A DNA stretch of 64,000 bases. Origin: an uncultured Pelagibacteraceae bacterium. Lineage in GTDB: Bacteria; Pseudomonadota; Alphaproteobacteria; Pelagibacterales; Pelagibacteraceae. The DNA is taken from the NCBI GenBank assembly GCA_902570915.1, contig CACGAB010000001.1, positions 60,048-124,047 on the forward strand. The letters are read 5' to 3'. A program made the position numbers and the translations under genes. Below, piece after piece: positions 1 through 64,000 of the stretch (the first letter of the stretch is position 1; each line of letters opens with the position of its first letter). The notes under the pieces were generated by a model, which did no database searches, was not told the origin of the DNA, and saw only the letters and a list, made by a program, of their open reading frames with translations.

Positions 1-1
1 C

Positions 2-181
2 ACCAAAGTTAATCACATAATGAGACACACAGTTGGACTATATCATGGTCAAGTTGGATCTAAAGAATGGAAAAGGTATTTAAGTGATAATATGATGGCT
101 AGAGACTCCGATTTTCAAAAAGCAAAACATATTATGACTATTGTTCAAAATAATGAAAAAGCAAATCAAACAAGTCAGTAA
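2..181 (+). CDS. dusA: tRNA dihydrouridine synthase DusA, C-terminal fragment (gene starts before the window)
   Basis: Manual translation of frame 2: TKVNHIMRHTVGLYHGQVGSKEWKRYLSDN...TSQ*, resembling the DusA C-terminal RH-x-x-GL...G-x-x-x-W(K/R)RYLS motif; stop overlaps next ATG (TAATG). Confidence 0.75.
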   Translation, partial: TKVNHIMRHTVGLYHGQVGSKEWKRYLSDNMMARDSDFQKAKHIMTIVQNNEKANQTSQ

Positions 182-1017
182 TGGAAATAATAGATTTAGG
201 TGAATTAATAAACTTATTATTTGTCTTAGGCGTTGCTGCAGCAGTTGCAGGTTTTTTAGCTGGCTTACTAGGCGTTGGTGGAGGAATAATTATGGTTCCT
301 GCTTTATACTATGCTTTCACAGTTTTAGATTTTGATATTGTAACAAGAATGCATTTGTCAGTTGGTACCTCTTTAGCAATAATAATTCCAACATCTATTA
401 TTTCTACAAAAACACATATGGAATATGATGCAGTAGATTTTAAAATGGTAAAATCATTTGGTATTTTTATTTTATTTGGAGTGATCGCTGGAACTTTCTT
501 AGCAGTTAACTTGAAGACGGCAGCCTTAGTTTTATTCTTTTCTATATTTGCGTTTATCGTAGGTTTATTTTTTATTTTTTTGAGAGAAAAACTTCTTGAA
601 AATCCAAAAGAGATTTCTGATTTAGTAAAAAATATTTCTGGGATTGTAATAGGCTTCATTTCAGTGCCTCTTGGAATTGGTGGTGGTTCATTAATGGTGC
701 CTTTTATGAGAACATTTGGTTATGATATTAGAAAATCCATTGGAACAGCCGCTGCAGTAGGTTTTTTAATCGCTGTGAGTGGTAGCATAACAATGATTTT
801 AGGGGGTAAAATAATTGATAATGTTAGTACTCCTTTTAGTATTGGTTACATAAATTTATTAGGTTTTCTGGTTTTTGTACCAGTAACAACAGTCATGGCT
901 CGTTTAGGCGCAAAAGCAGTTTATCGAATTAATAAAAAATTATTAAGTAAAATTTTTGGAACTTTTTTAATTATAGTGTCTATTAGATCGTTTATTGAGT
1001 ATCTAAATATTAGTTAA
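181..1017 (+). CDS. Sulfite exporter TauE/SafE family membrane protein
   Basis: Two repeats of the GLLGVGGG / LGIGGG motif, GTSL motif, about 8 hydrophobic segments. Confidence 0.85.
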   Translation: MEIIDLGELINLLFVLGVAAAVAGFLAGLLGVGGGIIMVPALYYAFTVLDFDIVTRMHLSVGTSLAIIIPTSIISTKTHMEYDAVDFKMVKSFGIFILFGVIAGTFLAVNLKTAALVLFFSIFAFIVGLFFIFLREKLLENPKEISDLVKNISGIVIGFISVPLGIGGGSLMVPFMRTFGYDIRKSIGTAAAVGFLIAVSGSITMILGGKIIDNVSTPFSIGYINLLGFLVFVPVTTVMARLGAKAVYRINKKLLSKIFGTFLIIVSIRSFIEYLNIS

Positions 1018-1226
1018 AATTTATCTTGATCAGTGCCCCATTTAATCTTGTTCCAAATCCTTTCGTGAAAATAATAGAAAAAAAGTGGTATTATCGATCC
1101 AATTCCTAATATTCCCGCGACTTTAAAAGAACCTGTAAAAATATATCCAAACAGCATCCAGTATACAAATATAAGAAATCTCCAAGAAAAAGTTTTTGCA
1201 ACTGACCTTATTTTTTTGTCTGCCAT
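1014..1226 (-). CDS. DUF2061-family small membrane protein
   Basis: RSVAKTFSWR...FYYFHERIWNKIKWG pattern characteristic of DUF2061. Confidence 0.8.
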   Translation of the reverse strand: MADKKIRSVAKTFSWRFLIFVYWMLFGYIFTGSFKVAGILGIGSIIPLFFYYFHERIWNKIKWGTDQDKF

Positions 1227-1259
1227 TTAACAGTATTTAATTCTGCTTAAAAGATGGGG

Positions 1260-1293
1260 TAAGGGTGGTTTCAGTCTCCCTCTACCACCCTTA
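1260..1293. other. GC-rich perfect 10-bp inverted repeat with 14-nt loop (candidate structured RNA)
   Basis: TAAGGGTGGT (1260-1269) / ACCACCCTTA (1284-1293), loop TTCAGTCTCCCTCT; no adjacent U-tract on either strand. Confidence 0.5.
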
Positions 1294-1377
1294 ATAAAAT
1301 TTTATTTGATTCTTAAAAAAACACAAAACTCGTAATAATTGAATTTAGTAGTTGTTGATAAATAGATTAGAAGAAGA

Positions 1378-2832
1378 TTATATTTTTTGGTCGTATTCTC
1401 CAATTTTACCAGTTTTTTGTAATAATTTATCAATAAATTCAAATATCTTTTTTTTTCTTTCATCAGAAGTTGGGCTCTCAGTAACAACCACTAGCGAAGG
1501 TTTATTTGATGAAGCTCTAATTAAGCCCCAGGACCCATCATTAAATGAAAATCTTACTCCATTTACAGTAATAATTTCTGTTATTTCTTGTTGGTCGATT
1601 TTAGTTTTATTATTTTTTATATTTTCGATTTCCTTTACAAGCTGATTTACCACCTCATATTTTTCATTATCTTTGCAAAACGGAGCCATTGTAGGTGATT
1701 GAAATGTTTTTGGTAACTCATCCATTATTTCACTAATTTTTCTATTATCGTTATCAAGTAAGTGGCATACTTGAATAGCTGAATTGATACCATCATCATA
1801 TCCATACCCCAGAGGTTGATTAAAAAAGAAATGCCCACTTTTCTCAAAACCGGCTAGCGCTTTCTCATTATGAACTTTTCTTTTAATATGGGAATGACCT
1901 GTCTTCCAATAAATCGTTTGGCATTGATTATCTTTTAATATTTTGTCATTAGAATATAAGCCTGTTGATTTGACATCTACAATGAATTTAGAATTTTTAT
2001 GAGTGTTAGAAAGATTTCTTGCAATTAAAAGGCCAATTTTGTCTGAAAATATTTCATTTCCTTTATCATCTATCACTCCTAATCTATCACCATCCCCATC
2101 AAAACCAAAACCAATATCGGCATTATTTTCTTTTACAAATTTCGATATTTCATGAAGCATTTCTAGATCTTCTGGATTTGGATTATATTTTGGAAATGTC
2201 CAATCTAATTTACAGTCTAATTCAATTACATCACAACCTATTCCCCTTAAAATATCAGGTGCGAAAATACCTGCGGTGCCATTTCCACATGCAACAACAG
2301 CCTTTATTTTTTTTTTAATCTTATTTTTTTTTATTAAATCGTCTTTATATACTTGTTGAAAATTGCTTATTTGCTTTTCACTTCCACTGCCTGTCAAAAA
2401 GCTTTTATTTAATGTAATTTCTTTTAACTCTTTCATCTCATCTGGTGCATGAGTTAATCCTTTTTTGATACCCATTTTTACACCAGTCCAACCATTTTCA
2501 TTATGGCTGGCAGTTATCATTGCAACTGCATCCGAGTTTAAATTAAATTGAGCAAAGTAGACCATTGGAGACAATGATAATCCTACATCTTCGATATTAC
2601 ATCCTGTTGAAACGAGACCCCTCTTAAATGCTTTCTTAATTTCTTCACTGTAAGATCTATAATCATGACCCACAATTATTCTTGGATTATTCTTTTTTGT
2701 GTGTTTTATGATTTGAGATCCGAATCCTTTCCCTAGATTCGTCATTCCATCCAAATTTATATCTTTCTCATACAACCATCTGGCATCATATTCTCTAAAA
2801 CCGTAGGGACTTATTTTTAAATTTTCAGACAT
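1378..2832 (-). CDS. Phosphomannomutase/phosphoglucomutase
   Basis: FREYDAR N-terminus, ITASHN phosphoserine motif, FDGDGDR metal loop, RASSN. Confidence 0.92.
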   Translation of the reverse strand: MSENLKISPYGFREYDARWLYEKDINLDGMTNLGKGFGSQIIKHTKKNNPRIIVGHDYRSYSEEIKKAFKRGLVSTGCNIEDVGLSLSPMVYFAQFNLNSDAVAMITASHNENGWTGVKMGIKKGLTHAPDEMKELKEITLNKSFLTGSGSEKQISNFQQVYKDDLIKKNKIKKKIKAVVACGNGTAGIFAPDILRGIGCDVIELDCKLDWTFPKYNPNPEDLEMLHEISKFVKENNADIGFGFDGDGDRLGVIDDKGNEIFSDKIGLLIARNLSNTHKNSKFIVDVKSTGLYSNDKILKDNQCQTIYWKTGHSHIKRKVHNEKALAGFEKSGHFFFNQPLGYGYDDGINSAIQVCHLLDNDNRKISEIMDELPKTFQSPTMAPFCKDNEKYEVVNQLVKEIENIKNNKTKIDQQEITEIITVNGVRFSFNDGSWGLIRASSNKPSLVVVTESPTSDERKKKIFEFIDKLLQKTGKIGEYDQKI

Positions 2833-2942
2833 AATTGTTAATTACTTACATTTTTTTGGATTTTTTTATTGATAATTTTTTTGCCACGTTCTATAAATGT
2901 TCTATTGATTTGTTGTTTATATAGTATATTAACACCAAACGC

Positions 2943-2958
2943 ACACAACATATAGTTG
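2943..2958 (+). promoter_or_regulatory. Putative NrdR box
   Basis: ACACAACATATAGTTG about 35 nt upstream of nrdA; matches the acaCwAtATaTwGtg-type consensus. Confidence 0.6.
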
Positions 2959-2992
2959 TTTTCGTTGAAATAACAAATATAATACATTATTT

Positions 2993-4933
2993 ATGAATAA
3001 AATAGTATCGCTAGCAATAAAGAAAGCTGTCTCTGAATATAACCCTAAGGTTGAAAAAGTCGAAAGTGACAGTAGGCCTGATCTATTTTCACTTAATAAC
3101 GAAACTGAACTTTTTCAAAATGATAGAGGTATCATAATTAAAATCGACCGATCAAGAGATGCAAATCTAACTGATTTTGGAAAAGCAACTTTAAAAGATA
3201 GATATCTTGGTCACAACGAGTCTTTCCAAGATTTATTTGCAAGAGTTGCTAGTACTTATGCAGATGACAATTTGCATGCTCAAAGAATTTATAACTACAT
3301 AAGTAAATTATGGTTTATGCCAGCAACACCTGTTTTATCAAATGGTGGAACAAAAAGAGGTTTACCTATTTCATGTTTTCTTAATGAGGCTTCTGATAGT
3401 TTAGGAGGTATACTTGACCTTTGGAGCGAAAATGTTTGGTTAGCTGCAAAAGGTGGTGGAATCGGTAGTTATTGGGGAAATTTAAGATCTATCGGAGAAA
3501 AAATTGGTAAAGTAGGAAAAACTTCCGGAATTATTCCTTTCATAAAAGTTATGGACTCTTTAACTATGGCAATAAGTCAAGGTTCATTAAGAAGAGGATC
3601 AGCAGCTTGTTATCTTCCAATTGATCATCCTGAGATTGAAGAATTTATGGAAATGAGAAGACCAACTGGTGGTGATCCAAATAGAAAAGCTCTTAATTTA
3701 CATCATGGTGTTTTGGTTACAGATGCATTTATGAGAGCAGTTGAAAACGATGAAGAATGGGCATTGAAAAGTCCAGCTGATGGATCTATTCAACAAACAA
3801 TTTCTGCAAGAAATTTATGGATAAGATTATTAACAGCTCGAATTGAAACTGGAGAACCTTATATTATCTACATTGATACTGTTAATAGACAAATTCCACA
3901 ACATCATAAACTTGCAAACTTAACAGTTAAAACATCCAACCTCTGCAGCGAAATAACTTTACCAACAGGTATAGATAAAGATGGAAGAGACAGAACAGCT
4001 GTTTGTTGTTTATCATCATTAAATTTAGAAAAATATGATGAATGGAAAGATGATCCAAATATGATTGCAGATGTAATGAGATTTTTAGATAATGTTTTAT
4101 CTGATTTTATTAATAAAGCTCCAGATCAATTTAAAGATGCTAAGTATTCTGCAGAAAGAGAAAGAAGTGTCGGCCTTGGTGTAATGGGTTTTCATTCTTT
4201 CTTACAAAAAAAAAGAATTCCACTTGAGTCGGTGATGGCAAAATCTTGGAATAAAAAAATATTTAAACAAATCGATGAACAAGTTAATCAAGCTTCAAAA
4301 GATTTAGCTGAAGAAAGAGGTGCTTGTCCAGATGCAGCTGAATACGGATATAAAGAAAGATTTTCAAATAAAACTGCAATAGCTCCAACTGCATCAATCT
4401 CAATTATTTGTGGAGGTGCTTCACCAGGGGTTGAACCAATTGCAGCTAATAGTTATACGCACAAAACTTTGTCGGGTTCTTTTAATGTTAGAAATAGATA
4501 TCTTGAAGAAATACTTGAAAGTCATGGTAAAAATGATGATGAAACTTGGTCTACAATTACCACGAATCAAGGTTCAGTTTCTCATTTAGACTTTTTAACT
4601 GATCTTGAAAAAGACGTTTTCAAAACTGCATTTGAGTTAAATCAAAAATGGATTATTGAATTAAGTGGAGATCGAACACCATTTATTTCCCAAGCACAGT
4701 CAGTTAATTTATTTTTGCCAGCAGATGTTCATAAAAAAGAATTACATAGAATTCATTTTGATGCATGGAAAAAGGGTCTTAAAAGCCTCTATTATTGTAG
4801 ATCAAAATCAATTCAAAGAGCTGAAAATATCAATAATGCTAACTCTACTGATATTACAGCCAATGTATATAAATCAAAAAAACAACAATCTAACGAACAA
4901 CCAGAATACGAGGAGTGTTTATCATGTCAGTAG
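2993..4933 (+). CDS. nrdA: Ribonucleoside-diphosphate reductase class Ia, alpha subunit
   Basis: PATPVLSN, ISCFL, SNLCSEI, AIAPTAS, KSLYYCR, C-terminal CLSCQ. Confidence 0.96.
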   Translation: MNKIVSLAIKKAVSEYNPKVEKVESDSRPDLFSLNNETELFQNDRGIIIKIDRSRDANLTDFGKATLKDRYLGHNESFQDLFARVASTYADDNLHAQRIYNYISKLWFMPATPVLSNGGTKRGLPISCFLNEASDSLGGILDLWSENVWLAAKGGGIGSYWGNLRSIGEKIGKVGKTSGIIPFIKVMDSLTMAISQGSLRRGSAACYLPIDHPEIEEFMEMRRPTGGDPNRKALNLHHGVLVTDAFMRAVENDEEWALKSPADGSIQQTISARNLWIRLLTARIETGEPYIIYIDTVNRQIPQHHKLANLTVKTSNLCSEITLPTGIDKDGRDRTAVCCLSSLNLEKYDEWKDDPNMIADVMRFLDNVLSDFINKAPDQFKDAKYSAERERSVGLGVMGFHSFLQKKRIPLESVMAKSWNKKIFKQIDEQVNQASKDLAEERGACPDAAEYGYKERFSNKTAIAPTASISIICGGASPGVEPIAANSYTHKTLSGSFNVRNRYLEEILESHGKNDDETWSTITTNQGSVSHLDFLTDLEKDVFKTAFELNQKWIIELSGDRTPFISQAQSVNLFLPADVHKKELHRIHFDAWKKGLKSLYYCRSKSIQRAENINNANSTDITANVYKSKKQQSNEQPEYEECLSCQ

Positions 4934-5940
4934 CAGAAAAAACTAAGACGGAAAAAAAAGAAATTATTCAACCAAAAAAGATGGGTTTATTAGTAGAAAA
5001 CCCAGTATACAAACCATTTAGATATCCATGGTGTTATGATGCATGGTTAACACAACAAAGAATTCACTGGTTACCGGAAGAGGTGCCACTTGGTGACGAT
5101 GTAAGAGACTGGCAAAAAAATTTGTCACAACCTGAAAAAAATTTGGTCACTCAAATATTTAGATTTTTCACTCAAGCAGATGTTGAGGTTAACAACTGTT
5201 ATTTAAGACACTACACAACAGTATTTAAACCAACTGAAGTACTAATGATGATGACTGCTTTTGCAGCAATGGAAACAGTTCATGTAGCTGCCTACTCACA
5301 CTTATTAGATACAATCGGTATGCCTGAGTCAGAATATTCAGCCTTTATGAAGTACAAGGAGATGAAAGATAAATATGATTACATGCAAGGTTTTAATGTA
5401 AATTCAAAAGAAGACATTGCAAAGACAGTTGCAGTATTTAGTGCTTTTACAGAAGGTTTGCAGTTATTTGCTAGTTTCGCAATTCTTTTAAATTTTCCAA
5501 GACATAACAAATTGAAAGGAATGGGACAGATAGTAACTTGGTCTGTTAGAGATGAAACTCTTCATTGCAACTCAATGATTAGAATCTTTAAAGAATTTAT
5601 AAAAGAGAATCCAGAAATTTGGACACCAAAACTTAAAAAAGAACTTTACGAAGCTTGCAGAACAATTGTTGAGCATGAAGATGCTTTTATAGATTTAGCT
5701 TTTGAAATGGGTCCAATGGAAGGTTTAACTGCGCAAGAGGTTAAGGATTACATCAGATTTATTGGAAATAGAAGATTGGTCCAATTAGGATTGGAGCCAA
5801 TTTATGACGTAGAAAAAAATCCACTTGGATGGCTTGACACAATGCTTAATGCCGTTGAGCACATGAACTTCTTTGAAGGTCGTGCCACCGAGTACTCTAA
5901 AGCATCAACACAAGGGACTTGGGTTGAAGCTTTTAGTTAA
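4924..5940 (+). CDS. nrdB: Ribonucleoside-diphosphate reductase class Ia, beta subunit
   Basis: W-x-P-E-E, FFTQAD, ETVH-x3-Y, FTEG, RDETLH, NFFE; ATG 4924 preceded by GAGGAG. Confidence 0.95.
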   Translation: MSVAEKTKTEKKEIIQPKKMGLLVENPVYKPFRYPWCYDAWLTQQRIHWLPEEVPLGDDVRDWQKNLSQPEKNLVTQIFRFFTQADVEVNNCYLRHYTTVFKPTEVLMMMTAFAAMETVHVAAYSHLLDTIGMPESEYSAFMKYKEMKDKYDYMQGFNVNSKEDIAKTVAVFSAFTEGLQLFASFAILLNFPRHNKLKGMGQIVTWSVRDETLHCNSMIRIFKEFIKENPEIWTPKLKKELYEACRTIVEHEDAFIDLAFEMGPMEGLTAQEVKDYIRFIGNRRLVQLGLEPIYDVEKNPLGWLDTMLNAVEHMNFFEGRATEYSKASTQGTWVEAFS

Positions 5941-5991
5941 TTTTTAAATAAATTGCTAGATAGAGGGCCATAAATTATCTAATATAGTTGG

Positions 5992-6240
5992 ATGATTGTT
6001 TCTCCATGTATCAGTATTTGCAAGACTGACCCAGTATCAGGCTATTGCTATGGATGTGGAAGAACTAAAGAGGAAAAAAAAAACTGGAAACTTAGCGAGA
6101 CCAGTGAGGAGTGGAAAAAGAAAAATCTTCTTGAAATAAAAAGTAGACTTAAAGGATGGCAATTAAAAGGCTTCGAGGAGTCATATAAAAGTAAAATTGA
6201 AAATGGTATTTCTCTTTTTAAAAAGGAAATACTCAAATGA
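5992..6240 (+). CDS. DUF1289-family Cys-rich protein
   Basis: SPCISIC...CYGCGRT...W motif. Confidence 0.85.
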   Translation: MIVSPCISICKTDPVSGYCYGCGRTKEEKKNWKLSETSEEWKKKNLLEIKSRLKGWQLKGFEESYKSKIENGISLFKKEILK

Positions 6241-6247
6241 ATAATCA

Positions 6248-6877
6248 TTGATAAAATATAAAAGATATTTTAGAAAAACAAGTCTCAAACAAAAAGGTCA
6301 TGGAGATTTTCTTTTAGACGAAGTTAAAAAAGAAAAACCTAAAATTTTTTTAGAGATAGGGGTTTTTCATGGAGTTACTGCCAGGAATGTATGTGAACTA
6401 CTTTATCAAATCAATAAAGATGATTTTAAATATATTGGCCTAGATTTATTTGAAGAAAATAATGAAAATAAAAATGAAGTTATTCCAAATAATACATTTA
6501 CTAATCCTTTTAAGAATATTTACTTTAAATATGTAAAAAAGCAGAATCCATACAGTTTAGAGTCTGTTAAAGATTTACTTAAAAAATTTGAAAAAAATGT
6601 CCATCTGATTAAAGGTAATTCCAATAAAATTTTAAAGAAAATAGATATGAGTAAAATAGATTATGTGTTCTTAGATGGTGGTCACGAATATAATACAGTA
6701 AAAAATGATTTGGAAAACTGTGTCGATGTTATTGACAAAGGTGGAACAGTTTTGTGTGATGATTATAGTTTAGTAACTACACCAGATGTTAAAAAAGCTA
6801 TTGGCGAATTTATACAAAAATACCGTTATAATATCGAAATTTTATGTGATAACCGTTTTGCTAAAATCCAAAAATAG
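6248..6877 (+). CDS. Class I SAM-dependent methyltransferase (Methyltransf_24-like)
   Basis: LEIGVFHG motif I, GLDLF, FLDGGHEY, LCDDY; TTG start. Confidence 0.8.
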   Translation: MIKYKRYFRKTSLKQKGHGDFLLDEVKKEKPKIFLEIGVFHGVTARNVCELLYQINKDDFKYIGLDLFEENNENKNEVIPNNTFTNPFKNIYFKYVKKQNPYSLESVKDLLKKFEKNVHLIKGNSNKILKKIDMSKIDYVFLDGGHEYNTVKNDLENCVDVIDKGGTVLCDDYSLVTTPDVKKAIGEFIQKYRYNIEILCDNRFAKIQK

Positions 6878-6880
6878 AAA

Positions 6881-8005
6881 TTATCTTTGATTTAATTGTA
6901 AAACTTTTCTATGTTTATTACCTTTATAACTAGCCAAAGGTCTAATCAGCTTATTTGCAGCATGTTGTTCCATTATATGAGCTGACCATCCTGTAATTCT
7001 CGAAATTACAAAAATTGGCGTAAAAAAATCTGTATCGAAACCCATCAAATGGTATGTTGGTCCAGTGGGATAGTCTACGTTAGGATGTATATTTTTTCTA
7101 TCAATCATTACTTTTTCAACAATATCGTAAATTTTTTCGAATTTTTTATCTTTTTTAATTTTTGCTACTTTGGCAAAATATTTTCTCATCGTAGGAACCC
7201 TTGAGTCACCAGATTTATAAACTCTATGACCAAATCCCATCACAACCTGTTTTTTAGCAAGTGCGTTATTGATCCATTTCAAAGCATTTTTGGGATCTTT
7301 TATTTTATTCATCATATGCATAACCTCTTCGTTAGCACCGCCATGTAGTGGACCCTTTAAGCTTGCTATGGCACCAGTTATAGCTCCGTGAATATCAGAC
7401 AAACTACTTGTTATAGTTCTTGCGGTAAATGTTGAAACATTAAAACTGTGTTCAGCATATAAAATCAAAGATACATCAAAAGCTTTTACAATTTCTTTTT
7501 GAGGAACCTTTCCAAAGCACATATGAAAAAAATTCTCAGACATATTCAAATTTTTTTTAGGTTTAATTATACTTTTACCTTTTCTTATTCTATAAAATGC
7601 AGCTAAAGCAGTTGGTGTTTTAGCTAAAATTCTAACTGCTTTTCTCATGTTTGCCTCAGGTGAAGAGTCTGTTGTTTCTTTATCTTCTAAACCCATAATG
7701 CTGACTGCAGTTCTAGCCACATCCATGGGATGGGATTTTTTAGGCATTTTTTTAATAAATGAGTATAGATCTTTTGAGAGATCTCTATTATTTCTCTCTT
7801 CTTTTTCAAATTTTCTTAATTCTATTGAATTTGGTAAATCTTTGTTCAAAATTAAATATGCTACTTCCTCAAATTTACAAAATTCACAAAGATCTTGTGC
7901 TGCATAACCTCTATAGGTAAGAGAATTTATCTCAGGCATAACTTTTGAAACTTCTGTTTCATCGACAACTATTCCAAGTAAACCTTTTTTTATGTCATCA
8001 CTCAT
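6881..8005 (-). CDS. prpC: 2-methylcitrate synthase / citrate synthase
   Basis: YAEHSFN, GPLHGGANE, MGFGHRVYK, PNVDY; coupled to prpB/prpD. Confidence 0.9.
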   Translation of the reverse strand: MSDDIKKGLLGIVVDETEVSKVMPEINSLTYRGYAAQDLCEFCKFEEVAYLILNKDLPNSIELRKFEKEERNNRDLSKDLYSFIKKMPKKSHPMDVARTAVSIMGLEDKETTDSSPEANMRKAVRILAKTPTALAAFYRIRKGKSIIKPKKNLNMSENFFHMCFGKVPQKEIVKAFDVSLILYAEHSFNVSTFTARTITSSLSDIHGAITGAIASLKGPLHGGANEEVMHMMNKIKDPKNALKWINNALAKKQVVMGFGHRVYKSGDSRVPTMRKYFAKVAKIKKDKKFEKIYDIVEKVMIDRKNIHPNVDYPTGPTYHLMGFDTDFFTPIFVISRITGWSAHIMEQHAANKLIRPLASYKGNKHRKVLQLNQR

Positions 8006-8901
8006 TATTCATGTCCATCTGTATTAAAATTATAAATAGTTTCGTCTAAACTATTATATTTTTCATAATCTACAAGCTCATATAACCTTTTTCTTGTTTG
8101 CATCTTATCTATAATATTGTTTTGGTGTCCATTTGCATAAATGTCTCTCAATCCATCTTCAACGTTTTTCATTGCTAATCTTTGAGTGGTGACTGGATAA
8201 ATAACTATATTATAACCAAACTGTTCCAATTCTTTAAAATTGAATAATTTGGTTTTTCCGAATTCTGTCATATTCGCTAATAAATAGCATGAGAGCTCTT
8301 TTCTTACTTTTTCAAAATCTTTTTCATCATGTAAAGCTTCTGGAAAAACAATTTCAGCTCCAGAATCGACATAAGCTTTACATCTATCAATCATCTTATC
8401 TATACCTTCTACACTTTTTGCATCTGACCTAGCTATAATTTTAAAATTCTTATCTTTTCTAGCTGATACACATTCTTTAATTTTTTTAACCATAGCGTCA
8501 GTAGAAATTAGCTCTTTATTATCTAAGTGACCGCATCTTTTCCTTTCAATTTGGTCTTCAATATGTACAGCCGTAATTCCAAATTCCTCAAAAGTTTCAA
8601 TTGTTTCTTTACAAGATTTAAAACCTGTATCAATATCAACAATGGTTGGAAGATTTGTAACTCTAGATATTAAATATGATCTTGTACTCACATCTTGCAA
8701 TGTTGTTAATCCAATATCAGGAAAACCAAGATCATTAGCCATAACACCACCTGAAACATAAACTGCATCATAGCCAATTTCCTCGATAAGTTTTGCTGTC
8801 AAAGGATTATAAGCACCAGGAACTCTTAAAATTTTATTTGATTTTAATTTCTTATCGAAATCTTCTCTTTTTTGATTTGGCTTTTTCTCAACAAAATGCA
8901 T
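8005..8901 (-). CDS. prpB: 2-methylisocitrate lyase
   Basis: VDIDTGF, HIEDQ, KRCGHL, LANMTEFGKT. Confidence 0.93.
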   Translation of the reverse strand: MHFVEKKPNQKREDFDKKLKSNKILRVPGAYNPLTAKLIEEIGYDAVYVSGGVMANDLGFPDIGLTTLQDVSTRSYLISRVTNLPTIVDIDTGFKSCKETIETFEEFGITAVHIEDQIERKRCGHLDNKELISTDAMVKKIKECVSARKDKNFKIIARSDAKSVEGIDKMIDRCKAYVDSGAEIVFPEALHDEKDFEKVRKELSCYLLANMTEFGKTKLFNFKELEQFGYNIVIYPVTTQRLAMKNVEDGLRDIYANGHQNNIIDKMQTRKRLYELVDYEKYNSLDETIYNFNTDGHE

Positions 8902-10403
8902 TAAAAAATTCCTCTTTTTAAGTTTCTTTTTAGTTTATTTTTTTTCACTTCTATATTTAAATTATCTAATTGACCTGATTTTAATTTTTTCAAATTTTGG
9001 ACAACTTTTAAAAATCTATCACTCTCTTTTTTAGTCAGTAAATTTTCGGTTAAAGTTAAAAATTTATTTATATAATTTTTTCTTTTAAAGGGTCGTGATC
9101 CGTAAGGATGGGCATCAGCTATATCTTGTTGTTCTGAAATTTTTTTACCATTTTTCAGAGTAATTACTACCTTTGCACCAAAAGCTTTCTTTTTAGGATC
9201 TGGATTATGGTACTTTTTAGTCCATTTTTTATCTTCATGAGTCTTTATGGATCTCCAAATTTTTATTGTGCTTTTTTTCTTAGCCCTGGATTTAGTGTAA
9301 GATTTTATATGGTGCCAGTTTCCATCCTCTAAAGCAACAGCAAAAATATACATTATTGAATGATCTAAAGTTTCTCTACTTGAATTGGGATCCATTTTTT
9401 GTGGGTCATTTGCACCAGTTCCAATTACATGATGAGTATGATGACTTGTATAAATATCAATTTTTCTTATTTGATTTAAATTTTGCACTTTCTTTTTTAA
9501 CTTTTTTGCTAAATCAATTAATGCTTGTGATTGATATTCAGCTGAATATTCTTTTGTATAAGTTTCAAGTATTGCTTTTTTAGTCTCACCTTTTTTTGGA
9601 AGTGGAACTTTATACAATGCTTTTTTTCCATCTAGTATTCTGGCGATCACACTATCTTCTCCCTCGTAGATTGGACTTGGAGCACCTTCTCCCCGCATAA
9701 CTCTATCAACAGCTTCAATTGCTAGTTTACCAGCATGAGCTGGTGCATATGCTTTCCAACTTGAGATTTCTCCTTTTCTAGATTGTCTAGTAGAAATAGT
9801 TGTATGTAAAGCTTGTTGAACAGCCTGATAAATTGTTTCAGTATTTAACCTAAGCATCGACCCTATTCCTGCAGCCACACTAGGTCCTAAATGAGCAATG
9901 TGATCAACTTTGTGTTTATGTAAACATATTCCTTTAACTAAATTAACTTGTACCTCATAAGCTGTAATAATCCCTTTTAGAAGATCTAATCCATTTTTTT
10001 TATTTTGTTGAGCTACACTTATCAATGGAGGAATATTATCTCCAGGATGACTGTAATCTGCTGCTAAAAAAGTATCGTGGAAATCAAGCTCTCTTACAGC
10101 TGTTCCATTTGACCATGCAGCCCACTCACAATCAAATTTTAATTTTTTATTAACACCAAAGAGTGTAGCGCCATTTTTTCTAGAATGTTTTAAAGCCATT
10201 TCTCTAGATGAAACCACAGATTTTCTATTTAGAGATGCAATTGCAACAGACGCATTATCAATTATTCTATTGATAACCATTTCTATGGCATCTTTATTTA
10301 ATTTTGCGTTGTCACTAGCTATTTCAGCAATTTTCCAAGCAAGTTGTTTTTTTTTAGGTAAGTGAATTTTGGATGGATAAACTTTTACTTTATGTAATAT
10401 CAA
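8901..10403 (-). CDS. prpD: 2-methylcitrate dehydratase (MmgE/PrpD)
   Basis: [33 protein letters not shown]; TTG start with AAGGAG SD. Confidence 0.92.
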
Positions 10404-10457
10404 AATAACTCCTTATAGTCGGTGTTGTTTGTAATAGTTAAAAAAAAATAATCAATA

Positions 10458-11141
10458 TTAAAGATATTTAGATACTATTTTTTCTATACCCACAAAGTCT
10501 TTTACTAAGTGGTTGTGGTAAATTTCAGTTGTATTTTTTTCAGTATAACCATCTTCCATTAAAATAACTGGAATGCCTGCACTTTTTGCTGCATTAGCAT
10601 CTGTCTCACTATCTCCGATCATTAATGATTTTTTTAAATTTCCATTAAGAATTTCTATTACAGATATTAAGTGTCTTGGGTCAGGTTTGCAATAATCAAA
10701 AGTATTATGCCCCGCCACATATTCAAAAAAATCATAAATTCCAATTTTTTTTAATAAATCGATGGCTAAATGTTCTTGTTTATTTGTACAAACCGCCATT
10801 GAAATACCATTTTTTTTTGACCAAATTAAAAAGTCTTTAACACCGTTTATTAAAGTACTTTCATTGACAATATTTTTTCCGTAATAGTCTACGAAATCCT
10901 TAACCATTTCTTTTTTTATTTTATCATCCTGAACTTTTCCAAATTCTTTTTTTGCCTGGCCCCAAATTGATCTTCCAAGCATCGCACCAGCACCTTGTCC
11001 AACAAGATTTCTAATTTCCTCAGTTGATTTTGTTGGGTAACCAAATTTACTCATGACATGATTGTGCGCACGCATAAGATCTGGTGCTGTATCAACCAAT
11101 GTTCCATCTAAGTCGAAGAGAATTGTAAATTTTTCTTTCAT
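10458..11141 (-). CDS. gph: HAD phosphatase, phosphoglycolate phosphatase type
   Basis: FDLDGTLVDT, CTNK, KPDP, MIGDSETD. Confidence 0.8.
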   Translation of the reverse strand: MKEKFTILFDLDGTLVDTAPDLMRAHNHVMSKFGYPTKSTEEIRNLVGQGAGAMLGRSIWGQAKKEFGKVQDDKIKKEMVKDFVDYYGKNIVNESTLINGVKDFLIWSKKNGISMAVCTNKQEHLAIDLLKKIGIYDFFEYVAGHNTFDYCKPDPRHLISVIEILNGNLKKSLMIGDSETDANAAKSAGIPVILMEDGYTEKNTTEIYHNHLVKDFVGIEKIVSKYL

Positions 11142-11212
11142 AATCAAAAGTATTTTTAAGAAATATTTTGTGAATTAAGAAACATATATACATAATATAA
11201 AGATTTTCATAG

Positions 11213-11830
11213 ATGAAACAGTTAAATTTACAAAAGCAACAGAATATTTTAAGAAATAAATTTTTAAAATCTGGTGTAAAAATGGTAGGCCCAGAAACAA
11301 TTTACTTTTCAAAAGACACTAGGATTGGAAAAAATGTTACTATCGAACCATATGTTGTTTTTGGTGCAAAAGTTAGAATAGGGAATAATGTGACTATAAA
11401 ATCTTTTTCACATTTAGAAGATTGTAAATTAGAAAATAGAGTTGAAGTAGGTCCATATGCTCGAATTAGACCTGGTTCAGTTTTAAAAGAAAATTCAAAA
11501 ATTGGTAATTTTGTTGAAGTTAAAAAAAGCACAATAGGTAAAAAATCTAAGGTAAATCATCTGACTTATATTGGAGATAGTGAAATAGGTAAATTTGTGA
11601 ACATTGGAGCAGGAACGATCACTTGTAATTATGATGGTATTAAAAAACATAGAACCAAAATAAAAGATAAAGTTTTTGTTGGGTCAAATTCATCACTCGT
11701 AGCTCCACTAACTATAGAAGAGAATAGTGTGATTGGTGCCGGATCTGTAATTACAAAAAATGTTAGAAAAAAAAGTTTAGCTTTGACAAGAAGTGTGCAA
11801 ACTGAGATTAAAAATTATAAAAAGAAATAA
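11213..11830 (+). CDS. glmU: Glucosamine-1-phosphate N-acetyltransferase (GlmU C-terminal left-handed beta-helix domain only)
   Basis: GPYARIRP, GNFVEVK, HLTYIGD, NIGAGTITCNYDG; only 205 aa, no N-terminal LAAG-x-G-x-RM uridyltransferase domain; directly upstream of glmS. Confidence 0.85.
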   Translation: MKQLNLQKQQNILRNKFLKSGVKMVGPETIYFSKDTRIGKNVTIEPYVVFGAKVRIGNNVTIKSFSHLEDCKLENRVEVGPYARIRPGSVLKENSKIGNFVEVKKSTIGKKSKVNHLTYIGDSEIGKFVNIGAGTITCNYDGIKKHRTKIKDKVFVGSNSSLVAPLTIEENSVIGAGSVITKNVRKKSLALTRSVQTEIKNYKKK

Positions 11831-11832
11831 TT

Positions 11833-13653
11833 ATGTGTGGAATAATAGGTATCAATAGTAATAAATCAGTCTCAGCTACAATTATAAATTCTTTAAAAAA
11901 ATTAGAATACAGAGGTTATGACTCGGCTGGTATTGCGACTCTTTCTAATGGCTTGATCAATGAAATTAAGTCTAAAGGTAGAGTAGATAATTTAGAAAAA
12001 AATTCTTTGGTACAGAATATGGAGGGAACAATTGGTATTGGTCATGTGAGATGGGCTACTCACGGTTCGCCAAATAGTACAAATGCACACCCTCATTCTT
12101 CTCAAAACGTATCAGTCGTCCACAACGGTATAATTGAAAACTCAACATTATTGAAAAAATTTTTATTAGGCAAAGGCCATAAGTTTAAATCTCAAACAGA
12201 TACTGAGGTAATTGTTCATTTAATAACTGAAAATTTAAAGACAGAAAATATCACTAACTCAATTAAAAAAACTTTAAAAGCTTTGCATGGAAGTTTTGCT
12301 TTAGGAATAATATTTAAAGACAAGCCAGATTTAATTGTTGGTGCAAGAAGAGGCTCTCCATTAGCTGTTGGTTACGGGCCTAATGAAAATTATTTAGGTT
12401 CTGACTCGTATGCACTCAAATCAATGACCAACAAAATAACTTATTTAAATGACGGGGAATTTTGTGTTATTAAAAAAGATCATGTAGAGTTTTTTAGCGA
12501 AGATGGAACTAAAATTAATAAAAAAGTTTTAGAGTTATCAAGTGAAGAAGAAAAATATGATAAAGGTGATTACAAACACTTTATGGCTAAAGAAATTGAA
12601 GAACAACCAACAACGTTAAAAAATGGCATTAAAGAATATATAGACACAGCAAACAATGATATAAATATTTATAATATTCCTTGGAAAAAAAATGAAATTT
12701 CTTCCATTACTTTAATTGGTTGTGGAACTGCTTATCATTCCTGCTTGATGGCAAAGTATTGGTTTGAAGAATTAACCTCATTAGATGTAAACATAGATAT
12801 TGCATCGGAGTTTAGATATAGAAAAAATAGATTCAAAAAAGACTGTTTATATGTTTTTGTTTCACAATCAGGAGAGACTGCTGATACTTATGCGGCGTTA
12901 GATTTGTGTAACAAAAATGGGATGAAAACATGTGCAATTGTCAATGTTATTGAAAGTTCAATAGCAAGAGACTCTAATTTCGTTTTACCAATTCATTGTG
13001 GTGCTGAAATTGGGGTAGCATCTACGAAAGCATTTTTAGGCCAAATTCTCATTTTGTATATTCTAGCATTAAAATTAGGTTTACAAAGATCTGATTTAGA
13101 GAAAAAAATATTTATAGATAAATTAAAAGATTTAAGAAATTTACCAAAATTAGTCGAACAAACTTTATTATTAGATAATAAAATACAAAATGTTTCTAAT
13201 ACCTTTAATGAGGCTAAAGGTTCTATGTTTTTAGGAAGAGGTTTTTCATTTCCTATAGCATTGGAAGGTGCATTAAAATTAAAAGAATTATCCTACATAC
13301 ATGCTGAAGGTTATCCAGCTGGAGAGATGAAACATGGACCTCTAGCTTTGATTGAAGAGGGTATGCCGGTTGTAGTATTGGCGCCTAGAGATAATTATTA
13401 TAAAAAAACAATTTCAAATATGCAGGAAGTAATTGCAAGAGGTGCAAAAGTATTATTAATCACCAACAAAAGCTCTGATGAAATAATTTCTGAAAATATA
13501 TGGGAAACAATAGAGGTTGAAAAGACTAATGATGATTTATTACCTTTTCTTTTAACCATCCCACTTCAAAAACTTGCTTATTATTCAGCATTAAAAAAAG
13601 GTTACGATATAGATAAGCCTAGAAACCTTGCTAAATCAGTAACTGTAGAATAA
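11833..13653 (+). CDS. glmS: Glutamine--fructose-6-phosphate aminotransferase
   Basis: MCGIIG, EYRGYDSAG, GHVRWATHG, SQSGETAD, PRNLAKSVTVE. Confidence 0.97.
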   Translation: MCGIIGINSNKSVSATIINSLKKLEYRGYDSAGIATLSNGLINEIKSKGRVDNLEKNSLVQNMEGTIGIGHVRWATHGSPNSTNAHPHSSQNVSVVHNGIIENSTLLKKFLLGKGHKFKSQTDTEVIVHLITENLKTENITNSIKKTLKALHGSFALGIIFKDKPDLIVGARRGSPLAVGYGPNENYLGSDSYALKSMTNKITYLNDGEFCVIKKDHVEFFSEDGTKINKKVLELSSEEEKYDKGDYKHFMAKEIEEQPTTLKNGIKEYIDTANNDINIYNIPWKKNEISSITLIGCGTAYHSCLMAKYWFEELTSLDVNIDIASEFRYRKNRFKKDCLYVFVSQSGETADTYAALDLCNKNGMKTCAIVNVIESSIARDSNFVLPIHCGAEIGVASTKAFLGQILILYILALKLGLQRSDLEKKIFIDKLKDLRNLPKLVEQTLLLDNKIQNVSNTFNEAKGSMFLGRGFSFPIALEGALKLKELSYIHAEGYPAGEMKHGPLALIEEGMPVVVLAPRDNYYKKTISNMQEVIARGAKVLLITNKSSDEIISENIWETIEVEKTNDDLLPFLLTIPLQKLAYYSALKKGYDIDKPRNLAKSVTVE

Positions 13654-13663
13654 TTTAGAAATT

Positions 13664-14437
13664 ATGATTGCTGATTTTACAAAATTAAAAGATTCTCTAA
13701 AAAAATTTTCAAAAAATAAACCATTTAATTACTGTGTAATTGATAATTTTTTTGATGCTAAGCTTGCAAAAAGGTTAGAGAAAGATTTTCCAAACTATAA
13801 TTCAAAAATTTGGCATGAATATAAAAATCCTTTAGAAGTTAAAAAAACTTGTAATAATTGGAATGTTTTTCCAAAAGATACTTATAAAACCTTCGACTAT
13901 CTTAACTCGATAAGTTTTGTATCAATACTTCAAAAATATATTTTAAAAAAAAAAATTTTTATGGATATTGGTTTGAACGGTGGTGGTTGGCACATTCATA
14001 AAACAGGGGGAAAGCTAAATATGCATTTAGATTATTCAATTCATCCTAAACTTAATCTCCAAAGAAAATTAAATTTGATAATATACTTAAATTCAAAATG
14101 GAAAGAGAAATGGGGAGGCTCATTAGGTTTTTGGGAAAATAAAAGTTCAAAAAATCCTGGTAAACTTATTAAATCTATCGTGCCGAAATTTAATAGGGCT
14201 GTAATTTTTGATACAACTCAAAATAGTTGGCATGGACTTGCAGAACCCGTAAGATGTCCCAAAAACCAATTTAGGAAAAGTTTAGCAATTTATTATTTAA
14301 GTAAAAAACAAAAGAATGCTCAAAAAAGAGGAAAAGCTTTGTTTAGCCCTTTAGAGACTCAAAAAAGGGATAAAAAAGTTTTAAAATTGATAAAATTAAG
14401 ATCATCAGCAAAAACAGCTCAAAAAGTTTATAGATAG
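13664..14437 (+). CDS. 2OG-Fe(II) oxygenase
   Basis: H-x-D (MHLDY), WGG, FNRAVIFDT, SWHG, RKSLAIYY. Confidence 0.85.
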   Translation: MIADFTKLKDSLKKFSKNKPFNYCVIDNFFDAKLAKRLEKDFPNYNSKIWHEYKNPLEVKKTCNNWNVFPKDTYKTFDYLNSISFVSILQKYILKKKIFMDIGLNGGGWHIHKTGGKLNMHLDYSIHPKLNLQRKLNLIIYLNSKWKEKWGGSLGFWENKSSKNPGKLIKSIVPKFNRAVIFDTTQNSWHGLAEPVRCPKNQFRKSLAIYYLSKKQKNAQKRGKALFSPLETQKRDKKVLKLIKLRSSAKTAQKVYR

Positions 14438-14486
14438 GCTGGGATATCTTGCTAAATTAATAACTGTAGATTAATTTTTAATTAAA

Positions 14487-15335
14487 ATGTCGAATTTATT
14501 TTTTTGTGGTGGATTACCAAAATCTGGTACTACCCTTCTTCAAAGGATTTTAGATTTACATCCTGAGGTAAGCTGTAACTCTGAAGACAATTTAGAATTA
14601 TTAGCACAAAATTTTCATGATCTTCATAAAAAATATAATCGTTCGCTTTCATTATTCGCATCAAGAACAGGTACTAAAAAATACAAAGAGGTAGACAGGG
14701 AAGTTTTCATAAAAAATCTTTATTATCTAATAAAAGATATTGCCATAAATAGAAATGATAAAGTTAAACTTATTGGCATAAGTGATAATAATTTTCTATT
14801 AAAAAATTTAGTAAACTTATCAAAAATTTTTCTAAACAGTAAAACAATTATAATTTTTAGAAATCCAATAGATATTGCTTTATCAGCTTGGGATCATAAT
14901 CATCGTTTATTTAAAAAAGAAAAGTTTGATGAGCATTTAAATATCATGAAAGTTAATGGAGAGTTGAATTTAGATAAGTATATTATACATAGGTCTAAAG
15001 TATGGAACAACCAAGTCAAAAATTTATTCCAACAAATTGATAATATGCCTGAAAGGTTTTTAGCAGTTAATTATGAGGATTTATGCGTTAAAAAAGAAGA
15101 AATCATAAAAAAGATATTTAAACACATTGGTTGTAGCTATGAAGAAAAAATTATTACAAAAATTGTAGAGGAATCCTCCATTGAAAAAATGAGAAAAACT
15201 AGCTCAGATCCAGATTTTTTTAAAAAGGGCAGAATGAATTTTGGAAGTAAAGAATTAGACATATCATTAATTAAATCTGCAATTAATTTTTCAAAAGAGG
15301 GTCTAAGTTTGACAAAAATAAAACTACCAATATAA
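14487..15335 (+). CDS. PAPS-dependent sulfotransferase family protein
   Basis: GLPKSGTT 5'-PSB loop, RNPIDIALS 3'-PB motif, YEDL, FFKKG. Confidence 0.85.
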   Translation: MSNLFFCGGLPKSGTTLLQRILDLHPEVSCNSEDNLELLAQNFHDLHKKYNRSLSLFASRTGTKKYKEVDREVFIKNLYYLIKDIAINRNDKVKLIGISDNNFLLKNLVNLSKIFLNSKTIIIFRNPIDIALSAWDHNHRLFKKEKFDEHLNIMKVNGELNLDKYIIHRSKVWNNQVKNLFQQIDNMPERFLAVNYEDLCVKKEEIIKKIFKHIGCSYEEKIITKIVEESSIEKMRKTSSDPDFFKKGRMNFGSKELDISLIKSAINFSKEGLSLTKIKLPI

Positions 15336-15437
15336 AAGCTATATAAAACTAACCAAAAGGTTTATAGATAGTAATGTCAATTTATGTATCTGTATTGATA
15401 ATAAATAAAATATCTGTATAACAATTTAAGGTTGTAT

Positions 15438-16817
15438 ATGAAAAATTGGAAAATTAACAGTTGGAGAAAATTTCCCGTAAAACATATTCCGGAATACTCG
15501 GATAAAAAAGAATTAGAGCAAGTTTTGGGCAAGATAAAAAACTTTCCACCACTTGTCTTTGCTGGCGAAACAAGACACTTAAAACAACAACTTGCCGAAG
15601 TGGTAGACGGCAAAGCTTTTTTACTTCAAGGTGGAGATTGTGCCGAAAGTTTTGCTGAATTTAATCCAGATAATATAAGAGATACTTTTAAATTAATCTT
15701 GCAAATGTCGTTGGTGCTAACTTATTCTGCCTCATTACCAGTTATTAAGTTGGGCAGAATAGCGGGTCAATTTGCGAAACCAAGGAGCGCACCAACAGAG
15801 AGACAAGGGGACACAGAACTTCCAAGTTATTTAGGTGATAATGTTAACGGTATTGAGTTTACCGAAAAAGCAAGACAACATGATCCAAAAAGACTTTTCA
15901 GAGCTTACTCTCAATCTGCATCAACTATAAATTTGTTAAGAGCTTTTTCAAAAGGAGGTTTTGCAGATTTAAATAAAGTTCATTTGTGGAATTTAGACTA
16001 CATTAAAAAAAGTCCACAAGCTAAGAAATTTAAAGATTTAGAGGATAAGATTGCTGATGCTTTAGCATTTATGTCAGCCTGTGGAATTACATCAGATTTT
16101 AATAATAGATTGTATACAGTCAACTTCTGGACATCTCATGAGGCTTTACATTTACCTTTTGAGGAAAGTATGACTAGAATAGACTCCACAACCGGAGAGT
16201 ACCACGATACATCTGCTCACTTTGTTTGGATCGGTGATAGAACAAGACAATTAGATGGAGGACATGTCGAATTTTGTAGAGGTATAGAAAATCCAATAGG
16301 AATTAAATGTGGTCCTACAAGTAAACCAGAAGAAATAGTAAGAATTTGCAATTTGATAAGTCCGAAAAATGAAAAGGGTAAAATTACTTTAATATCTAGA
16401 TTTGGACATGATTCAGTTGAAAAATTTTTACCTAAACTTGTAAGAACAATTAAGAAAGAAGGTTTGAATGTAATATGGTCTTGTGATCCAATGCATGGAA
16501 ATACAATTAAATCTACATCAGGCTTTAAAACTAGACCTTTTAATAGAGTTTTAAAAGAAGTAAGAGATGTATTTGCAGTTCACCAAAGTGAGGGTTCATA
16601 CGCAGGAGGCTTACATATCGAAATGACAGGTCAAAATGTGACAGAATGTACTGGTGGAGCTAGAAAAATTTCTGATGCCGATTTATCCAGTAGATACCAT
16701 ACTCATTGTGACCCTAGGCTTAATGCAGACCAAGCCTTAGAGTTAGCGTTTTTAATATCAGATGAGATTAAAAAGAATAGCAGTTATTCGAAAAATTCCA
16801 TTCAAGTGGCATCTTGA
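15438..16817 (+). CDS. Class II DAHP synthase
   Basis: LQGGDCAESF, GRIAGQFAKPRS, WIGDRTRQ, CDPMHGNT, CDPRLN. Confidence 0.95.
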   Translation: MKNWKINSWRKFPVKHIPEYSDKKELEQVLGKIKNFPPLVFAGETRHLKQQLAEVVDGKAFLLQGGDCAESFAEFNPDNIRDTFKLILQMSLVLTYSASLPVIKLGRIAGQFAKPRSAPTERQGDTELPSYLGDNVNGIEFTEKARQHDPKRLFRAYSQSASTINLLRAFSKGGFADLNKVHLWNLDYIKKSPQAKKFKDLEDKIADALAFMSACGITSDFNNRLYTVNFWTSHEALHLPFEESMTRIDSTTGEYHDTSAHFVWIGDRTRQLDGGHVEFCRGIENPIGIKCGPTSKPEEIVRICNLISPKNEKGKITLISRFGHDSVEKFLPKLVRTIKKEGLNVIWSCDPMHGNTIKSTSGFKTRPFNRVLKEVRDVFAVHQSEGSYAGGLHIEMTGQNVTECTGGARKISDADLSSRYHTHCDPRLNADQALELAFLISDEIKKNSSYSKNSIQVAS

Positions 16818-16856
16818 TCTATTGCTTTAAATTATAAGATTGTTAAATATTAATTC

Positions 16857-17594
16857 ATGAATCCTAAAGAAAAAGTAAAATATATATCAAATTGGATCAA
16901 GTCATACGTTGATCAAATGCCATCTAAAGCTCAAGCTTTGGTTATTGGTATATCAGGAGGAATTGATTCATCTGTATCAAGTACATTAAGCGCAATGACA
17001 GGCTTAAAGACTATTGTTTTGACTATGCCTATAAAACAAATAGAAAATCAACATGATTTGAGTTTAAAACATCAACAATGGTTAGTAAAAAATTTTAAAA
17101 ATGTAGAGGCACATACTATAAGTTTAGATAAATTATTTGAGACATTCTCATCGACATTAAATAAATTTGATGACGAACACGGATTTGCAAATTCAAGAGC
17201 AAGACTGAGAATGACAACTCTTTATCAGGTAGCAGCTGCCAACAAAGGAATAGTTGTTGGAACAGGTAATAAAGTAGAGGATTTTGGAGTTGGATTTTAT
17301 ACAAAATATGGAGATGGAGGTGTTGATATTTCACCAATAGCAGATTGTAACAAAACTGAAGTTTGGGAAATTGGAAGAGAACTTGGAATATTACAAGAGA
17401 TTATCGATGCTGCTCCAACAGATGGTCTTTGGGATGATGGAAGAACTGATGAAGGTCAGTTGGGTTTTGATTATCAAGCTTTAGAAGATGCAATGAAGAA
17501 TCCTAATTCTCCACATAAAGCAGAATACGAAAAAATTCGAAAACAAAATATGCATAAAATGGAGCCTATTCCAGTATGCAAAATTCCTAGTTAA
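16857..17594 (+). CDS. nadE: NH3-dependent NAD+ synthetase
   Basis: GISGGIDS, NSRARLRM, GTGNKVE, GFYTKYGDGG. Confidence 0.94.
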   Translation: MNPKEKVKYISNWIKSYVDQMPSKAQALVIGISGGIDSSVSSTLSAMTGLKTIVLTMPIKQIENQHDLSLKHQQWLVKNFKNVEAHTISLDKLFETFSSTLNKFDDEHGFANSRARLRMTTLYQVAAANKGIVVGTGNKVEDFGVGFYTKYGDGGVDISPIADCNKTEVWEIGRELGILQEIIDAAPTDGLWDDGRTDEGQLGFDYQALEDAMKNPNSPHKAEYEKIRKQNMHKMEPIPVCKIPS

Positions 17595-17645
17595 TCAATT
17601 AGATTAACAAATCATCAAATAAGGTATATTTCTTAATCAAGTGAA

Positions 17646-18989
17646 ATGGATATTTTTTTAACAAACAATTTAACGAATAAAAAAGAGCAATTCATACCGA
17701 TACAAAAAGAAAATATTGGTATGTATGTTTGTGGACCGACAGTTTATGATGATCCACATATTGGGAATGCAAGACCACTAGTTATTTTTGATATTCTTTA
17801 TAAGATTTTAAAAAATAGTTTTTCAAAAGTCACATATGTAAGAAACATCACAGATATTGATGATAAAATTATTTTATCTTCACAAAAACTCAAAATATCA
17901 ACAAAGGAGTTAACTGAAAAAATAACTAAAAGTTTTTTTGAAGACTGTAAATTTTTAAATTGTGAAGATCCCACTCATCAGCCAAAAGCGACAGAGCATA
18001 TAAATCTAATGATTCAAATGATTAACCATTTGATTAAAAAAGGTTATGCTTATGAGAACAATAAACATGTCTATTTTGAAGTAAAAAAATTTTCTGAGTA
18101 TGGAAAATTGTCAAATAAAAAGTTAGAGGATTTAATTGCAGGATCAAGAGTTGAAATAAGTGACAATAAAAGAAACTCTGAGGATTTTGTGTTATGGAAG
18201 CCATCAATTAAAGATGAACCTTCTTGGGACTCTCCTTGGGGACCTGGTAGACCAGGTTGGCATTTAGAATGTTCTGCTATGTCAAAAAAACTTTTAGGTG
18301 ATAAATTTGATATACATGGCGGTGGTATTGATTTAATTTTTCCTCACCACGAAAATGAAATTGCTCAATCTAGATGTGCTAATGATACAGATGTTTTTGC
18401 TAACTTTTGGATCCACAATGCCTTTATAACAATGTCGAATGAAAAAATGGCTAAGTCTCAAGGTAATATTTTAAAAATAAAAGATTTTAGAAAAAAAATG
18501 AGTGGTCAAATAATCAGGTTAGCACTGATGAGTGCACATTACAGACAACCCTTAGATTGGAACGATAAATTATTAATTGATTGTGAAAATACTTTAGATA
18601 AGTGGTATCGAATAAAATTAGATAATTTCAAAACTGTAAAAATCCCTGATGAAATATTGAAACCTTTATATGAAGATTTAAATACTCCAGGTTATATTGC
18701 TAATCTTCATGGTTTGTATGAAAAAGCAATTAAAGGTGATAACAAAGATTTATTTATTTCAGCATGCAGATTTATTGGTTTACTAAATGAAACAAGTGAG
18801 CAGTGGCATAACTATAAAAAAAATAGAGTTTCATTAAGTGAGCCTGAAATTGAAAAAATGTTAAACTTAAGAGATAAAGCTAGAGAAAATAAGGATTATA
18901 AAGAGGCTGATCGAATTAGAGATGAACTTTCAGACAAAGGTGTTTTAATAGAGGACAAAAATGGTAGAACACTGTGGAAATTTAAATGA
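17646..18989 (+). CDS. cysS: Cysteine--tRNA ligase
   Basis: YVCGPTVY, HIGN, GRPGWHLECS, FPHHENE, KMAKS. Confidence 0.96.
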   Translation: MDIFLTNNLTNKKEQFIPIQKENIGMYVCGPTVYDDPHIGNARPLVIFDILYKILKNSFSKVTYVRNITDIDDKIILSSQKLKISTKELTEKITKSFFEDCKFLNCEDPTHQPKATEHINLMIQMINHLIKKGYAYENNKHVYFEVKKFSEYGKLSNKKLEDLIAGSRVEISDNKRNSEDFVLWKPSIKDEPSWDSPWGPGRPGWHLECSAMSKKLLGDKFDIHGGGIDLIFPHHENEIAQSRCANDTDVFANFWIHNAFITMSNEKMAKSQGNILKIKDFRKKMSGQIIRLALMSAHYRQPLDWNDKLLIDCENTLDKWYRIKLDNFKTVKIPDEILKPLYEDLNTPGYIANLHGLYEKAIKGDNKDLFISACRFIGLLNETSEQWHNYKKNRVSLSEPEIEKMLNLRDKARENKDYKEADRIRDELSDKGVLIEDKNGRTLWKFK

Positions 18990-20587
18990 GCAAAGAAAGA
19001 TTATACATATTTGATACAACACTTCGAGATGGAGCTCAAACCCAAGGTGTGCATTTTTCAATTGATGAAAAAACAAAGATTGCACATGCTTTAGATGATC
19101 TTGGTGTAGATTATATTGAAGGAGGTTGGCCAGGTGCTAATCCGTCTGATACAGAATTTTTTCAGAAAGGTTTAGAACTAAAAAACTCTACCTTTACTGC
19201 ATTTGGAATGACAAAAAAAGTAGGACGAAGTGCTGAAAATGATCCGGGTTTGTCAGCAATTTTAAATTCTAATACTAAATCTGTTTGTTTAGTTGGAAAG
19301 TCTTGGGATTTCCATGTTGATGTTGCTTTAGGAATATCTAAAGAAGAAAATTTAGACAACATTAAAGAAACAACAAAGCATTTTGTAAAAAATAATAAAG
19401 AGTTCATGTTTGATGCAGAACATTTCTTTGATGGCTATAAGGCAAACCCTTTATATGCTTTAGCTTGTATCAAAGCTGCTTATGAAAATGGAGCTAAATG
19501 GATAGTTTTATGTGATACTAATGGCGGCACACTTCCACATGAAGTAACAAAGATAGTAAAAGAAATTTCAGAACACATACCTGGTGAAAACTTAGGTATT
19601 CATGCACATAATGATACTGGTAATGCTGTTGCAAATTCAATAGCAGCTGTTTTATCAGGAGCGAGACAAATTCAAGGTACTATAAATGGCTTAGGTGAAA
19701 GATGTGGTAATGCTAATTTAATGTCTATTATTCCAACTTTTCATCTTAAGAAAGAGTTATCAGATAAATTTGAAATTAGTATAAAAGAAAAAAATATTAA
19801 ACTTATAACACAATGTTCTAGGTTGCTTGATGAGATACTAAATAGAAAACCAAATAAACATTTACCATACGTTGGTGCTGCTGCGTTTTCACACAAGGGC
19901 GGTTTACATGTATCTGCTGTTCAAAAAGATCCTAAAACTTATGAGCATATAAATCCTGAAGATGTTGGTAATAATAGAAATATAGTTGTTTCTGATCAGT
20001 CAGGTAAATCAAATATTTTGTCTAGACTGAAAACAATTGGAATTGATATTAAGGAAAACGATCCAAAAGTTAAAAAACTATTAGAAGAAGTTAAAGATAG
20101 AGAGTTCATTGGTTATAGTTATGATGGAGCTGATGCATCTTTTGAATTACTAGCCAGAAGAGTAATGGGAGAAATTCCAAGATATATCTCAATTAAAGAA
20201 TATGACGTTTCAGTCTCAAAAAACAATCAAGATAAGATAGTTTCTAGAGCAAAAGCAAAATTGGAAGTTGATGGTGAACAAATAGTCTGCGAAGGTGAGG
20301 GTAATGGACCTGTTCATGCTTTAGACAACGCTATAAGAAAAAATGTTACAAAATTAGAAAAATATTCTGAATATTTAAAAGATTTAAAACTAGTTGACTA
20401 TAAAGTAAGAATTTTAAATACAGGAACTGAAGCTACCACTAGAGTATCTATTGAAAGTACAGACTCCCAAGGAAAGAATTGGTTTACAATCGGCGTATCA
20501 CCAAACATAATTGATGCATCATTTAAAGCTCTTATTGATAGTTTAGATTTCAAATTATTTAAAGACAAAGCCCCCGCAAGTAAATAA
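18986..20587 (+). CDS. cimA: Citramalate synthase
   Basis: DTTLRDGAQ, EGGWPG, FDAEHFFDG, HAHND, HKGGLH; CimA-type rather than LeuA-type. Confidence 0.88.
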   Translation: MSKERLYIFDTTLRDGAQTQGVHFSIDEKTKIAHALDDLGVDYIEGGWPGANPSDTEFFQKGLELKNSTFTAFGMTKKVGRSAENDPGLSAILNSNTKSVCLVGKSWDFHVDVALGISKEENLDNIKETTKHFVKNNKEFMFDAEHFFDGYKANPLYALACIKAAYENGAKWIVLCDTNGGTLPHEVTKIVKEISEHIPGENLGIHAHNDTGNAVANSIAAVLSGARQIQGTINGLGERCGNANLMSIIPTFHLKKELSDKFEISIKEKNIKLITQCSRLLDEILNRKPNKHLPYVGAAAFSHKGGLHVSAVQKDPKTYEHINPEDVGNNRNIVVSDQSGKSNILSRLKTIGIDIKENDPKVKKLLEEVKDREFIGYSYDGADASFELLARRVMGEIPRYISIKEYDVSVSKNNQDKIVSRAKAKLEVDGEQIVCEGEGNGPVHALDNAIRKNVTKLEKYSEYLKDLKLVDYKVRILNTGTEATTRVSIESTDSQGKNWFTIGVSPNIIDASFKALIDSLDFKLFKDKAPASK

Positions 20588-21451
20588 ATGAAAATTAAAA
20601 AGTTCTCTTTGAAACCTGTTGATATTGAAAGCAGGGTAGGAGCAGAACCTGTCGTTTGTTACCCAAATGATAGTATAGATAATAATCTTGAAATATTACA
20701 TGAAGCGAGAAAACATATTAAACAAATTGATGAAGTTATAGTCCCTCCAAGAGATGCTAAAACTTTCAATGTTAAATCAGGTAATTTTTTTAGAATTGAA
20801 AGTATTGAAGGTCCACAAGTAGGAGATTTAAATATATTTCAAGCTGATAATTTAAATGAAAAGTTTTATTCTGGAAAAACTAGAGCTCTCTACGGAACAC
20901 ATATTTCAGTTGGAGACAAAATGTTTAGCAGTTTCCCATATTTAAGATCATTGGCAACAATTACGTGGGATACGTTAGATTGGTATGGTTATGATAAAGA
21001 TGGGGGCTCGGTTCATGATGTTATCGGCACTAGATGTGATCCTTATACTTACAAGCTAACTTCAAACAACGATTACCATTATTGTTGTCATTCAAATTTA
21101 ACGAGAGCTTTAGTTAAGGAAAAGAATATCAAAGTAGATGAGGCAGAAAAAATTGTGCACGATGTATTAAATGTATTTATGCTTACTGGTTTTACCAATA
21201 ATACTAAGCAATATTTTATGAAATCAAGCCCGGTTAGACCTGGCGATTATTTAGAATTTTTTGCTGAGACTGATCTGCTAGGAGCCTTATCTGCATGTCC
21301 CGGTGGTGATTGCGGTTCTGAACATTCATCTGATGTAGCAAAATGTTATCCACTAAAAGTTTCTATTTGGGATGTAGATAAAAAATTTTTGGAAGGTATA
21401 AAAATTGCTAAGATATCATCTTATAATAGAAACCATGGTCTGACTGATTAA
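20588..21451 (+). CDS. DUF1989 (urea carboxylase-associated family) protein
   Basis: GPQVGDLN, HDVIGTRCDPY, CHSNL, HDVLNVFM, LSACP. Confidence 0.85.
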   Translation: MKIKKFSLKPVDIESRVGAEPVVCYPNDSIDNNLEILHEARKHIKQIDEVIVPPRDAKTFNVKSGNFFRIESIEGPQVGDLNIFQADNLNEKFYSGKTRALYGTHISVGDKMFSSFPYLRSLATITWDTLDWYGYDKDGGSVHDVIGTRCDPYTYKLTSNNDYHYCCHSNLTRALVKEKNIKVDEAEKIVHDVLNVFMLTGFTNNTKQYFMKSSPVRPGDYLEFFAETDLLGALSACPGGDCGSEHSSDVAKCYPLKVSIWDVDKKFLEGIKIAKISSYNRNHGLTD

Positions 21452-21452
21452 C

Positions 21453-22166
21453 ATGTCAAAAAATAATATTTCATTTATTTTACATAAGCCGCAGTTGTCA
21501 GAAAATATCGGTGCATGTGCAAGAGCAATAAAAAATTTTAGCTTTAAAAAGTTAATTTTAATAAATCCTAAGCCTATTTTTCCAAATGATAAAATTTTTG
21601 CCACATCAGTAGGCGCAAAAAATATTATTAATCAAAGTAAAGTATATGAGAATATTGAAAAGGCACTCAAAGATATTGATATTGTAATTGCGACCTCAGC
21701 GCGATTTAGAAATAAAAATATAAAACATATAAATCTAGATGATTTGAAGAAAATAGATTTTAAAAAAAAAGTTGGTTTTTTATTTGGATCTGAAGCCTCA
21801 GGTCTTTCAAATGAAGAGGTTAGTTATGCTAATTACACTTTACAAATTCCAACTAATCCAGAATTTAAGTCATTAAATCTTTCTCATAGTTTAATTATTA
21901 TAGCTCAAGTAGTCTCTAGTATGATTAAAATGAGAACCAAACCATTTCAAAAATCAAAAAAAGTTAAACCAGCATCAAAAAAAGAAATACAATCAATGAT
22001 AAACTTGTGTTTAACTAATTTAGAAGACATTAATTTTTTTAAACCAAAGGAAAAGAAACCAGTAATGTTACAGAATTTAAGAAACATTTTTTATAAAATG
22101 GAATTATCCGATAAAGAAACACGTATTTTATCAAGCGTATTTGCAAGTTTGGGTAAAAAACGTTGA
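21453..22166 (+). CDS. trmJ: tRNA/rRNA methyltransferase, TrmJ family (SPOUT)
   Basis: ENIGACARAIKNF, ATSAR, FGSEASGLSNEE, SLNLSHS. Confidence 0.85.
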   Translation: MSKNNISFILHKPQLSENIGACARAIKNFSFKKLILINPKPIFPNDKIFATSVGAKNIINQSKVYENIEKALKDIDIVIATSARFRNKNIKHINLDDLKKIDFKKKVGFLFGSEASGLSNEEVSYANYTLQIPTNPEFKSLNLSHSLIIIAQVVSSMIKMRTKPFQKSKKVKPASKKEIQSMINLCLTNLEDINFFKPKEKKPVMLQNLRNIFYKMELSDKETRILSSVFASLGKKR

Positions 22167-22194
22167 TTGACAAAATAATGTGTAAGTTTATAAG
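22167..22194 (+). promoter_or_regulatory. Putative sigma70 promoter of rpsD
   Basis: TTGACA (22167) - 16 nt - TATAAG (22189), 12 nt before the rpsD ATG. Confidence 0.5.
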
Positions 22195-22206
22195 ACCCAA
22201 TATTAA

Positions 22207-22824
22207 ATGACAAAAAGATTAAACTCTAAACATAAAGTTGATAGAAGATTAAAAGTGAATCTTTGGGGAAGGCCAAAAAGTCCTTTTAATACCAGAGCTT
22301 ACGGACCAGGACAGCACGGTCAAACCAAAACATCTAAACCCTCAGACTACGGTATTCAGCTTCAGGCAAAGCAGAAGTTAAAAGCTTATTATGGTAATAT
22401 CAACGAGAGACAATTCAGAAATATTTATAAAAAAGCTAGCATGTTAAAAGGGGATACAAGCGAAAACCTAATTGGTTTATTGGAAAGAAGATTAGATGCG
22501 GTTATATACAGAGCGAAATTTGCAACAACGATCTTTTCTGCACGTCAACTTATTAATCATGGTCATGTAAGAGTAAATGGAAAAAAAGTCAACATTTCGA
22601 GTTATTCAGTTAAGGAAGAGGATACGATTGAGATTAGAGATAAGTCTAAGCAATTAGCAATAGTTGATATAGCTTTGGCAAATAAAGAGAGAGAAACTCC
22701 AGAATACATTCAAATGGATGAAAAGAATAAAAAATTTAAATTCATAAGAGTACCAAAGTTTGAGGAAGTTCCTTATCCAATCGTTATGGAACCAAACTTA
22801 GTAATCGAATATTATTCTAGATAG
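22207..22824 (+). CDS. rpsD: 30S ribosomal protein S4
   Basis: [29 protein letters not shown]. Confidence 0.97.
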
Positions 22825-22826
22825 AT

Positions 22827-23159
22827 TTACTTTTTATATTTTACGCCCTTATCATCAAAGACTTTTTTTAATTCACCATTTTCATACATTTCTTTAACAA
22901 TATCACAACCACCAACGAATTCTTTTTTAACATATAATTGCGGTATTGTTGGCCAATCACTGAAAGTCTTTATACCCTCTCTTAAAGATTGATCTTCTAA
23001 AACATTAACTCCTTTATAATTTACTTCTAAGATTTTAAGTAAATTTGCTACTGCCATTGAAAATCCACATTGTGGAGCATCAGGCGTTCCCTTCATAAAT
23101 AAACAAACATCATTATTATCGATGTGATTTTGAATTAAATTTTTAATTTGATCGTCCAT
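22827..23159 (-). CDS. grxD: Monothiol glutaredoxin Grx4
   Basis: FMKGTP..PQCGFS, WPTIPQLY, GGCDI. Confidence 0.95.
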   Translation of the reverse strand: MDDQIKNLIQNHIDNNDVCLFMKGTPDAPQCGFSMAVANLLKILEVNYKGVNVLEDQSLREGIKTFSDWPTIPQLYVKKEFVGGCDIVKEMYENGELKKVFDDKGVKYKK

Positions 23160-23389
23160 TATTGCTCCTTTGTTTTTATCGCTAGGGCGTGAAGTTCATT
23201 TCCCATTTTACCTTTTAAGGAATTGTATACCATTTTATGTTGCTCAATTTTACTTTTACCACTAAATTTAGAGGAAGTAATAGTTGCAGAATAATGGTTT
23301 CCGTCACCAGCTAAATCTTGTATTTCAACTAATGCGTCCGGTAAAGCTTCTTTTATATGCTTTTCAATCTCTTTTAAATCCATTGCCAT
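23159..23389 (-). CDS. BolA family protein
   Basis: GDGNHY, QHKMVY, ELHALAIKT; adjacent to grxD. Confidence 0.9.
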   Translation of the reverse strand: MAMDLKEIEKHIKEALPDALVEIQDLAGDGNHYSATITSSKFSGKSKIEQHKMVYNSLKGKMGNELHALAIKTKEQ

Positions 23390-23391
23390 AA

Positions 23392-25581
23392 TTAATTCAT
23401 GTAGTTAGATAACCAATTAGTATTATAAGCTTTTAATTCGTCAATTGTAACTTTTGTCTTCTCATTGATAATCATATTTTTATCAGTAATTCTACCAAAT
23501 TTATCAAAGTGAACAGAATTTTTGTTTAAAATACTTTCAACTTTTTTTAAATTTTTAGGCTCGATTTCTATAACATATCTACCTTGATCTTCAGAAAATA
23601 AATACTCAATTTCGCTCATAAAATATTTAGGTTTATCAAATTCAATACCTATATTTCCCTTTATACACATTTTACTTACAGCTGTAATTATTCCTCCGAC
23701 AGATACATCATGGGCACTCCTAATAAGATTATTTTTGATAAGTTGAAGAATTGTTTCACCATTATTTTTTTCATTGAAGAGATTTATTTCAGGTGGTGGT
23801 CCATTCTTTTCATTTAATATATTTCTTGCAAAAAGACTTTGATCGATGTGACCTTCAGTTTTACCAATTATTAAGACAAGATTATCAATTTCTTTAAAAT
23901 CCATAGTGATCATTTGTTTGTAATCTTTTATCAGACCCACACCACCAATTGAGGGTGTTGGTTTAATCCCAATTTCTTTTGTTTGGTTGTAAAATGATAC
24001 ATTTCCAGAAACGACTGGAAATTTTAAATATTCACAAGCTTCACCTATTCCCTGAACACATTCAACAAATTCCCCCATATTTTCTTCTTTCTCTGGACTT
24101 CCAAAGTTCAAACAATTTGTTATAGCGATCGGAGTTGCTCCAACAGAAATAAGATTTCTCCAACTTTCACAAACAACTTGTTTTCCACCTGTAAGAGGAT
24201 GCGCCCAACAATAAATAGCTGAAGAGTCGACAGTTGCAGCTACTGCCTTATCGGTTCCATGAACTCTCACCACACCAGAATCACCACCCGGTTTTTGTAT
24301 TGTATCACCCATCACGGTGTGATCATATTGTTGCCAGATCCATTCTTTACTACAAACATTAGGATTTGATAAAATTTTATTTAAAACTTCTTTGATTTTA
24401 AATTTTTTAAATTCCTCTTTTTTGACTAAATTTTTTTTAGGTAGCTTAGTTTTTTTCCATTTTCGATCATACATTGGAGAATTTTCAACTAAAGTATTAA
24501 TTGGAATGCTAGCTACTTGTTTTTCGTCATAAAATAAATCAATATTTTTGGAGTTGGTTGTTTTACCAATGATAGCAAAATCTAAATCCCATTTATCAAA
24601 TATTTTTTTTGCTAAATCTTCTTTTCCATTTTCTAAAACAATCAACATTCTTTCTTGGCTTTCAGAGAGCATAATTTCGTAAGGTGTCATTTTGCTTTCT
24701 CTACATGGAACTTTATTTAGATTTAATTCAATTCCCAAATTACCTTTTGAAGCCATTTCGATGCTTGACGATGTAAGACCTGCTGCACCCATGTCTTGTA
24801 TTGCAATAATTGAGTCTCCGGCCATCAATTCTAGACAAGCCTCAAGTAAAAGCTTTTCTGTAAAAGGATCTCCAACTTGAACAGTTGGTTTTTTTTCTTC
24901 AATTTTTTCATCAAAACTAGCAGACGCCATACTTGCTCCATGAATACCATCTCGTCCAGTTTTTGAACCAACGTAAATAACAGGTTTGTTAAGACCAGCA
25001 GCTTTTGAATAAAAAATTTTATTTTTCTTAACTAATCCAAGAGTCATTGCATTGACTAAAATGTTGCCATTGTAAGAACTATCAAAAGAAGTTTGCCCTG
25101 CAATAGTTGGAACACCCATGCAATTTCCATAACCTCCGATTCCATGAACAACTCCTCTTAAAAGATTTTTTGTTTTTTTGTGTTGTGAAGATCCAAAATG
25201 AATCGAGTTTAAATTTGCAATTGGTCTTGCACCCATTGTAAATACATCCCTCATTATACCACCCACACCAGTGGCTGCTCCTTGATAGGGTTCAATAAAT
25301 GATGGATGATTATGACTTTCAATTTTGAAAACGATTGCATCTCCATCTTCAATATCAATCACACCTGCATTTTCTCCTGGTCCTTGAATTACTTTTTTTC
25401 CAGATGTTGGCAATTTTTTTAAATGAAGTCTTGATGATTTATAGGAACAGTGTTCATTCCACATTGCAGAGAAAATTCCAAGTTCAGTTAGATTAGGAAC
25501 TCTTTTTAGTAGATCACAAATTTTTTTATATTCCTCTTTTTTTAATCCATGATCTATAGCTATCTGTTCGTTAACTTCCAT
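23392..25581 (-). CDS. purL: FGAM synthase subunit PurL
   Basis: [35 protein letters not shown]. Confidence 0.97.
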
Positions 25582-26264
25582 TATTTAATATTATTTAAAA
25601 GATTTTTAAAAAAAAAGGATCCATCTTCCCCAGATAAACTTTTATCTATCATCCTTTCAGGATGAGGCATCATTCCCAAAACATTTTTCTCTTTATTAAA
25701 AATACCAGCAATATTATTTAATGATCCATTTGGATTATATTTCTCATCAGTATTTCCATCATTGTTACAATAATAAATAGCTACCTGGTTGTTATCATCA
25801 ATTTCCTTTAGTTGATCATTGGTACAAAAATAATTTCCCTCATTGTGAGCAATATGAAACTCAAATACATCTTTATCTAAATTTTTAAAATATTGATTGT
25901 CTTTATTATCAATTTTTACAAAAACATTTTTACAAATAAATTCTAAGTATTTATTTCTCAATAAAACTCCTGGGACCAAACCTGTTTCAACCAATATCTG
26001 AAAACCATTACAAATCCCCATAACTAAACCACCTGATTTTGCAAAATTGATTACTGATTGCATTATCTTAGATTTAGAAGCCATGCTTCCACATCTCAAA
26101 TAATCGCCATATGAAAATCCCCCTGGAAGTACTACCAAATCAGATTTAGGTAATTCATTATCGTTATGCCAGACCATTTTATTTTTAAAACCAAACTTAC
26201 TCAGTGCGACGTGCATATCTCTGTCACAATTTGAACCTGGAAAAGTAATTACTGCTGATTTCAT
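25581..26264 (-). CDS. purQ: FGAM synthase glutaminase subunit PurQ
   Basis: [29 protein letters not shown]. Confidence 0.97.
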
Positions 26265-26267
26265 TAA

Positions 26268-26510
26268 TTATTGTATCTCAATAATCTTATAATTCTCTAT
26301 TACAAGATTCGCTAAGAGCTTGTTACACATATCTTCAACAATTTTTTGAGCTTTCTTTGGATCATTTTCTTTTACATCAATTTCAAAATATTTTCCTTGT
26401 CTAACTTCATTAACATCCTTAAATCCCATTCCATCTAAGGTCTGGTGAATAACTTTTCCTTGCGGATCCAGAACATCTTTTTTTAAAGTGATAATTGCAG
26501 AAACCTTCAT
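26268..26510 (-). CDS. purS: FGAM synthase subunit PurS
   Basis: [21 protein letters not shown]. Confidence 0.95.
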
Positions 26511-27292
26511 TTACTCTTTTTTTTAACTGAAGATAATTTTGTAACATTGACTGCAGTAACATTGGATTGTTCATGTAAAATTCCCAATCTTTTTGCGACT
26601 TCAGTATATGCTGGTATTAAATCTCCTAAATCTTTTCTGAATCTATCTTTATCTAATTTTTTTTCTGTAACAGAGTCCCATAATCGGCAAGTATCTGGAC
26701 TAATTTCATCAGCTAAAATAACCTCATTTTTACTGTTTATTTTTATTCTTCCAAACTCAAGTTTGAAGTCTATCAACTTGATACCAACGCCTCTAAACAT
26801 ACCAATCATGAAATCGTTAATTCTTAAGATCATTTTTTTTACTTTTTCAATTTCTTTTTTTGAGGCCCACTCAAAAGCATAGATATGATCTTCTGCTATT
26901 AAGGGGTCTCCAAGTTCGTCATCCTTTAAACAGTATTCAATTAGGGGTTCTTTAAGAACTGTTCCATCTTCAATTCCAAGTCTTTTCGTTAAAGAACCGG
27001 TAGCAACATTTCTCACAACAAACTCAATAGGAATAATTTCTACCAATTTGATTAATTGTTCTCTCATATTTAATCTTTTTACTAAATGATTTTTAATTCC
27101 TATTTGAGACAGATTAGAAAGTATGTGTTCTGAAATACGATTATTCAATACACCTTTTCCCTCTATGGTGCTTTTTTTCTGATTATTAAAAGCAGTAGCG
27201 TCGTCTTTAAAATATTGGATAACTAAATTTTTATCAGAAGAAGCATAAATGATTTTTGCTTTACCCTCGTATAATTTTTTACCTTTTTTCAT
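26507..27292 (-). CDS. purC: SAICAR synthase
   Basis: [34 protein letters not shown]. Confidence 0.97.
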
Positions 27293-28584
27293 TATCTGAA
27301 TACTCTTTTAAATATTAAGTTCACATTCTTAAAATGTTTAGCGTAACTAAAAACTGATTGTAATTTTTTTGGTGAAATCTTACTCATTATATATCTGTCG
27401 GTCTGAATGACGCTATATAAGTCCAAATCTTCTGCAAAACATTTTTTTGCATAATTTTGAATCATCCTATAAGACTTTTCTCTACTTAATCCAGTTTTAG
27501 TTAATTCTAACATTAATTCTTGAGAAAAAATTAATCCTTTTGTTAGATTTAAATTTTGTAACATTTTTTTTGGATAAACAATCATATTATCCAATATATT
27601 AGCCAGCCTTACTAAAGCGAAATCAAGCGTAATGTTTGCATCTGGCCCTATATTTCTCTCTACACTTGAATGTGAAATATCTCTTTCATGCCATAAAGCA
27701 ATATTTTCTAAGGCAGGTACAACTGCACTTCTTACCATCCTTGATAAGCCTGTAAGATTTTCACTTAAGATAGGATTTTTTTTATGTGGCATCGCTGAGG
27801 ATCCTTTTTGATTTTTTGAAAAATATTCTTGTAATTCGTACACCTCTGTTCGTTGAAGATGCCTTATTTCTGTAGCAACTCTCTCAATGGATCCAGCAAT
27901 AATTCCTAAGACTGAAAAATAAAAAGCATGACGATCACGAGGAATTACTTGAGTTGATATTGGTTCAACTTTTAATCCAAGCCTTTTAGCAACATGTTGT
28001 TCGACCTTTGGAGAAATATTTGCAAAAGTCCCCACTGCTCCTGATATTGCACATGTAGAAATCTCATCAATTGCATCGATTAATCTTTTTTTATTTCTTT
28101 TAAACTCCTCATAAAAAGATGCTAATTTAAGACCAAATGTAATTGGTTCAGCATGTATACCGTGACTTCTTCCCATACAAGGAGTAAATTTATATTTACG
28201 TGCTTGTTTTTTTAGTACTTTTAAAATTTGATCTAGATCTTTGACAAGAATTTTTCCCGATTGAACTAATTGAATATTAAAACTTGTATCTAAAACATCA
28301 GACGATGTCATCCCTTGATGGAGATACCTTGCTTTCAATCCAGCTTTTTCGGTTACAGAGGTTAAAAAAGCAATCACATCATGTTTAACCTGACTTTCTA
28401 TTTGATGAATTCTTTTGACATTAATTCTTGCTTTTTTTCTAACCGTTGAGGAAACTCCTTTTGGAATTTGGTTTAACTTCTCCATTGCTTGCGCTGCAGC
28501 AATTTCTACATCAAGCCAAATCTTATACTTATTTTCTTCAGACCATATGTCTGTTAATTCTTTACGAGAGTATCTTTTTATCAT
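27292..28584 (-). CDS. purB: Adenylosuccinate lyase
   Basis: [36 protein letters not shown]. Confidence 0.97.
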
Positions 28585-29357
28585 TAATTGTATGGTGGTT
28601 TAGAATATCCTTTAGCAGATTCTGTAAAGATTTCATAACCATTTTCAGTTATTCCTATTGTATGCTCGAATTGTGCTGATAAAGATTTATCTTTTGTAAC
28701 AGCAGTCCAACCGTCGTTTAAAACTTTAGTATCAAATTTCCCAGCATTTATCATTGGCTCTATTGTAAAAGTCATACCTGGTCTTAATTCCATGCCAGTA
28801 TTTTTATTACCATAGTGTAAAATATTAGGTGCTTCATGAAACACTGTACCAATTCCATGACCGCAAAAATCTCTTACGACTGAAAAACCTCTTTGTTCGA
28901 CATAGGATTGAATTTCGTACCCAATGTCACCAAGTTTAATACCTGGTTTAAGGATTTTAATTGCTTTCATCATTCCTTCATAAGTAGCATCAATTAAATT
29001 ATTTAATTTTACTGATGTTTTGCCAACACAAAACATTCTACTAGTATCCCCATAATGATTATCAATGATTGCAGTAACATCTACATTTAAAGCATCACCA
29101 TCTTGTAAAATTCTATCTTCCGAAGGTATACCATGACAGACAACATGATTTAAAGACGTACAAAGTGATTTTTCAAACCCTCTATAAAAAAGTGGAGCAG
29201 AGTGACCTCCGTTATCTCTTATAAATTCATAGCCAAGCTTATCTATGAAGCTTGTTGTAACACCTTCTTTAATATTTTCAGTGAGCATATCTAAAGTTTT
29301 TGCAGCAAGGTTTCCTGCAATTCTCATTTTTTCAAACTTTTCAGAATAATTATTCAT
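28584..29357 (-). CDS. map: Methionine aminopeptidase type I
   Basis: VVCHGIP, NVDVT, GDTSRMF, GHGIG..FHE, FTIEPMIN, AQFEHT. Confidence 0.96.
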   Translation of the reverse strand: MNNYSEKFEKMRIAGNLAAKTLDMLTENIKEGVTTSFIDKLGYEFIRDNGGHSAPLFYRGFEKSLCTSLNHVVCHGIPSEDRILQDGDALNVDVTAIIDNHYGDTSRMFCVGKTSVKLNNLIDATYEGMMKAIKILKPGIKLGDIGYEIQSYVEQRGFSVVRDFCGHGIGTVFHEAPNILHYGNKNTGMELRPGMTFTIEPMINAGKFDTKVLNDGWTAVTKDKSLSAQFEHTIGITENGYEIFTESAKGYSKPPYN

Positions 29358-30048
29358 TAATAATTCTTAATTTTTTTTCGATCAAAATTTTTTTTGAACT
29401 AATTTTACATCTATATGCTAAAAAATTTAATCCTGCTTTTTTAGCTAACTGATAATTATTATAATATTCTGGGTCTATGTCTTTTGCTATTTTAAAGTTT
29501 TCCATATTTTGTATTTGAACTAGAAAAATTAAGTATGTTTTATAACCTTTTTTTATGGCATCAATAAGGGTGAGTAAATGTTTTGATCCTCTTGAGGTAA
29601 TTGCATCAGGAAATTCAGCAGTTTTCTTATCACGAAAAAGTGTTACGTTTTTTACCTCTATAAAGATCTTTTTATTATTTTTTTCAGTTAAAAAGTCGAA
29701 TCTTGTCTCTTTATTGAAAAAAACCTCTGGTTTGATTATTTCATTATTTTTTAACTCACTTATAAGATTTTCTTTAAGACCATTATGAACAATTTTGTTA
29801 GCTAAATGGGTATTAACCCCAACAAGATTTCCCTTAGCTTTTAAAATTTGAAGCGTGTATTTTAACTTCCTCTTTGGATCATCATTTTTTAAAAGATAAG
29901 CCTCATTTCCCTCATCTAACAAACCTTTCATAGATCCAGTATTAGGACAATGTGCCGTAACTACTTGATTATCTAATTTAACATCAACAAAAAAACGTTT
30001 ATATCTTTTGATTAATTTGCCTTTTATTAAAGACTTGGTAAATTCCAT
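29350..30048 (-). CDS. sfsA: DNA/RNA nuclease SfsA
   Basis: RYKRFF, HCPNTGSM, RFDF, IEVKNVT, FPDA-x-T-x-RG-x-KH; start placed at MEFTK. Confidence 0.92.
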   Translation of the reverse strand: MEFTKSLIKGKLIKRYKRFFVDVKLDNQVVTAHCPNTGSMKGLLDEGNEAYLLKNDDPKRKLKYTLQILKAKGNLVGVNTHLANKIVHNGLKENLISELKNNEIIKPEVFFNKETRFDFLTEKNNKKIFIEVKNVTLFRDKKTAEFPDAITSRGSKHLLTLIDAIKKGYKTYLIFLVQIQNMENFKIAKDIDPEYYNNYQLAKKAGLNFLAYRCKISSKKILIEKKLRIINE

Positions 30049-30069
30049 TTTCAAATTATACATATAATA

Positions 30070-30819
30070 ATGAGTAAAAACAAAAAAGTTAATGCTGCAA
30101 TTTTGATAATTGGTAATGAAATTTTATCAGGAAGAACTCAAGACACAAATACTAGCACATTAGCTCTTTGGCTTAATTCAATCGGCATAAAAGTAAATGA
30201 AGTAAGAGTTATTCCTGATGTAGAAACAACAATTGTTGACACTCTTAATGTTTTGAGAAAATCCAATGATTATGTTTTTACAACTGGGGGAATCGGTCCT
30301 ACGCATGATGATATTACTGCACAATCCGTTTCAAAAGCTTTCAATCGAAAATATGAGATACATAAAGAGGCCTTTAATATTTTAGATACTTATTATAAAA
30401 AAGGAGAATTCAATAAAGGCAGACAAAGAATGGCATGGATGCCAGAAAACGCAGAATTAATTTTAAATCCAACAAGTGGTGCTCCAGGTTTTAGTGTTGA
30501 AAATGTATTTTGTTTACCAGGTGTGCCATCAATTATGAAGTCCATGTTAGGAGGATTGAAGAATAAATTAGCTGGCGGAGAACCAATTTTGAGTCATACA
30601 ATTAATTTAAGAACAGTTGAAAGTGAAATTGCTAATTCTTTGATGAAAGTTCAAGATCAAAATCAAGATGTTGAAATTGGAAGTTATCCCTTTTTTCATG
30701 CCGGTAAGCTTGGTGTATCGATTGTTTTGAGATCTGAAAATCAATCTAAAATTGACTACTGCAACACTCAAATCCTAAAATTTATAAAAGAAAAAGATAT
30801 CGAAATTGTAGAGAGATAA
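30070..30819 (+). CDS. CinA-like molybdopterin-binding (MoCF) domain protein
   Basis: IGNEILSG...DTN, TTGGIGPTHDDIT, LPGVP. Confidence 0.88.
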   Translation: MSKNKKVNAAILIIGNEILSGRTQDTNTSTLALWLNSIGIKVNEVRVIPDVETTIVDTLNVLRKSNDYVFTTGGIGPTHDDITAQSVSKAFNRKYEIHKEAFNILDTYYKKGEFNKGRQRMAWMPENAELILNPTSGAPGFSVENVFCLPGVPSIMKSMLGGLKNKLAGGEPILSHTINLRTVESEIANSLMKVQDQNQDVEIGSYPFFHAGKLGVSIVLRSENQSKIDYCNTQILKFIKEKDIEIVER

Positions 30820-31221
30820 ATGCTTTACTTTGCTTACGGTAGTAATCTTCATCATATTCAAATGAAAAGAAGATGTAAGGATAGCATTTTTCTTAAAAAG
30901 ATAGATTTAAAAGATTTCAGATTAACTTTTCGAAGTAAATATAGAGCAGCTGATATTGAACCTAAAAAAAATTCAATGGTTCCAGGTGGTTTATTTGAAA
31001 TATCAAAGAGTGATGAAAAAAAACTAGATATTTATGAAGACTTTCCAATTTTATATAAAAAATATTATTTTTTATATGAGGAAAAAAAAATAATGACTTA
31101 TACCATGACTAAAAAAACACCTTTTAGATTTCCAACAGAAAGATATTTAAATGTAGTCAAGCGTGGGTACAAAGATTGTAAACTTGATTTAAAATTTTTG
31201 GAAAAAGCTCTTATTAAATAA
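30820..31221 (+). CDS. Gamma-glutamylcyclotransferase family protein
   Basis: YFAYGSNL motif, LDIYE, P-x-x-x-Y. Confidence 0.88.
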   Translation: MLYFAYGSNLHHIQMKRRCKDSIFLKKIDLKDFRLTFRSKYRAADIEPKKNSMVPGGLFEISKSDEKKLDIYEDFPILYKKYYFLYEEKKIMTYTMTKKTPFRFPTERYLNVVKRGYKDCKLDLKFLEKALIK

Positions 31222-31228
31222 ATATTTT

Positions 31229-32671
31229 TCAACCAACAATTAAAGTATCTTTGGATCCACCACCTTGTGAACTATTTACAATAGTACTACCTTTTCTTAA
31301 AGCTACTCTTGTTAGTCCGCCTGAAGTTACATAATTTGATTTTCCTGTTAAAACGAACGGCCTTAAATCAACATGTCTTGGCTCGATATTATTATTAGTT
31401 ATAGTTGGACCAGTTGATAACACTTCTAGTGGTTGAGCAATAAATTCTCTTGGATTTTTTAAAATTTTCTGTCTTACCTCTTCGATCTCTTTTTTTGGCG
31501 CTTTGGGTCCTATCATTAAACCATAGCCACCTGAAGCATTTGCCGGTTTTACAACTAACTTAGATAGATTTTCTAAAACATATTTTTTTTGATCTTCTTC
31601 ATGACATAAATAGGTTTCAACTTGATTTAATAAAGGTTGTTCACCTAGATAATAAGTAATCATTCTATTTACATACGAATAGACAACTTTGTCATCTGCA
31701 ACACCCGTTCCTATTGCATTTAAGATACCAACATTTTTTTTTAACCAGCATTTAAATAAACCTGGAACTCCAATCAAAGAATCTTTGTTAAATACCTTGG
31801 GATCTAGAAAGCTGTCATCAAGTCTTCTATATATACAGTCAACTTTAAGAGGCCCCTTAACAGTTTTCATATAAACATTATCATCTTCAACAAAAAGGTC
31901 TTTACCTTCAACTAAAGCAATTCCCATTTGCTCTGCTAAGAATGAATGTTCAAAGTAAGCCGAATTATAAATTCCCGGAGTTAAAACGACCATGTGAGGA
32001 TTGGCTGTTTTTTTTGGAATACACTCAACCATACAATTGTATAATTTATTTGTGTACTGGTGAATTGATGAAACTTTATATCTAGAAAATAGTTCTGGAA
32101 AAACATCCATCATAACCATTCTATTCTCAAGCATATAAGAGACACCTGATGGTACTCTTAAATTATCCTCAAGAACTAAATATTCTCCGTTTTTATTTCT
32201 TATTAAATCGATCCCAGATATATTAGACCAAGCTTTAAACTTTGGTGAAAACCCTTCACACTGTTTTATATAATAGGGAGATTTTAAAATTAAGTCTGCG
32301 GGTACTATCTTGTCTTTAAAAATTTTTTTTTGATTGTAGATATCATCAATAAAAAGATTAAGAGCTTTGGCTCTTTGTTTTAAACCTTTTGAAATTTTAT
32401 TCCAAACAGGTTTTGGTATTATTCTTGGAATAATATCTAAAGGCCATTTTTTTTCTTCGGCTCTATTATTTGCAGCGTAAACTCTAAAATTTATTCCCCT
32501 GGCGCTTATTGTACTCTGACAATTTTTTTCAATTTCTTGCAGTTTCTTTTTGCCGTACTTTTCTAAAATACCAGATATTATTTTTGCGTGTTTTCTTAAT
32601 TTGTTGTCCGGTGTAAAATAACCATCATATGCATTTTTGGCGTTGTAATCTTTCCATAATTTAGAGGCCAT
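31229..32671 (-). CDS. Circularly permuted type 2 ATP-grasp ligase
   Basis: VLEDNLRVPSGVSYMLENR, NSAYFEHSFLA, YRRLDD, GVADDK, RHVDLRPF, NSSQGGGSKDT. Confidence 0.93.
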   Translation of the reverse strand: MASKLWKDYNAKNAYDGYFTPDNKLRKHAKIISGILEKYGKKKLQEIEKNCQSTISARGINFRVYAANNRAEEKKWPLDIIPRIIPKPVWNKISKGLKQRAKALNLFIDDIYNQKKIFKDKIVPADLILKSPYYIKQCEGFSPKFKAWSNISGIDLIRNKNGEYLVLEDNLRVPSGVSYMLENRMVMMDVFPELFSRYKVSSIHQYTNKLYNCMVECIPKKTANPHMVVLTPGIYNSAYFEHSFLAEQMGIALVEGKDLFVEDDNVYMKTVKGPLKVDCIYRRLDDSFLDPKVFNKDSLIGVPGLFKCWLKKNVGILNAIGTGVADDKVVYSYVNRMITYYLGEQPLLNQVETYLCHEEDQKKYVLENLSKLVVKPANASGGYGLMIGPKAPKKEIEEVRQKILKNPREFIAQPLEVLSTGPTITNNNIEPRHVDLRPFVLTGKSNYVTSGGLTRVALRKGSTIVNSSQGGGSKDTLIVG

Positions 32672-32780
32672 AAAATATCTTCAAATTTTAAATTAATTAA
32701 TTCAATTGTATAATTGTTATACCTGTTATGTAAGAAATAGATTATACATAATGCAAATTTAAAAATATTGCTTAAAAATA

Positions 32781-33506
32781 ATGACTTATTGTATTGGTAT
32801 AAAAGCAAATGATGGTCTAGTTTTTGCATCAGACTCAAGAACTAATGCAGGATTAGATAATGTAAATATTTACTCCAAGATGTTTACTTATGATGTTGGT
32901 GATAGAACAATAATTATTGTTACCTCTGGGAATTTAGGCACTTCACAAGCAGTATATAAATCTATTGAAAAAGATTTAGAGGACACATCTGGAAAACTTA
33001 ATTTAAACACTTGTAAAGATTTTGACCAAATAGCTTCTTACGTTGGATCACTAAATGTAAAACATTCAATGCCAAAAGGCATAAATACAGATACAGTTTT
33101 GCTTGGTTCAACTTTTATAGTTGGTGGACAAATTAAAGATCAACCGATGGAACTTTACCTAGTTTACCCGCAAGGTAATTATATCAAACCAGCAGACAGT
33201 AAACCTTATTTAGTAATTGGTGAGGTTAAATATGGTAAACCAATTTTAGATAGAGTTATAAAACCTGATGTGTCTATTGGAGATGCTTCTAGATGTGCTT
33301 TGATTTCAATCGACTCTACTTTAAAAAGTGACTTAACTGTTGGGCCACCAATTGATTTCGTGGTTTATAAAAAAAATGGATATAAAATTCTTTCACAAAA
33401 ATGTTTGAATATTGCTGATGATGAATATTCTAAAGTATGCAATCAATGGTCGGATGGTATATTTAAAATTTTCAACTCTTTTCCAAGATTTGATTGGGAA
33501 AAATAA
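32781..33506 (+). CDS. Proteasome-type (Anbu) NTN-hydrolase peptidase
   Basis: MTYC N-terminus (Thr1 after Met removal), SDSRTNAG-x-DN, YPQGN, IGE-x-KYGKPILDR, DSTLKS. Confidence 0.92.
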   Translation: MTYCIGIKANDGLVFASDSRTNAGLDNVNIYSKMFTYDVGDRTIIIVTSGNLGTSQAVYKSIEKDLEDTSGKLNLNTCKDFDQIASYVGSLNVKHSMPKGINTDTVLLGSTFIVGGQIKDQPMELYLVYPQGNYIKPADSKPYLVIGEVKYGKPILDRVIKPDVSIGDASRCALISIDSTLKSDLTVGPPIDFVVYKKNGYKILSQKCLNIADDEYSKVCNQWSDGIFKIFNSFPRFDWEK

Positions 33507-33507
33507 T

Positions 33508-35232
33508 TTATCTATTAGATAACCAGATTGTTTGACAAGGATCTAGTTTAATTCTTTTATCAAGTGTAAAAAATATTTTACTCCCTAATAAGTCTTTATA
33601 TTTTAAAAACTTTTTATTTAATTTGAAATATTGCAATTCTGAAGAGAGATTTGTTATGCAAATTATAGTTTGTTTTTTATCAATACTTTCTCTTTTAAAA
33701 GAAAATATTTTTGGTCCAAGATTAATATTTTCTCTATTTGCGTTTGGATGAAAAGCTTTCTGCTTTTTTTTGACACTTAATAGATTGGAAATCTTTTTAT
33801 AAAAATAACTTTCTTTAGAATCTTTATTATTAAGTTTGTTTGAAATATTTTTTAAATTCCATTTATATCTATTAACATCTCGATTATTACCGGTAATTAC
33901 AAATTTTGCTTCATCATTGGACGTACCAAACATGGAGTTGAAATAAATCGCAGGCACTCCTTCGAATGCAATCATAATTGAATGAGCAGAAATATATCTT
34001 TCAAATGCAAACTTACCATTATCATAATTTGTTTTTTTTAGAGCATCAAATACTGTTATATTTGCCTCATAAACCTTTTTTGATTTATTTTGAATTCTTC
34101 TATAAGAAAACTTTGATCCATTTTTTTTTAACCTGTTAAGAAAATCTTTTAAAACTTTGTTACTTAATAATCCTTCTGTGGGTCTCATTCCAATTCCATC
34201 ATGAGATGCAATGAAATTTAAATAACAGTTTCCATTTTTACTTTTTGGAAGTTTTTTACTCCAACTATAAAGATACGAATTGTTTTCAAATAAAAAAGCA
34301 TGGATTAATAAAGGTGGTAAGGAAAAATTATATATCCAGTTAGCTTCATCATTTTTTCCAAAGTAACTTAAATTTTCTTTTTCAGGCAAGTTTGTTTCTG
34401 TAACTATTAAGGTTTGGGTATTAAGTAAGCCAGAAATCATTCTTAGGAGTTTTATGATTTCATGTGTTTTACTTAAGTTAATACATTTTGTTCCACTTTC
34501 TTTCCAAAGATAAGCAATTGCATCTAACCTAAAAATAGTTACTCCATGATTAATTAGATTAATCATGATCTTTATAAAGCGTAATAACACTGCTGGGTTT
34601 TTAAAATTTAAATCTAATTGGTCAGGACTGAAGGTTCGCCAAAGATAATCAGTTTTGTTAAAAATATTTATTTTTTTTAAAAGTTTATGATCTCTTGGTC
34701 TTACAACTTTTGAGGTATTAAATTTAGAGTCTACAGTTAAAAAATAATCTTTACCGGGTCTTTTTGCTTTTAAAAAATTTTTAAACCACAAACCTCTTGC
34801 AGATGAATGATTAATGACAATATCTGCCATGATATCACTTTTTTTTGAAAAATTTTTTATATCCGACCAATTGCCAAGCTTAGCATCTATTTTATAATGA
34901 TCTTTTACTGCAAAGCCACTATCACTGCTTGATGGATAAAATGGTAGAAAGTGAACAGTGTTAAAATTTTTACTTAATCTTTTTTGAAAGAAGTTTTTGA
35001 ATACCTTAATTGAATGTTTTTGATTTTGGGCAAAAATGCTATCACCATAGCATATAAGCATTGAGGTTTTTTCGGTTATATTCTTTATCTTTTTTTTATT
35101 TTTTTGGTTGAATTGGTTTAAAAGTTGTACAACTTTGCTAGTATAAAAATTAACATCTTCTTTGTTGCAGTGTAATTGATAAATATTATTTAGCTTAGAG
35201 TAGATCTTTTTTTGATTTGTTTTGGATAACAT
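33508..35232 (-). CDS. GH13_18 phosphorylase, probably glucosylglycerate phosphorylase
   Basis: HFLPFYP-SSDSGF, RLDAIAYLWK nucleophile, VTETN acid/base motif and YEAN loop typical of the glucosylglycerate phosphorylase branch, SHDGIG; context. Confidence 0.8.
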   Translation of the reverse strand: MLSKTNQKKIYSKLNNIYQLHCNKEDVNFYTSKVVQLLNQFNQKNKKKIKNITEKTSMLICYGDSIFAQNQKHSIKVFKNFFQKRLSKNFNTVHFLPFYPSSSDSGFAVKDHYKIDAKLGNWSDIKNFSKKSDIMADIVINHSSARGLWFKNFLKAKRPGKDYFLTVDSKFNTSKVVRPRDHKLLKKINIFNKTDYLWRTFSPDQLDLNFKNPAVLLRFIKIMINLINHGVTIFRLDAIAYLWKESGTKCINLSKTHEIIKLLRMISGLLNTQTLIVTETNLPEKENLSYFGKNDEANWIYNFSLPPLLIHAFLFENNSYLYSWSKKLPKSKNGNCYLNFIASHDGIGMRPTEGLLSNKVLKDFLNRLKKNGSKFSYRRIQNKSKKVYEANITVFDALKKTNYDNGKFAFERYISAHSIMIAFEGVPAIYFNSMFGTSNDEAKFVITGNNRDVNRYKWNLKNISNKLNNKDSKESYFYKKISNLLSVKKKQKAFHPNANRENINLGPKIFSFKRESIDKKQTIICITNLSSELQYFKLNKKFLKYKDLLGSKIFFTLDKRIKLDPCQTIWLSNR

Positions 35233-36452
35233 TAACTGTATTTTTTGTTATCCTCATTAACAACTCTTTCTAATCTTCCTAAAAAATCAGGTATTGCACT
35301 TTTAACTCTACTCCATGTAGGTATAAAAGGTGTATCCATTGGATTAAGAATAAATGCTTCTCCAGCCTTCATTATATTTACAGCAAATAATTCGACAGCT
35401 TTTTCTTCTGTATGTGAGTCAAATTTTAATCCGTTCATGTATGCATCACTTCGATAAATATCAATTAAATCTAAAGCAGATCTATAATAAGTTGCTTTTA
35501 GAGATCTAAATTTTTCTCTACTAAATGTATTACCTTGAGTAGCTAATTTTTTAATAAATGTTTTTATTATATCAATGGACATTCTAGATAAACCTTTGGT
35601 TTCATCGTCGCTAGATAAAATTTGATGTTTGTGATCATAAGTATCAGCTAAATCGACCTGACAAATATTTTGCGGTGAAAAACTTCTTTGCATTTCAGAT
35701 AAAATACCAACTTCAATACCCCAATCAGAAGATATCCTTAATTCTGGTAAAACATTCCGTCTAAAAGAGAATTCACCAGCCAAAGGATACTTAAAAGACT
35801 TCATAAACTCTAAATAGCTACTAGCACCAATAGTCTTCTCGAGAGCAGTTAGCAAAGGAAAAACAAGTAATCTTGCAACTCGGCCGTTCATTTTTCCGTT
35901 AGCAACTCTTGGATAATATCCTTTACAAAATTCAAAATTAAAAAGAGGGTTTACAACTGGGTAAAAAAGTTTAGCTAACATTCTTCTATCATAGGTTTTT
36001 ATATCACAATCATGCAAGGCAACAGAACGTGCAGTATCTCTTGCAATAGACATACCAATGCAATACCAAACATTTCTTCCTTTACCGAGTTCACTTGGTG
36101 CAAGATCTTTTTTCTTTAATTCTTTATCAAGTTTTTTTAGTCCAGGTCCATCGTTCCACAAAAGAGAAAAGGGTGCTTTTAGTTTTTTGAAAAACTTCCA
36201 AGCTTTTTTTGCTTGATTTTCGTTGGCTTTATCAAGACCAACTATAATATGATCTAAATATTTTGTTTTACTAATTTCCTCTACAATATTTGGTAAAGCA
36301 TTACCCTCTAGCTCTGAATAAAGACAGGGTAAAATTAATTCCATCTTTCTTTTTTTAGAAAATTTTAATAAATCTTTTTCAATTTCTGTTGTGGATCTCG
36401 TCCCAAAATCATGCAAAGTCGAGATTACCCCATTTTGAGAAAATTCACTCAT
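35232..36452 (-). CDS. gpgS: Glucosyl-3-phosphoglycerate synthase (marine/cyanobacterial type)
   Basis: F-x-QNG-x-I-x-TLH N-terminus, GKGRNVW, HDCDI, GRVARL, YPLAGEF, DWGIEVG, YDHKHQ. Confidence 0.82.
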   Translation of the reverse strand: MSEFSQNGVISTLHDFGTRSTTEIEKDLLKFSKKRKMELILPCLYSELEGNALPNIVEEISKTKYLDHIIVGLDKANENQAKKAWKFFKKLKAPFSLLWNDGPGLKKLDKELKKKDLAPSELGKGRNVWYCIGMSIARDTARSVALHDCDIKTYDRRMLAKLFYPVVNPLFNFEFCKGYYPRVANGKMNGRVARLLVFPLLTALEKTIGASSYLEFMKSFKYPLAGEFSFRRNVLPELRISSDWGIEVGILSEMQRSFSPQNICQVDLADTYDHKHQILSSDDETKGLSRMSIDIIKTFIKKLATQGNTFSREKFRSLKATYYRSALDLIDIYRSDAYMNGLKFDSHTEEKAVELFAVNIMKAGEAFILNPMDTPFIPTWSRVKSAIPDFLGRLERVVNEDNKKYS

Positions 36453-36460
36453 ATTTTAGT

Positions 36461-37267
36461 TTAGACATTATGATTTAATTTAGCTAGAGCCATTTTAATC
36501 ACATCAGCCCAACCTTCCGGAGATGGTTTATTTGAAAATTCAAGATTATTAATATTAATTTGATCAAGTTTAAACTGATCGTTAAAAACTAAGCAAGGAA
36601 TATCGCTATTTTTTAGCATATCTAGATCATTATAGTTATCGCCAACTGCAATTGTTTTTATCTTATCTTCGGTTTTTTTTAAAATTTTTATGACTTTATT
36701 CATGGATTTTACTTTATTAACCCTATCACATAAGTTTGAGACACGTCCACCATCTTGTAAAGTTAAAGAATTATCGTTTAAAATTTTTAGTAGTTTATTT
36801 TTTTCTGTTTTTTTTCCAATAAATAAAAGTGGCAAAGTATAATTTCTACTTAAAACATTTTTAAGCTTGTCATCCTTTTGCCCAAATATTTCCTCCTGTT
36901 TTTTTTTGTTCAATTTGGAAATTAAAAGACATTTATTTTTTATTTTTTCAGGAACTTTTAAATTAAAGATTTTCAGTAATTCCTCTTTTTCTCTACTAAG
37001 AATTATTTTGTTTGGAAAATTTTTATTTATTAAATTTAAACCATGAATTGATGAACCATTTTCTGAAATGTAAGGTAGCTCAACACCTAATTCCTCATTA
37101 AATTTTTCAATCTCTTTTTCAGTTTTGCTAGAATTTGGAATAATGATAATCCCACTATTTACAAGGCTTCTTATGTAAAGTTTGATGGTGTCGAATTTAA
37201 AAGTATCTCTATGTAAAAGTGAACCATCTAAGTCGGTAAAAATCAAAATTGTAAATTTTTTTTTCAT
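36461..37267 (-). CDS. gpgP: Glucosyl/mannosyl-3-phosphoglycerate phosphatase (HAD-IIB)
   Basis: FTDLDGSLL, NSSKT, ISENGS, GGR, VGDNYNDLDML; first gene of the gpgP-gpgS-phosphorylase operon. Confidence 0.8.
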   Translation of the reverse strand: MKKKFTILIFTDLDGSLLHRDTFKFDTIKLYIRSLVNSGIIIIPNSSKTEKEIEKFNEELGVELPYISENGSSIHGLNLINKNFPNKIILSREKEELLKIFNLKVPEKIKNKCLLISKLNKKKQEEIFGQKDDKLKNVLSRNYTLPLLFIGKKTEKNKLLKILNDNSLTLQDGGRVSNLCDRVNKVKSMNKVIKILKKTEDKIKTIAVGDNYNDLDMLKNSDIPCLVFNDQFKLDQININNLEFSNKPSPEGWADVIKMALAKLNHNV

Positions 37268-37461
37268 TACTCAAATTACAATAAATATTTTTATAAACAC
37301 TTTAAAAAATTAAAAAATAGTATGTCTTTTAGAAATTTGACAGAAAAAATAATATTATTAACCATATTACAATTTCTACTTGAGGATGAATTTTACATTT
37401 AAATTATATAATGAGACATAGTGCGGTTTGACTAATTTGTTAAATATTTTTATTTAGGCTT

Positions 37462-39201
37462 ATGATTTCTAAATCAATTATTAATTTTTCTAAATATTTT
37501 GTTTTAAGTTATAAAAACTCTCCACTTGATCCAAATTTGATAGAAGATTTTGTAAATAATGATTATTTTAAAAACTTATTGATAAATTTAACTGAAATAG
37601 ATCCTTATGATTTTAAAATATCTGATGAATTTTTTAGATTAAACGCCATTTCTTTATTACCTCATTTAAGAATACTAAAAACTTCCTTAAATTTGACGAC
37701 TGAAAGGTTTCTGTTAGAGCTTTCATATCTTGTGCAACCTTTTAATAAGCATTTATCAAGTGAATTAAAAATTCTATCTTCAAAAATTAACAATTCTGAG
37801 TTTGGAAATGCTAAATTAATCTCAAATTTACTAAACAGCTCAAAAAGTTTATTTTATAAGAAACTAATTTTGGATTACGAGAAAAAAAATCCTCTAGCTT
37901 TATATCCAACCTCAAGTTACAGAAATTCATGTGGTCATGTTGTAAGTTCAAACGACTATCAACAGATAGAAGCAACTATGAATCTAAACACTTTTACGTC
38001 AATTAAAGTAGAGGAAAATACATTAGATATAAATAATTCTCTCTTGAGAGATCAATACAAATCGTTTGGAAGATGTGTTTGTTTATTGGATCAAAATATT
38101 GAAAATAATTATGGACTAGAAATTGAAAATTATTTCAATCATCATTCAATTGTCTTAGAAAAACTGGTTTATAGGGCTATGGAGGTTGATAAGCATATAA
38201 AAAATGTTGAAAAGATAGTTGAGGATTTTAGAAAACTTGGCGTAAACAGAAATGAACCAATCCTAATAATTGGAGGAGGAGTTATAGGGGATATTGGAGC
38301 TTTTGCTGCATCTATTTATCATCGAAGCACTCCATATATAATGCTGTCGACATCAGTTGTAAGTGCAATAGATAGTGGACCAAGTCCAAGATCATGTTGT
38401 GATGCTGGTGGATTTAAAAATCTCTTAGGTTCTTTTCACGCCCCAGTTCTTAATATATCTGATAGGTCATTCTTTAAAAGTTTAAGAACTTCTTGGGTTA
38501 GACACGGGATTGCCGAAATTCATAAGATGGCTGTAATTAGAGATAAAGAATTATTTTATTTACTTGAAGATACAGGACTTGATTTAATGAAAACACATTT
38601 TGGTACAATTAATTGTAATTCTCAAGATGAAATAGTGTCTAAATCAAAAAAAATTATCGGATTATCTTTAAAGAGTTATGTTGAGAGTGAATATGATAAT
38701 TTACACGAAGTTCACAGTATTAGAGATCATGCATTTGGCCACGGATTAAGCGCAAACTTTGAACTTAAAGCAGGATTATTACATGGTCACGCTATAAGTG
38801 TTGAAATGACCTTAAGTTCTTTTATGTCTTACAAAAGAGGCTGGTTAAGTGAAAAAGATTTGCATAGAATTTTAAAGTTATTTAGCGAATACGAATTAAG
38901 TTTATGGCATGACATATTGTTAGATGAGAAATGTATGAATGAAGGTTTTGATAAAATTCTTCAAAAAAGAGGTGGCAACTTGGCTATTCCGGTTCCAATT
39001 GCTATCGGTAGGTGTAAATATGTTAATGATCTAACAAAATCTGAATTAAAAGAAATTATACGAGAATATAAAATAATAGTTTCAAAATACCCCAGAAAAG
39101 GATTGGGTGTTGAACCTCTTTGTTTAGATGCAGGGCTTGAAGATCCAGTTACTGTTTTTAAAGCAGATGAAAATATTGCAAAAGAAGCTAATTTAAATTA
39201 A
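37462..39201 (+). CDS. Sedoheptulose-7-phosphate cyclase, long-form DDGS/MysA-like (DHQS superfamily) with about 150-aa N-terminal extension
   Basis: IGGGVIGD NAD motif, IDSGPSPRSCCD, FKNLLG, HGIAEIHKMA, YDNLHE, AFGHG, LLHGHAI (HGHA rather than the HGEA of DHQS/EEVS). Confidence 0.8.
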   Translation: MISKSIINFSKYFVLSYKNSPLDPNLIEDFVNNDYFKNLLINLTEIDPYDFKISDEFFRLNAISLLPHLRILKTSLNLTTERFLLELSYLVQPFNKHLSSELKILSSKINNSEFGNAKLISNLLNSSKSLFYKKLILDYEKKNPLALYPTSSYRNSCGHVVSSNDYQQIEATMNLNTFTSIKVEENTLDINNSLLRDQYKSFGRCVCLLDQNIENNYGLEIENYFNHHSIVLEKLVYRAMEVDKHIKNVEKIVEDFRKLGVNRNEPILIIGGGVIGDIGAFAASIYHRSTPYIMLSTSVVSAIDSGPSPRSCCDAGGFKNLLGSFHAPVLNISDRSFFKSLRTSWVRHGIAEIHKMAVIRDKELFYLLEDTGLDLMKTHFGTINCNSQDEIVSKSKKIIGLSLKSYVESEYDNLHEVHSIRDHAFGHGLSANFELKAGLLHGHAISVEMTLSSFMSYKRGWLSEKDLHRILKLFSEYELSLWHDILLDEKCMNEGFDKILQKRGGNLAIPVPIAIGRCKYVNDLTKSELKEIIREYKIIVSKYPRKGLGVEPLCLDAGLEDPVTVFKADENIAKEANLN

Positions 39202-39205
39202 TAAA

Positions 39206-40186
39206 ATGTACCAATTTGTAATTCCAATTCACCATGTGAATTGGAGTACAAGATCAGTTCTAGAGGGAATTTCTCAAAAATATAAACCCAAACAAATTTA
39301 TGTCGTAACATCAGATCATGAGATAAAAATTTTTAAAGATAAATCTAATTCTTGGGATATTGAAAATTTAACATTGCTGGATGAGGATAATTTTTTTTTA
39401 AATAAATATGGTTTAACAAAAACTGATATCGTTTCTCAAATTACTCAAAATAAACCCAATTACTCCCCTGGATGGTTGTACCAACAGATTATTAAATTAG
39501 GAGCTAATGATGTTATAGATGAATTAGAAGATGTTTTTTTAGTATGGGACTCTGATTTACTGCCAGTTAGATCTTGGCCAATTCTTGATGAAAAAAAGGA
39601 AAAGTTTGCTTTGTTACAAGATAAATCATATGGAAACCAAGATGTTTTAAATTCGTGGAAAAATTTAATAATCAATGTATTAGAGATCAACCCTGTCGAA
39701 GATATTAGAGGAACATTTACATCACATCATATGATTTTTAAAACAAAGTATTTAAAAAGTCTCAAATCAAAATTTAAAGATCATTTCAAATCTGATCAAA
39801 ATTGGATTGAATTAATTATAAAAGCTGCAAATATATATGGTTCTTTTGGTGAATATTGGACTTATGCCAGTTGGGTAAATCATATAAATAAAGATGATCT
39901 AAATTATCATCCTTATGAAAAATATGGTTTAACCACAGAAAGATTTTATGATGATGGCAATGGTTTATTTTCAAGAAAATACAAGAAATTTAGTAATTTT
40001 GGGGAACAAAAAGACTTTTATCCGTCCTATTCGTCTATAATAAATTTTATAGATAAAAATTATCAGTTTCCTCCTTCCTCTTTATCATTTGAAACGAATA
40101 TTAGACACACAAAGAAAAAAGATGAAAATATCCACCTTGAGGAAAAAAGATCTATTTGGAGAGAAAAAGTTTATGATAGAGATTAA
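39206..40186 (+). CDS. GT-A-fold glycosyltransferase-like protein (DUF6492-like)
   Basis: FVIP N-terminal strand, GWLYQQIIKLG, LVWDSD (DxD), FTSHHMIF, FGEYWTY; 4 nt after the cyclase stop. Confidence 0.65.
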   Translation: MYQFVIPIHHVNWSTRSVLEGISQKYKPKQIYVVTSDHEIKIFKDKSNSWDIENLTLLDEDNFFLNKYGLTKTDIVSQITQNKPNYSPGWLYQQIIKLGANDVIDELEDVFLVWDSDLLPVRSWPILDEKKEKFALLQDKSYGNQDVLNSWKNLIINVLEINPVEDIRGTFTSHHMIFKTKYLKSLKSKFKDHFKSDQNWIELIIKAANIYGSFGEYWTYASWVNHINKDDLNYHPYEKYGLTTERFYDDGNGLFSRKYKKFSNFGEQKDFYPSYSSIINFIDKNYQFPPSSLSFETNIRHTKKKDENIHLEEKRSIWREKVYDRD

Positions 40187-40255
40187 AAAATTTAATACTG
40201 CTCATGATGGAAGATCAATATTATGAAGGAAGAAAATTCAATTGAAAATTAAATT

Positions 40256-40645
40256 ATGATTGAACAATTTAGTATTTATTTAATAGCGATGATACTAGGG
40301 ATAATGTTGTTTTTCTCGTTTGTGATTGCTCCAGTAGTATTTACTACTTTAGATGAAGATAATGCTCGAAAGTTTATTAGAAGAATATTTCCTTTTTATT
40401 ATAATGTGAATTTAACGATTAGTTTCGTTATCCTACTAATCTTTTTATTTTTAGGTAAATTAGGCGTTGATTTTTATCTAATTTTATTGATCACAATCTT
40501 ATTCACTACATCAAACTATTTATTAATGCCATTAATTAATAAATATAGAGATGAAAAACAGGATAAAAAATTCAAATATTCACACTTTATCTCAGTAGTA
40601 ATTAATTTTGTTCAAATGATTTGTTTGGTATTTCTTTTAATTTAA
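40256..40645 (+). CDS. DUF4149-family membrane protein
   Basis: FFSFVIAPVVF..L....A..FIRRIFP, P-x-IN-x-x-RD, F...H..SV. Confidence 0.82.
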   Translation: MIEQFSIYLIAMILGIMLFFSFVIAPVVFTTLDEDNARKFIRRIFPFYYNVNLTISFVILLIFLFLGKLGVDFYLILLITILFTTSNYLLMPLINKYRDEKQDKKFKYSHFISVVINFVQMICLVFLLI

Positions 40646-40774
40646 AAGTTTTTTTTCTTTTTTACCTTTAACTTCGTTTTTTTGATCACAGTATTTTTTG
40701 AAAACATAAGCCGTTGATACCCCACCAATTAGTATTAATTTTAATATCTTTAATTTAATAAGTGTTTTTATCAT
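40637..40774 (-). CDS. Small 45-aa hypothetical protein (not in the ORF track)
   Basis: Manual translation MIKTLIKLKILKLILIGGVSTAYVFKKYCDQKNEVKGKKEKKLLN*; its ATG overlaps the TGA of the upstream ORF (ATGA). Confidence 0.5.
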   Translation of the reverse strand: MIKTLIKLKILKLILIGGVSTAYVFKKYCDQKNEVKGKKEKKLLN

Positions 40775-40980
40775 GATTTAATATCAAACCTTTCTAATAA
40801 AAATTGGATTATTAAATTATAGAAAAATACAAAACAAAAAATATAAAATAGAAAAATTACTTCTTTAGAATTAAAGAGGTATCCAGTTGCGGTTAAAAGC
40901 ACGAAAAATAGGCTAATTGATAAAGCAAGCTTTGCCTGTGATTTCTTTTTTAAGTGAGATTTAACAATATTGCTTTTCAT
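40771..40980 (-). CDS. Small two-TM hypothetical membrane protein
   Basis: 69-aa ORF with two hydrophobic segments, fills an otherwise empty gap. Confidence 0.55.
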   Translation of the reverse strand: MKSNIVKSHLKKKSQAKLALSISLFFVLLTATGYLFNSKEVIFLFYIFCFVFFYNLIIQFLLERFDIKS

Positions 40981-41110
40981 TAAATAATAATAACTATTAA
41001 AGATATTTATTCATCATGAATTTTGTCCTACCTAGACATTTGAATTGTAATGTTTTAACATTTTTAACACTCATTTTTTAAATTTATTAAGGTATTGATG
41101 ATTAATTGTT

Positions 41111-43210
41111 GTGAAAAATATTTATAAAATTCATTACATCATATCTTTTTTAGCTTTATTTTTTTCTAAAGCTATAGCGGAGCCAACCTTTGTGCAAAGC
41201 AAATCAATCGACACAGCCACTTATTATGGACTTACATTTAATAATAATGGAACAAAAATGTATACTTTAAGAAGTGGAGGAACAACGGATGCAGTTATTG
41301 AACATATATTAACTACCGCATATGACATTTCAACGGCAACCGTAAATAATACTAAAGTAGTACATGTAAGTGGAGGTAATAACTCTCATGTACCAACACA
41401 AGTAGTGTTCAATAACGATGGAACAAAAATGTTTATTGTTAACCATGCTGGTAGAAAGACAGTAGATTACTGGTCACTAAGTACTGCATTTGATGTTTCA
41501 ACTGCTACATTTGATGGCGCATATAGTCTAGTTGGTAAAGAACAAAGAGCTAATTCAATTGCATTTAATAATGATGGTACCAGAATGTTTATTGCTGGTG
41601 TAGGAAATGACTCACAAGTACGTATTCATGAATTTTCACTAGATACAGCATTTGATCTTAGCTCAGGAGTTACTCAACTTAATACTGAAGACCTAATTTC
41701 TTTTCACAATCACATAGATGGAGTTACTTTTAATTACGATGGTACTAAAATGTATACCATTAATGGTACAGAAGATTTGATGTCTCAGTTTAAATTAACC
41801 ACACCTTATGATGTTTCTACTTTATCTCTTGAAGGCACCTATGATGTAAGTTCTCTTACTAATAATTCAAGAGAAGTTGTGTTTAGTAATGATGGAAGTA
41901 AAATGTTTATCCTTGATGATCTCGATAATAAAATTCATGAATTCAACCTAAGTTGTAATTGGAGCATAATCGATGGTGCATGTGATGATCCAATAACTAC
42001 TTCTGATGAGGGCAAAGATACTTTAAGCTCAATCGAGTCTCAAACTGCAACTGCTAAACAAATTGCTATTCAAGCAAGTACTCCAGTTCTTAACCGTATG
42101 TATTGGTTAAGAAGACATAGAAATAATGATCAATTAAGTAACCAAAATATTAGATTAAACTTTTCTAATTCAATGGTGGCATCGCTTTCTAACATTATTC
42201 CCATATCAAATAAAACAAATGAAGTTCTAGATAGATTATCAGATGATTGGTCATTTTGGAGTGAGGGTAGCGTAAGTATTGGTAGAACTGGAGATACATC
42301 TACTTCATCATCTAAAAAAATTAATACCAAAGGTATTACACTTGGCATGGATAAAAAGATAAGCAAAAATAGATTATATGGTTATGCTCTTAGATTTGGT
42401 AATGATGATGTTGATGTAGGCACATCTGGGACTAATTTAGATACTGAGTCTTTTAGTTTGTCTGTTTATGGAACTTTTCCCCATGATGATGAAAAATTTA
42501 CTGAAGGTATTCTTGGAGTGAGCACATTAAAGACTGATCATATTAGGAAAGGGGGAGGTAGTACTAGAACAGGAGAGAGAGATGGTGCACAAATATTTGG
42601 TTCACTTAATTACTTAACAACATATAAAAAAGAGAATTTTAATATTACTCCAAATTTAAGAATTGATTTAAGCTATACAGAATTGTCCAAATATAGAGAA
42701 AAAGGTCCTGCAGCCTTAGTTTACAAAGCTCAAACAATTGAAACTGGAATGATATCAGCTGGTTTTACCATAAGTGATATTTTAGATTATAATTCTTTCA
42801 CTTTTAAACCAAATGGTGGATTAGAGCTTGGATTAGATTTTAGTCCTTCTTCAGATGCTACTTATCGTTATCTATCGGAAACTACAGAATATACAAAATC
42901 AATTGATCAAGATTCAAAAAATTTAAGAGCAAATATTGGATTTGATTTAGTAACCGATAATGGTTTTTCCATAATGACTATTTATGAGAGAAATCAAAGT
43001 GACAATGCTCATAGCGATACTTTATATTTAGGATTTAGTTTTATACCAACAGACGATATTGAATATGCTATGACTTTAGATAATGACAAAGCATCTTTAA
43101 GTTATAAGAGAGATTTGAATGGTTTTGATATCAGAATGAGTTCGAATTATAGCTTGATGAGTCAAATACCTGTCTATGGTGCAACCCTAGAAATTGTAAA
43201 TACATTTTAG
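41111..43210 (+). CDS. Autotransporter-like outer-membrane protein with repeat (beta-propeller-like) passenger domain
   Basis: Signal peptide (..KAIAE), five F-N/S-N/Y-D/N-G-T/S-K/R-M-F/Y repeats about 50 aa apart, barrel region from WSFWSEGSVSIG/GITLGMD, terminal Phe. Confidence 0.8.
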   Translation: MKNIYKIHYIISFLALFFSKAIAEPTFVQSKSIDTATYYGLTFNNNGTKMYTLRSGGTTDAVIEHILTTAYDISTATVNNTKVVHVSGGNNSHVPTQVVFNNDGTKMFIVNHAGRKTVDYWSLSTAFDVSTATFDGAYSLVGKEQRANSIAFNNDGTRMFIAGVGNDSQVRIHEFSLDTAFDLSSGVTQLNTEDLISFHNHIDGVTFNYDGTKMYTINGTEDLMSQFKLTTPYDVSTLSLEGTYDVSSLTNNSREVVFSNDGSKMFILDDLDNKIHEFNLSCNWSIIDGACDDPITTSDEGKDTLSSIESQTATAKQIAIQASTPVLNRMYWLRRHRNNDQLSNQNIRLNFSNSMVASLSNIIPISNKTNEVLDRLSDDWSFWSEGSVSIGRTGDTSTSSSKKINTKGITLGMDKKISKNRLYGYALRFGNDDVDVGTSGTNLDTESFSLSVYGTFPHDDEKFTEGILGVSTLKTDHIRKGGGSTRTGERDGAQIFGSLNYLTTYKKENFNITPNLRIDLSYTELSKYREKGPAALVYKAQTIETGMISAGFTISDILDYNSFTFKPNGGLELGLDFSPSSDATYRYLSETTEYTKSIDQDSKNLRANIGFDLVTDNGFSIMTIYERNQSDNAHSDTLYLGFSFIPTDDIEYAMTLDNDKASLSYKRDLNGFDIRMSSNYSLMSQIPVYGATLEIVNTF

Positions 43211-43350
43211 TAAATTTAAACAAAACTCTGTAGAATAATATAAGATAACTAGAACTAGACTAGAACCTGGGGAGATAAAATAAAAAAAATTTACTTATTC
43301 ATCTTGTTCAATTATAAATATTGGCATAAATACTCATGAAATTCATTAAT

Positions 43351-43436
43351 GCCCTCGTGGTGAAATTGGTAGACACAAAGGACTTAAAATCCTTGCCGCT
43401 TGCGGAGTGCCAGTTCGAGTCTGGCCGAGGGCACCA
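43351..43436 (+). tRNA. tRNA-Leu(TAA)
   Basis: GCCCTCG/CGAGGGC acceptor stem, anticodon loop CTTAAAA, long variable arm, GTTCGAG, CCA. Confidence 0.96.
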
Positions 43437-43439
43437 TGA

Positions 43440-44189
43440 ATGAATGAATTTAGTAGAAAGATAAGAAATTTTTTTAGAGTTATTAAAAAACCTTTTTTAA
43501 AAAAAAAGGACTTTTGGATAGACAATATTCCTGAAATAGATGACGAAAATAAAAAGTTGATTAATTTTATCGATCAGTACTCATTAACACCTTTGGTCAG
43601 AAGATGGACTCTAATTAAGTCTGTTCATTACATTAATAAAAATCAGATAGAGGGCGATATTGTAGAATGTGGAATATGGAGGGGTGGTAATTTATTTTTG
43701 GTTAAAAAAATTCAAGAAAAATATTATAACAATATAAAAAGATCACTTTACGGATATGATACTTTTGAGGGAATGCCTCAACCTTCGGTACATGATGGTT
43801 TAAAAGCCAATGAAGTTTATAATGAATTTAAGAATAAAAACGAGCCTTGGACAAAAGCATCATTAGATGATGTCTTAAATTCCTCAAAAAAATTATTTTC
43901 AAATACAGACGATTTAATTTTTATAAAAGGTAAAGTTGAAAACACCTTGATGGAAAAAGATAATTTACCTAAAAAAATATCAATACTTAGACTTGATACT
44001 GATTTTTATGAGAGTACAAAAATTGAACTTGAAACTTTTTACCCACTTTTGTCAGAAAAAGGTGTTTTAATAATTGATGATTATGGAGATTTTCCGGGTT
44101 GTAGAAAAGCTGTGGATGAGTACTTTTTAGATAAAAACGTATTAATGATTGGTGTTGATAAGTCTTGTAGAGTGATTATTAAAGATTAA
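43440..44189 (+). CDS. TylF/MycF (NovP-like) O-methyltransferase
   Basis: GDIVECGIWRGG, YDTFEGMP, LRLDTDFYEST, IIDDYG. Confidence 0.9.
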   Translation: MNEFSRKIRNFFRVIKKPFLKKKDFWIDNIPEIDDENKKLINFIDQYSLTPLVRRWTLIKSVHYINKNQIEGDIVECGIWRGGNLFLVKKIQEKYYNNIKRSLYGYDTFEGMPQPSVHDGLKANEVYNEFKNKNEPWTKASLDDVLNSSKKLFSNTDDLIFIKGKVENTLMEKDNLPKKISILRLDTDFYESTKIELETFYPLLSEKGVLIIDDYGDFPGCRKAVDEYFLDKNVLMIGVDKSCRVIIKD

Positions 44190-44193
44190 CTAA

Positions 44194-44964
44194 ATGAAAA
44201 AAAATATTCAAATAATAAGTGATAAAAACCAGAAATCATTAAGAATAAAATCAATCCTATTAAAAAAATTAAAATATTTTTTATCAAATAAATTGAATAT
44301 TATTATTGTCATAGGTGGTGATGGGTTTATGCTTCAAACACTAAAAAAAAACATAAACTCCAAAACCCTTTTTTATGGAATAAACTCCGGAAATTATGGT
44401 TTTTTAATGAATAAGTTTTCTTCAAAAAATTTTTTAAGAAACTTATCAAAAGCTAATACAGTTTCTATTTCTCCATTAGAAATGAAAGTTAAAAATAAAA
44501 ATAATTATATAAAAAAGTCATTAGCAATAAATGAGGTTTCAATTTTAAGACAAAGTAGACAAGCAGCTACTATATCGATAAGTCAAGGTTCTAGATTAAT
44601 TATTAAAAAGTTGGTTTCAGATGGAGTTTTAGTCTCAACTCCAGCTGGAAGCACAGCTTATAATCTGTCAGTTCATGGACCAATTCTTAGTTTGAATTCT
44701 AAAAAATTATCTATTTCACCCATAAGTCCTTTTAGACCAAGAAGATGGAAAGGGAAAATTATTAAGGATAATTCAAAAATAATTATTAAAAATTTGAATT
44801 CAAAAAAGAGACCAATAAGCGCAGTTGCTGATAATATAGAAGTTAGGAATGCAAAAAATATCACAATAAAAACAAACAAAAAAATTAAATTCAACCTTTT
44901 ATATGATCAAAATAACAGTCTTCATAAAAAGATTAAAATAGAACAGTTAAGACGAGAAACATAA
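44194..44964 (+). CDS. nadK: NAD kinase
   Basis: IGGDGFML, GFLMN, NEVS, STPAGSTAYNLS. Confidence 0.93.
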   Translation: MKKNIQIISDKNQKSLRIKSILLKKLKYFLSNKLNIIIVIGGDGFMLQTLKKNINSKTLFYGINSGNYGFLMNKFSSKNFLRNLSKANTVSISPLEMKVKNKNNYIKKSLAINEVSILRQSRQAATISISQGSRLIIKKLVSDGVLVSTPAGSTAYNLSVHGPILSLNSKKLSISPISPFRPRRWKGKIIKDNSKIIIKNLNSKKRPISAVADNIEVRNAKNITIKTNKKIKFNLLYDQNNSLHKKIKIEQLRRET

Positions 44965-45018
44965 ATACTAAGTTAATACGGTAACACATAGTTAAATTGA
45001 GTTGAAGAAGTTTTTGTA

Positions 45019-45822
45019 TTATTTAAAATATATTTTAAATTTTTCTTTATTAGAGATTAAATAATCAGGAAGTAATTTTAAATCAATTTTTGTTAATTTT
45101 TCATTAGTATCCATAAAATTAACATCTTCTTTTAGACATTTTGAAATATATTCACTATTTTTAAACTTATAATTATTAAACTCTAAATGAGCAAAAGCAT
45201 TTAGTTTTTCAATTATTTCATTTATATTTCTGATCCAACTAAAATGCCAACCACCATTTTCTATTATCTTAAAATTATGAATGTAATTTTTTGAAAAAAA
45301 TTTATCGATCCGTAAATAACTATATCTTTTATGTACTTTTAAAGATCTTAACCATTGTGGAGATTTTAGTTTTTTAAGTTTACACAGTTTAGTCCCAAAC
45401 CAACTATAATCTCTAACAAGGTTGAATTTATACATTATGTTGATTTGTCTAAACACATAAACAAAATTATCTAAATTTTTTAAATTAATATTATTTAAAT
45501 TTGGAATTTCATCTAAATCTGAAACTATAATAATATCATTTTTATTTGCGTCAAATAAGCCTTTTTGAATATAATTTCTTTGATAATTTTCTCTTTGCCA
45601 AGAATTCATATTTTCATTAAATTTTTCTACATAGAAATATCTTATTTTGTTCTCAAATTTTTTTAAAATATTTTGGTCAATTTTTTTACCTTTTTTTTTA
45701 CCCTGATGATTTTCTCCAAATTCTACAATTACAAAAAAATCAACCCATTTAGTCATTTCATTCAATCTTATTTCTAAAATTGAGTTTTCGTCATTGAAAG
45801 TAAAACAATCAAATATTTTCAT
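45019..45822 (-). CDS. Glycosyltransferase family 17 (GnT-III-like)
   Basis: IFDCFTFNDE..LEIRL, WQRENYQRN, VSDLDEIP, GGWHFSW, FAHLE. Confidence 0.82.
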   Translation of the reverse strand: MKIFDCFTFNDENSILEIRLNEMTKWVDFFVIVEFGENHQGKKKGKKIDQNILKKFENKIRYFYVEKFNENMNSWQRENYQRNYIQKGLFDANKNDIIIVSDLDEIPNLNNINLKNLDNFVYVFRQINIMYKFNLVRDYSWFGTKLCKLKKLKSPQWLRSLKVHKRYSYLRIDKFFSKNYIHNFKIIENGGWHFSWIRNINEIIEKLNAFAHLEFNNYKFKNSEYISKCLKEDVNFMDTNEKLTKIDLKLLPDYLISNKEKFKIYFK

Positions 45823-45887
45823 TATTTATTTACATACCATAAACGTTTAGGGGCACCTAATCTAATCTATTGATATCAGCTAGAATA

Positions 45888-46577
45888 TTATCTAGTGATA
45901 AAATAATTAAAAAACTTGACGTATTTTTTTTCAATTATCCAAAGAAATTTAGATAGAAATCTGTTTAATAATATTTTTTTTTTAGTAAACAAAAAATCAA
46001 AATTATTATGATCATATCCAAAACCAACATATGAATAACCATTTTGATTAAGATGATTTATCATTGTTTTTTTTTCTAATTTTGTAAGATGAATAAATTC
46101 AACTGAAATATTTTTTATACGAAATTTATTCATATTAATTGACATTAGAGCATTATAATCTATTCCTTCAAGATCTATACTTAAATAATCAATTGTATTA
46201 TGTTTAACTTTTTTATCAAAAAATTCATTAATTGAAAGTGATTGAATTTCAAATTTTTTAATTTTTGATTTAGGATAATGTTTTTTTAGATGTTCTATTT
46301 TTGAAGAACAAACTTGATAATGAGGAGCATCATCTTCAGTGTAATAAAAAGTTAAATTTTTTTCGTTATCAAAAGAGATTCCTAAATTGTATATTTTTAC
46401 GTTTGAAAAATCTTTATAACATGCTTTGAGATGAGAAATATTTTTAGGATTAGCCTCTAAAACAAAAATTTTATCGCGCGATTTACTATTACTTTTTATA
46501 AATTCTGTAAATCCACATTTAAAATTTGTTCTTTCATCAAGGTCTCCTGCGCCTGCACCTAAATGAATGAATATCAT
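45888..46577 (-). CDS. FkbM-family methyltransferase
   Basis: IHLGAGAG, LEANP, IDYLSIDLEGID, ISVEF. Confidence 0.78.
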   Translation of the reverse strand: MIFIHLGAGAGDLDERTNFKCGFTEFIKSNSKSRDKIFVLEANPKNISHLKACYKDFSNVKIYNLGISFDNEKNLTFYYTEDDAPHYQVCSSKIEHLKKHYPKSKIKKFEIQSLSINEFFDKKVKHNTIDYLSIDLEGIDYNALMSINMNKFRIKNISVEFIHLTKLEKKTMINHLNQNGYSYVGFGYDHNNFDFLFTKKKILLNRFLSKFLWIIEKKYVKFFNYFITR

Positions 46578-46671
46578 ATTTTTTCTATATTTCTTTTAGA
46601 AAAATGTATATCACTAGGATAATTAAATATGAATAATTTACATCATCTTTTTAAAAAAAAGGTTATTTCAA

Positions 46672-47883
46672 TTGAAAATTAAATTTTGTAGACTCTGTAA
46701 ATCAAAAAATTTAGAGACTGTATCAAATTTAGGAAACATGTATTTTACTGGAATTTTTCCTAAATCAAAAAAAACGTCAATACCAAAAGGGATACTTAAA
46801 TTAGTTAGATGCAAAAGGTGTAGTCTACTGCAATTAGAAAATAATTTTGACTCTAATCTTATGTATGGTGCAAATTATGGTTATATGTCATCTTTAAATC
46901 AAGCAATGAAGTTTCATCTTGAATTAAAAAAAAAATATTTATTAGAAACATATGATTTAAAAAAAGGTAACTTTATTTTAGATATTGGAAGTAATGATGG
47001 AACTTTCTTAAAGTTTTTTAATAAAGATTTTAAATTATTTGCATGTGACCCAACAATCAAAAAATTTAAGAAGTTTTATAGAAAAGATATCAAAACCACT
47101 GCTGATTTTTTCTCAGCGGATAAATTTGATAAACTTAAATTTAATTTAATTACTTCAATTGCTATGTTTTATGATTTACCTGATCCATTAAAATTCGTAA
47201 AGGATATCGAAAGGTTATTAACAAGAAATGGAATCTGGCACGTAGAAATGAGTTACATGCCATCGATGTTAAATAGTAGATCATATGATACAATTTGTCA
47301 TGAACATCTTGAATATTACTCGTTAAGATCAATTAAATTTTTAACAGATTTATCAAATCTAAAAATAGTAAATATTTCTTTTAATCAAATAAACGGAGGA
47401 AGTTTTTCTTTGGATATAGCAAAAAACAGTTCAAATTATGACGAGGATAAAACATTGTTAAAATGGTTACTTTTTAGAGAAAAATTTCTAGAATTTAACG
47501 ATCTTAAAACTCAAAAAATTTTCTTTAAAGATATTAAAAAGCAAAAACTGTTACTTTTTAATTTGATAAAAACATTGAAATCCAAAGGAAAAAAAATTTG
47601 TGGCTATGGTGCTTCAACTAAAGGTAATGTTATTTTACAATATTGCGGACTTACTGAAAAACATTTAGATTGTATTTTTGAGGTTAATCCTTTTAAATTT
47701 AACAGATTTACACCAGGCTCAAAAATAAAAATATTATCTGAAAGATATCTAAAAAAAGTAAGACCAGACTACCTTTTGGTATTACCTTGGCATTTCAAAG
47801 AGCATATTATTAAAAAAGAAAAAAATTTTTTAGATAAAGGCGGTAAATTAATTTTTCCGCTACCAGAAATTGAAATAATCTAA
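46672..47883 (+). CDS. NDP-sugar C-methyltransferase (Zn-binding, Methyltransf_13/14 type)
   Basis: CRLC...CKRC Zn site, LDIGSNDG, DTICHEHLEYY, YGASTKG, LPWHF. Confidence 0.88.
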   Translation: MKIKFCRLCKSKNLETVSNLGNMYFTGIFPKSKKTSIPKGILKLVRCKRCSLLQLENNFDSNLMYGANYGYMSSLNQAMKFHLELKKKYLLETYDLKKGNFILDIGSNDGTFLKFFNKDFKLFACDPTIKKFKKFYRKDIKTTADFFSADKFDKLKFNLITSIAMFYDLPDPLKFVKDIERLLTRNGIWHVEMSYMPSMLNSRSYDTICHEHLEYYSLRSIKFLTDLSNLKIVNISFNQINGGSFSLDIAKNSSNYDEDKTLLKWLLFREKFLEFNDLKTQKIFFKDIKKQKLLLFNLIKTLKSKGKKICGYGASTKGNVILQYCGLTEKHLDCIFEVNPFKFNRFTPGSKIKILSERYLKKVRPDYLLVLPWHFKEHIIKKEKNFLDKGGKLIFPLPEIEII

Positions 47884-47959
47884 ATAATTGTAATTAATTT
47901 TAAATTTTTTTAGATATTATTAATATATTTTACAAATTATGATTGTAAGATATCAGCTC

Positions 47960-48679
47960 ATGTCAAAAAAAATCCTTATAATTCCAACATATAATGAAAG
48001 GTATAATGTACCGATTCTTTACAAAAAAATTCGAAAATATAATAAGAATTTAGAAATTCTTTTTGTAGAGGATAGTTCACCAGATAGAACGATCGATGTT
48101 ATAAGAACTATCCAAAAAAAAGATAATAAAGTAAAAGTTTTATTAAGACAAAAAAAAGCGGGAATTGGATCTGCTCACAAAACAGCAATCTCTTGGGCAG
48201 TAAAAAGAAATTATAATTTGTGTATTACAATGGATGCTGATTTAACACATGATCCTAAATATATTCCAAAAATGATTAGATTCTCACCTAAATACCATTT
48301 GGTTCAGACAAATAGATTTCTTGACAAAAAATCTATAGATACATGGCCCATTTACAGACGTTTATTAACTAGATCACGTTTTCTATTACTTAAATTATTA
48401 TTGAATATAAATTATGACTCTTCAGGAGCTTTTAGATGCTACAATTTTAAAAAGCTTGATTACAGATTGCTTTTGTTTGCAAAAAATGACAGTTACTCTT
48501 TTTTTTGGGAAAGCATTTATATTCTTGTTAAAGAAAGAAGCACTATAAAAGAAATTAAAATGGTACAAAAATATAGATCTATTGGAACATCTAAAATGGA
48601 GATTAAACATTGGTTTCACGGATTATATTATTTATTTGAAGTATATTTAAAAGATTTACTTAATATTAGTTATAAATAA
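47960..48679 (+). CDS. GT2 polyprenol-phosphate glycosyltransferase (DPM1-like)
   Basis: IIPTYNE, VEDSSPDRT, MDADLTHDP, DSSGAFR, YRSIGTSKM. Confidence 0.85.
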   Translation: MSKKILIIPTYNERYNVPILYKKIRKYNKNLEILFVEDSSPDRTIDVIRTIQKKDNKVKVLLRQKKAGIGSAHKTAISWAVKRNYNLCITMDADLTHDPKYIPKMIRFSPKYHLVQTNRFLDKKSIDTWPIYRRLLTRSRFLLLKLLLNINYDSSGAFRCYNFKKLDYRLLLFAKNDSYSFFWESIYILVKERSTIKEIKMVQKYRSIGTSKMEIKHWFHGLYYLFEVYLKDLLNISYK

Positions 48680-48690
48680 TGAGAATTACC
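48546..48690 (+). repeat. Direct repeat copy 1 (3' end of the GT2 gene)
   Basis: Aligns by eye with 50218-50358: shared TATAGATCTAT, AAACATTGGTTTCACGGATTA, AAAGATTTA, AATATTAGTTATAAA. Confidence 0.85.
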
Positions 48691-48704
48691 TTAGAATTTA
48701 ACTT

Positions 48705-50159
48705 TCAACATAGTTTTTGAATAAAACTATATCCAGAAAATTTTGGAGCGTAATATAGTAAAAAGTAATTGTCCTTGTTAAGTTCAATATAGTCCTTTTT
48801 GTTAAGTTTCTTTAATTCACAAACTTCATTATCAATGTTCAAATTGAACTTATTATCTAATATGTTGTTAGAATTGACAAAAAAATAAAAAATAACAAAG
48901 CTATATATAAACATGTTATATTTTAATTTCTGAGAGTTTATCGAAACAATAAACAATAGAACAATTAAGGAAAAGATATCAAGATAAAACCCTCCTTTAG
49001 ATGATAGAATAATCTTATAAAGAAAATAAATTGATAATAGAAGTAGATTTAAATAAAGATTATTATCTCTCTTTAAGTAAATTAAAAAAACTGAGAATAT
49101 CAATAATATTATTTGTAAAAAATCAAATTTCATACTTTTAAGAGTCACAAATATGTTTTTAAATAAGAAACTAGTTTCAGCTGAGTGATGTTGAAAAAAA
49201 AAGTATGGATTAATAACAGCTAAAATTTTTTGATGATTTAATGCTTGACTAAACATAAAAATCAAACCTAGCAAAATACCGACAATGAAAAATGATAAAT
49301 ACTTATATTTTTCATCATTTTTTAAGGATCTAAAATATTCAGAGTAAAAGAAATAGAATGAAATATAAATTACGTTATTAGTGATGAAGTACATCAGGTC
49401 AAAAGAGTATAAAATCGAGAAAATAATTGTTAAAAAATTGATTATAAAAAATAAAATAATTGAATCTTTATTTATGAAAATATCTTTTATCAAAAAATTT
49501 AAAGACTTGTTTTTTCTAAAATAGATAAGAGCTGGGATCATTAAGAAAAGAGGCATCGTTATTATTTTTGAAAATAATGACATACACAGAAAAAAACCAG
49601 AAATACAAATAGGAATGTTCTTTTTTTTAGCATGACTTGCATAGAGTAAAAAAAAGGTAGAAATGAAATAAAATGTAAGACTTTCAAAATCAAATCTATA
49701 TCTTTGTATATTATCTAAGTATTGATTAGATATTATTAGTAATAATGATAAAGAAAGAGCTATTTTACTTTCTAAATTTAGGTAGGTGAGTATTTTATAA
49801 AAACATATCGATGAAATTAAACAGTAAAATAATTGAAGAAATTTTAGATATCTATAGATTATATTAAAATTTGTAACAGGATCAGAACTTAAAATTATTT
49901 CATCAAAATTTATTATTATTGTTCTATCAAAAATAGAGATAATCTTTAAATATAACGAGTTAATCGAAAAACTAGAATTCCCTGGATAATCAGTAACATC
50001 TGGTGTAATTGAATTGGAAGTTAATAAAGTATTATAAATAAAATAAATATTTTCAAAATCTCCCTCAAGCCAATTTATTAGCGGATTTTTTAAAAAAAAA
50101 ATAATCATTGGTGATATTAGAAGGATAAATATTACGTAATAAAATTTTTTTTCTAACAT
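48705..50159 (-). CDS. Polytopic membrane protein, probable GT-C-fold glycosyltransferase
   Basis: About 11-13 hydrophobic segments, early acidic loop (EGDFE), DYPG, RFDFES, F-S-K motif as in ArnT/PMT-like enzymes; neighbours a GT2. Confidence 0.55.
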   Translation of the reverse strand: MLEKKFYYVIFILLISPMIIFFLKNPLINWLEGDFENIYFIYNTLLTSNSITPDVTDYPGNSSFSINSLYLKIISIFDRTIIINFDEIILSSDPVTNFNIIYRYLKFLQLFYCLISSICFYKILTYLNLESKIALSLSLLLIISNQYLDNIQRYRFDFESLTFYFISTFFLLYASHAKKKNIPICISGFFLCMSLFSKIITMPLFLMIPALIYFRKNKSLNFLIKDIFINKDSIILFFIINFLTIIFSILYSFDLMYFITNNVIYISFYFFYSEYFRSLKNDEKYKYLSFFIVGILLGLIFMFSQALNHQKILAVINPYFFFQHHSAETSFLFKNIFVTLKSMKFDFLQIILLIFSVFLIYLKRDNNLYLNLLLLSIYFLYKIILSSKGGFYLDIFSLIVLLFIVSINSQKLKYNMFIYSFVIFYFFVNSNNILDNKFNLNIDNEVCELKKLNKKDYIELNKDNYFLLYYAPKFSGYSFIQKLC

Positions 50160-50213
50160 AATCAAATTTTACTTTATTTTATTTATTTTATATTTGCATG
50201 AGTTATTTTATTT

Positions 50214-50358
50214 ATGAATAAAGAAATCAAAATGATACAAAGATATAGATCTATAGGATCATCAAAAATGGAAATAAAACATTGGTTTCACGGATTAGCA
50301 TAGTTATTTGTAATTTTTTAAAGATTTATTCAATATTAGTTATAAAAAGTGAAATTAT
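50214..50358 (+). pseudogene. Degenerate remnant of the GT2 3' end (direct repeat copy 2)
   Basis: Translates MNKEIKMIQRYRSIGSSKMEIKHWFHGLA* versus IKEIKMVQKYRSIGTSKMEIKHWFHGLYYL in the intact gene; premature TAG, then loss of frame. Confidence 0.85.
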
Positions 50359-50375
50359 TCGTTTTTTAAAAATAA

Positions 50376-51380
50376 CTAATTATGAAAAGACCTTTTTAAT
50401 TTTTTTTTATTTAGAAAAACTTGCCATCTTTTTTCCTCCAAAATTATCTGACGGATATTAGAGTTTTTTGGTGACCATTTAAGCTTAGATTTAGCTTTTG
50501 TAATATCACAAATCAATTTGTCAATATCACCTTTTCTATTTTTTTTTATTTTAATTACAGGAATTTTTTTAAAAACTTTACAGCATTGATTTACTATTTC
50601 ATTAACTGATAAAGTTTTTCCCGCTCCCAAATTAAATATTACGTTTTTATTTTTATCTAAATATTTTATAGAAAGCATAATACCACTAACAATATCTCTA
50701 ATATGGATATAATCTCTTAAACATGTGCCGTCAAATGTATTAAATTTATTTCCGTAGATATTGATTGGCTTATTCTTCAAAAGTGAATTAACTATTTTTG
50801 GAATTAAATGAGTCTCAGGATTATGAAATTCGCCAATATCATTTTTCAAAGCAGAACAAACGTTAAAAAATCTTAATATACAGTAATTTATTTTTGTCTT
50901 TTTGAATTCTTTAATTATAAATTTTTCATTTTGAAGCTTTGTCCAGCCGTAAAGATTATCAGGATATAATTCATCATTTTCATTTAAACTTTTATTATTT
51001 TGTTTGTAAACCGCCGCTGTGCTAGAAAAAATAAATTTTTGGATATTTAAAAACTTTGATAATTTAACTATGTTTTTTGTACCAAGAATATTGTCTTTAA
51101 AATAATTACTTTTCTTCTTTTCTATAAAATCTATTGTAGATTGAGCAGCTAAGTGAACTATTATGTCTGGATTTATCTCAGTTACTTTTTCTTTTAATTT
51201 TTTATAATTAGATAAGTCACATCTGATATGTGTAACATTATTTTCATTTAAAAATTGATTTTTAATTTTTTTATCTAATGTATAAATTATAAAATTTTTA
51301 CAAGCTATCTTTGAAAAACAAGATGCAATATACCCACTGCCACCTGTAACTAGAATTTTTTTTTTATTTATTAATGTCAT
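50376..51380 (-). CDS. NAD-dependent epimerase/dehydratase, GalE-like
   Basis: VTGGSGYI, HLAA, FSSTAAVY, YGWTK (YxxxK), RFFNV, ETHLIP, DGTCLRDYIH. Confidence 0.85.
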   Translation of the reverse strand: MTLINKKKILVTGGSGYIASCFSKIACKNFIIYTLDKKIKNQFLNENNVTHIRCDLSNYKKLKEKVTEINPDIIVHLAAQSTIDFIEKKKSNYFKDNILGTKNIVKLSKFLNIQKFIFSSTAAVYKQNNKSLNENDELYPDNLYGWTKLQNEKFIIKEFKKTKINYCILRFFNVCSALKNDIGEFHNPETHLIPKIVNSLLKNKPINIYGNKFNTFDGTCLRDYIHIRDIVSGIMLSIKYLDKNKNVIFNLGAGKTLSVNEIVNQCCKVFKKIPVIKIKKNRKGDIDKLICDITKAKSKLKWSPKNSNIRQIILEEKRWQVFLNKKKLKRSFHN

Positions 51381-51435
51381 TATTGTTATATATAATCAAA
51401 ATTATTAATTAAAATAGATTAAGCATTAAAATAAG

Positions 51436-52743
51436 ATGAATTACTTTAAATACTTTAGATTTAATCTTAATGAATTATCAAATTATCATTTATTGTTATT
51501 GTATATTTGTTTTTTGATAATATCTTTAATACCTCTAATTATATATTTGAGTATTTATTTAGAAAAATTTCCAGAAATGATTAATAGTGATAATCACTTA
51601 ATTTTAAAATCATTGCATTTTGATTATGGCAGTCTATTGAATAATCTATATGAAAATGGCCAATATGTTCAAAAAATAGGTACTTTTGAAATTAATTTTC
51701 ACTTAGCAAGAATGCCATTTTATCCCTTTTTTTTTCTTTTTCTTTCTAAAATTAGTTTAAACTTTTATTTTATCTTTTTTGTTAAAAATATTTTTTTATT
51801 TTCTGTAATTTTTTATTCTGTATTAAATTTTTTAAAAATAAATGATAAATTAATTTTTCATTTAATTATTTTTTTAGTTGCTTTTGTTTATGTTCCATAT
51901 AATTTTCATGTATTAGCAACTATTAATTTTGAAGACACTTTTGTCTCTGTTTTCTTTCCGATATTGATTTTTTATTTGAATCAAAGATCTAAATCCATAA
52001 TAATTTTTTCCATACTTATTTTTTCACTATATCTACTTAAATCCTCTTTGTGGATTTTTTGTATCTCATTTACAATTATCTATTTTTTTTTAAATCTTTT
52101 AAGAAATAAGTTTAGCAGAAATAAATATTTTTTTTTTCCTTTATTCATATTATTAATAGCTATTATTAGTTGGGGTACATTTGGTTTAAAAAAATCAGGC
52201 TATTTCCCAATAGGACCAACAATTAGTTCTACTAATACATATTATGCAACATCAATGTTTAATAAAAAGTTTCATAAAAATTACCCCCAAGTTTCTGTAG
52301 ATCAACTACTTAATGAAAAATATAATGATTTAGAATTTAAGAGTGAAAAAAAATTTTATACTTACTTCGCAAAAGAGAATTTTAATTTTTTAAACCAACA
52401 CTATGATCTATATTTAATTGGAGTTTTGAAAAAAATTAATTTTATATTTTTTGGAATCAACAAAGATGGAAATTTAGATCATAACATTGTTCAAGTCCGT
52501 TATTCAAACTTTCCTAATAAAATAATAATGAATTTTGCATTAATTATTGCACTAATGAGTTTCATTAAAAATATAAAAAAAAATAAATTTAGTGAGATTG
52601 ATTTTATATTTTTAGTGATGTTTTTTTTATATACTGCACCTTATATTGTTGCCTGGGCAACTAGCAAACATTTGGTAGCTATTTTTTTATTATCAAAAAT
52701 TTATTTATTGATTAAATTTTTCAAGTTAAAAATTATTGATTAA
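51436..52743 (+). CDS. Polytopic membrane protein, possible GT-C / Gtr-type glycosyltransferase
   Basis: Many TM segments, R-M-P-F-Y-P loop, FED, L-K-S motif; converges on a GtrB-like gene. Confidence 0.5.
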   Translation: MNYFKYFRFNLNELSNYHLLLLYICFLIISLIPLIIYLSIYLEKFPEMINSDNHLILKSLHFDYGSLLNNLYENGQYVQKIGTFEINFHLARMPFYPFFFLFLSKISLNFYFIFFVKNIFLFSVIFYSVLNFLKINDKLIFHLIIFLVAFVYVPYNFHVLATINFEDTFVSVFFPILIFYLNQRSKSIIIFSILIFSLYLLKSSLWIFCISFTIIYFFLNLLRNKFSRNKYFFFPLFILLIAIISWGTFGLKKSGYFPIGPTISSTNTYYATSMFNKKFHKNYPQVSVDQLLNEKYNDLEFKSEKKFYTYFAKENFNFLNQHYDLYLIGVLKKINFIFFGINKDGNLDHNIVQVRYSNFPNKIIMNFALIIALMSFIKNIKKNKFSEIDFIFLVMFFLYTAPYIVAWATSKHLVAIFLLSKIYLLIKFFKLKIID

Positions 52744-53663
52744 TTGATTTTTTCATCAATTATATATTTTGGCCTTTTTTTTACCTCTTGATAAATTCGA
52801 CCAACATATTCACTTATTAGACCTAGAATAAAAAAAATTGCTATACTTAAAAAAGAAATTACTAATAATAAACTTGTCCAGCCTCTAATGACATCCCCTG
52901 AAAAATATGAAATTAAAGCGTAAATAGATATTATAATAAAAATAAAAATCATTAAAGTTGTAATAAAAAAAGAAATTCTCATTGGTAAATTTGAAAAATT
53001 AAATATTCCCCTCAATGCATGATCAATCATACTTGATAATGTCATTCCAGTTGTTCCGTGCAATCTTTGTTGTCTTTCAAATTTTACAAAACCAGATTTA
53101 AAGCCTATCCAAGGAATTAAACCTCTAAAAAATATGTCGTTTTCTTCAATTTTTTTTAATTCATTTAAAATTTTTTTATCTATTAATCTAAAGTCTGAAA
53201 CTTGTTGAGGAATTTTAAACTTACAAACTTTATTGAAGATAAAATAAAAAAAATAAGAGCTATATTTTTTAAAAAAATTCTCTCTATTTTTTGTTCTTTG
53301 TGCATAAACAACATTTAGATTTTCATTTTTCATCTTAAATATCATTTCTTTAAGTAATTCAGGTGGATCTTGGAGATCGGCATCTAAAGAAAAAATGTAA
53401 TCTCCATTTGCGTAATCTATTCCAACTTTTAATGCATATTCTTGTCCAAAATTTCTTGCTAATTTTATACTGGTTATTTTGTTATTATCATTTGCAAAAG
53501 AACTGATTTTCTTCCATGTATTATCTGAGGAGCCATCATCAATAAATATTATATTATAATCAAGTTTAACCTCATTCAAACTATTATTTAATCTCTTTAA
53601 GAATTCATCTAAATTATTTTCTTCATTAAAACAGGGAACAATAACTGAAATTTTTTTTACCAT
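52740..53663 (-). CDS. GT2 bactoprenol glycosyltransferase (GtrB/YkoT-like)
   Basis: VPCFNEE, DDGSSD, RNFGQE, DADLQDPPE, SDFRL, two C-terminal TMs, EYVGRIYQEVKKRPKYII. Confidence 0.9.
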   Translation of the reverse strand: MVKKISVIVPCFNEENNLDEFLKRLNNSLNEVKLDYNIIFIDDGSSDNTWKKISSFANDNNKITSIKLARNFGQEYALKVGIDYANGDYIFSLDADLQDPPELLKEMIFKMKNENLNVVYAQRTKNRENFFKKYSSYFFYFIFNKVCKFKIPQQVSDFRLIDKKILNELKKIEENDIFFRGLIPWIGFKSGFVKFERQQRLHGTTGMTLSSMIDHALRGIFNFSNLPMRISFFITTLMIFIFIIISIYALISYFSGDVIRGWTSLLLVISFLSIAIFFILGLISEYVGRIYQEVKKRPKYIIDEKIN

Positions 53664-53815
53664 ATCTATCGAACTTTGCGTAAAAATTATTTTATATCAT
53701 AGAACTATACAGTTTTTTTTATTAAATAATTATTTTAATTTTTTATTATATTGATCAAAAGAGTAATAAACTACAAATAATTAGTATGTACTTGATAATA
53801 TTTCTAGTTAGTTTG

Positions 53816-53891
53816 TGGTGCCCCCGCACGGACTCGAACCGCGGACCTATTGATTACAAATCAATTGCTCTACCAGCTGAGCTACAAGGGC
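53816..53891 (-). tRNA. tRNA-Thr(TGT)
   Basis: Reverse complement GCCCTTGTAGCTCAGCTGGTAGAGCAATTGATTTGTAATCAATAGGTCCGCGGTTCGAGTCCGTGCGGGGGCACCA, 76 nt. Confidence 0.96.
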
Positions 53892-53924
53892 ATGCGCAAT
53901 AATTATTAAGAATTCTTTAATTAA

Positions 53925-54668
53925 TCAACTCTTTTTTTTTAAATAACTTAAATGATGAAATACAATGGCAGCACTATTTGAGATATTTAAGCTTTCAACT
54001 TTACTATCAATGTCTATCTTTACTAAAAAATCAGCATATTTTGATGTGTGTTGGTGCATACCAAATCCCTCAGAGCCGAATAAAAGAATATTATTTCCTT
54101 TCCATTCTATTTTTGTGAAATCTTTGTCACCATTACCATCAAATCCATAAACCCAAAAATTTTTATCTTTAAGATTTTTTAAAGTAGAATTGATATTGGA
54201 TACCTCAAAAATATTTACATACTCAATTGCTCCACTTGAAGCTTTATACATAAGTTTACTTTCATTTGGATAGTGTCTCTCCTTAATAATAATTCCATCG
54301 ATGTTAAAGGATGCTGCACTTCTTATTAAAGCACCAATATTTCTTGGATCTGTTACCCCATCTAAACAAACTAAAGTGACATTATTTTTTTTTTTTATAA
54401 ATTCTTTTAGGATTGGTTTTTCTAAGTGTTCTATCTCAGCAACATATCCTTGATGTAACAAGTTCTCTTTGGTGCTATATTTGTCTAATTCTTTTTTGGT
54501 TTTAAAATAAACCTTTACGTCATTTAATAGGTTTTTGTTTGGGCTTTTTCTGTGTATATTTTTTTTACTTTCCTCTGTTAAAAAAACTCTTAGCACCTTT
54601 CTTTTTGGATTTTTGAGAGCCTCGATAACAGCGTGTTGGCCAACAATGAAAAATGATGATTTATTCAT
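53925..54668 (-). CDS. rlmB: 23S rRNA (Gm2251) methyltransferase
   Basis: GQHAV, HQG, LDGVTDPRNIGA, KASSGA, GSEG, ESLNISNS. Confidence 0.9.
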   Translation of the reverse strand: MNKSSFFIVGQHAVIEALKNPKRKVLRVFLTEESKKNIHRKSPNKNLLNDVKVYFKTKKELDKYSTKENLLHQGYVAEIEHLEKPILKEFIKKKNNVTLVCLDGVTDPRNIGALIRSAASFNIDGIIIKERHYPNESKLMYKASSGAIEYVNIFEVSNINSTLKNLKDKNFWVYGFDGNGDKDFTKIEWKGNNILLFGSEGFGMHQHTSKYADFLVKIDIDSKVESLNISNSAAIVFHHLSYLKKKS

Positions 54669-54798
54669 AAATAATCCTATATTTTACACGTTTTTTTGAA
54701 TATTTTCCTATTAAATCACGTGTTGCATTTGGATAAATAAAATATATAAAACGCATGTTGTTTGAAGCTTTATTGAACAAGGGGACACTTCCCCTAAG

Positions 54799-54884
54799 GG
54801 AGGGGTTCCAGAGCGGTCAAATGGGGCGGGCTGTAAACCCGTTGACTTCGGTCTTCGAAAGTTCGAATCTTTCCCCCTCCACCA
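54799..54884 (+). tRNA. tRNA-Tyr(GTA)
   Basis: GGAGGGG/CCCCTCC acceptor, loop CTGTAAA, long variable arm, GTTCGAAT, CCA. Confidence 0.96.
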
Positions 54885-54928
54885 TTCAATATATTTAAAC
54901 AATACTGGAGTGTTACTCTTGGGGTTGT

Positions 54929-55002
54929 GCGGGTGTAGTTCAATGGTAGAACGCTAGCCTTCCAAGCTGGATGTAAGGGTTCGATTCCCTTTACCCGCTC
55001 CA
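54929..55002 (+). tRNA. tRNA-Gly(TCC)
   Basis: GCGGGTG/TACCCGC acceptor, loop CTTCCAA, GTTCGATT, CCA; 74 nt. Confidence 0.96.
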
Positions 55003-55042
55003 AGAAAATAAATTTAAATTTGAAAAGTGAGGAAAAAAAGTA

Positions 55043-56233
55043 ATGTCGAAAGAAAAATTTGTAAGAAATAAACCACATTGTAACATTGGTACAATTGGTC
55101 ATGTCGATCATGGAAAAACAACTTTAACTGCAGCTATTACCAAAGTTTTATCTGAAACTGGCGGAGCTCAAGCAGTTGCGTATGATCAAATTGATAAAGC
55201 TCCAGAGGAAAAGGAGAGAGGTATCACTATATCTACTGCTCACGTAGAATATGAAACCGAAAAAAGACATTACGCTCACGTAGATTGTCCAGGTCACGCT
55301 GACTATGTAAAAAATATGATTACAGGTGCAGCACAAATGGATGGTGCTATCCTAGTAGTAAATGCTGCAGATGGACCTATGCCACAAACTAGAGAACATA
55401 TTCTTTTGGCAAGACAAGTTGGGGTTCCAGCAATAGTTGTTTATTTGAATAAAGTTGATCAAGTGGATGATAAAGAAATGATTGATCTTGTTGAAGAAGA
55501 AATAAGAGAATTATTAACCTCATATAAATTTCCAGGAGACAAAACTCCTATTGCTAAAGGCTCTGCTCTTGCTGCTGTTGAGGGAAGAGACGAAGAAATA
55601 GGAAAAAAATCTATTATGGAATTAATGAAGAATGTTGATGAGTTCATTCCGCAACCCGATAGACCAAAAGATAAAGATTTTTTGATGCCTGTTGAAGATG
55701 TTTTTTCGATTTCAGGAAGAGGAACTGTTGCTACCGGAAGAGTAGAGTCAGGTGTACTTAAAACTGGTGACGAGATTGAAATTGTTGGTATTAGAGAAAC
55801 AAAAAAATCAGTTTGTACTGGTGTTGAAATGTTTAGAAAACTTTTAGATTCTGGTGAGGCAGGTGATAATGTTGGTGTTCTTTTAAGAGGTGTTGAAAGA
55901 ACTGATATTGAAAGAGGTCAAGTTCTTTGTAAACCAGGATCTGTTACACCGCACACTAAATTTGAAGCTCAGGCTTATGTTCTTAAAAAGGAAGAGGGGG
56001 GCAGACACACTCCTTTCTTCACTAAGTATAGACCACAGTTTTATTTTAGAACAACCGATGTAACTGGAGAAGTTGAGTTACCAGCAGGAACTGAAATGGT
56101 TATGCCAGGTGATGATGCTAAGTTTACAGTGAAATTAATAACTCCAATCGCAATGTCAGAGAAACTTAACTTTGCCATTCGAGAAGGAGGAAGAACTGTA
56201 GGAGCTGGAGTAGTAACAAAGATTATAGAGTAA
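55043..56233 (+). CDS. tuf: Elongation factor Tu
   Basis: [22 protein letters not shown]. Confidence 0.99.
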
Positions 56234-56242
56234 GCTCTATAT

Positions 56243-56318
56243 AGGAGTGTAGCTCAATTGGTAGAGCGCCGGTCTCCAAAACCGGAGGCTGAGGGTTCGA
56301 GTCCCTCCGCTCCTGCCA
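56243..56318 (+). tRNA. tRNA-Trp(CCA)
   Basis: AGGAGTG/CGCTCCT acceptor, loop CTCCAAA, GTTCGAG, CCA; 76 nt. Confidence 0.96.
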
Positions 56319-56337
56319 AAATAAATTAAATTATAAG

Positions 56338-56529
56338 ATGAGAAACCCAATTAAATTTATTCAGGAAGTTAAACAGGAGGCTTTTAAAGTTACCTGGCCA
56401 ACTGGAAAAGAAACTTTACAAGGTGCATTAATGGTTTCTTTAATGGCAATAGTTATGTCTTTATTTTTTCTTTTATTAGATCAAGCTTTAAAATTTTTCT
56501 TAGATTTATTGTTAAAGGTAAGTATTTAA
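56338..56529 (+). CDS. secE: Preprotein translocase subunit SecE
   Basis: EVKQEAFKVTWP motif, one TM, position between tRNA-Trp and nusG. Confidence 0.93.
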   Translation: MRNPIKFIQEVKQEAFKVTWPTGKETLQGALMVSLMAIVMSLFFLLLDQALKFFLDLLLKVSI

Positions 56530-57059
56530 TGAAAAACTGGTATATAGTTCAGTCTCACTCAAGTTTCGAAAATAAAGTGGCCGGTTTAATAAAAGAGGAA
56601 GCTGATAAAGCGAAAATTTCTGAAAAATTTGAGGAAATAATTGTTCCAACACATGACGTTACTGAGGTTAAAAGAGGCAAAAGAGTCCAAAGAAAGAAAA
56701 AATATTTTCCAGGATATGTTTTGATAAAAAGTGAGATGGATAATAATATTTATCATATGATAAAAAACATTAAGAGAGTAAGTGGTTTTTTAGGAACCAA
56801 AGGTATGCCAGTCCCAGTTTCAGATAAAGAAATAGAAAAGATATTGGGACAAATAAAAGATGGTGTAGCTCAACCAAAATCTGGTATAGAGTACAGCGTT
56901 GGTGAAAAAGTTCAAGTTGTCGACGGACCTTTTGCATCTTTTAATGGCATGGTTGAGGAAATTGATGAAGAGAAATCAAGGCTAAAAGTCTCAGTCTCAA
57001 TTTTTGGAAGACCAACGCCTGTAGAATTGGAATATAACCAGGTAGAGAAAGTTAGTTAA
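56529..57059 (+). CDS. nusG: Transcription factor NusG
   Basis: WYIV, FPGYVL, KOW motif [17 protein letters not shown]. Confidence 0.97.
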
Positions 57060-57487
57060 TGGCAAAAAAAGAAATAAGTGGATTTATAAAATTACAAATT
57101 AAAGGTGGCCAAGCCAACCCAGCACCACCTGTTGGACCTGCTTTAGGTCAACGTGGAGTGAATATAATGGAATTTTGTAAAGCATTTAATGATAAAACTA
57201 AATCAATGGCAGGCAAACCAGTTCCTGTTGAAATCACTGTTTACAAAGATAAAAAATTTGATTTTAAGATCAAATCTCCACCAGCATCCTTTTTTATAAG
57301 AGAAGCAGCTAAATTAAAAAGTGGATCACAGGAACCCGGAAGAAATATTGTGGCATCAATAACAAAAAAACAAGCAGAAGAAATAGCAAAACAAAAAATG
57401 AATGACTTGAATGCACTGGATTTAGATCAAGCAGTAAAAATTATTGCTGGGTCTGCTAGGTCAATGGGAATAGAGGTTAAGGATTAA
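57059..57487 (+). CDS. rplK: 50S ribosomal protein L11
   Basis: [25 protein letters not shown]. Confidence 0.97.
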
Positions 57488-57488
57488 A

Positions 57489-58178
57489 ATGTCTTCAAAA
57501 AGATTTAAAAAATTACCAAAAAAAACTAGCGAAATTCCAGCAGAAACTTTTGATAAGCTGTTATCAGTTGTAAAAAAAAATTGTACGACAAAATTTGACG
57601 AGTCTGTTGATTTAAGTTTTCAAATAAATAATAAGCAAAAGAAAAGTGAAATTAATATTAGGACTGTTGTAAATTTACCAGGAGGCACTGGCAAAAAAGT
57701 AAAAGTTGCTGTTGTCTGTGAAGATTCAAAATCTTCAGACGCAAAAACAGCAGGTGCAGATATTGTAGGAAGTGATGATTTTATTGAAAAAATCAAAGAG
57801 GGAGAAATGAATTTTGATAAATTAATTTGTACACCCGCAATGATGGTTAAACTTTCAAAACTTGGTAAAGTTTTAGGCCCAAAAGGTTTAATGCCCAATC
57901 CAAAACTTGGAACAGTTACTGATGACATTAAAAAAGCTATTACTGATGCAAAATCAGGACAGGCAGAAATTAGAAATGATAAAGATGGGAATATAGGCGT
58001 TAGTATAGGTAAAAAATCGTTTCCTGATGATAAATTGATTAAAAACTTTAATGCAATATTAGAAACACTTGAAAAAGAAAAATCAAACAATACCATTAAA
58101 GGTGATTTAATTCGTTCTGCTTTTATTACATCTACAATGGGTGTTTCATACAGACTAAAATTAGGTAAGAGTATTTAA
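57489..58178 (+). CDS. rplA: 50S ribosomal protein L1
   Basis: KFDESVD, LGPKGLMPNPKLGTV, STMG. Confidence 0.96.
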   Translation: MSSKRFKKLPKKTSEIPAETFDKLLSVVKKNCTTKFDESVDLSFQINNKQKKSEINIRTVVNLPGGTGKKVKVAVVCEDSKSSDAKTAGADIVGSDDFIEKIKEGEMNFDKLICTPAMMVKLSKLGKVLGPKGLMPNPKLGTVTDDIKKAITDAKSGQAEIRNDKDGNIGVSIGKKSFPDDKLIKNFNAILETLEKEKSNNTIKGDLIRSAFITSTMGVSYRLKLGKSI

Positions 58179-58183
58179 TTATT

Positions 58184-58705
58184 ATGATGAATAAAGAGCA
58201 AAAAAAAAATTATATATCTGAAATGACTACTCAGTTTGAAAGTAGTAAAGCAATTGTGGTTACTCATTATCAAGGGTTAACAATGATACAATTAGATGAA
58301 TTAAGATCAAAAATGAGGGAACACGGTATTATTTTCAAAATTACAAAAAATAGAATCACAAAATTAGCTTTGGAAAAAACTAAGTGTAAAGATTTATCAA
58401 ATTTATTTACTGGTCCAACCGCAGTAGCTTTTGGTGATGATGCTATTATGTCAGCAAGAATTTTATCAAAATTTGCAAAAGATAACGAGAATCTCAAATT
58501 AATTGGTGGAATGATGGATAATGAGGTTCTAGATCAAGCTGGAGTATTGAATGTAGCAAATCTACCTACACTTAATGAGGCAAGAGCGAATATTGTGGGT
58601 ATTTTGAGTGCTTCTGCTTCAAAATTGGTTAGTATTTTACTTGCACGATCGGAAAAAATGAGTAATTTACCACCAGAAATTTCTGAAACAAAACCCAAAG
58701 AGTAA
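58184..58705 (+). CDS. rplJ: 50S ribosomal protein L10
   Basis: [16 protein letters not shown]; operon position. Confidence 0.94.
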
Positions 58706-58710
58706 TACAT

Positions 58711-59076
58711 ATGTCTGACCTAAATAAAATTATAGAAGATTTATCAAGCTTGACGGTTGCAGAAGCAGCTGAGCTTTCAAAACAACTTGAGGAAAAATGG
58801 GGTGTAACCCCAATGGCCGCAGCAGCACCAGCAGCAGCTGGAAGTGCAGCGCCAGCAGAAGATAAAGATGATTTTTCAATCATGCTTGTCTCTGCAGGTG
58901 ACAAGAAAATAAATGTCATTAAAGAAGTAAGAGCAGCAACATCACTTGGATTAAAAGAAGCTAAAGATTTAGTTGAAGGTGCACCAAAAGAAGTTAAAGC
59001 CGGTGTTCCAAAAAAAGAAGCTGAAGAAATTAAAGCGAAGTTAGAAGCTGCAGGCGCAAAAGTAGAACTTAAGTAA
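58711..59076 (+). CDS. rplL: 50S ribosomal protein L7/L12
   Basis: LEEKWGV, Ala-rich hinge, [18 protein letters not shown]. Confidence 0.97.
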
Positions 59077-59095
59077 TTTAAAAGGATTTTTTTAT

Positions 59096-59122
59096 ATACT
59101 GATTAATTTTTTTAGTCAGTAT
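59096..59122 (+). promoter_or_regulatory. Hairpin in the rplL-rpoB spacer
   Basis: ATACTGATTAA-TTTTT-TTAGTCAGTAT, 11-bp stem with one G-U pair. Confidence 0.4.
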
Positions 59123-59132
59123 TGAAGTATAG

Positions 59133-62100
59133 ATGCAAATATCTTTTACAGAAAAAAAGAATATTAGAAAAAGTTTTGGTAAATTAAAGGAAAGTTTATC
59201 AATACCAAACTTAATAGAAGTTCAAAAAAATTCTTATAATGAACTAACACATTTTAATTCAGAAGCCGGAGATTTGACCAAAGGATTTGATAGAGTTTTT
59301 AAAAGCATTTTTCCGATTGAAGATTTAAATGATAAAGCGACTTTAGAATATGTTTCTTACAGATTAGAGAAACCCAAATTTGATGTTGAAGAATGTATAA
59401 CTAGAGGCTTAACATATTCATCTGCATTAAAATGTACTTTAAGATTGGTTGTTTACGACATAGATCAAGAAAATAATACAAAAGATATTTTATCTGCCAA
59501 AGAGCAAGAAGTATATATGGGTGAAGTTCCAATGATGACTAACAGTGGAACATTCATAACTAATGGAGTTCAAAGAGTTGTTGTTAACCAAATGCATAGA
59601 AGTCCAGGTGTATTTTTCGATCACGATAAGGGAAAAACTCATGCAAGTGGAAAACTTTTATTTAATTGTAGAGTTATACCAAATAGAGGTTCATGGCTGG
59701 ATTTTGAATATGATGTTAAAGATTTTTTATATTTTAAAATAGATAGAAAAAAGAAAATTCTAGCCTCTACTTTATTACTAGCACTTGGATTTACAAAATC
59801 AGAAATTGCAAATGAGTTTTATCAAAAAGAAAAATTTTCTTATGATACAAAATCAGAAAAATGGAAAACAAGATTTGATCCAGAAAATTATAAATCCAAA
59901 AATTTCTCAGAGGAAGTTATTGATGCAAAATCTGGTAAGGTAGTAATTAAACTTGGAGATAAAATTAATTTTCTTAATGCAAAAAAACTATTTGATGAAG
60001 GTCTGAAAGATATTTTTGTATCAAAAGATTCACTATACGGAAAGTTCTTACATAATGATATAAAATTTGGCACAGAAGAAAATGATATTTTTAAAATCGG
60101 AACTGAAATAAATGAAACTATTTTAGAGAAAATTTTAGAAGCAAAAATCTATTCAATAGACATATCAAAAACTAATTCAATAAATAAAGGCCCATATTTA
60201 CTTAACACGATACTTAACGATAAAAATAATACTAAAGATGATGCCATAACCGAAATTTATAAAATGTTAAGACCTGGTGAGCCTCCGACAATTGAAATAG
60301 CTACTCAGATTTTTAATAACCTTTTTTTTAGTTCAGACAGATATGACCTTTCTGATGTTGGAAGGGTAAAAATGAATTCAAGATTAGATTTGGAATGTTC
60401 AGATAAAATAACAATTTTAAGAAATGATGACATAGTTGCAATAATTCATAAAATGTTAGATTTAAGAGATGGTAAAGATGAAGTTGATGATATTGATCAT
60501 TTGGGAAATAGAAGAGTTAGATCTGTTGGTGAATTAGTTGAAAACCAAGCTAGAATTGGTGTTTATAGAATGGAAAGAGCAATAAAAGAAAAAATGACAA
60601 CATTAGATGTTGAGTCAGCAATGCCTCAGGACTTAATTAATGCAAAACCTCTAACAGTGTCTCTAAAAGATTTTTTTGCAAGTTCTCAACTTTCTCAATT
60701 TATGGATCAAACAAATCCTCTTTCAGAAATAACACATAAAAGAAGAGTTTCAGCTTTAGGTCCGGGTGGCTTGACTAGAGAGCGTGCAGGTTTTGAGGTA
60801 AGAGATGTTCATCCAACTCATTATGGAAGAATATGCCCAATAGAGACACCTGAGGGGCCGAACATTGGTTTAATTAATAGTTTATCAACTTATGCAAAAA
60901 TAAACAAATATGGTTTTATTGAGAGTCCATACAAAAGAGTTAAAAGTGGAGTTGTGCAGGATAACGTAGAGTATCTATCTGCTATGGAGGAAACAAAATT
61001 TACAATTGCACAAGCTAATACGAAAATTGACAAAAACGGTAAAATTATTGAGGAATTAGTTTCTTGTAGGCAAAATTTGAATTTTTTGTTAGCGAAGCCA
61101 GACACAATAGATTACATTGATGTCTCTCCCAAACAACTAGTCTCTGTAGCCGCATCTTTAATACCTTTTTTAGAAAATGATGATGCTAATAGAGCTCTAA
61201 TGGGTTCTAATATGATGAGACAAGCAGTTCCCCTATTGAAACCCGAGGCACCTTTAGTAGGCACAGGAATTGAGAGTGATGTTGCACTTGATTCTGGTGT
61301 AACTATAGTTGCCAAGAGAAATGGGATTGTTGATAAAATAGACGGTAAAAGAATTGTTATAAAAGTTACAGAGGAAACAGATTTTTCAAAATCAGGTGTT
61401 GATATATATAATTTACAAAAGTTTAAGAGATCAAATCAAAATACTTGTATAAACCAAAGACCATTGGTCAGAGTGGGTGATAGAGTTAAGATAGGTGATA
61501 TTATTGCTGATGGACCGTCAACAAAGTTAGGTGAATTAGCTTTAGGAAAAAATGTTACTGTAGCTTTTATGCCATGGCAAGGCTACAATTTTGAGGATTC
61601 AATTTTAATTTCCGAAAGATGTGTAACTGATGATGTTTTTACATCTGTTCACATTGTTGAATATGAAATTATGGCCAGAGACACAAAGCTTGGTGAGGAA
61701 GAAATTACCAGAGATATTCCGAATGTTAATGAAGAAGCCTTAAAAAATTTGGATGAGTCAGGAATAGTTTATATTGGAGCAGAAGTAAATGCAGGAGATA
61801 TATTGGTTGGCAAAGTAACTCCTAAAGGAGATTCTGCATCTGGACCAGAAGAGAAATTATTAAGATCTATTTTTGGCGAAAAAGCGATTGATGTGACAGA
61901 TACGTCATTAAGAATGTCGAGGGGAAGTAGTGGAACAGTCGTAGATGTAAGAGTGTTTAATAGACATGGAATTGAAAAAGATGAAAGGTCGATAACTATT
62001 GAACGTGCAGAAATAGACCAAGTCCAACAAGATAAAATTGTTGAGGAAGAAATTTTAGAAAGAAGCATTAAACAAAGAGCCTCACAAATTTTATCTGACT

Positions 62101-63221
62101 CAACTTTGGCCAAAAAAATTAAAGATGTTGAAGCTGGGACTAAATTAAACTTTGAAACTATTAATAAATTTTCAATTAATGATGTTTTTAAAATTTCTTC
62201 AAGTGACACAAAAGGTGAGGAAGCACTTGTTCAATTAAAAGATCAGTATACCAAGGCCAAACAGGATATAATCGATAGATTTGAGGATAAAGTTTTAAAA
62301 ATTAGAAGCGGTGATGACTTACTACCAAGTGTAATGAAAATGGTAAAAGTTTTTGTTGCTATTAAAAGAAGATTAAGACCAGGTGATAAGATGTCAGGTA
62401 GGCACGGAAACAAAGGGGTTGTTAGTAAGATTGTGCCCGTAGAGGACATGCCTTACAGAGAAGACGGCAGACCAGTTGACATTGTTCTGAACCCTCTTGG
62501 TGTTCCAAGTAGAATGAATGTTGGTCAAATTTTAGAAACTCATTTAGGTTGGGCTTGTAAGGAATTTGGTGAAGAAGTTAAAAGATTAGTTAACGAGAAT
62601 AATAAGAGAATTGAGAAAACAGATAAAATTTCAAATTTTTTAAAGACGGTTTATGGTGAAGAAATTTTTCAGAATAAAGTTGATAAGCTAAGTAAAACCG
62701 AATTTAGAGATTTGTGTGAAAACTTACAGAATGGTGTAGCTATATCAACACCAGTTTTTGATGGTGCCAAAGAAAAAAATGTAACTGAGATGCTTGAATT
62801 AGCAAAATTGCCCGGCTCAGGACAAACATATTTATGGGATGGTAGAACAGGAGAAAAGTTTGATAGACCAGTAACTGTAGGAATCATTTATATGTTAAAA
62901 CTTCATCATTTGGTTGAAGATAAAATTCATGCAAGATCAACAGGACCTTATAGTTTGGTAACTCAACAGCCACTAGGTGGAAAAGCTCAACTTGGTGGAC
63001 AAAGATTTGGTGAAATGGAGGTGTGGGCTTTAGAAGCTTATGGCGCATCCTATACACTTCAAGAGATTTTGACAGTAAAATCTGATGATGTGGCTGGACG
63101 TGTAAAAGTTTATGAAACAATAGTTAAGGGAGAGGAAAACTTTGAGTCTGGAATACCAGAGTCATTTAATGTTTTGGTGAAAGAAATTAAATCTTTAGCA
63201 CTGAATGTGGAATTAAATTAG
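59133..63221 (+). CDS. rpoB: RNA polymerase beta subunit
   Basis: [39 protein letters not shown]. Confidence 0.99.
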
Positions 63222-63227
63222 TAACTT

Positions 63228-64000
63228 ATGAAAAAAGAACTTACAGATTTATTTAAAAACTCTGAGATTTCAGAATCACAAAATTTTAATAGTATTAAGA
63301 TTTCATTAGCTAGTCCAGAAAAGATTAAATCATGGACATATGGAGAAATAAAAAAACCTGAAACAATAAATTATAGAACCTTTCGACCTGAGAAAGACGG
63401 TCTTTTTTGTGCGAGAATTTTTGGTCCAATTAAAGATTATGAATGTTTATGTGGAAAATACAAACGAATGAAATTCAGAGGGATTATTTGTGAAAAGTGT
63501 GGAGTTGAGGTTACAAAATCAAACGTTAGAAGAGAAAGAATGGGTCATATCAATCTTGCTACTCCAGTGGCTCATATTTGGTTCCTAAAATCTCTACCCA
63601 GCAGAATTGCTTTAGCAGTTGATATGAAGCTTAAAGAGATAGAGCGAGTATTGTACTTCGAAAATTTTATTGTCATAGAACCAGGTTTAACTGGTTTGCA
63701 AAAAAATCAACTCCTTAATGAAGAAGAACTAGCAAAATATCAAGATGAATATGGCGAAGAAGCATTTACAGCAGGGATAGGAGCGGAAGCAGTGCTTGAA
63801 ATGCTAAAGAATTTAGATTTAGAAACTGAGAGAAAAAGTTTATCGTCATATATAAAAGAGACCAAATCAAAGGTTAATGAAGAGAGAGCAATTAAAAGAT
63901 TAAAATTAATAGAATCTTTTATCGAAACAGGTCAAAAGCCTGAATGGATGATCATGACAGTTGTCCCTGTAATACCACCAGAATTAAGACCATTAGTTCC
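63228..64000 (+). CDS. rpoC: RNA polymerase beta' subunit, N-terminal part (runs off the window)
   Basis: Manual translation [11 protein letters not shown]...[47 protein letters not shown]. Confidence 0.97.

Follow-up and report, generated by a model that had tools for sequence, protein, structure and literature searches.

A long-form MysA-lineage cyclase paired with a DUF6492 protein in SAR11, a candidate nitrogen-free branch of the sunscreen pathway

Genes at the locus and their neighbours

In the window (the whole stretch of 64,000 nucleotides of Pelagibacteraceae DNA that was analysed), three genes lie in a row on the plus strand. The first (37462..39201) encodes a sugar-phosphate cyclase of 579 aa (PF01761 and PF24621), of which approximately residues 1-165 (37462..37956) make up an N-terminal helical extension specific to the long-form clade described below. 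After a gap of 4 nt follows the gene for a 326-aa protein of family PF20102 (DUF6492; 39206..40186), a predicted GT-A-fold nucleotide-sugar-dependent transferase, and after a further 69 nt that for a 129-aa membrane protein of family PF13664 (DUF4149; 40256..40645). On the minus strand, a HAD phosphatase gene (36461-37267) starts at 37267, 194 nt upstream of the cyclase gene and divergent from it; a GpgS-like gene (35232-36452) and a GH13 phosphorylase-like gene (33508-35232) belong to the same operon. The ORF calls bore out the layout given in a preliminary description of this DNA, including the 4-nt gap and the divergent neighbour operon. Rfam gave 0 matches within 36900-41300, and promoter-like sites numbered 26, compared with 28.5 expected by chance.

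The divergent operon had been described as one for glucosylglycerate. Its orientation stood; support for the label comes from homology and from the order of the genes, because the gene products scored below the curated cut-offs (GpgS, 357 vs 700 bits; MPGP, 152 vs 165; sucrose-phosphorylase, 171 vs 334). The phosphatase gene was found at 20 of 34 SAR11 loci and the GpgS-like gene at 12, and such neighbours also occur beside the deep type-A loci L189 and L201 (type A being the active-site variant found in this cyclase, see below). The operon was rejected as an obligate partner, being absent from type B, from cyanobacteria and from many type-A loci, although type A often has an operon of the glucosylglycerate type beside it. 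DUF4149 had been counted as part of the same unit as the cyclase, which did not hold: it is present at 17 of the 34 SAR11 loci, and most of the 30 SAR11 genomes (of 121) that have it lack the cyclase; it was set aside as a passenger.

Lineage and active site of the cyclase

The cyclase has the DHQS N- and C-terminal domains of the sugar-phosphate cyclase (DHQS-like) superfamily, with the NAD motif (GGGVIGD, residues 271-277) and the Glu/His/His metal ligands (E352 in HGIAE, H427 in FGH and H441 in LHGHA) intact, as noted earlier. H441 aligns with H287 of Ava MysA, and H443 stands where the HGE motif of AroB has Glu. By sequence, the closest relative in the PDB was MysA of Anabaena variabilis (Ava_3858, 5TPR; 3e-70), followed by the EEVS ValA (7e-45) and DHQS (2e-26); comparison of folds gave the same order with 5TPR the best. 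MysA and EEVS differ at three diagnostic positions, with Glu254, Ala268 and Thr347 in MysA and Leu267, Asp281 and His360 in ValA, and mutagenesis showed that the Glu254 and Ala268 positions both separate the two enzymes (PMC10666671). In the alignment, E410 and A424 of the cyclase are of the MysA type, the third position is occupied by K502, and none of the EEVS residues is matched. K502 is not decisive; all 8 of the sister-clade enzymes have Lys at this position too, and mysB directly follows each of their genes. In two trees, both built without EEVS rows, the long form grouped with a mysB-linked mid clade (support 1.0 and 100).

The structure model places confident helices at residues 1-142 of the N-terminal extension. 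The extension gave no match in Pfam and no sequence match in the PDB, and a whole-model fold search barely probes it; an HTH-like look of this domain was not confirmed. As judged from sequence, fold and tree placement together, the cyclase belongs to the long-form MysA (DDG synthase) lineage and not to AroB, in agreement with the preliminary description. NLHE, which had been taken as a MysA marker, did not serve as one: it is not inherited from short MysA, and all other long-form rows read NLYE and the sister clade NMFE. Compared to Ava_3858, the cyclase shares the fold, the NAD motif, the three metal ligands and the Glu254/Ala268 equivalents, but is longer by some 165 residues at the N-terminus and has Lys in place of Thr347, a GPSPRSCCD loop and HGLSA for HTWSP; it also lies without a mysB or mysC neighbour, and no mysB or mysC orthologue was found in SAR11.

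The deviant motifs near the active site proved real and unique to one SAR11 subclade, type A. In the 34 type-A rows, HGLSA stands where the lineage has HTWSP after the first His ligand, whereas HTWSP is kept in all 81 other MysA-lineage rows surveyed (two of them duplicates). The changes T428G, W429L and P431A adjoin the metal ligand H427; like I354H and G448E, they are fixed across the 34 rows, which reach down to 63% identity, and the consensus of the 81 others shows none of them. dN/dS values of 0.04-0.11 and 0.07-0.12 indicate purifying selection, under which the type-A subclade also stands. The absence of HTWSP and the long type-A stem (0.85 in the tree) suggest that the type-A product may differ. 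The cyclase could accordingly have changed its product or substrate and make a valiolone isomer or another cyclitol, lacking the gadusol chromophore and serving as an osmolyte beside glucosylglycerate, and the five fixed changes, the long stem and the lasting adjacency to the glucosylglycerate-type operon are consistent with this. However, E410 and A424 are still of the MysA type and the partner is the same in kind, and in SAR11 type B, where no mysC was found, an enzyme with HTWSP intact also has DUF6492 as its partner. We regard a changed chemistry as unlikely, the strongest of the alternatives nonetheless; by analogy with MysA, the type-A product is quite probably DDG or a near isomer.

The DUF6492 partner and its linkage to the cyclase

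A survey of related loci showed a DUF6492 gene directly behind the cyclase gene in 76 of 80, spread over SAR11, cyanobacteria and Bacteroidota. This adjacency is far beyond chance; it recurs in three phyla, and the pair is not specific to SAR11. In SAR11 the two genes are separated by -4 to 5 nt at all 34 loci, and within Pelagibacteraceae the same 11 of 301 genomes have both genes and the other 290 have neither. In one genome (G693), the DUF6492 gene lies away from the cyclase gene and adjoins mysBCD (L165), which ties DUF6492 to the pathway rather than to the locus. No fusion of cyclase and DUF6492 was seen among 7,992 long candidates, which is a weak test. Carriage by phage was rejected: viral contigs gave 247 pattern matches, none of which could be confirmed as a relative.

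The DUF6492 model (pLDDT 92.8) shows a GT-A fold, and the DxD motif (residues 115-117; D115/D117) is kept without exception in the 40 close and the 54 wider DUF6492 rows, as in a GT-A nucleotide-sugar transferase. The partner had been described as a DxD GT-A-like glycosyltransferase. The fold and the motif upheld the first part; glycosyl transfer is one of two chemistries to be considered, since the closest folds are sugar-1-phosphate transferases. The four best matches were to the Stealth proteins CpsY and GNPTAB (Z 13.2-14.3), and no glycosyltransferase scored higher than Z 10.6; CpsY 8J2N and GNPTAB 7S6N superpose on the model at 8-11% identity and an rmsd of ~4 A. Its acidic metal motif resembles that of Stealth, and a strand carrying His is also shared. 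As candidate counterparts of the Stealth pocket residues (His956, Arg986), H174/H175 are conserved, and an Arg is not obvious at the position six residues ahead of E216. Stealth Pfam domains gave no match in 40 DUF6492 members at E up to 5, two profiles found no Stealth chain in the PDB, and hhalign of the DUF6492 profile with two Stealth proteins gave a probability of 30%. At the level of sequence, then, DUF6492 does not appear to be a member of Stealth. The literature searched held no mention of DUF6492; members of the wider family were found in viruses, in glycan-type contexts and in fusions unrelated to cyclitols.

These folds raise the possibility of surface decoration, in which a Stealth-like DUF6492 would incorporate both cyclitol and sugar-phosphate in capsule, LPS or EPS and so help the cells to evade phage or grazers. 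The TylF, GT17 and other glycan-type genes downstream in the window, the patchy distribution of the pair, its position in a variable island and the many viral members in DUF6492 clusters would suit such a role. However, the pair is not accompanied by any polymer, export or activation gene across the 80 loci, and Stealth_CR2 was unmatched in 46 pair-bearing genomes in a search that was also silent in controls. The known acceptors of Stealth enzymes are glycans or glycoproteins. Genes for osmolytes and sugar uptake are frequent beside the pair, and in G693 DUF6492 adjoins the small-molecule mys cluster. Surface decoration ranks next among the alternatives, and we doubt it.

Mycosporine genes and the proposed pathway

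Neither MysC nor true MysB was found in any of the 34 SAR11 genomes with the pair (control positive), most of them incomplete SAGs or MAGs. The genes were likewise not found at the cluster or elsewhere in the source genome, the search covering G000 (72% complete), G215 (99%) and G241 (97%); the reported lack of MysB/MysC held, and no mysBC turned up elsewhere in SAR11 carriers.

In cyanobacteria the picture is different. Of 14 genomes with the long form and a true mysC, 13 showed no other DDGS-like enzyme, and a short mysA was missing from each of the 13 mysBC(D) clusters read. In an even sample of cyanobacteria, mysC was present elsewhere in 4 of 5 long-form genomes, where the long form therefore probably feeds ordinary mycosporines; DUF6492 was adjacent in 2 of 5. 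The mysC count is 10/45 rather than 11/45 after the MysC-like matches of L121-L123 (26-30%, in other clusters) were dropped, and the stand-alone picture is partly shaped by the choice of loci near the SAR11 query. A "mysD" adjoining the pair in L055 (22% identity) looks like an ordinary D-Ala-D-Ala ligase and was discarded. We take PCC7418_1590 of Halothece to be a long-form protein. According to PMC12981126, this mysA (Ap3858) of Halothece sp. PCC 7418 is separate from mysB-D in the genome, and in S. elongatus it gives mycosporine-2-glycine. Long-form genomes here show the same split layout. Halothece has mysBCD and makes mycosporine-2-glycine, whereas SAR11 carriers were found without mysBCD and their type-A motifs are altered. 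mys clusters without mysA are a published puzzle (PMC10666671, PMC8472315); in the genomes read here, such clusters have a long-form MysA at another locus, which offers an answer. The long-form cyclase probably serves mysA-less mysBCD clusters in some cyanobacteria.

DUF6492 was absent or decayed in 3 of 14 mysC-bearing genomes and present in 70 of 70 in which no mysC was found, kin in these counts not being independent. Its retention in 11 of the 14 mysBC-bearing cyanobacteria would fit action after methylation, in a route in which the cyclase makes DDG, a housekeeping O-methyltransferase turns it into 4-deoxygadusol, and DUF6492 acts later or is merely co-regulated. An enzyme of PF01596, the Pfam family of MysB, occurs in 5 of 5 carriers tested and in 24 of 34 SAR11 carriers. 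A MysB role for it was not supported: it is without the N-terminal 100 residues of MysB and scores 1e-19 to 1e-29, compared with 1e-63 to 1e-78 for true MysB, and its gene sits between gatB and a core gene and also turned up in 5 of 5 cyclase-less SAR11 genomes. This route is improbable and stands third. That the cyclase is a second shikimate-pathway AroB, as the DHQS fold and a Lys where DHQS has a basic residue could suggest, is highly improbable: TIGR01357 gave 146 bits against a cut-off of 305, a separate true aroB (360 bits) adjoins aroK on contig C4, Ala431 occupies the place of the DHQS His base, four residues past the first His ligand, and only 11 of the 301 family genomes have the gene.

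We propose, giving it an even chance, that the two genes form a module: the cyclase would produce demethyl-4-deoxygadusol or something close to it, and DUF6492 would attach a sugar or sugar-phosphate where MysB otherwise adds a methyl group. Sedoheptulose 7-phosphate would be converted to the cyclitol by NAD+/metal-dependent cyclisation as in MysA, and DUF6492, with a nucleotide sugar and Mn/Mg at D115/D117, would modify the product; it probably does act in this way on the cyclase product, glycosyl and glycosyl-phosphate transfer being about equally probable. The C2 enol hydroxyl, the methylation site of MysB, is favoured as the capped site because capping there would, on chemical reasoning, stabilise an oxidation-prone enediol; the alternative is the C7 hydroxyl, as used by MysG1 on MAAs. 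The product would be a nitrogen-free cyclitol conjugate and not a mycosporine. Very small cells get little benefit from self-shading, so an intracellular antioxidant or compatible solute would be a more fitting role than a sunscreen. A minority of SAR11 carry only the first gene of the sunscreen pathway, always with DUF6492, and so likely make a nitrogen-free, sugar-capped compound. More tentatively, and at somewhat less than even chances, long-form MysA and DUF6492 may constitute an undescribed nitrogen-free branch, commoner than the mycosporine branch among the carriers examined, with a transferase of the Stealth fold taking the place of the methyltransferase, and with the cyclase further retuned in a SAR11 subclade toward a cyclitol glycoside or sugar-phosphodiester.

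If so, the ocean's most abundant bacterial group would make such a compound, SAR11 would gain a specialised small-molecule pathway pointing to a nitrogen-free metabolite in surface seawater, and DUF6492 would receive its first function. Known MAA glycosyltransferases are MysG1 (GT4), which glucosylates C7, and MysJ (PMC11378024). These also place a sugar on a gadusol-derived core, as predicted for DUF6492, but they are of other families, their genes belong to complete mys clusters and their substrates are MAAs that carry an amino acid, whereas DUF6492 is of the GT-A type and usually occurs without mysC. The EEVS products gadusol (EEVS + MT-Ox) and streptol glucoside are likewise nitrogen-free C7 cyclitols from sedoheptulose 7-phosphate, the latter a cyclitol glycoside, but the cyclase is without Leu267/Asp281 of EEVS and those routes use other partner enzymes. 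Genes for transketolase and transaldolase are present.

The cyclase-DUF6492 pair

Re-reading of the window confirmed the three ORFs, spacings and motifs of the preliminary description: a cyclase of 579 aa (37462-39201, +), a DUF6492 protein of 326 aa (39206-40186, +) and a DUF4149 membrane protein (40256-40645, +). DUF4149, which had been counted as a member of the unit, proved to be independent of the pair. The linkage of the other two genes recurred in the neighbourhood survey that had been proposed: of 80 GTDB loci, 76 have DUF6492 as the gene after the cyclase, in the same orientation. The 4 exceptions are a contig ending after the start of DUF6492, a gene located elsewhere in the genome, an additional cyclase that adjoins mysBCD, and a genome with mysBCD and without DUF6492. 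On metagenome contigs DUF6492 follows the cyclase in 12 of 16, the remaining 4 stopping at or within the cyclase. Among 301 Pelagibacteraceae genomes, the same 11 contain both genes and 290 contain neither. Clearly, the pair is real and conserved.

The source genome (948,516 bases, 72% complete) has 29.8% GC, and both genes fit the window (cyclase 0.29, DUF6492 0.27, window 0.29). Both are under purifying selection, with dN/dS of 0.044-0.111 for the cyclase (18/18 pairwise comparisons) and 0.067-0.120 for DUF6492 (16/17 pairs, the remaining pair being near-identical). Contigs from 4 marine metatranscriptome runs span the cyclase and DUF6492 genes, and two cross from one gene into the other; such contigs can establish neither transcription nor strand. 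Two short ORFs of 45 and 69 aa on the opposite strand (40637-40980, -) run convergently towards DUF4149. Over this interval 3 of the 4 runs have deep RNA-library contigs, and loose poly(A) ends occur at 40856 (3 runs) and 40823 (2 runs); Rfam gave no match to it. A 699-aa autotransporter-beta-domain protein is encoded at 41111-43210 and lies downstream of the module in 16/34 SAR11 loci.

Lineage of the cyclase

By sequence, the closest solved relative of the cyclase is Anabaena MysA (5TPR, 3e-70), followed by the EEVS ValA (7e-45) and DHQS (2e-26); fold searches with a modest model (pLDDT 65.6) ranked the three enzymes identically. According to a review (PMC10666671), three residues tell MysA from EEVS. 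In an alignment to 5TPR, E410 and A424 are MysA-type; the third position is occupied by Lys502.

Among 301 genomes sampled evenly across the cyanobacterial phylum, 44 contained a MysA-like gene. The 30 loci read comprised 6 long forms, 8 members of a mid-length clade (about 450 aa) and 16 short forms beside mysB or mysC. In the mid-length clade mysB is next in 8/8, within normal mysAB(C) operons, and the proteins carry GPSPRTCTN and KRG; the GPSPR loop and the Lys are common to mid and long forms. Catalytic-domain trees, which contained no EEVS rows, joined the long and mid clades as sisters (1.0 in FastTree, 62 rows; 100 SH-aLRT in an IQ-TREE quick search, 38 rows). Because the mysB-linked mid clade shares these features and joins the long clade in trees, the peculiarities of the long form are compatible with MysA function.

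SAR11 cyclases form one clade inside the long forms (support 99, IQ-TREE), to which shared AT-richness could contribute. It splits into type B, which retains HTWSP, and type A, including the protein studied here, in which HGLSA replaces it. T428G, W429L, P431A, I354H and G448E are fixed in 34 type-A rows, versus 81 other MysA-lineage rows. The deviation of motifs near the active site stood; NLHE, formerly read as a mark of MysA, is here a secondary change.

A glucosylglycerate-type phosphatase adjoins type A in 20/34 SAR11 loci, and the whole operon (33508-37267, - in the window) in 12/34, distant members included. In 9 SAR11 loci (L009-L013, L015, L016, L018, L026) the GpgS-like and phosphorylase genes are replaced by a sugar ABC importer, which is inserted upstream of the cyclase and reads in the same direction. 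Two single-cell assemblies (L027, L036) have the cyclase as two separate ORFs, through error or decay. In genus g10, the 4 genomes sampled (G010, G025, G034, G043) all have a type-B pair at a different site.

Mycosporine genes in long-form genomes and in SAR11

Outside SAR11, long forms seem to provide the cyclase for mys clusters that are split. MysC was matched in 11 of 45 cyanobacterial and Bacteroidota long-form genomes (10 after removal of one distant ATP-grasp), and mysC was present in 4/5 further long-form genomes of the even cyanobacterial sample. Short mysA is missing from all 13 mysBC(D) clusters read, 3 of which have a divergent long form adjoining mysB; only 1 of 14 genomes with a long form and mysC has a second MysA-like gene. 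Halothece MysA is presumably a long form. The layout of the long-form genomes is that of Halothece, whose mysA is encoded away from mysB-D and sustains the production of mycosporine-2-glycine in S. elongatus (PMC12981126). The Hyella patelloides mys cluster was reported without mysA (PMC8472315); its genome contains a long form and DUF6492 (L045).

DUF6492 has been relocated beside mysBCD in one genome (G693), is a stop-ridden remnant in another (G675) and is absent from a third (G761), the latter two having mysC elsewhere. In all, absence or decay of DUF6492 was seen in 3/14 mysC-bearing genomes versus 0/70 without detected mysC, counts that include non-independent kin and mostly incomplete assemblies.

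Three Bacteroidota loci (L044, L068, L073) carry the long form, two with divergent mysBCD, one of these with and one without DUF6492. The mysA-less mysBC(D) clusters L114-L120, L165, L166, L168 and L169 contain sodium:solute, GPH-type or EamA transporters, some with a HAD and TauD-family pair. L121 and L122 contain a MysC-like ATP-grasp in another cluster, beside genes that resemble FabH and NAD-epimerase (assigned by eye).

MysC was detected in 0/34 SAR11 carriers of the pair, the positive control being detected, and in 0/5 carriers that included genomes 97% and 99% complete. The sole MysB match in SAR11 carriers was a housekeeping methyltransferase without the N-terminal region, also present in 5/5 SAR11 non-carriers. 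As the preliminary description had it for MysB and MysC, the mycosporine branch was not found in the SAR11 carriers searched, which argues that the pair can also operate in the absence of mysBCD. Transketolase and transaldolase occur in 5/5 carriers tested.

DUF6492 and the proposed product

The DUF6492 model has a GT-A fold (pLDDT 92.8). Its closest folds are those of the Stealth sugar-1-phosphate transferases CpsY (Z 14.3, rmsd 4.1, 228 aligned) and GNPTAB (13.2-13.5); LARGE1 (10.6) and other transferases rank below. Sequence tests of Stealth membership failed or were weak, and the GNPTAB pocket residues described in PMC8913297 were compared by spacing alone. DUF6492 is predicted to work like a nucleotide-sugar transferase, moving a sugar or sugar-phosphate. 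A protein encoded at L126:1075-2004 (-) weakly matches Stealth_CR2 (4.5e-4) and also fits the DUF6492 profile at the QQ, DxD and FSE motifs; it is a possible bridge between the families. Distant DUF6492 domains (P0273, P0277, P0279, P0292, P0343) occur as fusions with sulfotransferase, MFS or GT4-type domains.

MysA, mys clusters that are split and MAAs bearing sugars have been described before; the characterised MAA glycosyltransferase belongs to GT4 (PMC11378024). The literature searched, with most subscription papers outside its scope, yielded no paper on DUF6492, no description of the pair and, among the titles found, no report of mys genes in Pelagibacter.

In the most likely pathway, to which we give about an even chance, the cyclase would form demethyl-4-deoxygadusol or a near variant, and DUF6492 would cap it with a sugar or sugar-phosphate at the position methylated by MysB, probably the C2 enol, giving a stable nitrogen-free conjugate. 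The conjugate may act as an antioxidant or osmolyte; sunscreens would be of little benefit to very small cells. That the five type-A substitutions reflect an altered cyclase product is unlikely, and surface decoration as the role of the pair slightly more so. Action of DUF6492 following methylation by the housekeeping enzyme, which non-carriers share, is more doubtful still. That the cyclase is AroB is hardly credible, as it scores 146 bits with the AroB model, which requires 305, and a distinct aroB adjoining aroK passes at 360 bits; together with the 5TPR ranking and the tree placement, this failure upholds the earlier assignment to the MysA lineage.
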